A stretch of DNA of 64,000 nt from an uncultured Candidatus Rokubacteria bacterium (GTDB lineage Bacteria; Methylomirabilota; Methylomirabilia; Rokubacteriales; DASRDR01): contig CAWDVE010000016.1 in NCBI GenBank assembly GCA_963805625.1, forward strand, positions 448,001 to 512,000. The letters run 5' to 3'. Positions within the stretch are counted from its first letter, which is position 1. Every line of letters begins with the position of its first letter. Positions 1 to 64,000 of the stretch are shown piece by piece. A program made the position numbers and the translations under genes. The notes under the pieces were generated by a model, which saw only the letters and a list, made by a program, of their open reading frames with translations, did no database searches and was not told the DNA's origin.

Positions 1-57
1 GGGCGAGTAGAAGTCGTACGCTCGCCGGACTTGTCCTTCCTCTAGCGAAATGTCCAC
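1..57 (-). CDS. N-terminus (runs off window) of a probable class I SAM methyltransferase, PmtA-like
   Basis: GTG at 57 after a purine-rich RBS reads MDISLEEGQVRRAYDFYSP, resembling the VxxAYxxxxPxYD start of phospholipid N-methyltransferases; only 19 codons visible. Confidence 0.4.
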   Translation of the reverse strand, partial: MDISLEEGQVRRAYDFYSP

Positions 58-181
58 ACTACCCCCTTCCGCGCCGCTCCGGACGCAAGACAGCGCAGTT
101 CTATCACGCCTGTCCCGACCTGCCAAGGAAGAATTTTGTTCGTGGACACGGATACATCGACGATGTTACGGCCGCGCCTGG

Positions 182-1540
182 CTAGGACGGCCCCAGGAAG
201 CGCAGGAACAGGGTGGCCAGACCCAGGAAGGAGAGGAAGCCCGAGCAGTCCGTGAAGGTGGTGACCACCACGCCGGTGGCCACCGCTGGGTCGACCCGAA
301 GCGCCTTCAGCGCGACCGGTACCAGGGTCCCGGCCAGCGCGGCGACCAGCATGTTGGTGATCATCGCCACGCCCAGGATGAGCCCGAGCAGGGGATCGCC
401 CTTCCAGAAGTAGGCGATCAAGCCGGCGACCGTCCCGGCCCCCACGCCGTTCGCGAGGCCGATCAGCACCTCCCGCAGGAGAATCTTGCGGGTATTGGCT
501 AGGGTGAGATCGCCGAGCGCCATGGCCCGGACGATCACCGTGAACGTCTGGATGCCGGCGTTCCCGCCCATGCCTGCCACGATGGGCATGAACACGGCCA
601 GGGCGGCCAGGGCCTGGATCGACGGCTCGAAGAGCCCGACGACGGTCGCCGCCAGCACGGCCGTCGGCAAGTTCACGAGGAGCCAGAACAGTCTTCGCCG
701 GACGACCTTGCCCGCCGGGTCGAAGATCGTCTCGTCGGCCGAGACGCCGCCCAGACGATGGATGTCCTCGGTCGCCTCCTCGTGGATGACGTCGATCACG
801 TCGTCGATGGTGACCGTGCCCAGCAGCCGCTGATTCCGGTCCACCACCGGTACCGCGAGGAGGTGGTGCTTCGTCGCCAGGCGGGCGACCTCCTCCTGGT
901 CAGTGTCGGCGGTGACGCTCACGACGTCCGTCCGCCGGATGGCGTGCACCGCGGTCGACGGGTCGGCGGTGATGAGCCGTCGCAGCGGGACAAGGCCGAC
1001 CAGGTGGTCATGGTCGTCGACGACGTAGACGTAGAAGACGCCCTCGCGCGTCACCGACTTCCGCACGTGGTCCAGCGCCTGGCCGACCGTCATCTCCTCG
1101 TGGACGGCGATGAACTCAGGCGTCATGATGCCGCCCGCCGTCGACTCGCCGTACTGGAGAAGCTCCTGGATCTCCTCCGCCTCGGCCGGCGGCATCTCGT
1201 GGAGGATGCGGGAGGCTTGCTCCTCGGGCAGGGTCTCGACCACGTCCGCCGCCTCATCGGGTGGCATCTGGTCGAGGATGCGGGAGACCTCGCCCTGGTC
1301 GAGCGCCTCCATCAGAGCGAGGCGGCTTCCGTCGTCCATCTCGTAGAGGACGGTGCCCGCCGCCTCACGCGGGAGCTGGCGAAGCACGGTGACCTGCTCG
1401 GGGAGGTCCAGCTCCCGGAGTGCCACTGCGAGGTCCTCGGGGTGCGTCTCGACCAGGAGGGCCGCGAGTTTGTCCCGATCGCCGTCCCGGAGCTGCCGGC
1501 GGATCTCCTCGAGGAGCTGGCCGGAGTCCTGGACTTCCAT
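182..1540 (-). CDS. mgtE: Magnesium transporter MgtE
   Basis: Acidic N-domain, AGGIMTPEF CBS pair, MPIVAGMGGNAGIQT and DPAVATGVVVTTFTD membrane motifs. Confidence 0.95.
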   Translation of the reverse strand: MEVQDSGQLLEEIRRQLRDGDRDKLAALLVETHPEDLAVALRELDLPEQVTVLRQLPREAAGTVLYEMDDGSRLALMEALDQGEVSRILDQMPPDEAADVVETLPEEQASRILHEMPPAEAEEIQELLQYGESTAGGIMTPEFIAVHEEMTVGQALDHVRKSVTREGVFYVYVVDDHDHLVGLVPLRRLITADPSTAVHAIRRTDVVSVTADTDQEEVARLATKHHLLAVPVVDRNQRLLGTVTIDDVIDVIHEEATEDIHRLGGVSADETIFDPAGKVVRRRLFWLLVNLPTAVLAATVVGLFEPSIQALAALAVFMPIVAGMGGNAGIQTFTVIVRAMALGDLTLANTRKILLREVLIGLANGVGAGTVAGLIAYFWKGDPLLGLILGVAMITNMLVAALAGTLVPVALKALRVDPAVATGVVVTTFTDCSGFLSFLGLATLFLRFLGPS

Positions 1541-1549
1541 CGCCCGGGT

Positions 1550-1828
1550 CTACGGGCGGAACTGGGTTGGAGCGCTCGGGGGCGGGGCGACCGGGGGGCC
1601 GGTCCGTGCCGAGGGCTTGGGCCGCCGGCTCCACTTCACTAAGCGGGCGGCCAGGCTGGCCAGCGCCGCGGCGAGCGCCCCGGTTGCCGCCGACGCGATC
1701 GTGACGACGGCGACGGACGCGGAGAGCTCCCAGTAGAGGAAGCGGACCGTGACCGCGTCGGGATTCTGGAAGGCGAAGACAGCAACCGCGAACAGGAGGA
1801 CCGCGACGACGGCGAGGAGAGCTTGCAT
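1550..1828 (-). CDS. LapA family (DUF1049) small membrane protein
   Basis: FAFQNPDAVTVRFLYW motif between two hydrophobic helices. Confidence 0.75.
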   Translation of the reverse strand: MQALLAVVAVLLFAVAVFAFQNPDAVTVRFLYWELSASVAVVTIASAATGALAAALASLAARLVKWSRRPKPSARTGPPVAPPPSAPTQFRP

Positions 1829-1831
1829 CGA

Positions 1832-2458
1832 CTAAGAGCGGAGGAGGTCCTGCGCGCCGGCCGTGCCCCTCTTGACCAGCTCGAGCTGACCATCCGGGAA
1901 GGCGCCCTTGACGACTCCGAGCGCCGGCACCTGATCGGACACCCACACGGTGCCGTTCCGGTGGGGCGCCTTGACGGCGGTGAAGCGCCCCGCCGGCACG
2001 GTGACCTCCTCCGGCGCGCCCTGGACGCCCCCCTGGCGGAGTGGCCGGAGACCGCTCTCCGGGGTGGGGATCACGCCCTTCTTGTCCCGGATGACGCTCT
2101 TCAGGGTCTTTCCCGACGCTCGGTCCACCGTGATCTGGGTGACCGAGAGGGGCGTGCCGTCCGCCGTGGGCCGCGTCACCACCTGGAGCACGTAGCTCTT
2201 CGCGTCACCGCGGACGACCGAGTAGGTGACGAAAATGGGGCGGGGCGAGGACGCCTCACGGTCGACCGACCAGGTTGTAGCCCCGCTGGCGGCGGGCTGG
2301 CGAACGAGCACCGGGACATCGACCTTGGCTGCGGATCGCCATTCGTACGTCGCCCAGCCGCCGACCGCCGGACCTTGCGCGGCCGCCTCGACAGCCACGC
2401 CGAGCGCGAGGAGAACCATCAGCGCCATGCCGCGCGGACTGATCCCTGTTCGTCGCAT
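1832..2458 (-). CDS. Exported hypothetical protein
   Basis: Signal peptide, EEVTVPAGRFTA motif, start overlaps stop of upstream OmpA gene. Confidence 0.6.
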   Translation of the reverse strand: MRRTGISPRGMALMVLLALGVAVEAAAQGPAVGGWATYEWRSAAKVDVPVLVRQPAASGATTWSVDREASSPRPIFVTYSVVRGDAKSYVLQVVTRPTADGTPLSVTQITVDRASGKTLKSVIRDKKGVIPTPESGLRPLRQGGVQGAPEEVTVPAGRFTAVKAPHRNGTVWVSDQVPALGVVKGAFPDGQLELVKRGTAGAQDLLRS

Positions 2459-4065
2459 CAGCGTGCCCTCACGAGGAAGTGAGCGCGCCGGTTGATGGCC
2501 CAGGCCAGCTCGTCGTGGCCGGCATCGACCGGCTGCTGCTCACCGTAGGAAATGGTGTCCACGCGACTCGCGTCCACGCCGAGTGCGACCAGATACGCCT
2601 TGGCGGCCTGGGCCCGCTGCTCGCCGAGCGCGAGGTTGTACTCGACGGTCCCGCGCTCGTCGGCGTGGCCTTCGATCGTGACGGCGAACTGCGGGTTCGC
2701 CTTGAGCGCCTGGCCCAACTCGTCGAGGGTCGCCTTCGCGTCGTCGGTGAGGGCGTACTGGTCGAACTGGAAGTTGACGTCCCGGAGCGCCGAGCGGAGC
2801 GACGGCGGGAGCGCGGCCGGGGGCAACCCGGCAACAGGACCTGGGGCGCCGGGAGCTCCGGGGGCTCCAGGCGTGCCAGGGGCCGCACCGGGAGCACCGG
2901 GCGCGCCTGGCGCCGTCGCGCCGGGAGCTCCGGGGGCCGCGCCCGGGGCGGCCGCACCTGGTGGGGCGCCGGGGGCGGCTCCGGCTCCTGGGGCGCCGGG
3001 AGCTCCGGGGGCTCCAGGCGTGCCAGGGGCCGCACCGGGAACACCGGGCGCGCCTGGCGCCGCCGCGCCGGGAGCTCCGGGGGCCGCGCCCGGGGCGGCC
3101 GCACCGGGGACACCCGGAGCCCCCGCCCTGGGTGCGGCGGCAGCCTTCGCGCCGAACGGCGTGCCGACGTTCATCTGATAGCTGACGAGGGCGAAGGCGC
3201 CCCAGTCAGGCGCGTCGTTGGTGAAGCCCTTGCGGCCCGCCAGGCTGATCAGGAAGTTGCCGAACCGGAGCCGCACGCCCGCGTTCATCCCTGCGATCCA
3301 GTCCGAGTGCCGGTCATCGTCTGTCCGCCAGTTGGTGTTCGCCGTACCCTCCGCGACGAGCGAGACGTGCGGCGTGACCACGTACTCGAGCCCGAGCCCG
3401 GAGATGAACTGGTCCTCGACCCGGGCAGCCCCGCGGCCGTTGTACTGGTAGCCTGCGCTGGCGAACGCGGTGAGCGGCCCGACGATCGTCTTGCTGGCGG
3501 CGAGGGCGGCGCCCCCGCTCCACTCGTTGGTCCCGAGTCCTTCCGAGCGCTCGGCCGTCGGCGCCACCGCGTATCCGATCACCGAGAGCGCCGGCCGCCA
3601 GCCGCTCTCGTCGAGGAAGCGATAGCCCAGGCCGAAGCTCAGGTCGTCAGGACCGCTGCCGTTGAAGTCTGACTTGTCCGCCTCGTACCAGGTGTACGGC
3701 ACCTGGAGGGAGAGCTGGAACCGTTCGGTCAGCGCGTAGCCGAGCGCGAGGAAGAGCGTGTTCTGATCGAAGACCCCTTCCTCTTGCTGGCACACGGACC
3801 GCTGACCGAGGTAGCCGAGCCCGATCGACAGGTCCCCGCCAGAGAGCGTGTTGGCGCCGGGCACGACGAATCCGGCCGTGCCGTTGATCGGAATGTGCGG
3901 GATGGGGTCGGCCAGGGGGCGGCCCCCGGGGAGCTGCGCGAGCCCGCCGGCGGTCGAGCCCGAGCCGCACGGTGAGAACGCCAACGCTGGCGTTGCGAGA
4001 GGGATCAGGGCAAGGACCGCGACCCCGAGGAGGGCCACCCACCTGCGGTGCGTTGTCACGCTCAT
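2458..4065 (-). CDS. OmpA/Pal-domain protein with N-terminal outer-membrane beta-barrel and Gly-Ala-Pro linker
   Basis: ATG 4065 with GGAGG RBS; signal peptide; amphipathic beta strands; C-terminal FQFDQY..IEGHADERGTVEYNLALGEQRA..SYGE..NRR. Confidence 0.85.
   Translation of the reverse strand: MSVTTHRRWVALLGVAVLALIPLATPALAFSPCGSGSTAGGLAQLPGGRPLADPIPHIPINGTAGFVVPGANTLSGGDLSIGLGYLGQRSVCQQEEGVFDQNTLFLALGYALTERFQLSLQVPYTWYEADKSDFNGSGPDDLSFGLGYRFLDESGWRPALSVIGYAVAPTAERSEGLGTNEWSGGAALAASKTIVGPLTAFASAGYQYNGRGAARVEDQFISGLGLEYVVTPHVSLVAEGTANTNWRTDDDRHSDWIAGMNAGVRLRFGNFLISLAGRKGFTNDAPDWGAFALVSYQMNVGTPFGAKAAAAPRAGAPGVPGAAAPGAAPGAPGAAAPGAPGVPGAAPGTPGAPGAPGAPGAGAAPGAPPGAAAPGAAPGAPGATAPGAPGAPGAAPGTPGAPGAPGAPGPVAGLPPAALPPSLRSALRDVNFQFDQYALTDDAKATLDELGQALKANPQFAVTIEGHADERGTVEYNLALGEQRAQAAKAYLVALGVDASRVDTISYGEQQPVDAGHDELAWAINRRAHFLVRAR
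2841..3105. repeat. Near-identical ~118 bp direct repeat (2841-2958, 2988-3105) in the Gly/Ala/Pro linker
   Basis: ctggggcgccgggagctccgggggctccaggcgtgccagggg occurs twice, 147 bp apart. Confidence 0.9.
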
Positions 4066-4157
4066 CGTCCTCCGCCCGTGGACCACGGACCGTCTGCCTC
4101 GTACGGCCGACCCGAGCCCCCGAGGCCATCGGAGGCCCCGCCGCCACACCTGACGGC

Positions 4158-4185
4158 AGCATAGCATCGTACGCGCGGCGGGCAA
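4158..4185 (-). promoter_or_regulatory. Putative sigma70 promoter for the OmpA operon
   Basis: TTGCCC-N16-TATGCT with extended TG. Confidence 0.4.
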
Positions 4186-4201
4186 TAGCCCTCGCGCCGG
4201 C

Positions 4202-5608
4202 TCAGGGCGCCGTGACGCTACCGTCGAGGGCCCGGACGAAGCGGTTGACGATCGCGCGCCGCATCGCGGGCGCCTCGAGCGGCCCGACGCGTGCGGCCCA
4301 GGCGCTCGCGGGGATCACCGCCTTCGCGGCCGACCGGTGGCCGCCCGCGGAGCCGAGCTCGCCGAAGGCGGTCTGCACGACGTCCCCCGCCGCCCGGACG
4401 TAACCGACGTTGCGGACCGAGATGTGGACCTCGTCGCCCGTTAGACCGGAGACGACCGACCACTCGATACCCTTGACCTGGAGGCACAGGTCCGCGAACT
4501 GCGGGATGAGATCGGGCCGGCTGACCCGGCCCAGGTGGGCGAAGATGGCGTTCTGAAGGATCGTGCGGTGGACCAGGGCGTCGCCCAGCGCGTCGAGAGC
4601 GTCGAGCGGGAGCTCGGGGCGCTCGATCCGGCGCAGGATGTTGTGGTTGGCCAGCCCGTAGAGGTACGCGAAGGCATCCATGTCCGCCCGGGTGCCGCCA
4701 CGCTCGAGGTGGAGCGTGTCGGTCTTGATGCCGTAGAAGAGAGCTGTCGCGACCCGCTCCGTGATCTTCACCTCGGCCGCACGCAGGTACTCGGTCATGA
4801 TGGTCGACGTGGCGCCGTACGTTGGCCGCACGTCCCGAAATGGCGCGCGCCAGCCCTTCGCCTCCGGATGGTGGTCGATGACGACCGCGATCTGCGGGAG
4901 CGCCTCCTCGCAGAACGTGGGCTGGACGTCCACCATCGCCAGCGCGTCGTAGGCGCGGAGCCCCTCGGGGGTGATCTGGTCGACCTCGATCTCGAGCGCT
5001 TCCACCATCGCGAGGTTCTCCGGCCGCGTCACCCGGCCGAACGACAGGAGCGGGGCCGTCGCCCGCGTGCGGCCGAGCAGGGATCGGAGCGCGAGACCGG
5101 AGGCCATCGCGTCCGGATCGGGATCGTCCTGCAGGAGGATGCCGACACGGTCCTTCCCGGCGAGGAGGTGCCGCATCTGCTCGATACGAACGCGAAGAAG
5201 CGCGCGGTCCATCTCGGGACGCAGGACGTCCCGCATCGTGCGCCCGAGCATCACGGTGCTCACGTTCGGATGGTGCGGCAGGGACGGTGGCCGGGCGCCC
5301 TGGTGGACGACGAGGACGGGCACCTCGGGTACCACCTCGAGGATTGTCTCCAGGATCCGGACCAGGCTCGGGCCTCGCCGGGGTCGCTCCGGGGCCATCA
5401 GCATGACGAGATCACCCGCCGAGAGGTGAGCGCGCCGATAGAGGCCCGGGTCGTCCAGCGCGCCGGCCAGCGCGCTAGCGTCGTGGCGGGCCAGACCGGT
5501 GCGCGTTTTTCCGTCGCTCACGAGGAAGACCCAGGAGTCCGACTGGCCCGAGGTTCCCTGGAAGAGACGGAACAGGAAGTCGGTGGGACACACAACGACG
5601 CGCCGCAT
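4202..5608 (-). CDS. DHH/DHHA1 family phosphoesterase with N-terminal extension
   Basis: DDPDPD, MVD, IDHH, GIKTDT and AGGH motifs. Confidence 0.88.
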   Translation of the reverse strand: MRRVVVCPTDFLFRLFQGTSGQSDSWVFLVSDGKTRTGLARHDASALAGALDDPGLYRRAHLSAGDLVMLMAPERPRRGPSLVRILETILEVVPEVPVLVVHQGARPPSLPHHPNVSTVMLGRTMRDVLRPEMDRALLRVRIEQMRHLLAGKDRVGILLQDDPDPDAMASGLALRSLLGRTRATAPLLSFGRVTRPENLAMVEALEIEVDQITPEGLRAYDALAMVDVQPTFCEEALPQIAVVIDHHPEAKGWRAPFRDVRPTYGATSTIMTEYLRAAEVKITERVATALFYGIKTDTLHLERGGTRADMDAFAYLYGLANHNILRRIERPELPLDALDALGDALVHRTILQNAIFAHLGRVSRPDLIPQFADLCLQVKGIEWSVVSGLTGDEVHISVRNVGYVRAAGDVVQTAFGELGSAGGHRSAAKAVIPASAWAARVGPLEAPAMRRAIVNRFVRALDGSVTAP

Positions 5609-5648
5609 GGGCGGACCTTAGTCTACACCCCTCGCCCGGGCTGACCGA

Positions 5649-6851
5649 TCAGGCGCCGTACTTGGTCAGGCGCAGGGCGTGGGCCAGGATGAGCGGCATG
5701 AGGTCGTGGGCCGGCAGGATCCCGAGGCTGCCCGCCCCGCAGGCCCGCTCGGAGAAGCGCTCCACGGCATCGGGCAAGGCGTACTGACCGGCCAGCGCGA
5801 CGGGCACCGGGTGCCAAGAATGGGCCCGGAGGACCGCGGGGGTCGCGTGGTCCCCGCTGACGACGAGGACGTCGGGCCTGAGCGCTTCGATCGCAGGGAG
5901 CGCGGCGTCGAGTCGTTCCAGCGCGGCCACCTTCCCCGGGAAGTCCCCGTCCTCCCCGGCCTTGTCGGTGTCCTTGTAGTGGAGAAACACGAAGTCATAG
6001 GCGTCCCAGTGGTCCTTGAGCGTCCTCACCTCGTCGGCGAACGTACTGCCGGTCTTGAGGACGTCCATGCCGACGAGGCGGGCGAGACCGCGGTACATCG
6101 GATACGCGGCGATCGCCGCCGCCCGGAGGCCGTACACCTCCGGGAAGCGCGGGAGGGCGGGCCGCTGATCGAAGCCCCGCAGGAGCACCATGTTCGCCGG
6201 CGCGGCGTCGGCCAGGAGGGGCCGTGCCTCCGCCACGAACCGGTTGACCACGTCGGCCGTGCCCTTGGCCTCCGGGGCCTGCGCCTGCACGGGCAGCGGC
6301 GGCTGGCCGGTGGTCTGGGGGTCCGTCTCGGACAGGTGGCCTGAGAGCCCGGGCCCGCGCAGCACCAGCACGAAGCGGTGTTCCTTCACCGGCTCGACGA
6401 GGAGCTCGACCCCCGGGATGCGGATCCCGCGGAGACGATCCACCAGGGCGGCGCACCGCTCCGTCGGGATCCGGCCAGCTCGCCGGTCGGTGATGCGGCC
6501 GGCCGCATCGAGCGTGCAGAAGTTCCCCCGCGCGGCGACGTCCCCAGGCCGGAGGTCGAAGTCGATCCCCAGGGCTTCGAGGACGCCGCGCCCCACCGGA
6601 TAGCGGAGCGGCTCGTAGCCGAAGAGGCCGAGGTGCCCGGGGCCGCTTCCGGGTGTGACGCCGGGGCCGACGTGACGGAGCAGGCCGCAGGCGGACCGCC
6701 GCGCAAGGGCGTCGAGATGGGGAATCCGGGCGGTCTCCAGCTCGGACAGACCCGTGGCCGGGTCCGGGAAGCCGCCCAGCCCGTCCGCCGAGAGGAGGAC
6801 GATCTTGGTGGTCCCGGGAACGACCAGGCTCCGAATCAGATCCAACTCCAT
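5649..6851 (-). CDS. apgM: 2,3-bisphosphoglycerate-independent phosphoglycerate mutase (ApgM type)
   Basis: [36 protein letters not shown]; ATG 6851 with AGGAGG RBS. Confidence 0.92.
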
Positions 6852-7044
6852 CGCGACCCGCCTCCTGCGGCTGCAGAGTCTAGCACGGCCAGCCGGCGGT
6901 CGGCGCAGCGGCCCGAGGGGCCTTCCCGCCAGCTCGATCCCGCCGTCCCTGGCGGCTCGAGGATCGGGTAGAATCCTTCCGGGCCGGGCGGCTGCGGAAA
7001 CCGGTCCCCCGGATTCCCAACCTCTCGACAACGCGAGGAGCGCC

Positions 7045-8997
7045 ATGCCGAAAGCCACGCGAGGCAGTGAGCCCATCGAGGCCCTCCTGAAGGAGGGGAG
7101 GAAGTTCCCGCCGCCGAAGCCCTTTGCCAGGGCGGCGCGGGTCCGGAGCGCGGCGATCTACCGGGAGGCGCGCCGGAACCCGGTCCGGTTCTGGGAGCGC
7201 CAGGCCAAGGAGCTCCGGTGGCTCAAGCCGTGGCGGAAGGCTCTCGAGTGGAAGCTCCCCTATGCGAAGTGGTTCGTCGGCGGGAAGCTCAACGTCTCCG
7301 ACAACTGCCTGGATCGCCACGTCGAGGGTTCGCGCCGCAACAAGGCCGCGATCATCTGGGAGGGCGAGCCCGGCGACAGTCGCGTGCTGACCTACCGGGA
7401 CCTCTGGCGCGAGGTCAACCGCTTCGCCGCCGCGCTCCGGCGCCACGGCGTCAAGAAGGGTGACACCGTCACCATCTACATGCCGATGATCCCGGAGCTT
7501 CCGATCGCGATGCTCGCCTGCGCGCGCATTGGCGCGCCCCACAACGTGGTGTTCGGAGGGTTCGCGCCAGAGTCGCTCCGCGACCGGATCAACGACTGCA
7601 AGGCCAAGATCGTGATCACAGCCGACGGCAGCTACCGGCGCGGCGGGATGGTTCCCCTCAAGAAGAACACGGATGAGGCCCTCAAGGAGTGTCCACAGGT
7701 CCACACGGTCATCGTCTACAAGCGTACGGGCCAGGAGATCGGCTGGGAGTCGGACCGCGACGTCTGGTGGGACGACTTCGTGAAGGGCGCGGACGCCCAC
7801 ACGAAGCCCGAGCCGATGGACTCCGAGGACATGCTGTATCTGCTCTACACGTCCGGGTCCACCGGCAAACCGAAGGGGATCATCCACACGACCGGCGGGT
7901 ATCTGACGGGCGTGACCGCGACCCACCGCCTGATCTTCGACCTCCGCGAGGAGGACGTGTACTGGTGCACCGCCGACATCGGGTGGGTCACGGGTCACTC
8001 CTACATCGTCTACGGGCCGCTCGCCAACGGCGCGACCACGGTCTTGTACGAGGGCACGCCCGACTGGCCCGACAAGGACCGCTTCTGGCGGATCATCGAG
8101 AAATACGGCGTCACCATCCTCTACACGGCGCCGACGGCCATCCGTACCTTCGTCCGCTGGGGTGACGAGTACCCGAAGCGCTGCGATCTCTCTTCGCTTC
8201 GGCTGCTTGGCACCGTGGGCGAGCCGATCAACCCCGAGGCGTGGGTCTGGTACTGGAAGACCATCGGCGGCGGGCGCTGTCCGGTGGTGGATACCTGGTG
8301 GCAGACGGAGACCGGCCACATCCTCATCTCGCCGCTGCCCGGGGTGACGGTGACCAAGCCGGGCTCGGCGACCGTGCCCTTCCCGGGGATCGAGGCCGAG
8401 GTCGTGAACGACAAGGGCGAGCCGGCCCAGGCCGGGTACCTCGTGATCCGGCGGCCGTGGCCGGGCATGCTCCGCGGCATCTACGGCGATCCCGAGCGCT
8501 ACCAGCGCCAGTACTGGAGCCAGATCCCCGGCGTGTACTTCACCGGGGACGGCTGCAAGCGTGACAAGGACGGCTACTTCTGGCTCCTGGGGCGGATCGA
8601 CGACGTCATGAACGTCTCCGGCCACCGCGTTTCCACCATGGAGGTGGAGTCGGCGCTCGTCGACCACTCGGCGGTCGCCGAGGCTGCGGTGATCGGGCGG
8701 CCACACGACATCAAGGGGCAGGCGATCGCGGCCTTCGTCACGATCAAGCACGGGGTCCCAACGTCGGACGCCCTCAAGGACGAGCTCAGGCAGCACGTCG
8801 CCAAGAAGATCGGGGCCCTGGCGCGGCCGGACGACGTGATCTACGCGGCGGAGCTTCCCAAGACGCGGAGCGGCAAAATCATGCGGCGGCTGCTCCGCGA
8901 CGTGGCCGAGGGGCGCGCCCTCGGCGACACGACCACGCTGGCCGATCCGGCCGTGGTCGCCACGCTCAAGCACCAGTACGAGGATCGCGAAGGCTAG
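7045..8997 (+). CDS. acs: Acetyl-CoA synthetase
   Basis: [31 protein letters not shown]; ATG 7045 after GAGGAG. Confidence 0.96.
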
Positions 8998-9000
8998 CGG

Positions 9001-10194
9001 TCAGCGGCGGCCGCCGGCGAGCAGGGCGCTGTCGGGCAGCCGGCGGAGCCGCGCCATCGCGAGCGTGCCCAGGACGGGCCCGGGGGCCAGGAACGCGAAG
9101 GCCCACGGCCAGCCCCAGGCCTCGACCGCCCGAGGCACGAGCCAGGTCGAGACCAGCGTGAGCAGGAACCCCAGGCTTGTCTGGAGTGACAGCGCCGTTC
9201 CCACGTAGGCCGGCGGGGCGAGCTCGGTGACCGCCGCCGAGAACTGGGCCGAGTCGGCGACGACGGTGAAGCCCCAGACGAGGGCCACGAGGACGAGCCA
9301 CCCGGGGCGGTCGAACGTGAACCCGATCGCCGCGGCGCACGCGCCGCTTCCCGCCATTGCCAGCATGGTCACGGCCGTGCGGCCGATGCGGTCGGCCGCG
9401 TAGCCCGCCAGGACGCAGCTCACCGCGCCGACGCCGATCACGATCGCGGTGGCGATCGCCCCGAGCCGCGAGGCTGCGGGCAGGCCCGCCCGCGTGAACG
9501 CTTCGAGGAGGTAGAGCCCGATCCAGGTCCACATGGCGTAGAGCTCCCACATGTGGCCGAAATAGCCGAGGCTGGCCAGCACGACGCCGCGGGAGCGGAC
9601 GAGCTCCTGAATGCAGCGGGGGTTGAAGGGGGCCCGGGCCTGGACGTGGGGGCCGTCGCGGACGAGCGTCGCCACGACGCCGGCGGCCCCGAGCGCCGCG
9701 AGCGACGTCCCGCCGATCACCGGCGGCCACGCGAGCCCACCCGCGACGTTGATCAGGTGGGGGACGGCTCCCCCCAGGGTGAGCGCGCCCACCAGGCTGC
9801 CGACGGCCAGGCCGCGGTCCGTCACGAACCAGCTCGCGGCGAGCTTCATGGCCGGCGGGTAGGTTCCCGCCATCGCGAGGCCAGTGAGGAACCGGCAGGC
9901 GAGGACGAGGGGCAGGGACTCGATGACGGCCAGCAGCGCCAGGTTGACCAGGGCGCCGCCGATGGCCGTGAGGACGAAGAGCCGCCGGGCGCCCACGAAG
10001 TCGGTGAGGGTGAGGACGGCACTGGCGACGGTTCCCGCGACGAAGCCGAGCGTCACGGCCATCGAGAGCCAGGCCTGCGCCCCAGTCGACATCCAGGCCG
10101 TGTGGAGGGCGGGAACGACGGCGGTGGCGGAGAACCAGAGCGAGAGCGCGCCCAGCTCGGCGAGGCAGATCCACCCGAGCATCCGCCAGCGCAT
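9001..10194 (-). CDS. MFS transporter
   Basis: Multiple TM helices; YPPAMK, GYFGHMWELYAMW, VADSAQFS motifs. Confidence 0.9.
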   Translation of the reverse strand: MRWRMLGWICLAELGALSLWFSATAVVPALHTAWMSTGAQAWLSMAVTLGFVAGTVASAVLTLTDFVGARRLFVLTAIGGALVNLALLAVIESLPLVLACRFLTGLAMAGTYPPAMKLAASWFVTDRGLAVGSLVGALTLGGAVPHLINVAGGLAWPPVIGGTSLAALGAAGVVATLVRDGPHVQARAPFNPRCIQELVRSRGVVLASLGYFGHMWELYAMWTWIGLYLLEAFTRAGLPAASRLGAIATAIVIGVGAVSCVLAGYAADRIGRTAVTMLAMAGSGACAAAIGFTFDRPGWLVLVALVWGFTVVADSAQFSAAVTELAPPAYVGTALSLQTSLGFLLTLVSTWLVPRAVEAWGWPWAFAFLAPGPVLGTLAMARLRRLPDSALLAGGRR

Positions 10195-10200
10195 GCGCGG

Positions 10201-10230
10201 ACTCTAGGGAGGTCGCCGTCTGCCTGTCAA
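10201..10230 (-). promoter_or_regulatory. Sigma70 promoter, probably giving a leaderless MFS mRNA
   Basis: TTGACA-N18-TAGAGT ending 6 nt upstream of ATG 10194; no SD. Confidence 0.6.
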
Positions 10231-10332
10231 GGCGCAGCGTGCGGCGCAGCGTGCGGCCGGGCCGGATAGAATTGGGACGCGGCCGCCAGGCGCCGGGCAC
10301 GACCCCCTGAACCGCCGACCGGAGAGGTGACG

Positions 10333-10716
10333 ATGGGCCTGATCCCCTCGAGCTTTCTCCCGCCCCGAGCCCTCTGGCCCGAGCGGGTCTACACCCTGCC
10401 CGAGCACGCGAGCTACCCGGCGCGTCTGAACTCGACCGAGGAGTTGATCGACCGTCACGTCGAGGCCGGCGGCGGGGACCGCGTGGCGATCCTCTACGAG
10501 GACCAGCAGATCACTTACCGCCAACTCCAGAGTTCCGTCAGCCGGCTCGGCTCGGCGCTCCGGGCACTGGGGATCGGGGAGGAGGATCGGGTGCTCCTGC
10601 GGGCTCCCTCGATCCCACCGGCGCTCGTTGCCAACTTCGCGGTCATCCGGATCGGCGGCGTGATCGTGCCGACGTCGCCGCGCCGTGTCCTCCGCGACCA
10701 GGCCGGGCGCGCCTGA
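10333..10716 (+). pseudogene. Internally deleted aryl-CoA ligase (benzoate/aminobenzoate-CoA ligase-like)
   Basis: N-terminal AMP-binding residues (YPARLN..DRVAILYEDQQITYRQL..DRVLLR) fused in frame to RRVLRDQA, resembling the extreme C-terminus; core missing. Confidence 0.75.
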
Positions 10717-10730
10717 GCGGGCCTCGGCGC

Positions 10731-11579
10731 GTGGAACGCTTCGCGGGCCGCGTCGTCCTCGTCACCGGCGCCTCGTCCGGCATCGGGACGGCGGTCGCGC
10801 GGGAGTTCGCCCGCCAGGGTGCCGACCTCGTCCTGGCCGCGCGACGTCTCCCTCGGCTCGTGGACCTGGCTGCCGAGGTCCGCGCGACTGGGCGTCGGGC
10901 TCTCGCCGTCTCGTGCGACGTGACGGAGGACGGGGCGGTCGAGCAGGCGGTGCGCCAGGCGCTCGAGGCATTCGGCCAGCTCGACGTCGCAGTGGCCAAT
11001 GCGGGGTTCGGCGTCGTCGGCCCGTTCGAGCGCCTGACGCTCGACGACTACCGCCGGCAGTTCGAGACCAATGTCTTCGGCGTGCTGCGGACGGCATCCG
11101 CCGCGCTGCCCGCGCTGCGGAGCAGCCAGGGCACGCTCGTGATCGTCGGTAGCGTGAGCGGCCACGTCCCGACCGCGGGCGCGTCGGCCTACGCCATGAG
11201 CAAGGCGGCGGTGCACGCGTTCGCCACGTCACTCAGGGGCGAGGTCCTGGCCGCCGGTGTGGGGGTGGTCCTGGTGAGTCCCGGCTTCGTCGAGAGCGAG
11301 TTCCGTAGGGTCGACAACCAGGGGGTACATCATCCCGACGCCCGGGCCGCCGTCCCGCGCTGGCTCGTCGTTCCCGCTGCCCGGGCCGCTCGCGCCATCG
11401 TGCGCGCCACCGCCCGTCGCCGGCGCGAAGTGGTCGTCACGGGGCACGGCAAGGTGATCGTGTGGCTGGCGCGGCACCTGCCCTCGGTCCTGGCGGTTGC
11501 TCTGGAGCGTGGGGTGTACCGATCCCGCGGTGAGCCTACCGGGCCTGGCTCAGTCCGGGGGCCAAGGCCGACCCCCTGA
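10731..11579 (+). CDS. SDR family oxidoreductase
   Basis: TGASSGIG, NAG, YAMSK. Confidence 0.92.
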   Translation: MERFAGRVVLVTGASSGIGTAVAREFARQGADLVLAARRLPRLVDLAAEVRATGRRALAVSCDVTEDGAVEQAVRQALEAFGQLDVAVANAGFGVVGPFERLTLDDYRRQFETNVFGVLRTASAALPALRSSQGTLVIVGSVSGHVPTAGASAYAMSKAAVHAFATSLRGEVLAAGVGVVLVSPGFVESEFRRVDNQGVHHPDARAAVPRWLVVPAARAARAIVRATARRRREVVVTGHGKVIVWLARHLPSVLAVALERGVYRSRGEPTGPGSVRGPRPTP

Positions 11580-11663
11580 CCGATGGTCATGCGGTTCTCA
11601 GTGACAATTTCTGGCACCGACGGGGGCCTTTTCGCTCCTACCGGGCGCGCCTGAACCGTCTCC

Positions 11664-11718
11664 AGTCCGACAATGCGAGGAATGACGGCAGTTTAGTCAA
11701 GGCAATCCCTGTCGGACT
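11664..11718. promoter_or_regulatory. Nested dyad-symmetric putative operator
   Basis: AGTCCGACA (11664-72) / TGTCGGACT (11710-18) and TGAC-N9-GTCA (11683-99), both centred on 11691. Confidence 0.55.
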
Positions 11719-11722
11719 ATCG

Positions 11723-11738
11723 TGGCACTGGCCTTGCT
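11723..11738 (+). promoter_or_regulatory. Sigma54 (-24/-12) promoter
   Basis: TGGCAC-TGGCC-TTGCT matches the TGGCAC-N5-TTGCW consensus. Confidence 0.75.
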
Positions 11739-11751
11739 ATTCCCTCCTACC

Positions 11752-13038
11752 ATGCAACAGTACGAGATTCGATCGAGTGGAGGTCTGGTAAACGGCGTGG
11801 AGGAAGCTCCGCCACCGCCAGTTCCGGAGGCACGCCGCGGCCTGCTCGGCGAGATCCTGATCCGCGAGGGCCTGATCGACGAGGGCCAGCTGTCGACGGC
11901 CCTGATGGTGCAGCGAGAGACCGAGCCCACGACTCCGCTGGGCCAGATCCTGGTGCGCCAGGGCGCGATCACCCAGCGCCAGCTCAACAGCGTTCTCGAC
12001 CGGTACCGCAAGAAGTACCGGCTGGGCGACATCCTCGTCGAGACCGAGACCATCACCGAGCACCAGCTTCAGATCGCGCTGGATCATCAGAAGAAGACGG
12101 GGCTCCGGCTCGGCGACTCCCTCCTCCAGCTCAACTTCGTGACGGAGGAGGAAGTCAACCAGGCGCTCTGCAAGCAGTTCGGGGTCACGTTCGTCGACCT
12201 GGACCGGCTGGTACTCGACAACAGCCTCGCGCTGGTGATCAACCGCGAGTATGCGGAGCGGCACCGCGTGATCCCGATCTCGAAGACCGATCGGGTGCTG
12301 GTGGTCGCCATGGACGACCCGTCGGACCTGGGCGTCGTGGCCGAGCTGGCGGGCGCCACCGGCTCGCGCGTCAACGTCGTGACGTCGACGCATGCTGCGT
12401 TCCGCCGTGCCTTCGCGCGCACCTATGGGGAGAGCGCCGAGGTCGGCCTCATCCGACGCGCCGAGCAGCTCGGGCGCGAGTACGAGATCCTCCGCGCCGA
12501 GCACGAAGCGAGCAAGGAGAAGTTCGCGGAGCTGCGGCGGGCGCACGAGGCCGTCCTGGCGGACCGCGAGGCGTCGACGCGGACGCTGGCCGAGCAGCGC
12601 ACGCGAAACGAGTGGAACGAGCAGGCCCTGACCGGCCTCCGGGAGGCCCACGCGGCGCTCCGGGCGGAATACGAGTCGACCCGGGCGACGCTCGAGAAGC
12701 TACGTCTCGAGTATGCGGAGAGCACCCGGATGCTCGGGGATCTGCAGGACGCCCACGAGGCGCTGACCACGGAGCAGGCGACGACCGCAGACCAGATGGC
12801 GGAGCGGCAGGCGCGAAACGAGTGGAACCTGCGGGTCCTCGAGGAGCTGCGGGCCGCCCAGCAGACGCTCCGAGCCGGACACGAGAGTCTTCGGAGCGAG
12901 CTCGCGCTCGCCCAGGACCGCGGTGCCGAGGCTGAGGCGCGCCTGGCGGAGCTTCGAGCGTCGCACGAGACACTCCTGACGGATCACGCGACGATCGTGC
13001 GGGAGATCGAGGCGGTCACGGACCGCCTGAAAGGCTGA
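11752..13038 (+). CDS. MshEN (PilB/GspE N-terminal) domain protein with long coiled-coil tail, no ATPase (paralog A)
   Basis: Four (R/L/P)LGxxL motifs, T2SSE_N-like VIP..LVVAMDDPSD subdomain, then heptad repeats; start 11752 or GTG 11797 because GTG 11722 overlaps the sigma54 element. Confidence 0.8.
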   Translation: MQQYEIRSSGGLVNGVEEAPPPPVPEARRGLLGEILIREGLIDEGQLSTALMVQRETEPTTPLGQILVRQGAITQRQLNSVLDRYRKKYRLGDILVETETITEHQLQIALDHQKKTGLRLGDSLLQLNFVTEEEVNQALCKQFGVTFVDLDRLVLDNSLALVINREYAERHRVIPISKTDRVLVVAMDDPSDLGVVAELAGATGSRVNVVTSTHAAFRRAFARTYGESAEVGLIRRAEQLGREYEILRAEHEASKEKFAELRRAHEAVLADREASTRTLAEQRTRNEWNEQALTGLREAHAALRAEYESTRATLEKLRLEYAESTRMLGDLQDAHEALTTEQATTADQMAERQARNEWNLRVLEELRAAQQTLRAGHESLRSELALAQDRGAEAEARLAELRASHETLLTDHATIVREIEAVTDRLKG

Positions 13039-13049
13039 GGAGGCAGGAC

Positions 13050-14408
13050 ATGACGGCGGCGCACCTCAACGGAAGCTACGGCAACGGCCACGAGGCGGTC
13101 GCGCTGCCGCTGCTGGTCCAGCCGCATCGCGTCGCGTCGTCACCTCCCCGAACCCATCTCCTGGGCGAGCTGCTGCTCCGGGAGGGAATGGTCACGGAGG
13201 GACAGCTGACCAGCGCGCTCCGCGCGCAGGAGGCGAGCCTCGACGGCACCCCGGTCGGACAGCTTCTCGTGGAGCAGGGTGCCCTCTCCCCGGCCGATCT
13301 GGAGGCGGTGCTGCGCCGCTACCACAAGAAGTACCGGCTGGGCGACATCCTCGTCGAGACCAACGTGATCAGCGAGACGCAGCTCCAGCTCGGTGTCGAC
13401 CACCACCGACGCACCGGGCTCCGACTCGGCGATGCACTGCTCCAGCTGGGCTTTGTCAACGAGGAGATGCTCAAGCTGGCGCTGTGCACGCAGCTCGATG
13501 TCGTGTTCGTCGACCTCGATCGGTTCTCCATCGACCGCAGCCTCGCGTCGCTGGTCCCGAAGGCGTTCGCGCAGCAGCACCGGGTCCTCCCGGTCGCCCG
13601 GGTCGACGACGTCCTGACGGTGGCCTTGGCGGATCCGACGGACGGCTGGGTCGCGGAGAACCTCGAGGCGATGACTGCTTGCCAGGTGCGGCTGATCATG
13701 TCGACCGACGCCGCGTTCCAGCGGGCCTTCACCCGTGTGTACGGCGAGAACCCCGGAGTCGGTCTCGCCCGGCAGCACGAGCGACTCGAGCAGACTCACG
13801 CGGTTCTCACGCGCGAGTACGAGAAGGCGGCCCGGGCCCTGGGCGAGCTGCGTCAGTCGCACGAGGAGTTCCTCCGGGAGCAGGCCGATCTGCTCCGGAC
13901 GGCCGCCGAGCAGGCTGGCCAGCAGACGGAGCAGGAGCGCCGGCTCGCCGAGCTCCAGGCAGCGAACGCGACGCTTCGCGAGGAGCACGAAGCCCGGGGG
14001 CGGGCGCATGCGGATCTGTCGCGCGCGCAGGCGGAGACACTCGAGAGCCTCACCACGATCCGGCGCGAGCACGGGCGGCTGCTCGGCGAGCACCACGACC
14101 TGGGGCGCCAGCTCGTCGAGGAGCGGGAGCGAGGCGGCGAGCTGGCTCGGCGCCTGGTCGAGCTGGAAGCCGCGCACATCGTGGGTCGGCGGGAGCTCGA
14201 CGAACGCCTGACGGCGCTCACGGCGCTGGACGCGGCCTACGCGGAGACCACTCACGCGCTGGCCGGTCTCCGCGCGGAGCACGAGACCCTGCGAGGCGAG
14301 TACGAGCGGGTCTCCCGCGAGCTTGGCGAGCGGTGCCACGCCGCCGAGGGACGCCAGCAGCTGGCGATCCAGCAGCTCGAGACACTGCTCACGCGCCTCC
14401 GGCAGTGA
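13050..14408 (+). CDS. MshEN domain protein with long coiled-coil tail, no ATPase (paralog B)
   Basis: Same architecture; GAGGAGG/AGGA RBS just after the stop of paralog A. Confidence 0.82.
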   Translation: MTAAHLNGSYGNGHEAVALPLLVQPHRVASSPPRTHLLGELLLREGMVTEGQLTSALRAQEASLDGTPVGQLLVEQGALSPADLEAVLRRYHKKYRLGDILVETNVISETQLQLGVDHHRRTGLRLGDALLQLGFVNEEMLKLALCTQLDVVFVDLDRFSIDRSLASLVPKAFAQQHRVLPVARVDDVLTVALADPTDGWVAENLEAMTACQVRLIMSTDAAFQRAFTRVYGENPGVGLARQHERLEQTHAVLTREYEKAARALGELRQSHEEFLREQADLLRTAAEQAGQQTEQERRLAELQAANATLREEHEARGRAHADLSRAQAETLESLTTIRREHGRLLGEHHDLGRQLVEERERGGELARRLVELEAAHIVGRRELDERLTALTALDAAYAETTHALAGLRAEHETLRGEYERVSRELGERCHAAEGRQQLAIQQLETLLTRLRQ

Positions 14409-15102
14409 CGGCGTCGCCCGGCGGCTGCTTGCCGCCGACCCTGAGCTGGCCGCCGCTACCCAGCCGCCGGCCCAGGGTATAGACCCACCGTCCAGGGCTG
14501 ACCTCGAGCGCGGCCACGTCCGTGAAGCCGTTACGCGCATAGAAGGGCCGCGGTGCCGCGCCGCAGGAGAGGTGGATCCCGGGGATCCCGGCGGCGCCAA
14601 GATCCCGCGCGTACCGCTCGATCAGCGCGGCCCCGATGCCTCGCCGCCGGTACTCCGCCTCGACGTTCATGTGCAGATGGGCGGGGTGGGTCTCCGTGAA
14701 TCCCGCGGGCAGTCCCGGCGCGAGGCGCGATTCCACGCCGCGATGAAGCCGCAGGGCTAGCCGCACGGTCCGCCGGGCGTCGCTGTTCCACGCGTAGCGC
14801 CCGGAGGCGATCCCGATCAGCAGCGGGAGCGTGACCCGGAACCGCCGGGCGCGCCGGAACGCCGCGGTGTCCGGGCAGCCGGTGAGGTAGCCGACGACCC
14901 GGCCTTCCGTCTCCGCCACGTACGTCCACTCCGGCACCAGTCGCTGGTAGGCGCCGATCCAGAGCTCCGCGAACAGGGGCCAGCGGGCGCGGTCGATGGG
15001 GTCACCGTCGTTGCCGCTGCGGCAGCAGAGGCTCCGGACGGCCTGCCAGTCCGTCGGCGTCCTCGCCACGCGGACGAGCACCGGCGCGCCGGACTCCGTC
15101 AT
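14389..15102 (-). CDS. GNAT family acetyltransferase
   Basis: HPAHLHMNV..YRRRGIG, FYARNGF. Confidence 0.85.
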   Translation of the reverse strand: MTESGAPVLVRVARTPTDWQAVRSLCCRSGNDGDPIDRARWPLFAELWIGAYQRLVPEWTYVAETEGRVVGYLTGCPDTAAFRRARRFRVTLPLLIGIASGRYAWNSDARRTVRLALRLHRGVESRLAPGLPAGFTETHPAHLHMNVEAEYRRRGIGAALIERYARDLGAAGIPGIHLSCGAAPRPFYARNGFTDVAALEVSPGRWVYTLGRRLGSGGQLRVGGKQPPGDAVTAGGA

Positions 15103-16115
15103 CCCCCGGCTTCCTGATAGCAGCGCTCGGCCCAGGTCACCTCCTCCGCGCTGCCGATATAGAGCGGCGTGCGCTGGTGATAGTCGGTGGCGACCACGTC
15201 GAGGATCCTCGCGTGGCCTGTGCTCGCGCGTCCGCCCGCCGCCTCCGCCACGAGCGCGAGCGGAGCCGCCTCGTACAGGAGCCGGATGCGCCCTTCGGGC
15301 CGTCGCGTGTCCTCAGGGTAGAGGTAGATCCCGCCCTCGACGAGCGTCCGGTGGAAGTCCGCGACCAGGGCGCCCGAGTACCGGAGGGCGTAGGGGAGGT
15401 CCTTGTTTCGGGCCAGCCGAAGCCGTTCGACGAGCGCACGGGCGGCCGGCCGCCAGGTCGGCCAGTTCGCGTCGTTGACCGCGTAGGTCCGTCCGGCGGC
15501 CGGTGTGCGCGCGTCGGCCTGCGTGAGGCGGAATTGCCCGTCGACCGGGTCGAGGACGAAGGCGTGCACCCGAGCCCCCGCGGCGTAGACGAAGACGGTG
15601 GCGGGGCCGTAGAGGACGTAGCCGGCCGCGACCTGCCGCGTCCCGGCGCCCAGCACGGCCCGTGCGGGATCGGGCTCGCGCGGCCCGGGCCCCGGACGGA
15701 CGCCGAAGATCGTCCCGACCACCCCGGCCACGTCGGTGTTGAGGGAGCCGTCGAGTGGATCGAAGCACACCGACAGAGACTCCGCTGCGGCGGCGTGCGA
15801 CCACACGACTGGCGCCGCCAACTCCTCGGAGGCGGCGACCGACACGACGCCGGTGGCCTCGAGCGTCCTCAGCAGGAGGTCATTCGTCCGGACGTCGAGC
15901 CGGCGCACCCGGTCGCCGTGCGAGTTGACGTCGCCCGTCTCCCCCAGGTGACCGCTGAGAGCCGCCCCGGCGATCTCGCGCGCCAGCCCGGCCCCCGCCC
16001 CCGCGAGCGCCTCGAGGACGGTGACGAGGTTCCGTGCGAGCGGCGGGCTCCCGGCCGCTGCGGCCCGGAGGTGCTCGGCGAGTGTCGGAGGGGAGCTCAC
16101 CCGGCCGGCCGTCAC
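15099..16115 (-). CDS. fbp: Class 1 fructose-1,6-bisphosphatase
   Basis: ASEE, FDPLDGS, RYSGALVADFHRTL, RLLYEAAP; GTGA overlap with gnd stop. Confidence 0.92.
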   Translation of the reverse strand: MTAGRVSSPPTLAEHLRAAAAGSPPLARNLVTVLEALAGAGAGLAREIAGAALSGHLGETGDVNSHGDRVRRLDVRTNDLLLRTLEATGVVSVAASEELAAPVVWSHAAAAESLSVCFDPLDGSLNTDVAGVVGTIFGVRPGPGPREPDPARAVLGAGTRQVAAGYVLYGPATVFVYAAGARVHAFVLDPVDGQFRLTQADARTPAAGRTYAVNDANWPTWRPAARALVERLRLARNKDLPYALRYSGALVADFHRTLVEGGIYLYPEDTRRPEGRIRLLYEAAPLALVAEAAGGRASTGHARILDVVATDYHQRTPLYIGSAEEVTWAERCYQEAGG

Positions 16116-17011
16116 TCCCGGGCCCGGACGGCGTGGCCGCCGAACTGGTTGCGAAGCGCGGCGAGCATGCGATCGGCGAACGAGTCCTCCTCGCGGGAGC
16201 GGAACCGGGTGAAGAGGGCGGCCGTGATCGTCCAGGCCGGCACGGATTGATCGATCGCATCCTGCACCGTCCAGCGGCCCTCGCCCGAGTCCTCCACCCA
16301 CCCGCGGATCTTTCCGAGCGCCGGATCCTCCTCGAGCGCCCGGCCGGCCAGCTCGACGAGCCACGAGCGTACGACGCTCCCCTGCATCCAGAGGTTGGCG
16401 ATCCGCGGAAGGTCCAGGCCGTACGAGCTCTTGTGCATCAGCGCGAAGCCCTCGGCGATCGCCTGCATCATGCCGTACTCGATCCCGTTGTGGATCATCT
16501 TCACGTAGTGGCCGGCGCCGTGGGCACCCATGTGCCCGTATCCGTTCTCGGGGGCGAGCGTGCGGAAGAGAGGCTCGAGGTGGCGGAACACAGCCTCCTC
16601 GCCGCCCACCATGAGGCAGTAGCCGACCTGGAGCCCCCAGATCCCCCCGCTGGTCCCGACGTCCATGTAGTGGAGGCCGAGCGGCTTGAGCGCCTCGGCG
16701 CGCCGCACGTCGTCGTGGAAGTTCGTGTTGCCGCCGTCGATGACGATGTCGTCCCGATCCAGGTGGCGCACCACGGTGTCAATCATCTCCTGCGTGACAG
16801 TTCCGGCGGGGACCATGACCCAGACGGCCCGCGGGGGTTTCAGACGGGCCACGAGGTCCGCGACCGACGTCGTCCCGACAGCGCCGTGCCCTTCCGCCTC
16901 CCGCACCTTCTCGGGGCTCCGGTTGTACACGACGACACGGTGGCCGCCCTGCACCAGGCGGACGACCATGTTCATGCCCATGCGGCCGAGACCGATGAAT
17001 CCGAGCTCCAT
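16112..17011 (-). CDS. gnd: Short-type decarboxylating 6-phosphogluconate dehydrogenase
   Basis: IGLGRMG, DGGN, GTSGG, GHYVKMIHNGIEY, DSGEGRWT, NQFGGH. Confidence 0.94.
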   Translation of the reverse strand: MELGFIGLGRMGMNMVVRLVQGGHRVVVYNRSPEKVREAEGHGAVGTTSVADLVARLKPPRAVWVMVPAGTVTQEMIDTVVRHLDRDDIVIDGGNTNFHDDVRRAEALKPLGLHYMDVGTSGGIWGLQVGYCLMVGGEEAVFRHLEPLFRTLAPENGYGHMGAHGAGHYVKMIHNGIEYGMMQAIAEGFALMHKSSYGLDLPRIANLWMQGSVVRSWLVELAGRALEEDPALGKIRGWVEDSGEGRWTVQDAIDQSVPAWTITAALFTRFRSREEDSFADRMLAALRNQFGGHAVRARE

Positions 17012-17071
17012 CGAGGCGTCCTCCGTGGAACGAGTCGTGATGGTGGAACCGCTGGTGAACGTTGGCGGCCG

Positions 17072-17806
17072 TCAGCTGGTCGCCGGGCCCCCGGCACGCC
17101 GCAGAACCCGGATGGTCCCTTCCTCTGCCACCAGGACGCGCTCCGCGGTGCCGAGGAAGAAACCCGTGTCGATGACGCCGGGAATCCGGCGGATGTCGCG
17201 ATCGAGCGCGGCAGCGTCGTCCTGGGCCGCGATCCCGCAGTCGAGGATCCAGTTGCCGTTGTCGGTGACGAACGGCGCCGCACCCACCTCCCGGAGGAGG
17301 GGTTGGCAGCCGAGTGCGCGGAGCCGGCGGTCGCAGAGAGGCCGCGCGAACGGGACGATCTCTACCGGGAGGCGGCCCCGGGAGCCGAGGCGCGGCACGA
17401 GCTTCTCCTGGGTGACGAGGATGACCTGGCGCCGCGAGGCGGCGGCGACGATCCGCTCCCGGGTGAGCGCCCCGCCGTAGCCCTTGATGAGGTCGAGCCG
17501 CGGGTCGACCTCATCGGCGCCGTCGACCGTGATGTCGAGTGGGTCCGCGGTCAGCTCGGTGATGGCGAGGCCGAGCGACGCCGCGAGGGTCGCGATCGCC
17601 CGCGAGGTGGGGACCCCCTGGACGCCGAGGCCCTGAGCGGCCTCGGCGGCCAGCGCCCGCACGAACGCTTCCGCGGCCCGGCCGGAGCCGAGCCCGACGC
17701 GGACGGTCCGGCCCGCCTCGCGAACCAGCGCGACGGCCTGGACGGCCAGGCGGGCAAGATCCTCCGGACGCGGGGGGGGCAGTGGACTCGGGGACGCGCC
17801 GACCAG
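17072..17806 (-). CDS. rpiA: Ribose-5-phosphate isomerase A
   Basis: VGLGSG, DGADEVD, IKGYGGAL, TDNGN; frame extends upstream of GTG 17662 to a CTG behind GAGGAGG. Confidence 0.9.
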   Translation of the reverse strand: MVGASPSPLPPPRPEDLARLAVQAVALVREAGRTVRVGLGSGRAAEAFVRALAAEAAQGLGVQGVPTSRAIATLAASLGLAITELTADPLDITVDGADEVDPRLDLIKGYGGALTRERIVAAASRRQVILVTQEKLVPRLGSRGRLPVEIVPFARPLCDRRLRALGCQPLLREVGAAPFVTDNGNWILDCGIAAQDDAAALDRDIRRIPGVIDTGFFLGTAERVLVAEEGTIRVLRRAGGPATS

Positions 17807-17881
17807 ACCTGGCCTCCTCGGAATTGGGGAAGGCCCTAGTCAGACCTCACCCGCGGGCCTAGCATAGCAGGGAGAGTCGAC

Positions 17882-19600
17882 ATGCCGAACCCGCAGACCT
17901 GGGCCCTGCCGGCGGATCTCGAGGCTGCCGTCTCGGCCACCCTCCGCGAGTGGACCGAGCAGGGCAAGGTTGAGCGGCTCTGGGCGCGCGACGCCACCCT
18001 CTGGACGGGCGCCGATGAGGCGAGCTGGCTCGGGTGGCTCGGGATCGTCGACGAGCAGGTCGGGCGGGTGGGCGAGCTCCGGCGCATCGCCGAGGACGTC
18101 CGGCAGGCGGGCTTCACTCACGTCCTGCTTCTCGGGATGGGGGGCTCGAGCCTCTGTCCCGAGGTCCTCCGCATGACCTTCGGAACGCTCCCCGGATGGC
18201 CCGAGCTCTCCGTGCTGGACTCGACGGATCCGGCCCAGGTCCGGGCGTGCGAGGCCCGGGTGGATCTCGGGCGAACGCTGTTCGTCGTGTCGTCCAAGTC
18301 GGGCACGACCCTCGAGCCGAACATCTTCAAGCAGCACTTCTTCGAGCGGGTGAAGCAGGCCATCGGTCCTGGCCGGGCGGGTGACCGGTTCATCGCGATC
18401 ACGGATCCCGGCTCGAAGCTCGAGCAGGTCGCCAGGGCGGACGGCTTCCGTCACGTGTGCTTCGGGCTTCCGTCGATCGGCGGGCGCTACTCGGCGCTCT
18501 CTGACTTCGGCATGGTCCCTGCGGCCCTCATGGGGCTCGACGTCGCGCGGCTGCTCGGCGCGGCGCAGGCGATGGCACGCGCCTGCGGGGCCCGGGTGCG
18601 TGCCGAGGAGAATCCCGGAGCGGTGCTCGGGACCATCCTGGGCGTGCTCGGGAGCCGGGGCCGCGACAAGGTCACGCTGGTGGCCTCTCCGGGGATACAC
18701 GATCTCGGGGCCTGGCTCGAGCAGCTCCTGGCCGAGTCGACCGGGAAGGCGGGCAAAGGCTTGATCCCGGTCGACCGCGAGCCCTTCGGCCCCTCTGATC
18801 TCTACGGTCGGGACCGCCTGTTCGTCTACCTCCGGCTCCACTCGGCGCCGGCCGTCTCCCAGGACTGCGCGGTGGCGAGCCTCGAGGCGGCCGGGCAGCC
18901 CGTGGTCCGGATCGAGGTCTCCGCCCCTGACCAGATCGCGGCGGAGTTCTTCCGCTGGGAGTTCGCGACGGCGGTCGCGGGCGCGATCCTGGGGATCAAT
19001 CCGTTCGACCAGCCCGATGTCGAGGCCAGCAAGGTCGCGACGCGGCGGCTCACGGACGCGTTCGAGAAGACGGGACGCCTGCCGGCCGAGACGCCGATCC
19101 TGGAGACCGAGGGGATCCGGCTCTTCGCCGATCCGCGGAGCGCGGGCGAGCTGGCGGCGGCGGGAGGTCGGACGCTCGCGGGTCTTCTGCGGGCCCACTT
19201 CGGGCGGATCCGGCCCGGCGACTACGCCGCCCTCCTCGCCTACGTTGAGATGACGGCGGCGAACGAGGCGGCGCTCCAGGGGATCCGCACGCGCCTGCGC
19301 GATCGGTACCGTGTCGCCACCTGCCTCGGCTTCGGGCCGCGGTTTCTTCACTCGACCGGCCAGGCCTACAAGGGCGGGCCTAGCACCGGTGTGTTTCTCC
19401 AGATCACGTCCGACGACGCCCTGGATCTGCCCGTGCCCGGCCAGCGCTACACCTTCGGCGTCGTGAAGGCCGCACAGGCCCGGGGGGACCTCGAGGTCCT
19501 CGCGGACCGCGGTCGGCGCGCGCTGCGCGTGCACCTCGGCGCGGACGTCCTGGGGGGGCTTCGGACCCTCGGGAGGGCCGTCGAGCAGGCGGTCGGCTGA
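17882..19600 (+). CDS. pgi: Glucose-6-phosphate isomerase (PGI half of Tal/Pgi-fusion type)
   Basis: [39 protein letters not shown]. Confidence 0.9.
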
Positions 19601-19670
19601 CGGAACGGGCGCCTCGAGACAGATCGTCCCGGCCGGGCCGAGACGCGAGCACAGCGAGAGAGGACCAGAC

Positions 19671-20018
19671 GTGCAGATCGGCATGATCGGGCTCGGCCGC
19701 AACGGGATCGAGTACGGGCCCATGCAGGCCTATGCCGAGGGCTTCGACATCCTGCTGAACGCGCGGTCGATGGACTTGCCGGAGCAGCCCCGCGACGATC
19801 TCTCGCTCCGCGACATCGCCGAGGTCTGGCGGCGGGGGAGCGTCGTCAGCTCCTGGCTCCTGGACCTCACGGCGGAGGCCCTCGTGGTCCCCGCGGACGT
19901 GCTCTCGGCCTCGCTCTTCGTCCGCTTCCGCTCGCGGCCGGACCACTCCTTCGAGCGGGTCCTGTCCGCGATGCGGCACAAGTTCGGCGGCCACGTCGAG
20001 CGGCCGTCGGGAGGGTAG
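19671..20018 (+). pseudogene. Internally deleted second 6-phosphogluconate dehydrogenase
   Basis: [10 protein letters not shown] joined directly to NGIEYG..WRRGSVV..LTAEAL then VPADVL..KFGGHVE. Confidence 0.85.
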
Positions 20019-20024
20019 GTTTCC

Positions 20025-21563
20025 ATGGAGGCGTCTCTCGGACAGGGGTCCCAAGCGCTGTCGGAGCCCGGCCGTCCCGCGCCTCCGTGCGCGGTCGTCA
20101 TCTTCGGCGCCGTCGGGGACCTGACGAAGCGGAAGCTCGTGCCGGCCCTCTACAATCTCAAGACGCTCGGGCTCCTGCCCCGGGAGTTCGCGATCGTGGG
20201 AGTTGCCCGGAGGGAGAAGACGCACGAGCAGTTTCGCGAGGAGCAGACACGGGATATCGGAGAGTTCGCGACGACCCGCGTGGACGGGACGCTGTGGGTG
20301 GAGCTCCGGGAGGCGATGTACTTCCAGGCCGGCGAGCTGTCCGACCCCGCCATCTACACGCAGCTCGCGGACCTCCTGGCCCAGATCGCCAAGCGTCACG
20401 GCACGGGAGGAAACGTGCTCTTCTACCTCGCCATCCCGCCGAGCCTCTTCGGGGAGGTCGTGCGCCGCCTGGGCGAGGCCGGGCTCATGCGGGAGGAAGG
20501 GGACGCCTGGCGGCGTGTCATCGTCGAGAAGCCGTTCGGCCACGACCTCGACTCCGCCCGGACGCTGAGCGCCGAGCTGGCCGGGGTCCTTCGCGAGGAG
20601 CAGATCTATCGGATCGATCACTACCTTGGGAAGGAGACCGTCCAGAACATCCTGGTCTTCCGCTTCGTGAACAGCCTGCTCGAGCCGATCTGGAACCGGA
20701 CGTACGTCGATCACGTCCAGCTGACCGTCGCGGAGACGGTGGGCGTCGAGGAGCGGGGCAACTACTACGAGACGGCGGGCGTGTTGCGGGACATGATCCA
20801 GAACCACATGTTCCAGCTCCTCTCGCTCGTCGCGATGGAGCCGCCGATCTCGTTCGCGGCCGACGCGGTGCGGGACGAGAAGGTCAAGGTGCTCCAGGCC
20901 ATCCGGCCGATGAGCCCGGAGGAGATCCTCGACCGGACGGTTCGCGGTCAGTACGGCGGCGGCGAGGTCGAGGGCCAGGTTGTCCGGGCGTATCGCCGCG
21001 AGCCCAAGGTCTCGCCGACCTCGACGACCGAGACGTACGCGGCGCTGAAGCTGTTCGTGGAGAACTGGCGCTGGGCCGGCGTGCCGTTCTATCTGCGGTC
21101 CGGAAAGCGGCTGGCCCGGCGCCGGACGGAGATCATGTTCGAGTTCCGGCGACCGCCGCTCCTCCTCCTCGATCGGGCCGCGATGCGTCACATCGACCCG
21201 AATCGGCTCGTCCTCCACATCCAGCCCGACGAGGGGATCGAAGTTCAGGTACAGGCCAAGCGGCCGGGCCCGACGGTGCGCATCGAGACTGTGAAACTCG
21301 ATTTCAGCTACAAGGACTTCGGCAACACGACCGCAGCGACCGGCTACGAACGGCTCCTGTACGACTGCATGGTGGGCGACAGCACCCTGTTTCACCGGAC
21401 CGACATGGTCGAGGCCGCGTGGCACATCGCGACGCCGATCCTGGACGCGTGGCGCGCCCTCCCGGCTCCCGAGTTTCCCAACTACGTGGCGGGCTCATGG
21501 GGACCCGAGACGGCGGACGAGCTCATCCACCAGGATGGCCGGCGCTGGTACACGGCCGAGTGA
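20025..21563 (+). CDS. zwf: Glucose-6-phosphate dehydrogenase
   Basis: GAVGDL, EKPFG, RIDHYLGKE, DMIQNH, RWAGVPFYLRSGK. Confidence 0.97.
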   Translation: MEASLGQGSQALSEPGRPAPPCAVVIFGAVGDLTKRKLVPALYNLKTLGLLPREFAIVGVARREKTHEQFREEQTRDIGEFATTRVDGTLWVELREAMYFQAGELSDPAIYTQLADLLAQIAKRHGTGGNVLFYLAIPPSLFGEVVRRLGEAGLMREEGDAWRRVIVEKPFGHDLDSARTLSAELAGVLREEQIYRIDHYLGKETVQNILVFRFVNSLLEPIWNRTYVDHVQLTVAETVGVEERGNYYETAGVLRDMIQNHMFQLLSLVAMEPPISFAADAVRDEKVKVLQAIRPMSPEEILDRTVRGQYGGGEVEGQVVRAYRREPKVSPTSTTETYAALKLFVENWRWAGVPFYLRSGKRLARRRTEIMFEFRRPPLLLLDRAAMRHIDPNRLVLHIQPDEGIEVQVQAKRPGPTVRIETVKLDFSYKDFGNTTAATGYERLLYDCMVGDSTLFHRTDMVEAAWHIATPILDAWRALPAPEFPNYVAGSWGPETADELIHQDGRRWYTAE

Positions 21564-21625
21564 CCGCGTCCCGATGAGCGCGCCAATGAGCGCAATGGTC
21601 ACCGGCGTGCTCCCCCGGTGAACTG

Positions 21626-22615
21626 TTGATCCTCGCGGGCGACGTTGGCGGCACGAACACCCGCCTGGCGTGGTTCGAGGTCTCCGGGGGCCGCCTGGTG
21701 CCGGGCGTCACCCGTACCTATCCCAGCCAACGGCACACGAGCCTCGACGAGATCGTGGCGACGTTCCTGCGCGAGGCACCGGGGACGCTCTCGCACGCGT
21801 GCATCGGGATCGCCGGACCGGTGCGGGAGGGTCGAGTCGAGGCGACGAATCTGGCCTGGGGCGTGGACGCGCGGCCGCTCGCCGCGGGGCTGGGTCTGGA
21901 CCGCGTGATCCTGATCAACGACCTCGAGGCGAATGCGTGGGGACTCGCGGCGCTGCCGGACAGCGACTTCACCGTGCTCCAGCCCGGCCGTCCGGCGCCA
22001 ACGGGGAACGCGGCCGTGATCTCCGCGGGCACGGGCCTCGGCGAGGCCGGGCTCGTGTGGGACGGCCGGCACCACCGCCCGGTCGCCTCGGAGGCCGGTC
22101 ACGCCGACTGGGCGCCCCAGGACGATCTGCAAGGCGCCCTGTGGCGGTTCCTCACGGCCGAGGTAGGGCACGTCAGCGTGGAGCGCGTGCTGTCGGGCCC
22201 CGGCCTCTACAACATCTACCGGTTTCTCCGCGACGCGCGGGGCCTCGCCGAGCCGGACTGGCTCGCCGACCTCCTGCGGAGCGAGGCGCCGGCGCCGGTG
22301 ATCGGCCGGGTGGGACTCGAGGGGCGGGCTGAGATCTGTGTCCGGGCCCTCGGCCTGTTCGTGGCCATCTACGGCGCCGAGGCGGGCAACCTCGGGCTCC
22401 GCGTGCTGGCGACCGCGGGAGTGTACCTGGGAGGTGGGATCGCGCCCCGGTTGCTCCCGGCGCTCCAGGGCCGAACGTTCCTCGACGCGTTCGCCGCCAA
22501 GGGACGACTGCGTCCGCTCCTCGAAGCGATCCCGGTGCGCGTGGTCCTGAACGATCAGGCGGCGCTCGCGGGCGCGGCCCGGCGGGCCGCGCTCGAGGCG
22601 GGGCTCCTCCGGTGA
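21626..22615 (+). CDS. glk: Glucokinase
   Basis: GDVGGTNTR, INDLEA, AGTGLG, SEAGH, YLGGGI. Confidence 0.93.
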   Translation: MILAGDVGGTNTRLAWFEVSGGRLVPGVTRTYPSQRHTSLDEIVATFLREAPGTLSHACIGIAGPVREGRVEATNLAWGVDARPLAAGLGLDRVILINDLEANAWGLAALPDSDFTVLQPGRPAPTGNAAVISAGTGLGEAGLVWDGRHHRPVASEAGHADWAPQDDLQGALWRFLTAEVGHVSVERVLSGPGLYNIYRFLRDARGLAEPDWLADLLRSEAPAPVIGRVGLEGRAEICVRALGLFVAIYGAEAGNLGLRVLATAGVYLGGGIAPRLLPALQGRTFLDAFAAKGRLRPLLEAIPVRVVLNDQAALAGAARRAALEAGLLR

Positions 22616-22682
22616 GTCGCCGCTCGAGCCGTGCTACAGTTGATGCGAGTCAGAAATCCAGCAGTCTGATAGGAGAAGATCC

Positions 22683-22901
22683 GTGCCCGTTTACTCGAAC
22701 CTGACGACTTCCACTGGGTCCGAAGGCGGGCCTAGCACGATACTCGTGCGCTTCCTGCAGCAGTACGATCGGCAGCTCCCTCTGGACTTCGTCGCCATGG
22801 TCTTGGGACGGACGCGAACGGAGGTCGAGCGTGAGGTCGAAGGGCTGGAGCGGCAGGGTGTGGCAAAGCGTCTCGGCAACGAGGTAACGCTGGTTCGCTA
22901 G
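22683..22901 (+). CDS. Small winged-helix-like hypothetical protein
   Basis: 72 aa; AGGAG RBS; VAMVLGRTRTEVEREVEGLERQGV HTH-like pattern followed by a hairpin. Confidence 0.5.
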   Translation: MPVYSNLTTSTGSEGGPSTILVRFLQQYDRQLPLDFVAMVLGRTRTEVEREVEGLERQGVAKRLGNEVTLVR

Positions 22902-22920
22902 CTCGCGCCTCGAGGCTCTC

Positions 22921-23541
22921 TTGAAGGAGAGTTTCGGTCCAGCCGTCCTCGCCTCCGTCCTGGCCGTTGCCGTCTCGCTGTCCGAGCTCCTCACGACCCA
23001 GTACCCGCGGACATCCTTCCTGATCCTCGGGAAGTCCCGGGCTCTCCAAACCTATGCGCTGGCCTACGGGGTCATCGCCCTGCTCGTGATGCTCTTGCTG
23101 GAGATACTCACGGCCTCCGGGACCATTCAGCTGGAAGGTTTCGGCCTGTCCTCTCCGTGGATTCGAGCGATCGCGGTCGGGGTCACGGTCAAGGCGTTCC
23201 TGCATCTTCGGCTGTTCAACGTGAGCGTGGGCTCCCAGTCGGTGCCCGTGGGCCTCGAGACTCTCGTCCAGTTCTTCGAGCCCGCGCTGCTCCGGACGAT
23301 TCTGCTGGACGAGTTCACGGCGGTCCGCGCCTACGTCGCGGCGCGTGCCCACGGCTACCCGAGCCTGGACGCGGTCAAGGCGAGGGCGAAGGAGGAGATC
23401 CCGCCCACGTTACCGAACCAGGAGCGAGCCGCCTTCTCGAACGACATCGACCGGGCGACTAGCGTCGTCCAGGTGATGGAGCACGTTCTTCGTTTCCTGG
23501 GCCGCAAGAACCTCGATAGGGTATTCCCCGCGAAGGCCTGA
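22921..23541 (+). CDS. Hypothetical membrane protein (about 3 TM plus soluble C-terminus)
   Basis: TTG start after GAGG; three hydrophobic segments. Confidence 0.65.
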   Translation: MKESFGPAVLASVLAVAVSLSELLTTQYPRTSFLILGKSRALQTYALAYGVIALLVMLLLEILTASGTIQLEGFGLSSPWIRAIAVGVTVKAFLHLRLFNVSVGSQSVPVGLETLVQFFEPALLRTILLDEFTAVRAYVAARAHGYPSLDAVKARAKEEIPPTLPNQERAAFSNDIDRATSVVQVMEHVLRFLGRKNLDRVFPAKA

Positions 23542-23724
23542 CGACGCCCGCTCGTCGTCAAGCGCTGGACGGTCGGTCCGTGAGACTTCGGGTTCGTGGC
23601 GCTGCTCGGCGCGCTCGACGACGAGGCCGGGTCGCCGGGGGAGCCCATCACACCAGCCTGACGCGCGATTCCAGCGTGCCAGGCAAGGGCCCCTTCGAGC
23701 CGTGCGACAGTGCCCGGCGAAGGG

Positions 23725-24738
23725 CTATTCCCACAGCTCCATGGCCGGCCGGAGCGGTGTGAACGCGCGGATCATCCCCGCTGCGTCCGCCATGATCTCC
23801 TCGATCCGGGCGACGTCCGCATCGGACAGAGCCAGCTGCGTCCCCGCGAGGTTGGCGTCCACCTCGGCCGGGTTTCGGGCGCCGACCAGAGCGGTGCTGA
23901 CCACGGGGTTCCGGAGCACCCAGGCGAGCGCGAGGCGACTCACGGGCACGCCCAGGGGCTCCGCCACCTCACGTCGGAGCCGGTCGACCACCTTCACGTT
24001 ACGGGCAAGGTTCTCCGGGGTGAAGATGGGCTGGCCGAAGGCGATACCCTTCGCGCGCCAGTCCGGCTCGAGGAATCGCGTCCCCGCGGTGAACGTGCCG
24101 GTCAGGAGGCCGTGGCCGAGGGGGCCGTAGCCCATGACGCCGATCCCGTGGCGCGCACAGTACGGGAACACGTCGCGCTCCATCCGGCGGTCGAAGAGGT
24201 GGTAGCCGACCTGCACGACGTCGATCCGTCGGACTCGCATGCAGGCTTCCATCTGCTCCACGGTGAAGTTCGACACCCCGACGAACCGCACCTTCCCTGT
24301 TCGCACGATCTCGTCCATCGCCGCGAACGCCTCTTCGAGGGGAGTCTCGACGTTCGGCCAGTGGATCAGGTAGACGTCGATGACGTCGGTCTGGAGCCGG
24401 CGGAGCGACAGGTCGACCTCGCGCCTGAGGCTTGCGGGCGTAGTGTCGCGGTGGATGGCGGGAGCCTCGGGGCTCCAGGCGAGCCCGCACTTGGTCACCA
24501 GGATCACGTGCGCTCGGCGACCCCGCAGGGCCTGACCCACGACCTCCTCGGCATGACCGAAGCCATAGGCGGGGGCAGTGTCGACGCAGTTCACCCCGGC
24601 ATCGAGCGCCCGGTGAATGGCGCGGATCGCCTCCGCATCCTCGATCGCGCCGTAGCGCTCGCCTCCGCTCATCGGCCAGCTTCCGAACCCGAGGGCCGAC
24701 ACGGCGAGACCGGTCCGCCCGAACGCACGCTGCTTCAT
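23725..24738 (-). CDS. Aldo/keto reductase
   Basis: DTAPAYG, TKCG, SLRRLQTDVIDVYLIHWP, GVSNF; ATG 24738. Confidence 0.93.
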   Translation of the reverse strand: MKQRAFGRTGLAVSALGFGSWPMSGGERYGAIEDAEAIRAIHRALDAGVNCVDTAPAYGFGHAEEVVGQALRGRRAHVILVTKCGLAWSPEAPAIHRDTTPASLRREVDLSLRRLQTDVIDVYLIHWPNVETPLEEAFAAMDEIVRTGKVRFVGVSNFTVEQMEACMRVRRIDVVQVGYHLFDRRMERDVFPYCARHGIGVMGYGPLGHGLLTGTFTAGTRFLEPDWRAKGIAFGQPIFTPENLARNVKVVDRLRREVAEPLGVPVSRLALAWVLRNPVVSTALVGARNPAEVDANLAGTQLALSDADVARIEEIMADAAGMIRAFTPLRPAMELWE

Positions 24739-24782
24739 GGATCGCTCCTCTCGGCCCAGGGGGCAGAGTCCCGTTCTCGGCT

Positions 24783-25910
24783 TCAGCTGGCCGCCGTCGC
24801 CCGCGGGTCCGGGGAGAGCAGCCCGAGCGTGTTCTCCCGGAAGATGCGGCGGCGGTCCTCGGCAGGTAGGAAGCCCGCGTAGTCCCAGACGTATGCGAGC
24901 GCCTGGCGGTACGTGCAGTAGCGACCGACGTTCGGCATGTCGGAGCCCCACACGAGCTTTCGCGGACCGAATCGCTCGTAGGTCTGGCGGAAGTGCTCCT
25001 GCGCCCGCGCAAAGGGATAAGGCATCCGGCCGCCCCAGGCGATCGGGTAGAGCACCTCGGTCCACACAGGGCCGCGGTCGAGGAGATCGGCGACCTCGGA
25101 GGGCCATGCCACCCGGTCCGCATCGTTGGCGTACAGACCGGTCGGCACGCCGTGGACCAGCACGTGGCGGATCGCCGGGTGCCGGTCCACGATCCGACGG
25201 AGGCGGCGCATCTCGGCCAGGTAGTCGCCCGCCGGAGACTTGGCCGAGTGGACCCAGAAGACCGGAAGATCTAGACGCGCCACCACACGCCACAGCGGAT
25301 CGAAGCTCGGATCGTCCGGGAGGGTACGGTAGCCGTTACGGAAGAAGGCCGTCATCGTGAAGTAGAGGCCGCGCATCCCGAGGCGCTGGACCTGATCCTC
25401 GAGGGCCCGGAGCTCCGCGTCCCGGAAGGCGAATGGCTCGTCCACCTGCGCCAGACCGATGAACCGTCCCGGCCAGCGCCGCGCGGCCTCCGCGAAGTAC
25501 TCGGCGAGATGGCCGTAGATGTGATCGTTCTGGAGGACGGCGGTCCCGACCCCTGCGTAGTCCATCTCGACGACCATGCCCTCGGGGGGCGCGGCGAGAT
25601 CGTGCATGTGGGGCGGCAGGAACTGGACGTAGTAGCCCTCCCCGTTCAGCTCCCACTCGAAGCGGCCCGCCCGGCCCACGTGGAAGCGGACGTCCGTCGC
25701 CCGTCCGGCCTCCGAGGGGTCGTCGGACTGCCAGAGTGGCCGCTCCGTCACGACGACATGGTCGCGGAGTCGCCGGTAGGGCTGGTTGCCGTGGACGTGC
25801 ATGGCTCGCTGCTGGTGCACGAGGTGGTCCTCGGCCGTCGGGAAGCCCGATGCGCCAGCCAGCGGGGGGAAGATGTGGGCGTGACAGTCGACGACGGCGA
25901 AGTCGTTCAT
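24783..25910 (-). CDS. Amidohydrolase_2 family protein
   Basis: DCHAH metal motif, WGSDMP; ATG 25910 after GAGGAG. Confidence 0.85.
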   Translation of the reverse strand: MNDFAVVDCHAHIFPPLAGASGFPTAEDHLVHQQRAMHVHGNQPYRRLRDHVVVTERPLWQSDDPSEAGRATDVRFHVGRAGRFEWELNGEGYYVQFLPPHMHDLAAPPEGMVVEMDYAGVGTAVLQNDHIYGHLAEYFAEAARRWPGRFIGLAQVDEPFAFRDAELRALEDQVQRLGMRGLYFTMTAFFRNGYRTLPDDPSFDPLWRVVARLDLPVFWVHSAKSPAGDYLAEMRRLRRIVDRHPAIRHVLVHGVPTGLYANDADRVAWPSEVADLLDRGPVWTEVLYPIAWGGRMPYPFARAQEHFRQTYERFGPRKLVWGSDMPNVGRYCTYRQALAYVWDYAGFLPAEDRRRIFRENTLGLLSPDPRATAAS

Positions 25911-25917
25911 GGGCTCC

Positions 25918-26754
25918 TCAACCGCGGTGCCGAGGATCGAGCCGATCGCGCAGCCCGTCCCCGAAGACGTTGAAGGCGAAGACCAGGAGCGAGATGGCGA
26001 CACCGGGCGCGACGACGAGGTGCGGCGCAACCTCGATAAACTCGCGGCCGCCGGAGAGCATCGTGCCCCACTCGGGCGCCGGCGGCCGAACGCCGAGGCC
26101 GAGGAAACCGAGCGCGGCCCCGACCAGGACCGCCTGGCCAGCGAGCAGGCTCGTCTCGATGACGAGGGTCGTGGTGGCGTGCGGCAGGATGTGGCGGGCC
26201 AGGATGCGCGTGTCGCGCAGTCCGGCGGCCACGGCGGCCTGGACGAAGTCCTCCTGCCGGACCTCCAGCACGCGGCCCCGGATCAGGCGGGCGAGGGGCG
26301 CCACGAAGCCCCCCGTCGTGGCGGCGATCAGGCCGGTCATCCCGGCGCCGACCACGCTGGCGATGGCGATCGCGAGAATGAGGTTCGGCACGGTGAGCAG
26401 CAGGTCGGCGAATCCCATGAGGACCGCATCGACCCGTCCACCGACATAGCCGGCGACGAGGCCCAGCGTTGCTCCGAGGGCCGCCGCGAGGGTCACCGAC
26501 ACCACGGCCGCCGTGAGGGTGAACCGCGCCCCCACGACGAGGCGTGACAAGAGGTCGCGCCCGATCTGGTCCGTCCCGAGCCAGTGCTCTCCCGAGGCCG
26601 GCGCGAGGACGCCGAGGAGATCCTGGTCGTTCTCGCCGTACGGGACCACCCACGGCCCGAGGGCCGCAAGGGTCAGGTAGGCGAGCAGCAGGCCGCTGCC
26701 GACCACGAGGTGGAGCCCATGCCGACGACGGACGTGGCCGCTCGGTTCAAACAC
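25918..26754 (-). CDS. Peptide/nickel ABC permease (DppC-like)
   Basis: HWLGTDQIGRD, RHILP, GDGLRD. Confidence 0.92.
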   Translation of the reverse strand: MFEPSGHVRRRHGLHLVVGSGLLLAYLTLAALGPWVVPYGENDQDLLGVLAPASGEHWLGTDQIGRDLLSRLVVGARFTLTAAVVSVTLAAALGATLGLVAGYVGGRVDAVLMGFADLLLTVPNLILAIAIASVVGAGMTGLIAATTGGFVAPLARLIRGRVLEVRQEDFVQAAVAAGLRDTRILARHILPHATTTLVIETSLLAGQAVLVGAALGFLGLGVRPPAPEWGTMLSGGREFIEVAPHLVVAPGVAISLLVFAFNVFGDGLRDRLDPRHRG

Positions 26755-27667
26755 GGCGGAGCCGGGGATTGATGACGACGTAGAGCACCTCGACCGCCAG
26801 GTTGATCAGGAGGAACCCCGACACGAACAGGATCGTGATGGCCTGGACGAGCGTGTAGTCGCGCGCGCCGACCGCGTTGATCATCAAGTCGCCGACCCCA
26901 GGCCAGGCGAACAGCCGTTCGACGACCACGGATCCGCCGAGGAGGTATCCGGTCTGGAGGCCGATGACGGTCACCGTCGGGATCAGGGCGTTCCGGAGGA
27001 CGTGGCGGCCGACCACCGCCCGGACGGCGAGACCCTTGGCGTGGGCCGTGCGGACGTAGTCCTTGGCCAGTTCCTCGAGCATCACGCCGCGGGTCATGCG
27101 GGCGACGAGCGCGACGAGCCGCGCGGCGAGCGCGAGGGTTGGCATCACGAGGGAGGCCCAGCCCGTGAAGCCGAAGCTCGGGAGCCAGCCCCGGTCCACC
27201 GACAGGGCGACGATCAGCATGAGACCGAGCCAGAAGTTCGGGATCGCCAGAAGCCCCACCACGAGGAGTGACAGCAGATAGTCCGGCCAGCGGTTCTGCC
27301 GGACCGCGCCCAGCACCCCGGCCGGCAGCCCGAGCAGGACGGTGAGCGTGATGGCCGTGGCCATCAGCAGGAGCGTGGCCGGGAGTCGGGCGAGGACGTG
27401 GGGCAAGGGGTTCCCGCGGAAGGTCGACGAGTAGCCGAAGTCCCCGCGGGTGAGTCCGGCGAGCCGCGTCGCGTACTGCTCCACCAGCGGCCGGTCGAGC
27501 CCCAGGCGCACGCGCAGGAGATCGATATCCGCCTGGCTGGCCGTCCCGCCCGCCATGAGCGTCGCTTCGTCACCTGGCACCATCTTGAAGATCAGAAAGA
27601 TGATGGTCAGAACGCCGAGAGCGATCAGCGGAATCCGCGCGACGCGGATCAGAACGAACGAAAGCGT
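26747..27667 (-). CDS. Peptide/nickel ABC permease (DppB-like)
   Basis: PGD, LGLDRP, DYVRTAHAKG, HVLRNA; first TM helix lies upstream of ATG 27583, start inferred at ACG 27667. Confidence 0.88.
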   Translation of the reverse strand, partial: TLSFVLIRVARIPLIALGVLTIIFLIFKMVPGDEATLMAGGTASQADIDLLRVRLGLDRPLVEQYATRLAGLTRGDFGYSSTFRGNPLPHVLARLPATLLLMATAITLTVLLGLPAGVLGAVRQNRWPDYLLSLLVVGLLAIPNFWLGLMLIVALSVDRGWLPSFGFTGWASLVMPTLALAARLVALVARMTRGVMLEELAKDYVRTAHAKGLAVRAVVGRHVLRNALIPTVTVIGLQTGYLLGGSVVVERLFAWPGVGDLMINAVGARDYTLVQAITILFVSGFLLINLAVEVLYVVINPRLRRV

Positions 27668-27670
27668 GCG

Positions 27671-29281
27671 CTATGCCTCGACGCGCGCCCGCCGGGCAAT
27701 CGTGAACACGATCGGCCAGAGCTCGACACCCTTGACTCCCTTGCGGACGGCCGTGACGTTCTGGTTCACGTGGAGCCACACGTAGGGCGCATCCTCCCAC
27801 ACGATCCGCTGGGCCTCGCCCATCGCGGCGAGCTGCTTGGCTGGATCGGGGTTCGAGTTCGCTTGCGCCAGGAGCTCGTCGACCTTCGGGTTCCGGTAAC
27901 GTCCCATGTTCCAGACGGTGGGCCGCGCCGCGTCGTCGGCGTTCGACTTGAAGAGCGACTCGAGATGGTAGAGGCCCGAGGCGTTGGACGGGTTGAACCC
28001 AAACACCGCAAGGTCGAAGGTGAGCGCCGCCCGCTCCTGCCGGAGCGCGTCCCAGTATGAGCCGCGCTCGATCTTGCTGATCGTCACGTCGATCCCGATT
28101 TGCTGGAACGCACGCTGGGCGATCTCGGCAATGTTGACGTCACCGGGGAAGAGGCCGTCGGAGGCAAGGAGCGTCATCTTGAGAGGCTTCCCGTCGCGCT
28201 CGAGCTGGCCGTTCGCGCCTGGCTTGAAGCCGGCCTCGGCGAGAAGCGCCCTGGCCTTCGCGACCGAGTACTCGTAGGGGCGCTGCTTCTGGTAGCCCTG
28301 GGTGTCGAAGGCCAGCGGCGAGTCCGAGGCCTTGGCGAAGCCGAAGAACACCCGCTCGGCGATGGTCTCGACGGGGATCGCGTGGTTGAGGGCTCGCCGG
28401 ACCCGCGGGTCGTCATAGGGCGGCCGGGAGAGATTGATGGCCAGCCCCATGGGCCGGAGGCTCGGCCGGACGACCACGTCGAGGTTGGTCTCCTTCCGCA
28501 GCCCCGCCACCAGCTGGACCGGGACGGAGTCGATGACGTCGACGGAGCCGGTGCGGAGGGCGGCGATCCGGGTGGACGCCTCGAGGATGTACTTGAAGAC
28601 CAGCCGATCGGTGGCCGGCTTGCCGCCCCAGTAGCCGTCGAAGGCCCGGAGCACGACCTCCTGCCCCGACGTGAACGCCTCGAGGCGGTACGGGCCGGCC
28701 CCGACCGGGTTCTGGGCGATGCCCTTCTCGCCGTGCTTCTCGACTGCGGCGGGGGAGACCATGGAGCCGGAGCCGTGGGCCAGCGAGTTGAGGAGCTGCG
28801 AGAACGGCGCCTTGGTGCGGATCACGATCGTGTGCTCGTCCACGACGTCGGCTCCCACCACCGGGTCCCACAGCGGCCGGTTGGTCGGCGTCCGGGCCTT
28901 GTCCACCATCCGCTCGATGTTGAACTTCGCGGCCTGGGCGTTGAAAACGGTGCCGTCGTGGAACCGCACGGTCTTTCGGAGCCGGAACCGGATGGACTTG
29001 AGGTCGGGCGCCGCGTCCCAACCCTCCGCGAGCTGAGGGACGAACCGGAGGTTCTCGTCGAAGTCGACCAGCCGGTCGTAGAGGCAGTACGCGACTTCGT
29101 AGCCGGCCGGATAGGTGGCGAACGACCCCTGGGCGGGATCGAGCGCGGTCACCGCGCCGCTCTGCCCGTAGGTCAGGGTCCGCGCCGCCGTCGCCTGAGC
29201 GAGGGCGCGCAGGGGGGAGCCGAGCGTCAGCGGCGATGCGGCGGCGGTGGACAGGAGGGCGAGGGCCGTCCGACGGTTCAT
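27671..29281 (-). CDS. Peptide/nickel ABC substrate-binding protein (family 5)
   Basis: MNRR.. signal, PQLAEGW, FHDGT, GAGPY, VRRAL; GGAGG RBS. Confidence 0.92.
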   Translation of the reverse strand: MNRRTALALLSTAAASPLTLGSPLRALAQATAARTLTYGQSGAVTALDPAQGSFATYPAGYEVAYCLYDRLVDFDENLRFVPQLAEGWDAAPDLKSIRFRLRKTVRFHDGTVFNAQAAKFNIERMVDKARTPTNRPLWDPVVGADVVDEHTIVIRTKAPFSQLLNSLAHGSGSMVSPAAVEKHGEKGIAQNPVGAGPYRLEAFTSGQEVVLRAFDGYWGGKPATDRLVFKYILEASTRIAALRTGSVDVIDSVPVQLVAGLRKETNLDVVVRPSLRPMGLAINLSRPPYDDPRVRRALNHAIPVETIAERVFFGFAKASDSPLAFDTQGYQKQRPYEYSVAKARALLAEAGFKPGANGQLERDGKPLKMTLLASDGLFPGDVNIAEIAQRAFQQIGIDVTISKIERGSYWDALRQERAALTFDLAVFGFNPSNASGLYHLESLFKSNADDAARPTVWNMGRYRNPKVDELLAQANSNPDPAKQLAAMGEAQRIVWEDAPYVWLHVNQNVTAVRKGVKGVELWPIVFTIARRARVEA

Positions 29282-29303
29282 GGGACCTCCTCTCGGCGGA
29301 TGG

Positions 29304-30380
29304 TCAGGACTGACCGCTGGGGACGCCGGCCCCCTCGTCGATCCACAGGTGGCTCCAGGTGAAGATGGCAGGGGCGCCGCCAGTGTGGACGAAGATCGCC
29401 GTATCGTCCCGGGTGAGGCGACCCTCGCGGGCGTGGGCAATCAGGGCGGCGGCGCACTTCCCAGTATACACGGGGTCGAGGATGAGGCCTTCGGTGCGCG
29501 CGAACAGCCGAACCGCCTCCGTGCCTGCCGGGCTGGGCCGGCCGTAGCCGGGGCCTACGAAGTCGTCGAAGTTCACGACGTCCTCGGGATGCACCCTTAC
29601 CTCGAGACCGAGCGTGACGGCCGTCTCGTTGGCGATGGCGGCCGTGCGAGCGGGCACGTCGTGCTCGCGGGTCGCCGTCACGCCGTGCACGCGGAAGCCG
29701 CCCCAGAGCTTCCGCGCCAGCTCGAGGCCGGCCTGGCCCTTGCCCGAGGACGACATGTAGAGGACGGTCGCCGCCGTGCCGGCAGCGCGGAGCTGCTCGA
29801 TCATCTCCATCGTCGTCTCCAGGTAGGCGATCGCCGAGGCGACGTCGAACATCGGATTGTCGTTCAGGATGTGCGGGCGCTCGCCCCGCTGCCGGCAGTC
29901 CTCCGCCAGGCGGTCCAGCATCCGTCGCTGCTCCGTCCGATCCGGCGCGAAGTGGATCTCGGCCCCCAGGAGGTAGTCGACGAGAAGGTTGCCCTGGACC
30001 TCGCGCGGCCGGGCGCCTTCGAGCACGAGCACGGTCCGGAGGCCGAGCCGGTTGCAGGCGCCCACCGTCTGTCGCGCCGAGTTCGACTGGAGATCGAGCC
30101 CGACGAGCACAACATCGGGCTGCTCGGCCATCGTGCGCGCCAGCCGGAACTCGAGGTTGCGGAGCTTGTTGCCGCCGAGCGCGACCCCGGTGAGGTCGTC
30201 GCGCTTGACGAAGATCCGGGGCCCGGCGAGCGCCCGGGTGAGGTTCGGGGCCTCGACCATCGGCGTAGGTCGGATGGCGATCGGCACCCGAGGAATTCGC
30301 GCGATCTTCGCCCGGATGTCGGCAAAGCTCGTTGCGGCCAGCGGCGCCGCAGCCGCGGCGGACCGGGCGGGAGTGCTCAT
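29304..30380 (-). CDS. D-cysteine desulfhydrase/ACC deaminase family PLP enzyme
   Basis: KRDDLTG..GGNKLR, QSN, LDPVYTGK, HTGG. Confidence 0.9.
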   Translation of the reverse strand: MSTPARSAAAAAPLAATSFADIRAKIARIPRVPIAIRPTPMVEAPNLTRALAGPRIFVKRDDLTGVALGGNKLRNLEFRLARTMAEQPDVVLVGLDLQSNSARQTVGACNRLGLRTVLVLEGARPREVQGNLLVDYLLGAEIHFAPDRTEQRRMLDRLAEDCRQRGERPHILNDNPMFDVASAIAYLETTMEMIEQLRAAGTAATVLYMSSSGKGQAGLELARKLWGGFRVHGVTATREHDVPARTAAIANETAVTLGLEVRVHPEDVVNFDDFVGPGYGRPSPAGTEAVRLFARTEGLILDPVYTGKCAAALIAHAREGRLTRDDTAIFVHTGGAPAIFTWSHLWIDEGAGVPSGQS

Positions 30381-30511
30381 GCGGTCTCCTCGACGGCGAT
30401 CGGGGCGTCGGCGGCACGCCGGTGGATGCCGACGTTCATACGGCTGAGCCGGAGGGCTCGCGGCCGCCCGCGGCGCGGCAGGGCTCGATCGCGGCCATCA
30501 CGATGATCGGA

Positions 30512-30540
30512 AAGTTACGCAATCTCGCCAGAGGAGTCAA
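30512..30540 (-). promoter_or_regulatory. Sigma70 promoter for the PLP enzyme/peptide ABC operon
   Basis: TTGACT-N17-TAACTT. Confidence 0.55.
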
Positions 30541-30627
30541 CCGATGGCGCCCATGCGCGGCGGCAGCGTGGTGCGTGACGTCGACACCGAGATCGGCCGT
30601 GCTCCGGCGCCACTCGGCGCCGGCCCG

Positions 30628-31491
30628 CTAGCCCTTCAGGCCCGTGAGGGCGACCGACTCCATGATGCGGCGCCGCAGGATGATGAAGGCGATCAGCATC
30701 GGAACGGTATTCAGGACGGCGGCCGCGCTCAGGAGGTGGTAGTCCACCGTGAACCGGAACTGGAACGTGGAGAGCCCCAGCTCCATCAGGTACATGCTCC
30801 GGTTGGTGGCCATGAGGAGCGGCCAGATGAAGGCGGACCACGCCTGGATGAATGCCAGGATGCCGATGGCGCCGATGGCTGACGAGCAGAGCGGCACGAT
30901 CACCTGAAGGAAGATGCGCAGCTCGGACGCCCCGTCGACCCTCGCGGCGTCAACGAGCTCGTCGGGGATGCCGTGGGCGATGTGCTGCCGCATGAGGAAG
31001 ATCCCGAAGCTCATGATCAGGTAGGGTGCCGCGATGCCCTGGTAGGTGTTGATCCAGCCGAACGACTTCATCGTGAGGTAGAGCGGAATCATGTACGTCT
31101 CGAACGGAAACATGGCGGAGGCCAGGATCACGAGGAACAGGAGCTTCTTGCCCGGGAACTGGTACTTGCCGAAGATGAACCCGGCCAGCAACGACGTCGC
31201 GATCACCATCAGCGTGGAACCCACCGCGACGATGACGCTGTTGAGGAAGTAGCGGATGAAGGGTGCCGCCTCCATGACGGCCGGGTAGTTCGCCCAGGTC
31301 CAGTGGATCGGGAGCACCCGAGGGGGCCACAGGAGGGTCTCGTCCGCCGGCTTGAAGGACGTCCCGACCATCCAGAGATACGGGAAGAGCATCACGGCGC
31401 AGCCGGCCAGGAGGACCAGGTGGGTCAGGAGCGGCACGCCGGTCCGGCGCCACCAGGTTTCGCGCGCCCGTCGAGCTGGCACCGGGCTCAC
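30628..31491 (-). CDS. Carbohydrate ABC permease (MalG-like)
   Basis: IPDELVDAARVDGAS EAA loop; GTGA overlap. Confidence 0.92.
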   Translation of the reverse strand: MSPVPARRARETWWRRTGVPLLTHLVLLAGCAVMLFPYLWMVGTSFKPADETLLWPPRVLPIHWTWANYPAVMEAAPFIRYFLNSVIVAVGSTLMVIATSLLAGFIFGKYQFPGKKLLFLVILASAMFPFETYMIPLYLTMKSFGWINTYQGIAAPYLIMSFGIFLMRQHIAHGIPDELVDAARVDGASELRIFLQVIVPLCSSAIGAIGILAFIQAWSAFIWPLLMATNRSMYLMELGLSTFQFRFTVDYHLLSAAAVLNTVPMLIAFIILRRRIMESVALTGLKG

Positions 31492-32381
31492 TCCCCGTCG
31501 AGCCGGATGACGCGGAACTGGATTAGCGTCAGCGTGAGGATGATCAGCGTGAGGACCACGGCCTCCGCCGAGGCGTATCCCATCTTGAAGAACTGGAAGC
31601 CGTTCTGGTAGATGTCGAAGACCAGCACGCGCAGCGACGCCCCCGGGGCCGCCTGGGAGCCCTGCGTCATCACGTAGACCTGGGTGAACACATTGTAGGC
31701 GTTGATGGTCGAGACGACGATCACGAAGAGGAGGATCGGCCGGAGCAGCGGCAGCGTGATCCGCTGGAACATCCGCCAGCCGAAGGCGCCGTCGATGGCC
31801 GCCGCCTCGTAGAGGCTGGCCGGGATGTTCTTGAGCCCGACGAGGAGGAGCACCATGTTGTAGCCGAGCACCTTCCAGACACTCATGATGATGATCGACC
31901 AGATGGCGACCTCGGGCGACGTCAGCCATCCGACCGGCGGGACCCCGAACCAGGACAGGAGGTAGTTCAGGATCCCGACGCGGGCGTCGAAGATCCACTT
32001 CCACGCGATCGCCATGGGCACCATGGGCGTGATCACGGGCAGGAAGTAGATGGCCTGGTACGCGGCCGTGAAGCGGAGCTTCCCGGCCAGCAGGACGGCC
32101 AGCGCCAGTCCGGCCACGACGGACAAAGCCACCACGGCCACGGCGAAGAGCGTCGTGTTCCAGAGGGCCACCAGGAAGTTCTGGTCCTGGAGGAGCTCCC
32201 GGTAGTTCGCCAGCCCGACCCATGGCTTCAGTGGCCTGATCAGGTGCCAGTCGTGGAACGACAGGAAGAAGGTCCGGCCGATCGGCTCGAGCCGCAGCAC
32301 CCAGTAGATGGCGAACACCGGCAGGAGGCCGAGGTAGCAGAAGCGGTACTTCGCGAGCGTCAGGCGGTTCAGGCGGAGCGT
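31488..32381 (-). CDS. Carbohydrate ABC permease (MalF-like)
   Basis: VGLANY, LYEAAAIDGA, MGYASA; N-terminal residues upstream of GTG 32318, start inferred at ACG 32381. Confidence 0.9.
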   Translation of the reverse strand, partial: TLRLNRLTLAKYRFCYLGLLPVFAIYWVLRLEPIGRTFFLSFHDWHLIRPLKPWVGLANYRELLQDQNFLVALWNTTLFAVAVVALSVVAGLALAVLLAGKLRFTAAYQAIYFLPVITPMVPMAIAWKWIFDARVGILNYLLSWFGVPPVGWLTSPEVAIWSIIIMSVWKVLGYNMVLLLVGLKNIPASLYEAAAIDGAFGWRMFQRITLPLLRPILLFVIVVSTINAYNVFTQVYVMTQGSQAAPGASLRVLVFDIYQNGFQFFKMGYASAEAVVLTLIILTLTLIQFRVIRLDGE

Positions 32382-32400
32382 GGTCGTGGCCTCGACGCGC

Positions 32401-32434
32401 GCCCCGCCGCTCTCGCCCGCGAGGGCGGCGGGGC
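32401..32434. terminator. GC-rich intercistronic stem-loop after the SBP gene
   Basis: GCCCCGCCGC..CTCGC/GCGAG..GCGGCGGGGC inverted repeat; no U tract. Confidence 0.5.
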
Positions 32435-32462
32435 GTCCAGCGTCACGATGGAAAGACGGGGC

Positions 32463-33827
32463 CTAGTCGGTGCCGTAGACTCCGGCCTTCTTCAGGAGCT
32501 CGTCGCTCTGAGCGGCCATATCCTTGATGGTCTTGGCGATGCCCGCGGGGTTGTCGAGGAGCGACTTGTCGGCGTAGGCGGTGACCAGACGATCCGCCAT
32601 CTTGGTCTCCAACTCGTCCCAGACCGGGAGAGCCGGCTCGGCGTAGATGGCGCGACCCTTGTCCCACTGGACGAACGGCTTGAACTGGGGCGTCTCCTTG
32701 AGGAGTGGACCCCAGTCGGCGTCCTCGCGCAAGGAGAGCCACCCCGTCTGGCGGGTGAGCTGCACCGCCATCGCCGGGCTCACCAGGAACTGGGCGAAGT
32801 CCCAGGCCGCCTCCGCGTTCTTGCCCTTGCTGACGTAGATGCTGTACGGCTGGGTCATCCCACCCCAGCGCTTGGCGCGCGGGACCGCAACCGTGTTGTA
32901 CTCGACCTTTGGCCCCTTTTCCTTCAGCTCGCCGATGACATACGCCTCCCGCATCAGCATGGCCGCCTGCTCGCTCACGAAGGCGGACGAGTCGTGAGGG
33001 AGCTTCTGGTCGTCCACCCGGTACTTGTGGACGGCGTCGACGTAGAACTTGAGCGCGGCCCGCCCGGCATCGTTGTCATAGTTGTTGTGCCACTTGCCGG
33101 ACTTCGTCTGGACGATCGGGTCCCCACCCATCGCGTAGAGGACGTACCAGAACTTCTCGGCGACCCCCGAGCCCTGGCCCGAGAGGCGAAGGCTAATGCC
33201 GGCTCGGGTGGGGTTTCCGGCGGCGTCCTTCTTCGTGAGCTTCTGGGCGGTGGCCAGCAGCTCGTCGAAGGTCTGAGGCGGCTTGCTGGGGTCGAGCCCG
33301 GCTTCCTTGAACATCTTCGTGTTGTAGAAGAGCGCCGGCTTCGAGCCCTCCATGAGGGGGAGCCCGTACACCTGTCCCTTCCACGTGTTGTACTCGATGA
33401 CGACCGGGTGGAAGGCCTTGCTCTTCAGGAGCGCCATGACCTTGGGTGGGTTCGGCGGGAGAAGGTTCGCGTCGGAGAGGCTGATCGAGATGTTGCGCGC
33501 GACGTCGAAGATGTCGGGACCCGTGTCGGTCGGGATCGACGCCGTGATCTTCTGCTCCATCTCACGGAGTTGGGTCGACAGGGTCTCGAGCTTGAAGCCG
33601 GGGTTCTTCTTCGCGTACTCCTGGCCGGCCACCTTGTAGAAGGCCTCGATGTCGGGGAACCCGGACCAGATGGTGAGGGTCACCGGCGCGGCGACGCTGA
33701 TGTGGGGGCGGAGCGCCGTCACCCCGGCCGCCGCGGCCAGCCCGACCCCGGTGCGCTGCAGGAAGGTTCGTCGGGAGATGCCCGAGGTGGTTCGCTTGGG
33801 TTTGGTCGACCCGGTGTGCTGTTTCAA
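32463..33827 (-). CDS. Carbohydrate ABC substrate-binding protein with Tat signal
   Basis: SRRTFL twin-arginine motif, GPDI, YGLP, LFYNTKMFKEAG; TTG start after GGAGG. Confidence 0.92.
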   Translation of the reverse strand: MKQHTGSTKPKRTTSGISRRTFLQRTGVGLAAAAGVTALRPHISVAAPVTLTIWSGFPDIEAFYKVAGQEYAKKNPGFKLETLSTQLREMEQKITASIPTDTGPDIFDVARNISISLSDANLLPPNPPKVMALLKSKAFHPVVIEYNTWKGQVYGLPLMEGSKPALFYNTKMFKEAGLDPSKPPQTFDELLATAQKLTKKDAAGNPTRAGISLRLSGQGSGVAEKFWYVLYAMGGDPIVQTKSGKWHNNYDNDAGRAALKFYVDAVHKYRVDDQKLPHDSSAFVSEQAAMLMREAYVIGELKEKGPKVEYNTVAVPRAKRWGGMTQPYSIYVSKGKNAEAAWDFAQFLVSPAMAVQLTRQTGWLSLREDADWGPLLKETPQFKPFVQWDKGRAIYAEPALPVWDELETKMADRLVTAYADKSLLDNPAGIAKTIKDMAAQSDELLKKAGVYGTD

Positions 33828-33941
33828 AGCTCATTCCTCCCGACTGGTCGCGTTGTGGACACACGTCCCGTCCGCCCGCCCGGACGACGCCGGTGTCCGC
33901 GACCGTAGGTCTCGCTCCGGAGGGAGGAGGACGCATCAGGG

Positions 33942-33970
33942 ACTCTAGTCGATGCCGGACGGCCCGTCAA
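33942..33970 (-). promoter_or_regulatory. Sigma70 promoter for the sugar ABC operon
   Basis: TTGACG-N17-TAGAGT. Confidence 0.6.
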
Positions 33971-33981
33971 TGAGCCCCGGC

Positions 33982-34059
33982 ATCAACGACTACTTCGACG
34001 GGCTCATGAGCGATCTGCGCCTTAATGACCGGCCGCTGGGAGCGGAAATCGCGGCCTGG
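33982..34059 (+). pseudogene. Relic of a LamG-domain C-terminus
   Basis: INDYFDGLMSDLRLNDRPLGAEIAAW resembles the LamG terminal FxGxxxxLRLYxRxLxxxEI motif. Confidence 0.45.
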
Positions 34060-34131
34060 CGATGCGATTGGCAGAACCTACGATCCTGGTTGGGGAGCTG
34101 GATCAGGCCGCCGCCAATGCGCTCGGGCTCG

Positions 34132-35226
34132 CTACTTGGACGCGAGCCGCTTGATCTCCCGCTCCATCAACTCGGCATCGAGTGGCAACTCGACGGTCCT
34201 CCCCAGGAGGCCGGACAGGAGCATCGCGTTGCCGATCTCCAGCGACCGGATCGCCTCCGCCGCCGGGGCCAGAATCGGCCTGCCATCGAGAATGGCGTCC
34301 CGGAAGTTCTCGAGAATGACGATGTGGCTCTCGGGGCCTTCGCCGTCGCCCGCCACGGGCACATCGATCTCCTGGCACGGCGGCCGGGCGAAGCGCTCCT
34401 TCGTGGTCCGGCTGAACTCCGAGGTCGGCACCTCGTTCCTGAAAAACTTGAGCTTGCCGCTCTCGGTATCCAGCTCCAGCTTCCCCTTGTCGCCGGCGAT
34501 CTCCACCCGGCTGGTGCCCGGCGCCTCGCCAGTCGTCACGGCGAACAGCCCGGTGGCGCCACTCGGATACTCGAGCACGGCGCTGACGTCGTCCTCCACC
34601 TCGATAGGATGGTACTTGCCGAGACCGATCTTCGCGGTGACTCGCGCGGGGAGCCCCGCGAACCACTGAAGGAGATCCAGGTCGTGAGGGGCTTGGTTGA
34701 TCAGAACTCCCCCGCCTTCGCCGGCCCAGGTCGCCCGCCACCCGCCGCTCGCATAGTAGGCGTGCGGGCGGAACAGGCCGGTGGCGAGCCAGATCACGCG
34801 GCGTATCTCCCCGAGTTCCCCTGTCTCGATCATGGATCGGATCTTGACGTTCACGGGGCGTGTTCGCTCGTTGAAGATGACGCCGAAGCGGCGAGTCTTG
34901 TCTACGTGCGCGGCGAGCACGCGGCGGCCATCGGCCACGTGCACGGCCAGAGGCTTGTCGGTCAGTACGTGCAGCCCCCGCTTGAGGGCGTCGATGGCCA
35001 CCTCGGGGTGGCTCCAGTGAGGCGTCGCGATGACAACCGCCTCCACACGGCCCGAGGCGATCATGGCGCGGTGGTCCGAGAACTTCTCTCCCGGCAGGTC
35101 CTGTATCTTGGCGAGGGTCCGATTGCAGACGGCCGCCAGCTCCAGCCCGTCGATAGACTGTATCGCGTCGGCATACACGCGGCCCATGGAACCGACACCG
35201 ACGACGCCAACTCTCACGCTCTTCAA
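34132..35226 (-). CDS. Gfo/Idh/MocA oxidoreductase
   Basis: GVGSMG, ATPHWSH, DKPL, GGGVLINQAPHDLD. Confidence 0.93.
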   Translation of the reverse strand: MKSVRVGVVGVGSMGRVYADAIQSIDGLELAAVCNRTLAKIQDLPGEKFSDHRAMIASGRVEAVVIATPHWSHPEVAIDALKRGLHVLTDKPLAVHVADGRRVLAAHVDKTRRFGVIFNERTRPVNVKIRSMIETGELGEIRRVIWLATGLFRPHAYYASGGWRATWAGEGGGVLINQAPHDLDLLQWFAGLPARVTAKIGLGKYHPIEVEDDVSAVLEYPSGATGLFAVTTGEAPGTSRVEIAGDKGKLELDTESGKLKFFRNEVPTSEFSRTTKERFARPPCQEIDVPVAGDGEGPESHIVILENFRDAILDGRPILAPAAEAIRSLEIGNAMLLSGLLGRTVELPLDAELMEREIKRLASK

Positions 35227-35325
35227 CTCGGCTCTCCTTTCGGGTCCTTCACTTCGGCGGGTCCTCGCCTCGCCTTCTTCGAACGGGAGGAAAGCACGGC
35301 GAGAGCCCAGTGTCGCACGCCTGCA

Positions 35326-36999
35326 TCAGGCCACACCCCGGCGCGCAGTCAGCGCGGCGATCTCGCCGGCCGCGAGTGCCCGATCGTAGAGCCGGACCCC
35401 CGCCAGCTCGCCGTCGAGGCCGGTCTGCGGGCCGCCACCCAGCCACAGCGTCGGACCACTGCCGAGATCGAGCGGCACGGCCGGGTCGTCATCGGCCCGC
35501 GAGGCAACCCGATGCCCGTCGACGTACAGGGCGATCGTGCCCCGCTCACGGACGGCAGCGACGTGTCGCCAACCGACCTCGAGCGCCCGATCGTGCGAGA
35601 CGGCAAGGCCGGCCTGCATCGAGTAGACATTCGCGCCCGGCAGCGTGCCGCAGAACAGCTCGCCACGGTAGACGCCCATGGCATGCGCCCGGCGATAGAG
35701 GACGTCGGGCGTCGTGTCCAGCGTCCGGAGCGCCGACCACTCCCGGTCCCGGTCGCGGCGGTAGACCTGCGCATGCGGCAGCGTGCCCGCGTAGAGCATC
35801 CCGTTGAAGGATGCGAGCGCCATCACCTCGGTCTCGCTCCCGAGCCGGCCGGTGCTCTCCCAGCGACCGGATGAACCGAGCCGAAAAACGAGCCCGCTCG
35901 GCCACGTGCTGATGTACATCTGGCCGCCGTGGGTCACGATCGAATAGAGCTGGGTCGTGTCGGGTTGGAGGCCGCAGCTCGTCCAGCGCTCGCCGCCGTC
36001 GTAACGGAAGACGCCGCCGCCGCCCTCGCTCGACTCGGCGGCCACGACCACTCCCGCTCGCGTCTGCTCGATCGCCGACTCGACGTGCACGTGGTCGTTG
36101 CCGGCCCCGTACAGCGCGCCATCGTGGACGCCCAGCGCGAGCAGGCGCCGGCCCGGCGTCCCGCACCAGGTCCACCTCCCCGGAGCGTCCATGCGGAAGA
36201 GCCCCTGCGAGTAGAGCGGTGTCGCGTAGAGCGTTCCATCGAAGGGCACGAGCCCGGCCACGGAATCGGCTCCCTCGAGCTGCCCGCAGTCGCTCCACTC
36301 GGTCCCGCCCTCGTACCGCAGGATCCGGCCGCCGGGGTTCAGGTTGAGCGAATCGGGACGGCCCGAGCCGCCACCCTTCACCCGCGACACGCCCGCATAG
36401 AGGTGGCCCTCGTGGACCGCGAGGCGCGTCACCGCGTTGGCGTCCCAGGGCGTTCCGCAGTCGATCCACTTCCGATCCTCGAGCCGATAGACGTGGCCGA
36501 GCGGCGACGATGACTCCTCCCACGTCGCCGTGTACAGGTGGCCGTCGTGGACGACCAGGGCGTAGATCATCACCGCGGCCTCGGCCGGCGAGCCGTAGTC
36601 GGTCCAGCGCGGCTCGCGGCCAGCATCGAGCCCGAAGAACAGGTTGCGATCGTTGCAGTGGCTGCCGCAGATCGCCTCGTGGCGGAAGCCGAGCGTGAAC
36701 CCCCGCCGCATGGTCGGATCGAAGAATGCCGCCAGATCGCCGAGCGGCGACGTCGGTCGGGCGTTGGCGTTCACCCAGAGCGCGAGGCTGAAATCGGTCA
36801 TCCCGAGCTCGCGGACCCCAGGGACCTCGAGATGGCCCTTCCCCCGCTCGATCCGGGCCACTGATGCCGTCATCGTCGGGTCGGTCGACCGACCGAACGC
36901 CACGCGCCCATGCGGGACCGCGTGCCGACTTCCGCCGGATCCGTCACGGCCGTCGACCGACAGGTCCCACGATCCAATCAGGTGGTTCTCGGATGACAT
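35326..36999 (-). CDS. LamG-like jelly-roll protein with inserted beta-propeller
   Basis: DFSLALWV ... WRHVAAVR, LYVDG, GELAGVRLYDRAL flank seven LxxxxGxLY-type repeats; ATG 36999. Confidence 0.72.
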   Translation of the reverse strand: MSSENHLIGSWDLSVDGRDGSGGSRHAVPHGRVAFGRSTDPTMTASVARIERGKGHLEVPGVRELGMTDFSLALWVNANARPTSPLGDLAAFFDPTMRRGFTLGFRHEAICGSHCNDRNLFFGLDAGREPRWTDYGSPAEAAVMIYALVVHDGHLYTATWEESSSPLGHVYRLEDRKWIDCGTPWDANAVTRLAVHEGHLYAGVSRVKGGGSGRPDSLNLNPGGRILRYEGGTEWSDCGQLEGADSVAGLVPFDGTLYATPLYSQGLFRMDAPGRWTWCGTPGRRLLALGVHDGALYGAGNDHVHVESAIEQTRAGVVVAAESSEGGGGVFRYDGGERWTSCGLQPDTTQLYSIVTHGGQMYISTWPSGLVFRLGSSGRWESTGRLGSETEVMALASFNGMLYAGTLPHAQVYRRDRDREWSALRTLDTTPDVLYRRAHAMGVYRGELFCGTLPGANVYSMQAGLAVSHDRALEVGWRHVAAVRERGTIALYVDGHRVASRADDDPAVPLDLGSGPTLWLGGGPQTGLDGELAGVRLYDRALAAGEIAALTARRGVA

Positions 37000-37024
37000 G
37001 GTCGGCCAGCTCCCTCGTCTGTCG

Positions 37025-37239
37025 GAGGTCCTTGACACGGGGCTTGTCGCGGCCCATGACGGCGACGTTGGCTTCGGTCGCCGCGGGGGCTGTTCGAGCT
37101 GCGCGAGATCGACGGGTCGATGCCTCGCCTGACCAGTTCGGCGATCGCCTCGAGCAGCATCGCGTTCATCCCGAAGGCGTTCACGAACGTCGACCGGCCC
37201 GACCTTCTCGCCGACCCGGGCGAGAAGCTCGGCGTCCAA
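37025..37239 (-). pseudogene. Frameshifted C-terminal relic of a SIS-domain sugar isomerase-like gene
   Basis: DA..VGEKVGP / STFVNAFGMNAMLLEAIAELVRRGIDP..RSSN..GD / EAN across frameshifts. Confidence 0.6.
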
Positions 37240-37498
37240 AGCCTGTTCCCTGCTCCCTCCCCGGCCCCATCGTCAGCCAGCACCGCATTCCGGGGTCGCC
37301 GGACTCTAGCGCGCGGCAGGCCGGCTCGGCAAGGGTCAGCGCGAGCTGTGCCCGCGCCGTCGCTCCCGCGCGAGGCCCGTCTCGCGTGTGGGCTACGGGC
37401 CGGTGCTAGAATGGCGCTCGCCGTCATTTCCACGACGCTGGCCATCACGTTGGTCATCATGCCGGCTGCGTGCTGGCTGACCGCGGGAGGAACCCAGG

Positions 37499-38317
37499 AT
37501 GCTGTTGCGCAACAAGGTCGCGGTCGTTACCGGATCTGGCCGGGGCATCGGCCGGGGCATCGCCACGCGCTTCGCCCTCGAGGGTGCCCGGGTCGTCGTC
37601 AACGACCGCGACGACGACGTCGCCGCGCGGACGGCGAAGGAGATCCGGGAGGCGGGAGGAACCTGCCTCGAGGTGGCCGCCGACGTCAGCGTGGAATCGG
37701 AGGTGGCGCGTCTGTTCGACGAGACGCTGCGGGCCTTCGGCACGCTCGACGTTCTCGTCAACAACGCCCAGATGTTCGTCAACAAGGGTGAGAGCGGCGC
37801 CTTCCTCACCATGACCAGCGCCGGCTGGGACGCCTACGTGCGCGCCAACATGGGCATCCTGTTCTACTGCACGCACCAGGCGGCGCGGATCATGGCGCGG
37901 CGGGGCGTGCGCGGCAACATCATCAACATCAGCAGCAACGGCGCCAACCGCGTCCACCGGAACCTGATCGCGTACGACTCGGTGAAGGGGGCCATCGACA
38001 CGTTCACGCGCGCGGTGGCCGTCGACCTGGCCCCGTGGGGCATTCGTTGCAACGCGCTCCGTCCGGGGATGATCGCGGTCGACTACTGGGAGGGCCTCTC
38101 GCCCGACGAGAAGGCGCGGCGGATCGAGACCATCCCTATCGGCCGGGAGGGCCGCCCGACCGACATCGCCTGGGCCGCCGTCTTCCTGGCAGCCGACGAC
38201 GCCGGATTCGTCACCGGTCAGAACTTCGAGATCGACGGCGGCATGTTGGCACCAGGGCGCTCGGCGCAAGCCGAACTGGGCCAGGTCAACACCCCGGAGA
38301 GCATCGGCGACTTCTGA
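37499..38317 (+). CDS. SDR family oxidoreductase
   Basis: TGSGRGIG, VNNA, YDSVK, FVTGQ. Confidence 0.92.
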   Translation: MLLRNKVAVVTGSGRGIGRGIATRFALEGARVVVNDRDDDVAARTAKEIREAGGTCLEVAADVSVESEVARLFDETLRAFGTLDVLVNNAQMFVNKGESGAFLTMTSAGWDAYVRANMGILFYCTHQAARIMARRGVRGNIINISSNGANRVHRNLIAYDSVKGAIDTFTRAVAVDLAPWGIRCNALRPGMIAVDYWEGLSPDEKARRIETIPIGREGRPTDIAWAAVFLAADDAGFVTGQNFEIDGGMLAPGRSAQAELGQVNTPESIGDF

Positions 38318-38374
38318 CGACCTCCGGCTGCCGAATCGCCGAGGACCAGCGGTTGGCCGGGGAGGGAGCGGCGC

Positions 38375-39283
38375 GTGTTGACGCGAGCTGACCTGGAAGC
38401 GGTGATGCCCCTCGCGGCGAAGTTGCCCGATTCGGTCATCGACGCCCTCGATGCCGCGATGCGTCGCTTCGAGATCAACACGCCGTCGCGGATGGCTGCC
38501 TTCGCGGCCCAGCTCGCTCACGAGTCCAGACAGCTCCAGCGGTGGACCGAGAACCTGAACTATCGCTGGGAGCGTCTGCGCCAGGTCTTTCCGAAGTACT
38601 TCACGTCGGACGCGCAGGCGCAGGCATTCGATCGGAAGCCCGAGCGCATCGCGAACCGCGTGTACGCCAGTCGTCTGGGGAACGGACCGGAAGCCAGCGG
38701 CGACGGCTGGCGCTACCGCGGACGCGGGCCGATCCAGCTCACGGGCAGGGACAACTATCGCGCGTGCGGGTCGGCCATCGGCGTGGATCTCGTCGAGGAC
38801 CCCGATCTCTTGGCGACGCCGGGCCCAGGGTGCCTGGCGGCTGCGTGGTTCTGGGCCCGGAACGGTCTCAATGCGCTGGCGGACGCCGGGGACTTCGTGA
38901 CGATCACGCGGCGGATCAACGGCGGCCTGAACGGCCTCGCCGAGAGGCGGGCGTTCTGGGAGCAGGCCAAAATGGCCTTCGGGGTTCCCGTAGCCGTTCC
39001 AGCCGAGGTTGGTGCCCGGCAGGCAGCGAAAGCCGCTGCGAGACCGCGACGGAAGGTCCGCAGGGCACCCAAGCGTCGGCGGCGACCCGCTCGTTCCAAG
39101 GGCTCGCCGGTGCCCCGCCGGTCGCGGTCTGGCGGCGCGACGAGAGCCCCGCGAACCCGGCGCAAGGCCGCAGCCCGCCCGCGCCGTCCGGCGAAGAAGC
39201 CCTTGCGGCCTACCGGAGGCAAGGGGGCGAGCCGTCGCCGCCGGCGAGTCGCGTCGAAGCGTCCGCGCCGCCGGCGCTCCTGA
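38375..39283 (+). CDS. Glycoside hydrolase family 19 (endolysin-like) with Arg/Lys-rich C-terminal tail
   Basis: AQLAHES, ENLNY, GDGWRYRGRGPIQLTGRDNY, TRRINGGLNG. Confidence 0.88.
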   Translation: MLTRADLEAVMPLAAKLPDSVIDALDAAMRRFEINTPSRMAAFAAQLAHESRQLQRWTENLNYRWERLRQVFPKYFTSDAQAQAFDRKPERIANRVYASRLGNGPEASGDGWRYRGRGPIQLTGRDNYRACGSAIGVDLVEDPDLLATPGPGCLAAAWFWARNGLNALADAGDFVTITRRINGGLNGLAERRAFWEQAKMAFGVPVAVPAEVGARQAAKAAARPRRKVRRAPKRRRRPARSKGSPVPRRSRSGGATRAPRTRRKAAARPRRPAKKPLRPTGGKGASRRRRRVASKRPRRRRS

Positions 39284-39381
39284 CCCGCCTCAGTGGCGTT
39301 CGAGGTCCGCGCTCCTGTCTACGGGTCGAGTGGATGCGCGGCCAGCGTCTCGTCCGCGTCAACGGTGTTTTGACCGGTCAC

Positions 39382-40892
39382 CTAGAAGCCTCTGACCGAC
39401 TGGATGCGGACGGGCAGCTTGCCGGGCGACGACAGGCCGAGGATGCGCGCGAGCGTCTGCTCGATGCCTTCGATCCAGTTATCGAAGCAGCCGTGCACCG
39501 ACCGGATGCTGAACGCCGGGAGCTCCTCGACCACGCGTTCCTCCTCCAGCGCCTCGGCGTCGTCCGAGAGCTTCAGCCAGGACTTTCGCCAGAAGGCGAC
39601 GTCAGGGTTCGGCCTGCCGGGGACCGGCGCCGCGAACACGCCTTCCTTGTCGAGCTTGGGCTCCCAGGTCGCTTCCATGCCGAGGATCGGCGTCTTGTGG
39701 GACGGCTCGAGCGCGCGCGAGACGAGCGCGAGACGAGGTAGAGGAGCGACTTGCCGTACGGTCCCACGGTATCGTTCAGCTCGTTCGAGTTCGACAGGAC
39801 GTCGCAGACGACGTGCTTGGGGTCGATGATCTTTTCCTCGGCCGCCGGCAGGTAGCTGCTGTTCGCGAACGCCACGGTACAGGCGGGGGCATACAGGGAC
39901 ACCGCGCGGGCCGTGAGCCGATTGCGGGCCAGCTGACCGAGGAAGGCGCCGAGCAGGATCGCGCCGGCGGAGTGCCCCACCAGGTGGATCTCGAGATTCG
40001 AGTAGTCCTCGCCGAGCCTGGCGAGACATCTCGCCAGCGCCACCATTGCACCGTCACCTGATGAGGCCGCGACGGCGTTCTGCTTCATCTGGCTCCAGAT
40101 GGGGCGCGCCGGCACGATTGCGGCCGCCTCGATCAGGTAGTCGCGAGCTTCCGAGACCGTGTCGACCAGCGACCGCGTCTTCCGGTCCTGCGCCCCGCTG
40201 ATCAGGCTGCCGATGAAGTCTTCGATGATGTTCTCGATCGTGTCCGCGACTCCCGATTGCCAGGCGATGAACACGGGGTGGATGCCGTTCTGCTCGAACC
40301 ACGGTCCCATCACCTGGGCGCGATCGAGACTGGCGGTGAGATCGTTCAAGCCACCGTGCGCGTAGACGGCGATGCGGCGTCCGCCGTTCCTGGGGCTCTT
40401 GAGCCAGACACGCGCGCTCGACGGCGGCGGCCGCGTCGGCATCCTCGATCGTGACGTGATCCGGAAGTCCTTCGTTGCCGAGGATCACCGTGTGATTGAC
40501 CGCGGTCTCCGTATTCCACGCGTTTGGCCGGGACGGCTCGGCGACCACATCCGCGGTCGCTCCGTTGGCCAGCCCCGCGCCGAGATGGGCGTCCGAGGCT
40601 GAAAGGGTCCGCAGGCTCGTCAGCATGATCGCGGGCGCACGCGCGGCGATGGGAGCGCCCATGACCGCGACCCAGGCGTCGTCACCGTTCGTCAGCCAGT
40701 CGTCGTACGTGACCCGGGCGAAGCCGTGAAAGCCCCAGTCCTCGCCCCACGAGTCTTGCACGATGAAGCCGCTCGCGTCGTAGCCGACGAGTGCGAAGGC
40801 GTGGCGCCACCGACAGGGGCCGTGCCGGATTTCCAGGGAATCGTCGGGATCGCTGACGTGGTGTTCACAATGGAATCCCAGCCCCTGTGCAC
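39382..40892 (-). pseudogene. Fragmented papain-like C1 peptidase / alpha-beta hydrolase fusion
   Basis: HAFALVGY..VQDSWGEDWG, YAHGGLN, HLVGHSAG, YGKSLLYLVS/RALE, HGCFDN spread over several frames. Confidence 0.8.
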
Positions 40893-41303
40893 ATCAACTA
40901 CCTGCTCTTCCGGCAGTTCGTCTTCGGCAAGACGCCGCCGTCACCGACGGTGAGCATGCGCATGATCTACCATCTCGCCCGCAAGCACGACGAGTGGCCC
41001 GGCGAGGACTACGAGGGATCGAGCTGCCGCGGTGCCATGAAGGGCTGGTTCCACCACGGCGAAGCGGCCCGGGCCCGGGCTGCCGACAACCGGTGGAAGC
41101 TCCACGAGTCGAGGCCGTGGCTCCTCGACGATCTGGAGGCGCAGGCGCGCCTCATGGGGCCGGGCTTCGAGCCGTACGGTCTCGGCGAGAAGAACCGCCG
41201 CATGGTCGCCCGATTCTGCGAGGAGCAGCACGCGCAAGGATTGATCCCGCGCCCGCTCGACCCCGACACCGTCTTTGGTGAGTTCGAGGCCCTCGCCGGC
41301 TGA
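40887..41303 (+). pseudogene. Chimeric ORF: inverted C1 peptidase segment fused to a 4,5-dihydroxyphthalate decarboxylase-like C-terminus
   Basis: INYLL..MIYHLARKHDEWPGEDYEGSSCRGAMKGW then PWL..LMG..PYGL..NR..EQHAQGLIPR. Confidence 0.65.
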
Positions 41304-41368
41304 GCGGCGCCGGGCGACCAGCGACGGTGCGGCGCGTCCCCGGTCGCTCTAGGAAGGTCGCCCCGTCC

Positions 41369-41398
41369 TTGACCTCTCCCCGTCGTGGGGGCTAGCCT
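41369..41398 (+). promoter_or_regulatory. Putative sigma70 promoter
   Basis: TTGACC-N18-TAGCCT. Confidence 0.45.
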
Positions 41399-41492
41399 TG
41401 GCGCACCCGAAGGCAGCAGCCTGGTGAGCCTCTGCAGGCGAGGCGGCACCCCGGGCGTGTCCCTGGACGTCACCGTCGGAAGGAGATCGCTC

Positions 41493-42314
41493 ATGAGCAT
41501 CGCCGCGGTCGCCTCAGCTCCGCTCCGCCTCTCGGCCGACGAGCAGGCGGCGTACTCGCGGGACGGGATCGTGATCCCCCAGGCGCGGCTGTCCGCGGTC
41601 ACGGTCGGCCGGCTTCGTAACGCGCTGGACCGGCTGATCGCCGACAACCCCGATCGGCGCCCCGAGCAATTGGTGAACGCCCATCTCCGGGAAGGGCCGG
41701 AGGGTATCCGCGGAAACGATGTCTTCCTGGACATGGCTCGTGACCCGGCGATCGTGGATCTCGTGGCGGGTCTCGTCGGCCCTGACGTGATCCTGTGGGG
41801 TTGCCAGGTGTTCTGCAAGCCGGGCGGCGACGGCATGGAGGTGCCGTGGCACCAGGACGGTCACTACTGGCCCATCCGCCCGCTGGCCACGACAACGGCG
41901 TGGATTGCCATCGACGACTCCACGACCGAGAATGGCTGCATGCGCGTCATCCCCGGCTCGCACGCCCGCGGACTCCTTCCCCACGCCAAGGCCCCGCGGG
42001 ACCGCGTCGTGCTGGACCTGGAGGTGGATGCTGCCGCCTACGACGACGCGACCGCTCGCGACGTTGTCCTGGAGGCCGGCCAGCTCTCGCTCCACGACGT
42101 CCACTTGATTCACGGCTCGCGCCCAAACCGCTCGCCACGGCGCCGGGCCGGGCTGGCCATCCGCTACATGCCGGCCACGTCGCACTTCGACCGCACCATT
42201 GCGCCGATGACCAGCTACGGGACGGCCGTCATCGACTTCTCTCGGCGCCCCCTCTGGCTGGTCCGCGGCACAGACCGCGCCGGAAACGACTTCGCCGTCG
42301 GGCACCCTCGCTAA
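41493..42314 (+). CDS. Phytanoyl-CoA dioxygenase family Fe(II)/2OG oxygenase
   Basis: PWHQD, ENGCMRVIPGSH, HGSRPN..RR; AAGGAG RBS. Confidence 0.92.
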   Translation: MSIAAVASAPLRLSADEQAAYSRDGIVIPQARLSAVTVGRLRNALDRLIADNPDRRPEQLVNAHLREGPEGIRGNDVFLDMARDPAIVDLVAGLVGPDVILWGCQVFCKPGGDGMEVPWHQDGHYWPIRPLATTTAWIAIDDSTTENGCMRVIPGSHARGLLPHAKAPRDRVVLDLEVDAAAYDDATARDVVLEAGQLSLHDVHLIHGSRPNRSPRRRAGLAIRYMPATSHFDRTIAPMTSYGTAVIDFSRRPLWLVRGTDRAGNDFAVGHPR

Positions 42315-42505
42315 CGATTCCGCCCGCAGGTGGCGGGAGGTATGCGAGGCACGCGCCCGGTCAGCACGCAGGTCGCGGACCGTCCATTCCCCGGCCTGGC
42401 GCCGCCGGCCCCTGTCCGACGCTCGGCTGGGCGTGGTAGTCTTGGGCACCCTGCATCGACGTCTCGTCGCCCCCGCGGGGACTCACTGCACCAGGGAGGT
42501 CGCAA

Positions 42506-43831
42506 ATGGCGAAAGGCGCCCGGCTTGTCCTCATGCTCGTCCTGGCCGCCGCCGTCGGGCTCGGCTTCGCGTCGGCCCGAACCGCGGACGCACAAGGGCA
42601 GACGATTAAGATCGGTCTCCTCTACGACCACACCGGGCCGTTCTCGGCCGCCGGCTCGCTCAACGGCTGGCGGGGCACCAAGATGATGATCGACCTGATC
42701 AACGAGAAGGGCGGCGTGCTCGGGAAGTACAAGATCGTCCAGGTCGACGGCGACAGCCAGTCGAAGACCGAGGCGGCGATCAACGAGGCGGAGCGGCTGC
42801 TGAACGTCGAGAAGGTGGACATCCTGGCTGGCATCTACTCGAGCGCGCATGCCGTCCCGCTCGCCGAGAAGGTTGACAAGCAGAAGAAGTTCCTGTGGAT
42901 CACCATTGCGATCTCCGACGCAGTGGTCAAGGACCGCAACCTCGAGTACACGTTCCGTCCGCAGACAAACAGCGGGCTCTTCGGGGTCGCCTCGGTCCAG
43001 TACATCGCCGCCCACGCCCCGGAGAAGTTCAAGAAGGCGGCCAAGGACCTCAGGATCGCCATCATCTACGAGGACGGGCCATACGGTGTCGGGGTGTCCA
43101 GCGCCAACGAGGCCGAGGCCAAGCGCCAAGGGATGCAGATCGTCCTGAAGGAGGGCTACTCGGCCAGCGCGCCGGACCTTTCCTCGCTGGTGACGAAGCT
43201 GCGGGCTGCGCGGCCGGACGTATTGTTCCACACCGGCTACAACCCCGACATCAATTTGTTCCTTCGGCAGAGCAAGGAGCAGGGGCTGCGCGTGCGCGCC
43301 TACATCGGTCACGGCGCCGGCCACAGTCAGCTCGACAAGCTGAAGGAAGCGCTTGGCAATGAGGTCGAGGGCTTCCACACGGTCGATCCGCCGGCCTCCC
43401 AGCTGATCGACCCGAAGCAGCTCAAGGCCGGCGTCGGCGAGCTGACCCAGGAGATGGTGAAGCGGTACAAGGCATACGAGCCGAACATCCCGGTCGGCGC
43501 CATCGCACCGCACGTCTCCATGGGTTTCAACAACATGTGGATCCTGCTGAACGACGTAGTCCCCCGCGCCATCCAGAAGCACGGAGGCTTCACGCCCGAC
43601 GCTCTCGCCAAGGCGGCCCGAGAGACGGACATCCCAGAGGGCGGTACCATGCAGGGCTACGGCGTGAAGTTCTACGGCGAGGGGAACCCGATGCGGGGCC
43701 AGAATGAGCGGGCCATCGCAGCCGTGTACCAGATCGTCGAGGGACGCTTCCAGCACGTCTGGCCCAAGGTCATCGCGATGAACAACCCGCCGGTGCTCCT
43801 GCCGGCGTCCTCTCCGTTTGCCGCACGCTGA
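42506..43831 (+). CDS. Branched-chain amino acid-type ABC substrate-binding protein
   Basis: Signal peptide, IKIG, TGPFS, INEKGGV, YEDGPYG. Confidence 0.92.
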   Translation: MAKGARLVLMLVLAAAVGLGFASARTADAQGQTIKIGLLYDHTGPFSAAGSLNGWRGTKMMIDLINEKGGVLGKYKIVQVDGDSQSKTEAAINEAERLLNVEKVDILAGIYSSAHAVPLAEKVDKQKKFLWITIAISDAVVKDRNLEYTFRPQTNSGLFGVASVQYIAAHAPEKFKKAAKDLRIAIIYEDGPYGVGVSSANEAEAKRQGMQIVLKEGYSASAPDLSSLVTKLRAARPDVLFHTGYNPDINLFLRQSKEQGLRVRAYIGHGAGHSQLDKLKEALGNEVEGFHTVDPPASQLIDPKQLKAGVGELTQEMVKRYKAYEPNIPVGAIAPHVSMGFNNMWILLNDVVPRAIQKHGGFTPDALAKAARETDIPEGGTMQGYGVKFYGEGNPMRGQNERAIAAVYQIVEGRFQHVWPKVIAMNNPPVLLPASSPFAAR

Positions 43832-43927
43832 CCGTAGCGGCGGGGGTCCCGGCGTCCCCGCCGGCCGCTCTACCCCGGGCCGAGGGCGGGACTCGCGCGT
43901 CCTCGGCCCGGCCGATCCCGCCCGGCG

Positions 43928-44671
43928 ATGACGCCCTTGCTCGCGGTGGCCGGCCTCGTCAAGAATTTCGGCGGGTTCACCGCGCTCGCCCGCGTCTCCT
44001 TCGAGGTCGCCGAGGGGGAGATCCTCGGGCTGATCGGCCCGAACGGCTCCGGCAAGACGACGATGTTCAACTGCATCTCCGGGGCTCTCGAGCCCACCTC
44101 GGGGTCCATCCGCTTCCGTGACCAGGAGATTGCCGGGCTCACGCCGGACGCGATCTGTCACCGGGGCGTGGCGCGCACGTTTCAGATCCCGCGTCCGTTC
44201 CGGAAGCTCTCGATCCTGGAGAACGTGGCGGTCGCCGCCCACTTCGGCGCCCAGCGGCGCACGACGGAGGCCGAGGCCCGGGCGCGGGCCCGCGAGGTTC
44301 TCGGACTCGTCGGCCTGCCCGCCGCCGATGAGGACGCGTCCACGGCGCTCCTCGGAGCGGGCGGACTCAAGAAGCTCGAGCTCGCGCGGGCGCTCGCGAC
44401 CGGGCCGAAGCTCCTGCTCGCCGACGAGAGCCTCGGCGGGCTCGACCCCTCCGAGATGGCGAGCGCGGCGGAGATGCTCAAGCGGGTCCGCGGTGAGCTC
44501 GGCGTGACCATCGTGTGGGTCGAGCACATCATGGCCACGCTGATGCGCGTGGTCGACCGCGTCGTCATGCTCGATCACGGCGAGAAGATCGCGGAAGGGC
44601 GTCCGCTCGAGGTGGCCGAGGATCCCCGTGTCATCGAAGCGTACCTCGGCGAAAAGCTGGTAGTGAGCTAA
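43928..44671 (+). CDS. ABC ATPase (LivG-like)
   Basis: GPNGSGKT, ARTFQ, VIEAYLG. Confidence 0.92.
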   Translation: MTPLLAVAGLVKNFGGFTALARVSFEVAEGEILGLIGPNGSGKTTMFNCISGALEPTSGSIRFRDQEIAGLTPDAICHRGVARTFQIPRPFRKLSILENVAVAAHFGAQRRTTEAEARARAREVLGLVGLPAADEDASTALLGAGGLKKLELARALATGPKLLLADESLGGLDPSEMASAAEMLKRVRGELGVTIVWVEHIMATLMRVVDRVVMLDHGEKIAEGRPLEVAEDPRVIEAYLGEKLVVS

Positions 44672-44692
44672 CGCATGTTCGCGGCACGACCG

Positions 44693-44762
44693 GCCGCGGG
44701 TGACGCGGGCGGCGCCCTCCCACCCGACGGCGGGAGGGCAAGCCGGCGGCAGGACCCGCGGC
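44693..44762. repeat. Long intercistronic stem-loop
   Basis: GCCGCGGGT/ACCCGCGGC outer and GCCCTCCC/GGGAGGGC inner inverted repeats. Confidence 0.55.
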
Positions 44763-44781
44763 TGGTCGAGGGCGCCTGACG

Positions 44782-45482
<701 letters not shown>

Positions 45483-45486
<4 letters not shown>

Positions 45487-46349
45487 TCGACCCGATCTTC
45501 CTCGCGGAAGCCGCCATCAACGGCATCCTGCTGGGCGGGATCCTCGCCCTCCTGGCGCTCGGTCTCAACCTCATTTTCGGCGTCATCGAGGTCGTCTGGA
45601 TCGTCTACGTCGATCTGGTCATGCTGTGCATGTACGCGATGTACTTCCTCTACCAGGTTCAGGGCTGGCCCTTCTGGGCGGCAGCGGTCGTGTCGCTCGG
45701 CCTCGGCGCGCTCCTCGGCATGGCCGTCCACCTCCTCGTGATCTCGCCGATCCTGGCGAGCCCGCCGATCAACCAGCTGCTCGCCACTGGCGGCCTCCTC
45801 TTCTTCGTCCAGTCATTCGCGACATTTCTGTGGACCACCGATCACCGGAGCCTGCGCTTCTCTCTTCCGAGCTACGAGGTCGGCGGGATCTTCCTGCCGG
45901 CCACGCGGCTCATCCCGTTTGGGATCTCCATCCTGGCGATGCTGGCCCTCTACTTGTTCTTGACCCGCACCTACATGGGGACCGCGATCCGCGCCGTCGC
46001 CCAGGACCGGGACGCGATGTCGCTCATGGGCGCGAGCCCCCAGCGCGTCTACGTGGTGACCTCCGCCGTGGGCGGCATGATGGCGGGTCTTGCGGGGGCG
46101 CTCCTCGTGTTCCAGTACTCCGTCCATCCGTTCTTCGGCGGGCAGTTCGGGCCGCTCACCTTCATGATCTGCGTGCTGGGCGGGCTGGGGAACATGGTCG
46201 GGGCGTTCGTGGCCTCGTTTGTCATGAGCGAGATCATCTCGATCGCCGGGGTCATCTGGTCCACGGAGATGGGCTACGTCATCGCCTTCCTGGTCTTCAT
46301 CGTCATGATGTTCCTCCGGCCCAGCGGCCTCCTGGCGAGGCGGGAATGA
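45483..46349 (+). CDS. Branched-chain ABC permease (LivH-like)
   Basis: ALGLNLIFGV, GTAIRAVAQD, LGGLG, RPSGL. Confidence 0.92.
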
Positions 46350-47344
46350 GGGCGGCGCGCTCCCTCGCCGGCCGCGGGGCCGCGGTCGGCGTCGGCGTCT
46401 TGCTGCTGGCGGTCCCGCTCTTCCTGACGGGCGGGTGGGGGCAGTACGGGCTCCACGTCCTGATTCAGATCTTCATCTGGTCCTTCATCGGCCAGGCGTG
46501 GTCCCTGATGGGCCGATTCGGGCTGGTGTCGCTCGGGCACGGGGCCTTTCTCGGGCTCGGCGCCTATACGGTCGCGCTCCTCTGGAACTTCTTCGGGCTG
46601 ACGCCGTGGATCGGCGCCGTGGTCGCGGTGGTGGGCACCGGGCTCTTCGCCGCCGTGATCGCGTACCCCTGCTCTCGCTTCCGGGTGGTGGGCCACTACT
46701 TCACGCTCATGACGCTGGCGGTCGGCGAGGTGATCCGCCTGCTCATCATCGCCGAGCGCGACTGGACCGGCGGCTCGCTCGGGCTCACGCTCAAGACCGC
46801 CGGCTCGCACGGCCTGCTGGCGATCCAGTTCGCCGACCGGCGAGTCTTCTACTACGGCGCGCTGGTCCTGTGGGCGGCAGGGCTCTGGGTGTGGTGGCGA
46901 CTCGATCGCTCGATGGCTCGGTCGGCGATGGAGGCGATCGGGGAGGACGAGACGGCGGCGGCCTCCGTCGGCATCCACGTGACGCGGTTCAAGATCGGGA
47001 TCACGGTGCTCTCCGCCGCGCTGACCGCCGTCGGCGGTGTCGCCTACGCGCAGTACATCACGTACGTGAACCCGGAGACCCTGTCGGGGATCGGCGTGTC
47101 GCTCAGGATCGTCTTTGCCGTCGTGCTGGGCGGGATGTACGTGCTCCTCGGGCCGACCGTCGGCACCGCGTTGACGATCGCCCTGAGCGAGTCGCTCCGC
47201 ATCGTCTTCGGACTCAAGTTCATCGGCATGGCCGAGACGATCTACGGCCTCCTGCTCGTGCTCTTCATCATCTTCCTGCCGGCTGGGATCTACGGGTCGC
47301 TCGCGCGGCTCGTCGCGCGCCGTCCCGCCGGGGCGGAGACGTGA
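46346..47344 (+). CDS. Branched-chain ABC permease (LivM-like)
   Basis: SLGHGAFLGLGAY, TGGSLG, EDETAA, PAGI; ATGA overlap. Confidence 0.92.
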   Translation: MRAARSLAGRGAAVGVGVLLLAVPLFLTGGWGQYGLHVLIQIFIWSFIGQAWSLMGRFGLVSLGHGAFLGLGAYTVALLWNFFGLTPWIGAVVAVVGTGLFAAVIAYPCSRFRVVGHYFTLMTLAVGEVIRLLIIAERDWTGGSLGLTLKTAGSHGLLAIQFADRRVFYYGALVLWAAGLWVWWRLDRSMARSAMEAIGEDETAAASVGIHVTRFKIGITVLSAALTAVGGVAYAQYITYVNPETLSGIGVSLRIVFAVVLGGMYVLLGPTVGTALTIALSESLRIVFGLKFIGMAETIYGLLLVLFIIFLPAGIYGSLARLVARRPAGAET

Positions 47345-47369
47345 GCTCCGCGCGGGAGGGACGGCGACC

Positions 47370-48227
47370 GTGACCCGGCGGCAGCAGCTCCGCGCGCTGG
47401 TGGCCGAGCGGCGGGGGCTCGTCGTCCCGGGCGTCTACGACGCCGTGTCGGCCCGGCTCGTCGAGCAGGCGGGGTTTCCCGCGGTGTACATGACCGGTTT
47501 CGGCGTCTCGGCGGCGCGGCTCGGGCTGCCCGACCTCGGGTTCGCGGGACTCGCCGAGATGGTGGACCAGGCGCGGAACCTGGCGAGCGCGGTGTCCATC
47601 CCGCTCATCGCGGACGCGGACACCGGCTACGGCAACGCGCTGCAGGTTCGCCGCACGGTCCAGCAGTACGAGCTGGCAGGCGTCGCCGCCCTCCATCTCG
47701 AGGATCAGGCCGCGCCCAAGCGCTGCGGTCATCTGGCGGGCAAGCAGGTGGTGCCGGTGGAGGAGTTCGCCGGGCGCATCCGGGCGGCGGTCGAGGCGCG
47801 GACCGATCCGGATCTTCTGATCATCGCGCGCACGGACGCGATCGCGGTCACCGGCTTCGAGGACGCGGTCGACCGGGCGGCGGCGGCGGCCCGCGCGGGC
47901 GCGGACGTCCTCTTCGTCGAGGCACCCACGTCCGAGGCCGAGATCGCGGCCCTGCCGCGCCGGCTCGATCGGCCCCTCCTGTTCAACTACGCGCCGAGCG
48001 GCCGGTCGCCGCTTCTCCCGTTCGCTCGCCTGCGCGCCCTCGGCTACGCGATCGTCATCGTGCCGGTCGATCTCCTGTTCGTCGCGACTCGCGCGATGCA
48101 GCGGGCTCTCGCCGAGCTCCGTGACCGGGACGCGACGCTGCAGGATCCCGAGCGCCTCACGTCGTTTCAGGAGTTCTGCGACCTGATCGGCCTCCCGGAA
48201 CAGCTCGGGCTCGGGCAGCGGTACTGA
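47370..48227 (+). CDS. Isocitrate lyase/PEP mutase family lyase (PrpB/2,3-dimethylmalate lyase-like)
   Basis: GLPDLG, DADTGYG, LEDQ..PKRCGH, IARTD. Confidence 0.9.
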   Translation: MTRRQQLRALVAERRGLVVPGVYDAVSARLVEQAGFPAVYMTGFGVSAARLGLPDLGFAGLAEMVDQARNLASAVSIPLIADADTGYGNALQVRRTVQQYELAGVAALHLEDQAAPKRCGHLAGKQVVPVEEFAGRIRAAVEARTDPDLLIIARTDAIAVTGFEDAVDRAAAAARAGADVLFVEAPTSEAEIAALPRRLDRPLLFNYAPSGRSPLLPFARLRALGYAIVIVPVDLLFVATRAMQRALAELRDRDATLQDPERLTSFQEFCDLIGLPEQLGLGQRY

Positions 48228-48263
48228 CGGGCCGGAGCCGGGCGGCAGGGCCGAGGTCATGAG

Positions 48264-48728
48264 ATGACGTGCTATCTCGTCCGTCACGGGACGGCGGCGA
48301 CCGGATCCGACGACCGGACGCGTCCGCTCACGCCGGAGGGACGAGCCGAGGTCGAGGCGACGGCGCGGGCCCTCGTGGCCCGCGGGGCGGAGGTGGCCGA
48401 GATTCGCCACTCGGGGCTGGTCCGCGCACGCGAGACCGCCGAGATCCTGGGCCGCGTCCTGATGCCCGCGCGCGGCATCCGGGCGACGACCGGCCTCGCG
48501 CCCGAGGACGACCCCGATGTTGCGGCGGCGGAGCTCGGGCTGGTCGCGGCGCCCCTCATGCTGGTGGGCCACTTGCCGCACCTGGCGCGTCTGATGGCCG
48601 CGCTCGTCGGAGGTGCGAAGCTCGTGGGGATCCACTTCGCCCCGGGGACGGCCGTGGGGCTCAGGCGCGGCCCGGGCAGCTGGGAGCTGGAGCTGGTCGT
48701 CCCGCCGCGCGTCGGAGCGGCGCCCTGA
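48264..48728 (+). CDS. sixA: Phosphohistidine phosphatase SixA
   Basis: LVRHG, RPLT, RARETA, LVGHLP. Confidence 0.85.
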   Translation: MTCYLVRHGTAATGSDDRTRPLTPEGRAEVEATARALVARGAEVAEIRHSGLVRARETAEILGRVLMPARGIRATTGLAPEDDPDVAAAELGLVAAPLMLVGHLPHLARLMAALVGGAKLVGIHFAPGTAVGLRRGPGSWELELVVPPRVGAAP

Positions 48729-49981
48729 TGCCGCACCTCGTCTGTGTCCGGTGTGGTGCCGCGGCGCCGCTTGGCCCTGCCTTCGAGGGTTGCGTGGCAT
48801 GCGCCGGCGAGCCGCGGGCAGCGCTCGAGGTGGTGTATGACTACGCGGCACTCGCGGCGGGCGGGACCCTCAAGGCATGGGCGTCGCGTGCCGGCGGGCT
48901 CTGGCGGTTCCGTGAGCTCTTGCCGCCGCCGCCGGACGTGTCGATCCTGAGCCTGGCGGAGGGCGCGACGCCCCTGATCCGGCTGCAGGGGGCCGGTGCC
49001 CATCGCATCTGGCTCAAGGACGAGACGCGGAATCCCACGGGGTCCTTCAAGGATCGCCTCCATGCCGTGTCCCTGACGATGGCGCGCGCGCTCGGCTTTC
49101 GGAAGGCCGTCGCCTCGACGACGGGGAATCACGGCACGGCGCTCGCGGCCTATGCCGCGCGGGCGGGGATGACCGCGCTCGTGTTCTGCGATCCCCGGAC
49201 GCCGCTGGTCCAGCGGCGATTGATGCAGCTGTTCGGCGCGCGGGTGGTGGTCCTCGCCGAGCGTGCGGCGCATATCGGCTGGCTGGTCCGGGATCGCGGC
49301 TGGTATCCGTCGTCAGGGATGACGCCCGAGCCGGTCGGCACGCCGTACGGGGTGGAGGGGTACAAGACCATCGCCTACGAGATCTTCTTCCAGCTCGGTG
49401 GCCGCTTTCCCGGCCGGATGCTGGTGCCGACATCCGGTGGCGACGCCGTGTACGGTCCCTGGAAGGGCTTCCGCGAGCTGCGCGCGCTCGGTGCGGCTGG
49501 CGCGCTGCCGCGAATGGTGGCGGTCCAGGCGGCCGGCTGCGACCCGATCGTTCGGGGCTGGCGGGCGGGTGCCGCGACCGTTCCGGTGCATCCCGATCCG
49601 CGAACGATCGCGGTGTCGATCGCGGACGAGACCGGCGGGCCGGCGTCGCTCCGGGCGGTCGCCGAGTCCGGAGGCTCCGCGGAGGCGGTGTCGGATGCGG
49701 CGATCCTGGACGCCATGCGGCGGCTCGCGGGGCAGGGGATCGCGGTCGAGCCGTCCTCGGCGGCGCCCGTCGCGGCCGCGCTGGCGCTGGCGGCCCGGGG
49801 CGCGCTCGAGGCCGACGAGGACGTCGTCTGTGTCCTGACCGGTGCGGGGGCCAAGTGGCCCGACGCCCTCGTCGACGCACTCACGCCACGGGAGCTTCAG
49901 GATGCGAACCCGGCGGCCGTGCGCGCGTGGATCGACGCGATCGACGCGGAGCCGACGCCCGCTACTTCTGGGGTCCGCTGA
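48728..49981 (+). CDS. Threonine synthase-like PLP enzyme
   Basis: CxxC N-terminus, EGATPL, KDETRNPTGSFKDR, STTGNHG, GYKTIAYEI. Confidence 0.88.
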   Translation: MPHLVCVRCGAAAPLGPAFEGCVACAGEPRAALEVVYDYAALAAGGTLKAWASRAGGLWRFRELLPPPPDVSILSLAEGATPLIRLQGAGAHRIWLKDETRNPTGSFKDRLHAVSLTMARALGFRKAVASTTGNHGTALAAYAARAGMTALVFCDPRTPLVQRRLMQLFGARVVVLAERAAHIGWLVRDRGWYPSSGMTPEPVGTPYGVEGYKTIAYEIFFQLGGRFPGRMLVPTSGGDAVYGPWKGFRELRALGAAGALPRMVAVQAAGCDPIVRGWRAGAATVPVHPDPRTIAVSIADETGGPASLRAVAESGGSAEAVSDAAILDAMRRLAGQGIAVEPSSAAPVAAALALAARGALEADEDVVCVLTGAGAKWPDALVDALTPRELQDANPAAVRAWIDAIDAEPTPATSGVR

Positions 49982-50082
49982 TGGCGGGGGCCCTGGCCGG
50001 CTCGATCCCGGTGGCGCTGGTCTACTCGTTCTTCGTGGACCAGTACGCGGCCGGGCTCACCGCCGGGGCCGTGAAGGGCTGA
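49963..50082 (+). pseudogene. C-terminal relic of a carbohydrate ABC permease
   Basis: YFWGPLMAGALAGSIPVALVYSFFVDQYAAGLTAGAVKG, similar to the end of the permease at 61297. Confidence 0.75.
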
Positions 50083-50312
50083 GGCGCCCCGCCCCCCGGC
50101 GCCTTCTTCTCGGGAGCGGGGCATGACGATCTCGTGGGGCATCTCGGCGCTGGATGATACCACGCGGCTCTGGACCATCGCGTCTCGCGGGCCCGCTTGC
50201 GGCGGCGGGCCGCCGGCGGGATGATAGGAGCATTCGAGACGGTCGCGCGACCCACCGCCAGCGCGGGCAGAGCCGTTCGCGGACCAGGCCTGCCGAGGCC
50301 CAGGAGCGTCGC

Positions 50313-52169
50313 ATGAAGCCCTTCGTCGTGAATCGCTACGGCCGGATCGTCTTTCCATCCAACTTCTTCCCGGAGCTCGACTTCTCGGTCTTCCAGTCGC
50401 TCGAGCAGTTCGCGGCGGTGATCCGCCGCGACTTCGAGGAGAAGGCGCCCACCGAAACCGACATCGTCGCCCGGGTGGAGGGGCGCGGCTACGCGAGCCG
50501 CTACGAGCTCTTGCGCGACCTGGCCTTGAACCTGTTCTGGGTGAACCGGTATGCGATGACCATGTACCGGAAGCAGCCCACGCGCTGGCGGGACGTGCCG
50601 CGATCCCGGGACGACGTCTTCCTGCCGGTGTTCCGACCCTGGGACGGCGGCGAGCTCGTGAGTGCCATCGAGGCCGGCTACCGCGCACTGCCGCCCACAT
50701 GGGACGAGGGGACGGAGACCAAGGCCTTCACCACCCTGCTCGACATCTTCCGGCACAAGAAGGGTGCCGGCGCCGAGCTGCCCGCGCTGAAGCCGACGGT
50801 GGCCGAGATCCTCGCGAACCCGAAGAACCTGACCTACCATCTTCTCGCGTACAACCCGGACTACCCCCGATATGGTGCCGACGACCTCATCGAGTGCGCC
50901 CATCCAGTTCCGGAGCTGGAGGCGTTGCTCCGGCAGGCCATGGTGCTCCACAACCAGTATCCCTGGGACCGGGCCAAGACCCGTCTGATCGAGGTCGGTC
51001 AGCTCCAGGCGGATGACTTCGTGGTCGTGTTCCAGCCGCGGAGCGACGAGGTCTTGCACTTCATCCGTCGCGCCAAGGGATCCCGGCGCCCGCGGCCGCG
51101 AAAGCCCGCTCCCGCCCGGACCCGACCGCCCGTGACGCCGTTTCCTCCGGTCGACGTCCGGACGCGGTTCCGGGTGATGCCGCGCCTCGAGGCGCTCGCG
51201 GTCTACCGGGGCGAGCGTGCCTGCACGAACGACGACCTGATCCGGAACGCGGCGTGGTGCTGGTCGCCGATGACGGCGGCCGAGATCCGGGAAAAGACCG
51301 GCATCGAGCAGCGCCTGTACTCCGAGCTCGACCTCGACCACATGGCGCTGCTGGCGGCCGAACGGGCCCTCGCGAAGGCCCGGCGGCGCCCTGAGGAGAT
51401 CGGGGCGGTGCTCTTCTGCTCGTGCACGAGCACGAAGATGATGCCGTCGCTCGCGACCTGGCTGTCGGGGCAGCTCGGCATGCTCCAGACCCACGCGTCA
51501 CTCGACATGGTGGCCGCCTGCGCGGGGCTTCCCTACGGGCTCGGTGAGGCGATCCGGCTGCTCCAGGAGGTGGAGCGCCCGGTCCTGGTCGTGTGCGGAG
51601 AGAAATTCTCCGACAAGATCGGGACGGTGCGGACGTCGCGGATGATCTTCGGAGACGGGGCGGGGGCCCTGGTCATCGGGCCGGCGCCGGCAGGCGCCCC
51701 GCCTGACATCGAGGTCTTCCAGACGTACGCGAGCGGGCCCATGGCGGAGGTCGACTCGATCATCTGGCCCAACCCCGACTTCGACAACAACATCACCGTC
51801 TTCGGCCCCGAGGTGCGCGCCCTGGTGAAGCGCTACCTGGAGCAGATGATCGCCGAGCTCCGGGCGCTCCCGCACCCCGACGGCCAGCCTGGCTCGCTCC
51901 TCGACGCGATCGACCTCATCGTCCCCCACCAGGCGAACAAGACCATGGTCGTGGCCATCGCGCGGGCGGCGGGGGTGGCCCCGGAACGGCTCTACTTCAA
52001 CATCGAGCGGGTGGGTAACACGTCGTCGGCGAGCATCCCGATCGCGCTCCACGACGCGGTCCGCGAGGGTGTCCTGGATCGCCCGATGCGCGTGTTCGTC
52101 CCGGGCTTCGGGGCGGGCGCCGTAGGCGGCTACGCCGTCCTGCGCGTCGACCCCGCCGTCATCGCCTGA
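50313..52169 (+). CDS. FabH/KAS III-like condensing enzyme with long unknown N-terminal region
   Basis: TGIEQR, AACAG, FGDGAGA, PHQAN, GNTSSASIP, GFGAG; ATG 50313 after AGGAG. Confidence 0.85.
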   Translation: MKPFVVNRYGRIVFPSNFFPELDFSVFQSLEQFAAVIRRDFEEKAPTETDIVARVEGRGYASRYELLRDLALNLFWVNRYAMTMYRKQPTRWRDVPRSRDDVFLPVFRPWDGGELVSAIEAGYRALPPTWDEGTETKAFTTLLDIFRHKKGAGAELPALKPTVAEILANPKNLTYHLLAYNPDYPRYGADDLIECAHPVPELEALLRQAMVLHNQYPWDRAKTRLIEVGQLQADDFVVVFQPRSDEVLHFIRRAKGSRRPRPRKPAPARTRPPVTPFPPVDVRTRFRVMPRLEALAVYRGERACTNDDLIRNAAWCWSPMTAAEIREKTGIEQRLYSELDLDHMALLAAERALAKARRRPEEIGAVLFCSCTSTKMMPSLATWLSGQLGMLQTHASLDMVAACAGLPYGLGEAIRLLQEVERPVLVVCGEKFSDKIGTVRTSRMIFGDGAGALVIGPAPAGAPPDIEVFQTYASGPMAEVDSIIWPNPDFDNNITVFGPEVRALVKRYLEQMIAELRALPHPDGQPGSLLDAIDLIVPHQANKTMVVAIARAAGVAPERLYFNIERVGNTSSASIPIALHDAVREGVLDRPMRVFVPGFGAGAVGGYAVLRVDPAVIA

Positions 52170-52190
52170 CCCAAGTCAAGGCTTGCGCGT

Positions 52191-52982
52191 CTAGACGAGC
52201 CCCGCGTAGGATCCGCCGTCGACGAGCACGCTCTCCCCGGTGATGAACCGGGCCTGCTGGGAGCAGAGGAACGCGACGACGGCTCCGAAGTCTCCGGGGT
52301 CACCGATGGTTCGCATGGGATTGCCGGCGCGGTGGGCGTCCATGGCGGCCTCGAAGCTGATCCCCTCGCTCGCCGCGCGGCTCCGCGCGGTCTGCTCGAC
52401 CCGATCCGTCGCGTGAGAGCCGGGCAGGACGGCGTTGAGGGTCACGCCGGTCTGGGCGATCTCCCGCGCCACCGTCTTCATGAACCCCGTCAGCCCCGCC
52501 CGGGCGGTGTTGGAGAGGAGGATGTGGGGGATCGGCTGCTTCACCGAAACCGAGGTGATGTAGACGATCCGGCCCCACTTCTTCTTGACCATGGCCGGCA
52601 CCGCCGCGTAGGTGAGTCGGATCGAGCTCATCATGGAGAGCTCGACCGCCGGGATGAACTGATCGAGCTTCGTGCTGGCGAAGGTCCCCGCCGGCGGCCC
52701 GCCGGCGTTGCCGACGACGATGTCGGGATCGCCGAGTCGTGCGCATACCCCTGCCATCAGGGCGTCGATGTCCTCGGCCTTCGTCATGTCGGCCACGAAC
52801 GGCACCACCTCGTGGCCTGACCGGGCCGCGATCTCGCGGGCCACCCGCTCCACGTCCGCGCGCGTCCGCGCGCAGATGGCCACGCGGCAGCCTTCGGCCG
52901 AGAGCGCCTCCGCGGAGCCGCGACCGAGTCCTTTCGACGCAGCGGTGACGAGCGCAATCCTTCCCTTGATCCCGAGATCCAT
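52191..52982 (-). CDS. SDR family oxidoreductase
   Basis: TAASKGLG, NAGGPP, SNTAR, FITGE. Confidence 0.92.
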   Translation of the reverse strand: MDLGIKGRIALVTAASKGLGRGSAEALSAEGCRVAICARTRADVERVAREIAARSGHEVVPFVADMTKAEDIDALMAGVCARLGDPDIVVGNAGGPPAGTFASTKLDQFIPAVELSMMSSIRLTYAAVPAMVKKKWGRIVYITSVSVKQPIPHILLSNTARAGLTGFMKTVAREIAQTGVTLNAVLPGSHATDRVEQTARSRAASEGISFEAAMDAHRAGNPMRTIGDPGDFGAVVAFLCSQQARFITGESVLVDGGSYAGLV

Positions 52983-53012
52983 CGATCGGTCCTCCGTGAC
53001 GGGGTGCGAGGC

Positions 53013-53708
53013 TCAGACGGGCCAGGCCTCCCGAGTCCAGGACATCTCCCAGAACAGGTACTCGTAACGGCTCGAGGTGAGAAAGGCCTCCTCCATCCGC
53101 CCGAGGGTGGTGTCGTCGGCCCCGGCGGCCAGACGGTCCACCAGTTCCCGGCACCATTCGGCCAGCGCCGCGAACTCGGGATCGGCGTACATCCGGATCC
53201 ACTTCGCGTAGCGCGGCTCGGCCGGCAGGCCCCGCGCGGCGAGGGCCTGCCCGATCTCCGCGAAGCCCCACATGCACGGCAGGAGCGCCGCAGCCAGCTC
53301 GGCGAAGTCCCCGGTGGCCGCGACCCGCACCAGGAAGTCGGTGTACGCGCGGGTGGTCGGCGCCATGGGCTCACGCTCGAGCGCGGCGGGCGCGATGCCG
53401 AGCTCTGCGGCGTAGGCGCGGTGAAGGTCCATCTCGGTCCGGGCCGTGGTCTGGAGGAGGTCGGCGAAGCGCACGAGAGTGTCGAGATCCGGTGCCCGCG
53501 CTGCCGCGAGCCCGAACAGACGACAGTACTCTACGAGGAACCGGTAATCTTGCCGCACCCAGTGGCGGAAACGCTCGAGATCAAGTGACCCGTCCCCGAT
53601 GCCTCGGACGAAGGGGTGCTCCTGCTGGGCGCGCCACACCAGGTCCGCCAGGCGGCGAAGGCGAGCCGAGAAGGGCTCGCGGTCGGGATCGCGCGTCGCC
53701 CCGGTCAC
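53013..53708 (-). CDS. tenA: Thiaminase II
   Basis: HPFV, QDYRFL, LLPCMWG, YAKWI, YEYLFW. Confidence 0.9.
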   Translation of the reverse strand: MTGATRDPDREPFSARLRRLADLVWRAQQEHPFVRGIGDGSLDLERFRHWVRQDYRFLVEYCRLFGLAAARAPDLDTLVRFADLLQTTARTEMDLHRAYAAELGIAPAALEREPMAPTTRAYTDFLVRVAATGDFAELAAALLPCMWGFAEIGQALAARGLPAEPRYAKWIRMYADPEFAALAEWCRELVDRLAAGADDTTLGRMEEAFLTSSRYEYLFWEMSWTREAWPV

Positions 53709-53724
53709 GGTGCCAGGGTCGGGC

Positions 53725-54372
53725 TCAGGACGAGGGCGGATCCGTGTCCGGCCGCCCGGTGCCCGTCCATTCCGTCACGAGCCCGTGCGCTATGCCGATC
53801 CGGTCGAGCACGCGGCCCACCGTGTGGTCGACCAGGTCGCGGATCGTCTTGGGGCGGTGGTAGAAGGCCGGGACCGGCGGCAGGACGACGGCACCCATCT
53901 CCGCGAGGGCCAGCATCTGACGCAGGTGGCCCACGTGCAGCGGGGTCTCGCGCACCACGACGACGAGCGGCCGACCCTCCTTGAGGGTGACGTCGCCGGC
54001 ACGCGCGATCAGGGTGTCGGCGTGGGAATTGGCGAGGGCAGAGAGCGTCTTGATGCTGCACGGCGCGACCACCATGCCGGCCGTCCGGAATGAGCCGCTG
54101 GCCAGGGCCGCTCCGATGTCCCGGTCGTCGTAGACCCGTGTGGCCAGCGCCTCGACGTCACGCACGGTGTAGTCTGTCTCATCCACGAGCGTGCGCTTGG
54201 CGGCCCGGCTGACGACCAGGTGGGTCTCCAGCTCCGGAACGTCCTGCAGCACCTCGAGGAGCCGGATCCCGTAGATCGACCCGCTCGCTCCTGAGATGGC
54301 GACGACGAGGCGCACCGGGGCACGCCGCTCGGCCCCGCTGACCGGAACATTGCGGCGAGTCGGGGGGCTCAT
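53725..54372 (-). CDS. ubiX: Flavin prenyltransferase
   Basis: SGASGSIYG, ASGS, APCSIKTL, LKEGR, RETPL, PAFY. Confidence 0.93.
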   Translation of the reverse strand: MSPPTRRNVPVSGAERRAPVRLVVAISGASGSIYGIRLLEVLQDVPELETHLVVSRAAKRTLVDETDYTVRDVEALATRVYDDRDIGAALASGSFRTAGMVVAPCSIKTLSALANSHADTLIARAGDVTLKEGRPLVVVVRETPLHVGHLRQMLALAEMGAVVLPPVPAFYHRPKTIRDLVDHTVGRVLDRIGIAHGLVTEWTGTGRPDTDPPSS

Positions 54373-54956
54373 GCCGCTCGGTGACCGTGCCGCGGCGTTC
54401 CGCCGTCCGGCGCATGGCCCCGCAGCTCCGCGTAGCGGGCGATCTGCGCGGGGTCGAGCACGGCGCGGGTCTCGAGGTGGGCCCGGAGGTGGACGGTCCG
54501 GAGCTCGCCGGGGAGCGCCGCAATGCGCTCGACTCGCACCCGGAGACTCGTCGCATCGATCCCGCCATTCTGGAACGCGAGGGCGAGCTCCCGCTCGCTG
54601 TCGAGCACGAGACCTCCCACCCGCCGCGCCTCGCTTCCCATCGTTCGCGCGATCTCCTGCACTCGGGTCACCTGATCGCTCGAGAGCGAAAGCGTTCCGC
54701 CGCCCCACGCGTCGAGCACGTGCCGGGGTCCGGGGTATCCCTGGACCTCCGCGACGCGCGCCTGGCCCATGCCGCGGCCCTCGAGAAGCTCGGCGACCTC
54801 GTTCGCCCCGAGGCCCGGGATGTCGGGACCGGAGGTCTCGTGATCGGGCGCGAGAATGCGGGGAGACGGCGCCGGTCCGCCGGTCTGGGCGCGGCCGGCA
54901 GGCGCCAGGAGGGCGGCGAGAGCCAACAGGCCTCCCGTCATGAGGCTGGTACGCAT
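54369..54956 (-). CDS. Spy/CpxP-like periplasmic protein
   Basis: Signal peptide, GYPGPRHVL, LSSDQ, HL..RAVLDPAQ..Y. Confidence 0.65.
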   Translation of the reverse strand: MRTSLMTGGLLALAALLAPAGRAQTGGPAPSPRILAPDHETSGPDIPGLGANEVAELLEGRGMGQARVAEVQGYPGPRHVLDAWGGGTLSLSSDQVTRVQEIARTMGSEARRVGGLVLDSERELALAFQNGGIDATSLRVRVERIAALPGELRTVHLRAHLETRAVLDPAQIARYAELRGHAPDGGTPRHGHRAA

Positions 54957-55028
54957 CGGCGGGGACCCTCCGGGGCATCGGACCGGGGCGAGCCCGGCCT
55001 TGGGTGGTCGACGAGCGTCCCTAGCCTA

Positions 55029-55547
55029 TCACGGTGGACTGGTCGAGCGTACGATCAGGCCATTGTAGCGCGTGCCCTTCTTGATCCTTGCGGCTCTCGG
55101 AAGCGCGGACGTCCGGTCCGGCGCGCCCGCCGCCGGAAGCATCTCCTGTCGCCCCAGGTCTCGGGGAGCTCGCGGCAGGGTTCTCACGTACTGAATGACG
55201 GCCTCGATCTCCGCGTCACCGAGGACGAAGCCAAAGGACGGCATCCCCGGCTTGCCGAAGGTCGACCCGCCGTGGCGGATCAGCTCGGCAAGATACCGGT
55301 CGGGCAGCGACGCCAAGGTCGGGCTGGCGAGGTCGCCGGGCCGCAGGAAGAGCAGACGCGCCCGCCACGAGTCTCCACGCCCCGCGGCGCCGTGGCAGCT
55401 CGCGCAGTGCGCCTGGAAGAGCGCGCGGCCGGGCTCCGGCCCGCGGGGCGACGGAGGCAGCGGCGCACGAACCAGGGCCACACCGGTGGCCAGAAGTGCC
55501 AGCAGCGCGACCCCGCCGACTCCCCAGGCGAGGGCGCGCCGGCCCAT
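55029..55547 (-). CDS. Membrane-anchored monoheme cytochrome c
   Basis: N-terminal TM, CASCH, GMPSF axial Met. Confidence 0.85.
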   Translation of the reverse strand: MGRRALAWGVGGVALLALLATGVALVRAPLPPSPRGPEPGRALFQAHCASCHGAAGRGDSWRARLLFLRPGDLASPTLASLPDRYLAELIRHGGSTFGKPGMPSFGFVLGDAEIEAVIQYVRTLPRAPRDLGRQEMLPAAGAPDRTSALPRAARIKKGTRYNGLIVRSTSPP

Positions 55548-56300
55548 CAAGCCGACGTCTCCCGGCCGAGGTCGAGCAGCGTCCGCTGCACTTCCGGATT
55601 GTCCAGCAGCTCCGGCCCGGTCCCGGTCACGAGAATCCGGCCCGCGTCGAGCACGTAGGCGCGATGGGCCACGCGGAGGAGCGTCCGGACGTGCTGGCCC
55701 GCGGCGAGGATCGCGAGGCCCTGGTCGGCGGCGAGCTCCCGAAGCCGCCGGGCAAGGCGGGCCCGGATCGGTGGCGCGAGCCCGAGGAACGGATCGTCTA
55801 GCACGAGGCACCGTGGGCTCGCCATGAGAGCTCGACCGGCTCCGGGACGCGCGTCAGGAGGCTCCGCCACAGGTAACCCAGCGGGATGAGGGCGACGCCC
55901 GCCAGGAGTGCCAGCATCGGGAGCGGCAGGCCCCAGGTTCGCCAGGCCGCGTACGCCACGTAGCCGCCGAGGACAACGAGCTCCCCGTGGGCGAGGTTGA
56001 GCGCGCGTCCGAGCCCGAATCCACGTAGCCGCCGACGAGGCCCACGACGCCGTGGCGAGCGACCAGCTCCTCGGCCGCCGCGATCGCCCGCTCGGCCTTC
56101 CCCTCGTCGTCGCGTTCGAGGAGCCGAAGAGGGCGACCACCCACGCCACCAGCGGCGTTCACGGCGTCGATGGCGATCCGGACCCCTTCGGCGATGGCCA
56201 AACCCTGGGCGGCGAGAATCCCGGTGCGGGAGTCGATCTCCCCGATCAGGATGGGCTCGGCGGCCCCGGCCGCCTGCGCTCCCAGGAGGAGCGGGAGCAT
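55547..56300 (-). pseudogene. Deletion-collapsed Liv-type ABC operon (SBP N-terminus, LivH piece, LivF C-terminus)
   Basis: ILIG..VNAAGGVGGR..GGYVDS, then FGL..LNLAHGE, then RALMASPR..LDDPFLGLAP..AYVLDAG in different frames. Confidence 0.8.
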
Positions 56301-56381
56301 CGCGAGCAGGACGAAACGGCGGGGAGCCGCGAGACCCCCCGCCGCGGGGTGTGCGAGCGACGGCGCGTACGCGCTCCGCCG

Positions 56382-57479
56382 CTACTCGATCGACTGCTCG
56401 GTCTTCGCGTCGAAGAAGTGCAGGCGCTCGGGGTCCAGCGACAGCCGGACGCGCTCGTGCATGCGGAGGCGTGAGGTCGGCGGGACGCGCGCCACCATCG
56501 GGTTCGTGCCGATCTTGACGTCGATCAGGATCTCGTTGCCGAGAGGCTCGACCACCTCGACGACGGCCTCGACCTGGGAGTCCTTCGGGTCGCCGGGGGC
56601 GCTCTCCCGGATGTCCTCGGGCCTGATCCCGAGCGTGACCGACTGGCCGCGATAGCGCTCGAGCGACGCCCGGTTCGCGGGTGGGACCGCGATGAGGAAC
56701 CCTCCCGGCGCGTCGACGGCCAGGGCTCCATTGGAGCCGGTCACGGTGCAGTCGATGAAGTTCATCGCCGGCGACCCGATGAAGCCGGCCACGAACCGGT
56801 TCCGCGGCTTCGCGTAGATCGTCAGCGGCTCGCCCACCTGCTGGACGAGACCGTCCTTCATGACGACGACGCGGTCGCCGAGGGTCATCGCCTCGACCTG
56901 GTCGTGGGTGACGTAGATCGCGGTCGTCTCGAGACGGTCGTGCAGGCGCTTGAGCTCCACGCGCATCTGGACCCGGAGCTTGGCGTCGAGGTTCGACAGG
57001 GGCTCGTCGAAGAGGAACACCTGCGGGTGGCGGACGATCGCGCGCCCCACCGCGACCCGCTGCCGCTGGCCGCCCGAGAGCTGGCGGGGCTTGCGGTTCA
57101 GCAGCTCCTGGATGCCGAGCATCTGCGCCGCTTCCCGGACGCGCGTGTCGATCTCGGCCTTGGGGAACTTCCGCATCTTCAGCCCGAAGGCCATGTTGTC
57201 GTAGACGGTCATGTGCGGGTAGAGCGCGTAGTTCTGGAACACCATCGCGATGTCGCGATCCTTCGGAGGCAGATCGTTGACCAGCCGATCCCCGATGTAG
57301 ATCTCGCCCGAGCTGATCTCCTCGAGCCCCGCGATCATCCGGAGGGTCGTGGACTTGCCGCACCCGGAGGGTCCGACGAGGACCATGAACTCCTTGTCCT
57401 TGATCTGGAGGTTCACGTCGCGGACCGCGACCACCTCGTCGAACTTCTTGGCGAGATCCTTGAGGGTGACCTGTGCCAT
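56382..57479 (-). CDS. Carbohydrate ABC ATPase (MalK/UgpC family)
   Basis: [40 protein letters not shown]. Confidence 0.95.
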
Positions 57480-57597
57480 GCGATGCTCCCTTGGTGTGGG
57501 GTTCCGTGGTTAGGGCGGCCGGGGGGAAGGCCCGACCGTCAACCGCTGCTCTCGCCGGGGCCTTGCCCAGGCACGACGGGCTCCGGCGGCGTGTGAC

Positions 57598-57626
57598 AGC
57601 ATGATTGGGAGTCGTCGTGACGTCAA
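57598..57626 (-). promoter_or_regulatory. Putative sigma70 promoter for the ATPase gene
   Basis: TTGACG-N17-CATGCT. Confidence 0.4.
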
Positions 57627-57902
57627 GAGGGGTCAGAGGGGAGGGTCAGCCCCGGGCCTCTGGCTTCCTGGGCGCCCGCCGGTCGGGATGGATGCCGGCC
57701 ATCACGGGCCTGACCTGCGTGCTGGGGTGTGGCCGTTCGAATGGCCCGGGATCGTTTCCGTCTCCGTGCCCCTCGTGCCCTCCGTGGGCGTGTCCGTCTA
57801 CCTCCTCAGAGTGCGGCCCGGAGTTTCACGAACTGGCTGTTCGACAGGGTTTGCGAAGACTCGATGGGTCGGCGTCCCAGCCCCCGACTCGACAGCGACA
57901 CA

Positions 57903-57932
57903 TTGACGTCGCCAGGCGGGCTAAGCTAGCAT
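57903..57932 (+). promoter_or_regulatory. Putative sigma70 promoter for the permease pair
   Basis: TTGACG-N18-TAGCAT. Confidence 0.5.
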
Positions 57933-57957
57933 CGCCGACACGACCGAGACCGCCAGC

Positions 57958-58890
57958 ATGGTCCCCGTTCCAGCCCGCCCGGCCAGCCGTGTGATTCCAC
58001 GTTCCGGTTTCACCAGGCGACGACGTGAGATCGCCTGGGCCTACGTCCTGATGGCTCCGGCCCTCTTGATGGTCCTCGCCGTGCTCGCCTACCCGGTGGC
58101 CTGGGAGGTCTGGATCGGACTCACCAACTTTTCCAGTCACACCGAAGGGAGACCGGAGTTCGTCGGCCTCCTGAACTACCGCACGATGCTGGCGGATATC
58201 TTCTTCTGGCAGGCCCTCCTGACGACGGTGGTGTACTTCGCGGTCACGACCGCCGCCAAGCTGGCCCTCGGCCTGGCCATGGCCCTCCTGCTCGCTCGCC
58301 CGTCGCGGGGCCGCACGCTCGTCTTCCTCGCCGTGTTTCTCCCTTGGGCGTATCCGGGCGGGGTGACCGTCGTTGCCTGGTACTGGATGCTGAACCCGCC
58401 ACTGATCACCGGCTACAGCGTCTCCGCCGGTAACCTCAAGCACGCCGTCGATACGATCTTGGGGAACGGCGCCTACGCCTTCCTGAGCGTCATGCTGTTC
58501 AACGTATGGCGCGGCGGGTCGTTCACGGCGGTCTTCCTCCTGGCGGGTCTCAATGCGATCCCCACCGAGCTCTTCGAGTACGCCCGGCTGGAGACGGTGA
58601 GCGCGTGGCAGCGATTCCGGCAGGTGACCGTGCCCCTACTCCGTCCGTACCTTGCGCTCGCCGCGTTCCTGTCGTTCACGACAGCGTTCGCCGACCTCGC
58701 CAACGTCTGGATGCTGACCGGAGGTCGTGTCGTCTTCCCGATCATCGGCACCTACGCCTACTGGCTGGGGATTCGGAATGGCCAACTCGCGGAGGCGGCG
58801 GCCTGGTCGCTCTCGCTTGTGCCGCTACTCGCCATCGGGCTCTTCTTCCTCTTTCGGTGGTTCGACCCTCCGCAGGAGAAGCCCGCGTGA
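57958..58890 (+). CDS. Carbohydrate ABC permease (MalF-like, divergent)
   Basis: FVGLLNY, LAGLNAIP, degenerate EAA loop ELFEYARLETVS. Confidence 0.85.
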   Translation: MVPVPARPASRVIPRSGFTRRRREIAWAYVLMAPALLMVLAVLAYPVAWEVWIGLTNFSSHTEGRPEFVGLLNYRTMLADIFFWQALLTTVVYFAVTTAAKLALGLAMALLLARPSRGRTLVFLAVFLPWAYPGGVTVVAWYWMLNPPLITGYSVSAGNLKHAVDTILGNGAYAFLSVMLFNVWRGGSFTAVFLLAGLNAIPTELFEYARLETVSAWQRFRQVTVPLLRPYLALAAFLSFTTAFADLANVWMLTGGRVVFPIIGTYAYWLGIRNGQLAEAAAWSLSLVPLLAIGLFFLFRWFDPPQEKPA

Positions 58891-59747
58891 GGGGCAGGCT
58901 CCGGCGCTGGCGGCACGGCCTCCTCCTCGGCGTGGCGGCCCTGTACAGCCTCTTCCCCATCTACTTCATCACGGTGCAGTCGCTGAAGACGCCAGAGGAG
59001 GACGTTTTCGGCAACCCCCTGTACGTGACCGCCCCCACCTTCGAGAACTACACGGACCTGTTCGAAGAGGGCGAGGCGCGGGTCCGCGGCTACGTGATCG
59101 TGCCGCGGGTACCGTTCCTCATCTGGCTGCTGAACTCCGCCCTCGTGCTGACGGGAGCGGTGTCGGTGACCCTCGTGGTGGGCGTCCTCGCCGCCTACGC
59201 CCTCGGGCGGCTGCAGCCGCCGGGTTGGAGATGGTGGCGCCGCGCGTTGTTCACGACGTACGTGATCCCCCAGACGATCCTCTTCATCCCCCTGTATCAG
59301 GTCATCATCCGGCTCGGGCTCGACGACAACCACCTGGCCCTGATCCTGATCTACTCGACCATGGCCCTGCCGTTCTGCGTCTGGATCCTGTCCGCCTACT
59401 ACCGGAACCTGCCGCGCGAGATCGAGGACTCGGCGCTGGTAGAAGGCGCCACGCCAGCCACCGCCTTCCTGCGCATCATGCTGCCGATGAGCCGGAACGT
59501 ACTGGTCGCCGCCTTCCTCTTCACGTTGGGGACGGTGGGCAACGACTTCATGCTCGCCTCCATCTTCCTTTTGGAGCCCGACAAGCAGACGGTGGCGGCT
59601 GGCCTCGGGGTGATGGACGTGAGCCTTGAGGAACTTCTTGCCGTGGCAGGGGTGAACCTAGCTGCCATCCCCGTGGTGGTCGTCTGCGCGGCCCTCGCGC
59701 GAGGCTACGTGCGAGGCCTCACCGCCGCTATGGTGGAGGGAGCGTAG
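58887..59747 (+). CDS. Carbohydrate ABC permease (MalG-like)
   Basis: PTFENY, LPREIEDSALVEGA, VRGLTA; GTGA overlap. Confidence 0.87.
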   Translation: MRGRLRRWRHGLLLGVAALYSLFPIYFITVQSLKTPEEDVFGNPLYVTAPTFENYTDLFEEGEARVRGYVIVPRVPFLIWLLNSALVLTGAVSVTLVVGVLAAYALGRLQPPGWRWWRRALFTTYVIPQTILFIPLYQVIIRLGLDDNHLALILIYSTMALPFCVWILSAYYRNLPREIEDSALVEGATPATAFLRIMLPMSRNVLVAAFLFTLGTVGNDFMLASIFLLEPDKQTVAAGLGVMDVSLEELLAVAGVNLAAIPVVVVCAALARGYVRGLTAAMVEGA

Positions 59748-59755
59748 CGTCTCGC

Positions 59756-60814
59756 CTACATGTCACCCGGCGTCAAGCGGACGATACGGTGGAGCGACGA
59801 TTCCGCGACGTAGAGACGGCCCTCTTCGTCAAGGGCGATGCCCTCGGGATCCGCGAGGTTGCTGGCCACCGTCGCGACCACCCCTTGCGCCGAGACCCGG
59901 AAGATGCGCGCCACATGAAAGCCGCCGCTGACGAAGATATCACCGTCGGGGGCGGCAACCATGTTGATCCGGTTGTACATCCCCTGGCCGCGGGGTAGGT
60001 GCGCGAGAGAAGCGAGACTTCCGTCGGCGTTGAGGCGCAGCACTTCGCCCGCGGAGCTCAGAAAGGTCAGTTCCCCCGCGTGCGAGGCCGCGACCGCGAT
60101 GAGGCGGGGCAGGAGCCCGCCCCCTTTCTTGCCGCCCCAGGCGCGCGGAAACAGCGGAGGGAGCCGATCGAGGCGCCGGGGCAGGGGGATGTTGGGATCG
60201 AGGGCTATACGAAGGACGAGGGGGCCGCGGTAATCCTCATCCCTAAGCGGCTCGAATTCGGGTGGCGCCCGCTCCTCGCCCGGCGCCGTGACCGGGTCGA
60301 CGTTGTCCACGACGACCAGGCGGCCCGCCGAGTCGAACGCCAGCGTGCTACCGCCGGCGAGCCTGTGAAGCCCCCGAGCGTAGAGGGTCAGCCGCTCTGC
60401 GGAGGACAGGCGATAGATGCGAGTGCCGTTCTCCTCGCCGAGGAACAGCTGACCCGTCGCGGGATCGAGGGTGAGGCTCCCGAGCGTTGCCATCCGAGCA
60501 TCGGCGAAGGGAATCCGCACGCGCGGCTCCCGGGTTAGATCCGCGGGCCGGTCGCCGCTGAGGTCGACTCGATAGATCTCCCCCGCGGAGTCGCCCCGCC
60601 AGCCGGGACTCAGGATGACGAGGGCGCGGCCATCCATGGCGAGCTGGAGCGGTCGCGGCACGCCGGTGGCGACCACCTCCGGGCTGGTCGTGGACCGCGC
60701 CCTGGGAGATGTCGCGGCGAACCCCAGGAGAAGCGTCGCCGCGAACGCCGCCGCAACCCGCCGCGTGGCCGCCCCCTGCTCGCCCGCCCCGTTAGATCGA
60801 CTAGTCGTCCGCAC
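59756..60814 (-). CDS. Secreted beta-propeller protein (SMP-30/NHL-like)
   Basis: Hydrophobic N-terminus, LAFDSAGRLVV, DPEGIALDEEGRLYVAE; exact start uncertain. Confidence 0.6.
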   Translation of the reverse strand: MRTTSRSNGAGEQGAATRRVAAAFAATLLLGFAATSPRARSTTSPEVVATGVPRPLQLAMDGRALVILSPGWRGDSAGEIYRVDLSGDRPADLTREPRVRIPFADARMATLGSLTLDPATGQLFLGEENGTRIYRLSSAERLTLYARGLHRLAGGSTLAFDSAGRLVVVDNVDPVTAPGEERAPPEFEPLRDEDYRGPLVLRIALDPNIPLPRRLDRLPPLFPRAWGGKKGGGLLPRLIAVAASHAGELTFLSSAGEVLRLNADGSLASLAHLPRGQGMYNRINMVAAPDGDIFVSGGFHVARIFRVSAQGVVATVASNLADPEGIALDEEGRLYVAESSLHRIVRLTPGDM

Positions 60815-61259
60815 CGGCCTTTTGCGTCGTGGCGCCGCCCGGCGTGCTGATCAGCAGGAGGAGATACTTCACCGGGGTCTGGCCGTTGTTCATGTAGTTG
60901 TGCCAGACTCCGACGGGATCCGTGTACGACTGGCCCGCGGCGTGGTACTGGATGCCGGCGACGCCTGTCGGTCCGCCATCGGTGTCCGTTGTGAGTACCC
61001 CATCGAGAACGTAGACATACGATGGGACCAGGTGCCGCTGCCGTCCGGTCTGCCCGCCGGGCTCCAACTCTACGATCTGACCGGTCAGGATGATCGGGAT
61101 GTTGGCCGTGCCTCGGAAGCCCCCCAGCGAGGTCACGAGGTTCGTCGCCTTCACGCCTTTCGGCTGGGCCGGTGCTTCCTGCGCCTGGGCCGACGCTGAT
61201 GTCGATCCGATGGCCAGGAGAAGGGCGAAGAGGACGATCACTACGCTTCTGCGTCCCAT
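60801..61259 (-). CDS. Exported cupin-domain protein
   Basis: Signal peptide, LEPGG..RH, YVLDG, WHNYMN; ATG 61259 after GGAGG. Confidence 0.8.
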   Translation of the reverse strand: MGRRSVVIVLFALLLAIGSTSASAQAQEAPAQPKGVKATNLVTSLGGFRGTANIPIILTGQIVELEPGGQTGRQRHLVPSYVYVLDGVLTTDTDGGPTGVAGIQYHAAGQSYTDPVGVWHNYMNNGQTPVKYLLLLISTPGGATTQKAGADD

Positions 61260-61296
61260 GGCTGCACCTCCCTGTTCCGCACGTTGTTCGCAGCGT

Positions 61297-62169
61297 TCAC
61301 TTGATCGCCGCTCCGGTAATGCCAGAGATGAACTTGTCGAGAAAGAGGTTGTACACAATGGCCACCGGCACGCCCACGAGCAGTGCACCGGCCATCAGCG
61401 AGCCCCAAAAGAACACATCGCCGCGAATCAACTCTGTCGCTACCCCCAGGGGAACGGGCTTCTGCTCGGAGATCGAGACAAAGGCCAGGGAGTACAGGAA
61501 GTCCTGCATCGAGAGCGTGAAGGAGAAGATCACCGCGGTGGTCAGACCGGGCCAGCTGACGGGCAGCACGACGCGCCACAGCGCACCGAATTGCCCACAG
61601 CCGTCCACCATCGCGGCTTCCTCGATCTCGAATGGAACGGTCTTGAAGAAGCCCATGAGGAGCCACGTGCAGAAGGGGATGGTGAACGTCGGATAGACCA
61701 CGACCAGCGCCCACCACTTGTCCTGGAGGTCCAGCGTGCCCACCACGCGCGCGAGAGGGATGAACAGGATGATGGCGGGAACGAGATACGTTAGGAAGAT
61801 GGCGATGCCCAGGTTCTCGGCGAACCGCAGCCGGAGGCGAGCCAGAGCGTAACCGGCAGGCACGGCGGTGAGGAGCGTAATCGCCGACACCCAGAAGGAG
61901 ATCGACATCGTGTTGATGATCCAGTCCACGTAGGACGTCCGCCGGAAGAGGAACTCGAAGTGCTTCCAGGTCGGCGGCAAATGGAACCAGAACGGCACGA
62001 CGTCCATGCGATACAGGTCGGACTCCTCCTTGAGGGCGGTCACCGCCATCCAGAAGATCGGGAAGACGGCGAGGATCAGGAACGGTGCAAGTCCGAGATA
62101 GATCAGCGTGTGGCGCTGGACCTCCTTGGACCGGTGGTTCCGTGGAACGGCGACTCCGGTGCTCCTCAT
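61297..62169 (-). CDS. Carbohydrate ABC permease (MalG-like)
   Basis: PFEIEEAAMVDGC, FWGSLMAG. Confidence 0.92.
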   Translation of the reverse strand: MRSTGVAVPRNHRSKEVQRHTLIYLGLAPFLILAVFPIFWMAVTALKEESDLYRMDVVPFWFHLPPTWKHFEFLFRRTSYVDWIINTMSISFWVSAITLLTAVPAGYALARLRLRFAENLGIAIFLTYLVPAIILFIPLARVVGTLDLQDKWWALVVVYPTFTIPFCTWLLMGFFKTVPFEIEEAAMVDGCGQFGALWRVVLPVSWPGLTTAVIFSFTLSMQDFLYSLAFVSISEQKPVPLGVATELIRGDVFFWGSLMAGALLVGVPVAIVYNLFLDKFISGITGAAIK

Positions 62170-63152
62170 CAATGCTGGGTCCGGCGCAGCGTGCGCAGGA
62201 GGACAATCATGGCGGGCAGGAGCATGGGAAAGAGAAAGAGTGAAACAGCAGCGCCGCGTCCGAGGGCGCCCGCCCTGATGCCCATGTTGTAGGCGAGCGT
62301 GGGCAGAATCTCCGTCGCTCCGTCGGGTCCACCGTTCGTCAGGAGGTAGACGATGCTCAGGTCCGAGAGTGTGAAGACCGTGTCGAAGGCGCTGCCGATG
62401 AAGAGGATCGGCGCGATCATCGGCACGATGACCATCCGGAAGCGCTGCATGAATGTAGCCCCATCGACCTTGGCGGCGTCGATGACCTCGGGGGGGACCG
62501 AGGTGAGGCCGGCGAGGAGGACGATCGCGCTGAATGGAAAGCCGCGCCAGACGTTGACGAACATGACGGACAGGAGAGCCAGGCCAGGCTCGCCGAGCCA
62601 CACCGGCCACCCCGGACTGCCGTAGTCCCCGATCAGGTGGAGCCCACTCAGGGCCCAGTTGATCACGCTGAACTGCGAGTCGAACATCCATTTCCATCCC
62701 AGCACGCTGACGGCGATGGGGAGGGTGAAGGGGATGACGACCACGGCCCGGACTAGCTTCCGCCCTCTGAACGGCTGCAGGAGGAGGAACGCCAGGGTGG
62801 TCCCAAGAAAACCCTTGAGGATTCCCGCGCCGATCGTGAAGACGAGCGTGTTCCGGAGCGCCACGTAGAAGGTCGGGCTTTCGAGGGCCGATCGGAAGTT
62901 CTCGAGCCCGACGAACGCGGCCACGGGGTCGCCGACGGTTGCGTTGCTCATGGCGAGATAGAGTGAGAAGAGAAACGGGGCGCCGACCAGGAGACCGACG
63001 TATAGAATCGCTGGCGCCAAAAGGGTGTAGCCAAAGAGGTAGCGGCGGGCGGTCGGAGTGCGCCGCCACGGCATCACTCCGACGCGCCCGCGGATCGTGA
63101 CCGCGAGCGGTGTGCCCGAATGAGGAGTCCCGCCCGCGGCCACCTTCGTCAC
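62169..63152 (-). CDS. Carbohydrate ABC permease (MalF-like)
   Basis: FVGLENF, VIDAAKVDGA, TNGGP; start may be slightly downstream. Confidence 0.92.
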   Translation of the reverse strand: MTKVAAGGTPHSGTPLAVTIRGRVGVMPWRRTPTARRYLFGYTLLAPAILYVGLLVGAPFLFSLYLAMSNATVGDPVAAFVGLENFRSALESPTFYVALRNTLVFTIGAGILKGFLGTTLAFLLLQPFRGRKLVRAVVVIPFTLPIAVSVLGWKWMFDSQFSVINWALSGLHLIGDYGSPGWPVWLGEPGLALLSVMFVNVWRGFPFSAIVLLAGLTSVPPEVIDAAKVDGATFMQRFRMVIVPMIAPILFIGSAFDTVFTLSDLSIVYLLTNGGPDGATEILPTLAYNMGIRAGALGRGAAVSLFLFPMLLPAMIVLLRTLRRTQH

Positions 63153-63156
63153 GCCG

Positions 63157-64000
63157 CTAGGCAGCCTTGTACTTGGCGTAGATGCGCCGGATCTCCCCGA
63201 GGCCGAACTTCATGGCATCCTCGATCCCTGCCCCGCGAGCCACGCGCGTGAACATGTCGGGGACGACGAAGGTGGTGACGACCTCCTGGGCGGCGGGCGT
63301 CATGGGCCCGGGGTGGCCGAAGAAGGCCGTGATCTTCTCCTGATCCTGCAGGGCCGAGAGCTTGGAGTCGGTGCCCAGATACGGCATCGGCTTCTTGTAC
63401 TGGTCGCGTAGGAACGGCATGTTATAGCCCCGGCTCGCCTGCATCGCTTCCTTCTGGTTGTCCGAGATGTGCAGGATAAATTCCTTGGCAGCGGGGATGT
63501 TCTTCGAGAACTTCCAGATCGCCCAGACGTTCGGCTCGCCGACGTTCCACATGAGCCCGCTCGGGCCCGCCACCTCGGGGATGCAGAAGGTTTCCTGGAA
63601 CACCTTGGGGTTCGTGTCGCGGGTCGAGTGGAACGCGGAGATCGCGTCGTGGATCCAGGAGGCGACCCCCGAGGCGAGGAAGCGGTTATCGGAGGCGTCG
63701 TCCCAAGAGAAGACCTCGGGGGTCATGCCCTCGTCGTACATGGCTTTGGCGAACCGGAGGGCCTCCCGCATCTCCTTGGAATCGATCTCTATGTTCTGGC
63801 CGGAGGCGTCGGTCTCCTTGACCCCGAAGGAATACATCAGGGCGCGCCAGTTGTGGTTGGCGTCGTTGCAGTGCGAGAACTGCATGCCCGTGGGATGACC
63901 TTTCGGCTTGAGGACCTTCGCGGCCTGCCGGAGGTCCTCCCAGGTCTTGGGTTCGCCGAGGCCGACCGAAGCGAACAGGTCCTTCCGCCAGAGCACCGGG
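63157..64000 (-). CDS. Carbohydrate ABC substrate-binding protein (5' end outside window)
   Basis: WRKDLF, PKTWEDL, SWDDASDNRF; lies upstream of the permease pair. Confidence 0.88.
   Translation of the reverse strand, partial: PVLWRKDLFASVGLGEPKTWEDLRQAAKVLKPKGHPTGMQFSHCNDANHNWRALMYSFGVKETDASGQNIEIDSKEMREALRFAKAMYDEGMTPEVFSWDDASDNRFLASGVASWIHDAISAFHSTRDTNPKVFQETFCIPEVAGPSGLMWNVGEPNVWAIWKFSKNIPAAKEFILHISDNQKEAMQASRGYNMPFLRDQYKKPMPYLGTDSKLSALQDQEKITAFFGHPGPMTPAAQEVVTTFVVPDMFTRVARGAGIEDAMKFGLGEIRRIYAKYKAA

What the first reader, a model, noticed from the sequence alone, without database searches (positions are those of the whole stretch)
11752..14408. Tandem ATPase-less double-MshEN + long coiled-coil proteins: candidate c-di-GMP-gated filament/scaffold
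Seen: two adjacent paralogs (11-bp gap), each with four MshEN-like 24-residue motifs. The last two start RLG and are separated by a 5-residue linker (KKTGL / RRTGL). A PilB/GspE N-terminal subdomain follows, then roughly 200 aa of continuous heptads. No Walker A/B, TM segment or signal peptide, and no pilus/T2SS genes nearby. A 37-bp stretch is identical between them (12009, 13325). Known: tandem RLGxxL..GxxxxxxLxxxLxxQ motifs form the c-di-GMP-binding MshEN domain of MshE/PilB ATPases. Inference: a heterodimeric c-di-GMP-responsive coiled-coil polymer, polar scaffold, or decoy regulator of pilus ATPases. I do not recognise this architecture as described. Caveat: several motif Gly/Arg positions are substituted.
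Basis: partly seen in the sequence, partly recalled or inferred. Interest (0 to 1): 0.8.

Follow-up and report, generated by a model that had tools for sequence, protein, structure and literature searches.

The report
Pilus-coregulated c-di-GMP sensor rods
Two neighbouring genes of an uncultured Rokubacteria-type bacterium encode the signal-sensing head of a pilus motor joined to a long helical rod instead of the motor, share a promoter signature with the pilin gene, and likely pass the c-di-GMP signal to a pilus motor whose own sensing site is predicted to be dead.

Summary
Observation confirmed. Genes A (11752-13038) and B (13050-14408) each encode two MshEN_N bundles, MshEN_C and a ~190-200 aa heptad rod, with no ATPase. 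The pair is adjacent in 11 of 14 same-genus genomes, under purifying selection. A's second site keeps the c-di-GMP consensus; B's carries conserved L>V and Q>H.

New: a sigma-54 promoter (11723) and an enhancer (11601) precede A in 12 of 12 loci. A matrix trained only on four other genera's pilA enhancers ranks this promoter first of 77 in the genome, ahead of two pilin genes. G004, nested in the clade, lacks both pilSR and A/B. PilB carries the motif Gly>Leu change (non-binding in MshE) in 16 of 16 family members read; it is intact in 12 of 12 from two sister families.

Reading: likely PilR-coregulated, trans-acting c-di-GMP receptors for type IVa pili. Binding, partner and sign are untested. 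A heterodimeric filament is not favoured. The architecture is absent from Wang 2016's table and my searches; this scan earlier noted a reversed coiled-coil/MshEN protein in Hydrogenedentota. New variant of a known kind.

The parts
11577..11589 (.). upstream inverted repeat TGACC-N3-GGTCA, possible second activator site (inferred)
   Evidence: sequence; partly conserved in the alignment of 11 upstream regions
11601..11617 (.). enhancer-like site GTGACAATTTCTGGCAC (TGACA-N5-TGTCA type), shared with the pilA promoter; likely PilR site
   Evidence: exact 10-mer occurs 3 times in the genome, here and above pilA among them; ranks 1 of 77
11723..11738 (+). sigma-54 -24/-12 promoter TGGCAC-N5-TTGCT (consensus recalled)
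   Evidence: only match in the window, 0.01 expected; present in 12 of 12 A loci
11752..13038 (+). gene A, 428 aa: MshEN_N - MshEN_N - MshEN_C - coiled coil - cap
11842..12006 (+). A first four-helix bundle (motifs 1-2, LLG..Q / PLG..Y), possible second site
   Evidence: model superposes on MshE 5HTL, rmsd 0.9 A over 56 columns, E 0.064
12019..12177 (+). A canonical MshEN_N (motifs 3-4), predicted c-di-GMP site
   Evidence: best NF053729 match in the genome; residues
12178..12438 (+). A MshEN_C (N1E-like) subdomain, 95% conserved among close orthologues
   Evidence: PF05157
12439..13035 (+). A coiled-coil rod, 27 unbroken heptads, 35/70-residue repeat, C-terminal cap
12009..12045 (+). 37-bp stretch identical to 13325-13361
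13039..13049 (+). 11-bp spacer with a GGAGG ribosome-site-like word; operon spacing
   Evidence: gap 4-13 bp in 11 of 12 loci; the twelfth is a late start call
13050..14408 (+). gene B, 452 aa, same architecture
13158..13322 (+). B first bundle (motifs 1-2, LLG..Q / PVG..Y)
   Evidence: 47 bits against a cut-off of 38
13335..13493 (+). B second bundle (motifs 3-4) with conserved L21V and Q24H; predicted weakened site
   Evidence: V in 27 of 29 and H in 29 of 29 B-class rows
13497..13748 (+). B MshEN_C subdomain
   Evidence: PF05157
13776..14405 (+). B coiled-coil rod and C-terminal cap
13325..13361 (+). second copy of the 37-bp identical stretch

Best explanation
A and B are ATPase-less proteins made of a PilB-type MshEN head and a coiled-coil rod, encoded behind a sigma-54 promoter and an enhancer-like site that they share with the pilin gene; they are likely switched on with pilA by PilR, are predicted to bind c-di-GMP, and would act in trans on the type IVa pilus motor, whose own c-di-GMP site is predicted to be dead. 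Proposed mechanism: PilR activates the two-gene operon together with pilA (inferred). Each protein forms a parallel homodimer through its rod, about 28 nm long, carrying two heads (inferred). A binds c-di-GMP at motifs 3-4 and perhaps at motifs 1-2; B binds weakly or only at motifs 1-2 (predicted). The loaded head docks by its conserved MshEN_C surface at the motor (PilB or its PilM/PilC socket) and licenses or tunes pilus extension, the job that FimX does elsewhere (inferred; partner and sign untested). Step odds: pilus-linked expression about 0.8, c-di-GMP binding by A about 0.75, direct action on the motor about 0.5.
For: Shown by calls: sigma-54 site and enhancer 122-145 nt apart in 12 of 12 A loci. 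A matrix from only four other-genus pilA enhancers ranks A 1 of 77 (14.1), a second pilin gene 2nd (12.1), pilA 3rd (9.8), next 3.5; column-shuffled matrices put A first in 10 of 500. G004 (95% complete) lacks pilS-pilR and the enhancer in its pil cluster, lacks A/B at a contiguous locus, has one NF053729 match only, and nests inside the A/B clade. PilB motif-1 Gly>Leu in 16 of 16 family-f1 proteins read, intact in 12 of 12 from f2/f5; G11L abolishes binding in MshE (PMC5013675). The genome's three complete secretion ATPases all lack a motif Gly3 while 7 GGDEF and 2 EAL matches exist. A keeps R, L, G, L, L, Q in motif 3 and R, L, G, V/L, L, Q in motif 4 in 30-31 of 31 rows per position; fold matches c-di-GMP-bound 5HTL and 8PDK, TM 0.89-0.91 on the target. 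dN/dS of A's head 0.03-0.14.
Against: No binding, partner or phenotype was measured. No pilus gene lies beside the pair in any of 12 loci. The PilB change and the G004 co-loss are each one evolutionary event, and G004's deletion also removed an acyl-CoA ligase and an SDR gene. PilB is degenerate across the family, but the enhancer is found only at A-type genes: 29 other head-bearing genes scored at most 7.2. The enhancer does not match the PilR hallmarks quoted for P. aeruginosa (PMC6058289), and the genome has 28 GAFTGA-type activators. In T. thermophilus no GSPII domain is needed for PilM binding (PMC6325625), and consensus motifs do not guarantee binding (PilF GSPII-A, PMC12002112).
Confidence: 0.45

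Rival explanations
1. FrzS-like polar scaffold: the rod and its conserved C-terminal cap localise the dimer to a cell pole and the head recruits another pilus regulator when c-di-GMP is bound, without touching the motor directly.
For: FrzS has a sensor-like N-terminal domain and a coiled coil sufficient for polar localisation (PMC11580455). A cap pattern ends 134 of 166 head-plus-rod proteins, also kinase fusions, while rod length varies from about 75 to 590 residues. Same promoter evidence as above.
Against: No homology to FrzS was tested or seen; the cap may only be the end of the coiled coil; A's MshEN_C is far more conserved (0.95) than the rod (0.73), which points to the head as the binding surface.
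Confidence: 0.2
2. Decoy or brake: co-induced with pilin, the dimer occupies PilM/GspL-type docking sites or soaks up c-di-GMP and so limits extension.
For: It keeps the N1 domain that contacts GspL in T2SS ATPases and lacks the motor (PMC11656802); up to four sites per dimer.
Against: PilB here has no predicted c-di-GMP site to protect from a sink; GSPII domains are dispensable for PilM binding in T. thermophilus.
Confidence: 0.15
3. PilR-coregulated c-di-GMP receptor whose target is not the pilus motor, for example pilin glycosylation, surface polysaccharide or adhesion.
For: pilA is followed by glycosyltransferase-like genes; PilR regulons reach beyond pili (PMC6058289); MshEN occurs on many non-pilus proteins (PMC5013675).
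Against: The head's closest relatives are PilB-like ATPases; no polysaccharide gene flanks the pair.
Confidence: 0.12
4. One reading: an A-B heterodimer that polymerises into a c-di-GMP-gated filament.
For: Tandem, operon-like pair in 11 of 14 same-genus genomes; ungapped colinearity; B's cap overhangs by 18 residues; a crescentin cluster appears at a low 0.75 in the Atlas (lead only).
Against: In-register A-B has 16-17 of 54 core mismatches and 4 attractive to 5 repulsive g-e pairs, against 10/4 for AA and 4/0 for BB (crude, and homodimers match by construction); A gains 45 residues in G003 with B unchanged; relatives in other genera are single genes of very different length.
Confidence: 0.07

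Closest known systems
Vibrio cholerae MshE N-terminal domain (MshEN, PDB 5HTL; Wang et al. 2016, PMC5013675)
   Same: Tandem 24-residue motifs with a 5-residue linker plus MshEN_C; model rmsd 1.7 A over 137 columns; A keeps 11 of 12 key residues with one L>V.
   Different: No ATPase; an extra MshEN_N bundle in front; a ~200-residue rod behind. Neither MshEN_N-MshEN nor MshEN-coiled coil is in Supplementary Table 4.
Thermus thermophilus PilF GSPII-B and GSPII-C (PMC11731258)
   Same: Leu at motif position 1 is tolerated and raises affinity; GSPII-C has three motifs with Pro starting motif II, like the PLG of motif 2 here, and binds c-di-GMP.
   Different: PilF is the ATPase itself; motif 2 here ends in Tyr, not Gln.
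Four-motif PilB-like orphan ATPases of sister families (e.g. L061, L062, P0084, P0092)
   Same: Same head with the same 7/4/5 linkers in most rows; about 40-55% identical over the head.
   Different: They carry an ATPase domain; they are themselves uncharacterised; the tree does not fix the direction of change.
FimX/PilZ of Xanthomonas and Pseudomonas (PMC11656802, PMC11580455)
   Same: Works like: a separate c-di-GMP receptor acting on a PilB that does not bind the ligand.
   Different: Unrelated domains (EAL, PilZ); interaction with PilB is shown for them and only inferred here.
Myxococcus xanthus FrzS (PMC11580455)
   Same: Works like: N-terminal sensor-type domain plus long C-terminal coiled coil in pilus control.
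   Different: Pseudo-receiver head, no MshEN; no homology tested.

Membership tests
MshEN c-di-GMP receptor domain | Two 24-residue motifs joined by 5 residues | tested here: met
   Motifs 3-4 in A and B; NF053729 over cut-off
MshEN c-di-GMP receptor domain | Four-helix MshEN_N plus MshEN_C fold | tested here: met
   AF2 model of A against 5HTL/8PDK, TM 0.89-0.91 on the target; first bundle rmsd 0.9 A; B not modelled
MshEN c-di-GMP receptor domain | Ligand-contacting residues R/K/L-L-G..L..L..Q in both motifs (gene A, motifs 3-4) | tested here: met
   One conservative L>V; 30-31 of 31 rows per position otherwise
MshEN c-di-GMP receptor domain | Same residues in gene B and in the first bundles | tested here: inconclusive
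   B motif 3 has L>V and Q>H; motif 2 has P..Y in both genes; comparable MshE changes L29V and Q32A cost 4- and 9-fold
MshEN c-di-GMP receptor domain | Measured c-di-GMP binding | not testable with these tools
   Needs ITC or DRaCALA
PilB/GspE/MshE secretion ATPases | C-terminal ATPase domain with Walker A | tested here: not met
   No PF00437, no Walker A; not a member
PilR/sigma-54 regulon | -24/-12 promoter | tested here: met
PilR/sigma-54 regulon | Upstream site like that of pilA at enhancer distance | tested here: met
PilR/sigma-54 regulon | PilR binding and PilR-dependent transcription | not testable with these tools
   PilR named by position in the pilB-pilT-pilC-kinase-regulator-pilin cluster; one co-loss
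Intermediate-filament-like proteins (crescentin type) | Crescentin family domains or sequence similarity | tested here: not met
   No such Pfam or NCBIfam hit; Atlas 0.75 is below its lead threshold
Intermediate-filament-like proteins (crescentin type) | Polymerisation into filaments | not testable with these tools
   Needs EM

The most novel reading that the evidence does not exclude
In this Rokubacteria family c-di-GMP sensing was handed from the pilus motor to detached copies of the motor's own sensor head: PilB lost its site, and ATPase-less MshEN rods, wired into the PilR regulon, dock on the machine as the c-di-GMP switch. That would be a third route of c-di-GMP control of type IV pili beside MshE-type (in cis) and FimX-type (unrelated effector).
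Probability: 0.35. Interest if true: 0.8.

Novelty: new variant of a known kind. Interest (0 to 1): 0.6.

Why it matters
What the N-terminal MshEN/N1 domain of PilB does to the motor is described as poorly understood (PMC11656802). A natural, conserved, stand-alone version of that domain that is co-regulated with pilin, in a lineage whose PilB has lost the site, separates sensing from the motor and can be tested with purified proteins. It also gives a first candidate c-di-GMP effector and a PilR-type binding motif for an uncultured group; my searches for Rokubacteria with c-di-GMP or type IV pili listed no paper on this topic.

Tried and rejected
Complex prediction (PilM with A head) was not available: the queue was full and nothing was folded, so no partner was tested; AA, BB and AB were not modelled either. 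The VIA-align wide search was busy. Pseudogene or truncation: rejected. Gene neighbourhood as a functional clue: flanks are an SDR, a GNAT acetyltransferase and pentose-phosphate genes; in G019 the ligase and GNAT genes are adjacent, so the site looks like an insertion point. Sigma-70 promoter and terminator scan: none. Rod length changes as multiples of 7: not upheld (A -7, -21, -3, -24, -39, +45; B -3, +7, +8, +56); my notebook's '+49' is wrong and should read +45. Trimer motif: one match in B, none in A, not used. Head tree: only the quick tree finished and the outgroup joins on long branches, so no direction of evolution is claimed from it. RNA-library contigs of relatives from four studies cover A and B; the listed pieces of A begin at 11762 or later, bin 11606-11756 has no depth in any of the four, and one 395-nt contig bridges the A-B spacer: a weak hint only, as contigs show no strand or start and the runs were chosen with these genes. 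G008's head-less A::B fusion lies in an assembly with many broken pil genes and was not used. G006, G007, G010, G011, G012 (68-88% complete) miss some pil hits and cannot test co-occurrence. DUF4388, DUF2949 and FumaraseC_C hits are cross-matches to the motif helices (my reading). Loci L116-L171 (56 of 80, at most 36% identity) were not analysed.
Full report
1. Observation. The two ORFs are real: A 11752-13038 (428 aa) and B 13050-14408 (452 aa), 11 bp apart, 42% identical with no gap over 379 residues. Each has four 24-residue motifs with linkers of 7, 4 and 5 residues, PF05157 behind them, NF053729 over its cut-off, no Walker A and no TM-like stretch. AlphaFold2 on a 65-row alignment gives two four-helix bundles, an alpha/beta subdomain and one helix from 229 to 427 (mean pLDDT 81, pTM 0.35). 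Foldseek matches the second bundle plus subdomain to c-di-GMP-bound MshE 5HTL and PilF GSPII-B 8PDK (rmsd 1.7 A); a separate model of the first bundle matches 5HTL at 0.9 A over 56 columns (E 0.064, small query). The rods have a 3.5-residue period and a 35/70-residue repeat, with many His, Asn and Gln at core positions.

2. Distribution. Relatives are labelled Candidatus Rokubacteria / Methylomirabilota (one short-contig record says Myxococcaceae). At E<=1e-20, 40 of 61 genomes match A: 19 of 20 in the same family (f1) and 19 of 37 in f2 (the f2 total includes two genomes later flagged unpublished, G038 and G055, on whose sequence no claim rests). A and B are adjacent, between an SDR and a GNAT gene, in 11 of 14 same-genus genomes and in 15 of the 24 closest metagenome loci examined (the other 56 of 80 were not analysed). 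dN/dS against the window is 0.03-0.14 for A's head, 0.05-0.44 for B's head and 0.15-0.63 for the rods over 11 loci. The genome has a third, unlinked paralogue C (C10:1680731-1682221). Other f1 genera carry single head-plus-rod genes with tails of about 75-590 residues and Ser/Thr-kinase fusions; f2 and f5 carry the same four-motif head on orphan PilB-like ATPases or on short tails. A C-terminal cap pattern ends 134 of 166 head-plus-rod proteins, close orthologues included. The quick tree separates the ATPase clade from the A and B clades but is unrooted in practice; that the rod form is derived rests on its narrower range (inference).

3. Ligand sites. Against the MshE consensus (PMC5013675), A's motifs 3-4 keep R, L, G, L, L, Q with one L>V, in 30-31 of 31 A-class rows per position (V or L at that one place); B's motif 3 has L>V in 27 of 29 and Q>H in 29 of 29. 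In MshE, L29V costs 4-fold, Q32A 9-fold and G11L abolishes binding. The first bundle starts LLG and PLG and ends Q and Y; Leu at position 1 raises affinity in PilF GSPII-B, and GSPII-C with Pro at motif II binds (PMC11731258), so it may be a second site. The turn Gly10 is what is substituted; Gly3 is intact in all eight motifs. Caveat: PilF GSPII-A does not bind even with the consensus restored (PMC12002112). The genome has 7 GGDEF, 2 EAL and 1 PilZ matches.

4. The link to pili (new). Aligning 11 upstream regions showed a conserved TGGCAC-N5-TTGCT at 11723-11738, the sigma-54 consensus (recalled), and a conserved GTGACAATTT about 120 nt above it. The promoter pattern occurs once in the window against 0.01 expected; rpoN is present. 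The exact 10-mer occurs 3 times in 7.27 Mb (0.84 expected): here, 150 nt above the sigma-54 site of pilA, and at one place with no such site. pilA lies in a pilB-pilT-pilC-kinase-NtrC regulator-pilin cluster (the names pilS and pilR are mine, by position). In 13 of 13 f1 spacers behind that regulator there is a TGACA box and a sigma-54 site, palindromic TGACA-N5-TGTCA in the four other genera; the strict patterns found neither in 8 loci of f2/f3/f5. A matrix built only from the four other-genus sites ranks, among 77 sigma-54-like promoters of this genome, A first (14.1), a second pilin gene second (12.1), pilA third (9.8), the next 3.5; two matrices from same-genus sites put pilA first and A second; column-shuffled matrices put A first in 10 of 500. 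All 12 A loci have both elements 122-145 nt apart, as do 13 of 16 further loci (two too short upstream, one from another genus without them). None of 29 other head-bearing genes, C included, scores above 7.2. G004 (95% complete) has pilC followed directly by pilA with the enhancer gone, and MFS followed directly by GNAT, without ligase, SDR, A and B, on an 889-kb contig; its only NF053729 match is PilB; it is sister to G011, which has A and B (bootstrap 100), so this is a loss. Against: it is one event and removed two more genes; the motif differs from the PilR hallmarks quoted for P. aeruginosa; 28 genes with a GAFTGA-type loop could supply another activator.

5. The motor's own site. The genome's PilB, a second PilB-like ATPase and GspE each lack a motif Gly3. 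Of 29 PilB orthologue loci read (30 returned, one unpublished left out), 16 of 16 in f1 have Leu at motif-1 Gly3, 12 of 12 in f2/f5 have both motifs intact, and the one f3 protein is intermediate. The loss thus coincides with the family in which head-plus-rod genes abound. It is a single stem event, and it is wider than the PilR-type promoter, which is confined to A-type genes (a weak trace above the G017 relative L059).

6. Oligomer. Crude heptad rules give AA 10 attractive and 4 repulsive g-e pairs, BB 4 and 0, in-register AB 4 and 5 with 16-17 of 54 core mismatches, and no better parallel offset; homodimers match by construction. G003's A has a 45-residue duplication with B unchanged. I therefore prefer homodimers, and see no positive evidence for filaments. 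No complex could be modelled.

7. Mechanism. Shown: anatomy, conservation, promoter and enhancer, co-loss, PilB change. Inferred: PilR co-activation with pilA; c-di-GMP binding; homodimer; docking through MshEN_C (0.95 conserved in A against 0.73 for the rod) on PilB or its PilM/PilC socket; a positive or tuning effect on extension. N1 domains contact GspL in T2SS structures and are thought to contact PilM (PMC11656802), but are dispensable for PilM binding in T. thermophilus (PMC6325625). Confidence 0.45; rivals: polar scaffold 0.2, decoy 0.15, non-motor target 0.12, filament 0.07.

8. Known and new. The head belongs to the MshEN family by motif and fold; the proteins are not PilB/GspE ATPases. 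They would work like FimX (separate c-di-GMP input to PilB) and are built like FrzS (sensor plus rod; PMC11580455), without homology to either being shown. The architecture is not in Wang 2016 Supplementary Table 4, and nine searches of the open-access library listed no paper on it; subscription papers and unread supplements may hold it. Three other look-ups of earlier findings were empty.

9. Papers seen. PMC5013675: main text parts 1-3 of 7, supplement file 1 parts 3-4 of 5, term search of both files. PMC12002112: abstract, Conclusions, passages. PMC11731258, PMC11656802, PMC12943098, PMC6325625, PMC6058289, PMC11580455: passages only. All others: search listings only.

10. Verdict. Real, conserved, a new variant of a known kind, with an unexpected and well-controlled regulatory tie to type IVa pili and an untested mechanism. 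Interest 0.6.

Noticed in passing
window 12009-12045 and 13325-13361; L032; P0022; P0044: The identical stretch has 0 differences between A and B in the window, L031, L032 and L033 (L032 shares a derived codon in both copies) against 2-5 in seven others and 18 in L041: likely local gene conversion. P0022 (B to A) and P0044 (A to B) are chimeras crossing over there, on short contigs, so possibly assembly artefacts.
   Followed up: partly
window 10333-10716 and 19671-20018: A 127-aa remnant of an acyl-CoA-ligase-like gene (552 aa in several relatives; short in several others) and a 115-aa remnant of a gnd-like gene (about 327 aa in relatives).
   Followed up: no
G000 C19:552024-553424 (L173): MshEN plus degenerate ATPase domain without a Walker A match, between a receiver gene and two pilT-like genes; both motifs lack the final Gln.
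   Followed up: no
L061, L062, L064, L065, L067, L069; P0084-P0098: A subfamily of four-motif PilB-like ATPases with no pilus genes seen beside them in the six loci, in sister families and Thermodesulfobacteriota; f2 also has ATPase-less forms with a conserved 40-residue tail (L066, L068, L070).
   Followed up: partly
G000 C17:445041-445388 (L261): A second, isolated pilin gene with its own sigma-54 site and pilA-type enhancer.
   Followed up: partly
G000 C17:547917 and C13:436491: Strong matches to the pilA enhancer matrix above single receiver-domain genes, with no sigma-54 site found nearby.
   Followed up: no
L260 (G004 pil cluster): pilS-pilR absent, sigma-54 site of pilA kept, enhancer gone, and the pilin frame runs into the next gene: possibly a lineage silencing its pili.
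   Followed up: partly
L043-L050 upstream regions: Paralogue C has its own conserved upstream word CCCGTACAAT-like, resembling a sigma-70 -10 box (recalled), not the sigma-54 site.
   Followed up: no
L053:7655-9454; P0080, P0217, P0265, P0274, P0250: Ser/Thr-kinase-like and histidine-kinase fusions to the same head; the Ser/Thr-kinase ones whose ends were read (L053, P0080, P0265, P0274) finish in the short rod and a cap-like helix.
   Followed up: no
L042:7778-8287 (G008): Head-less A::B fusion frame of 169 aa at the usual site, in an assembly with many frameshifts.
   Followed up: partly
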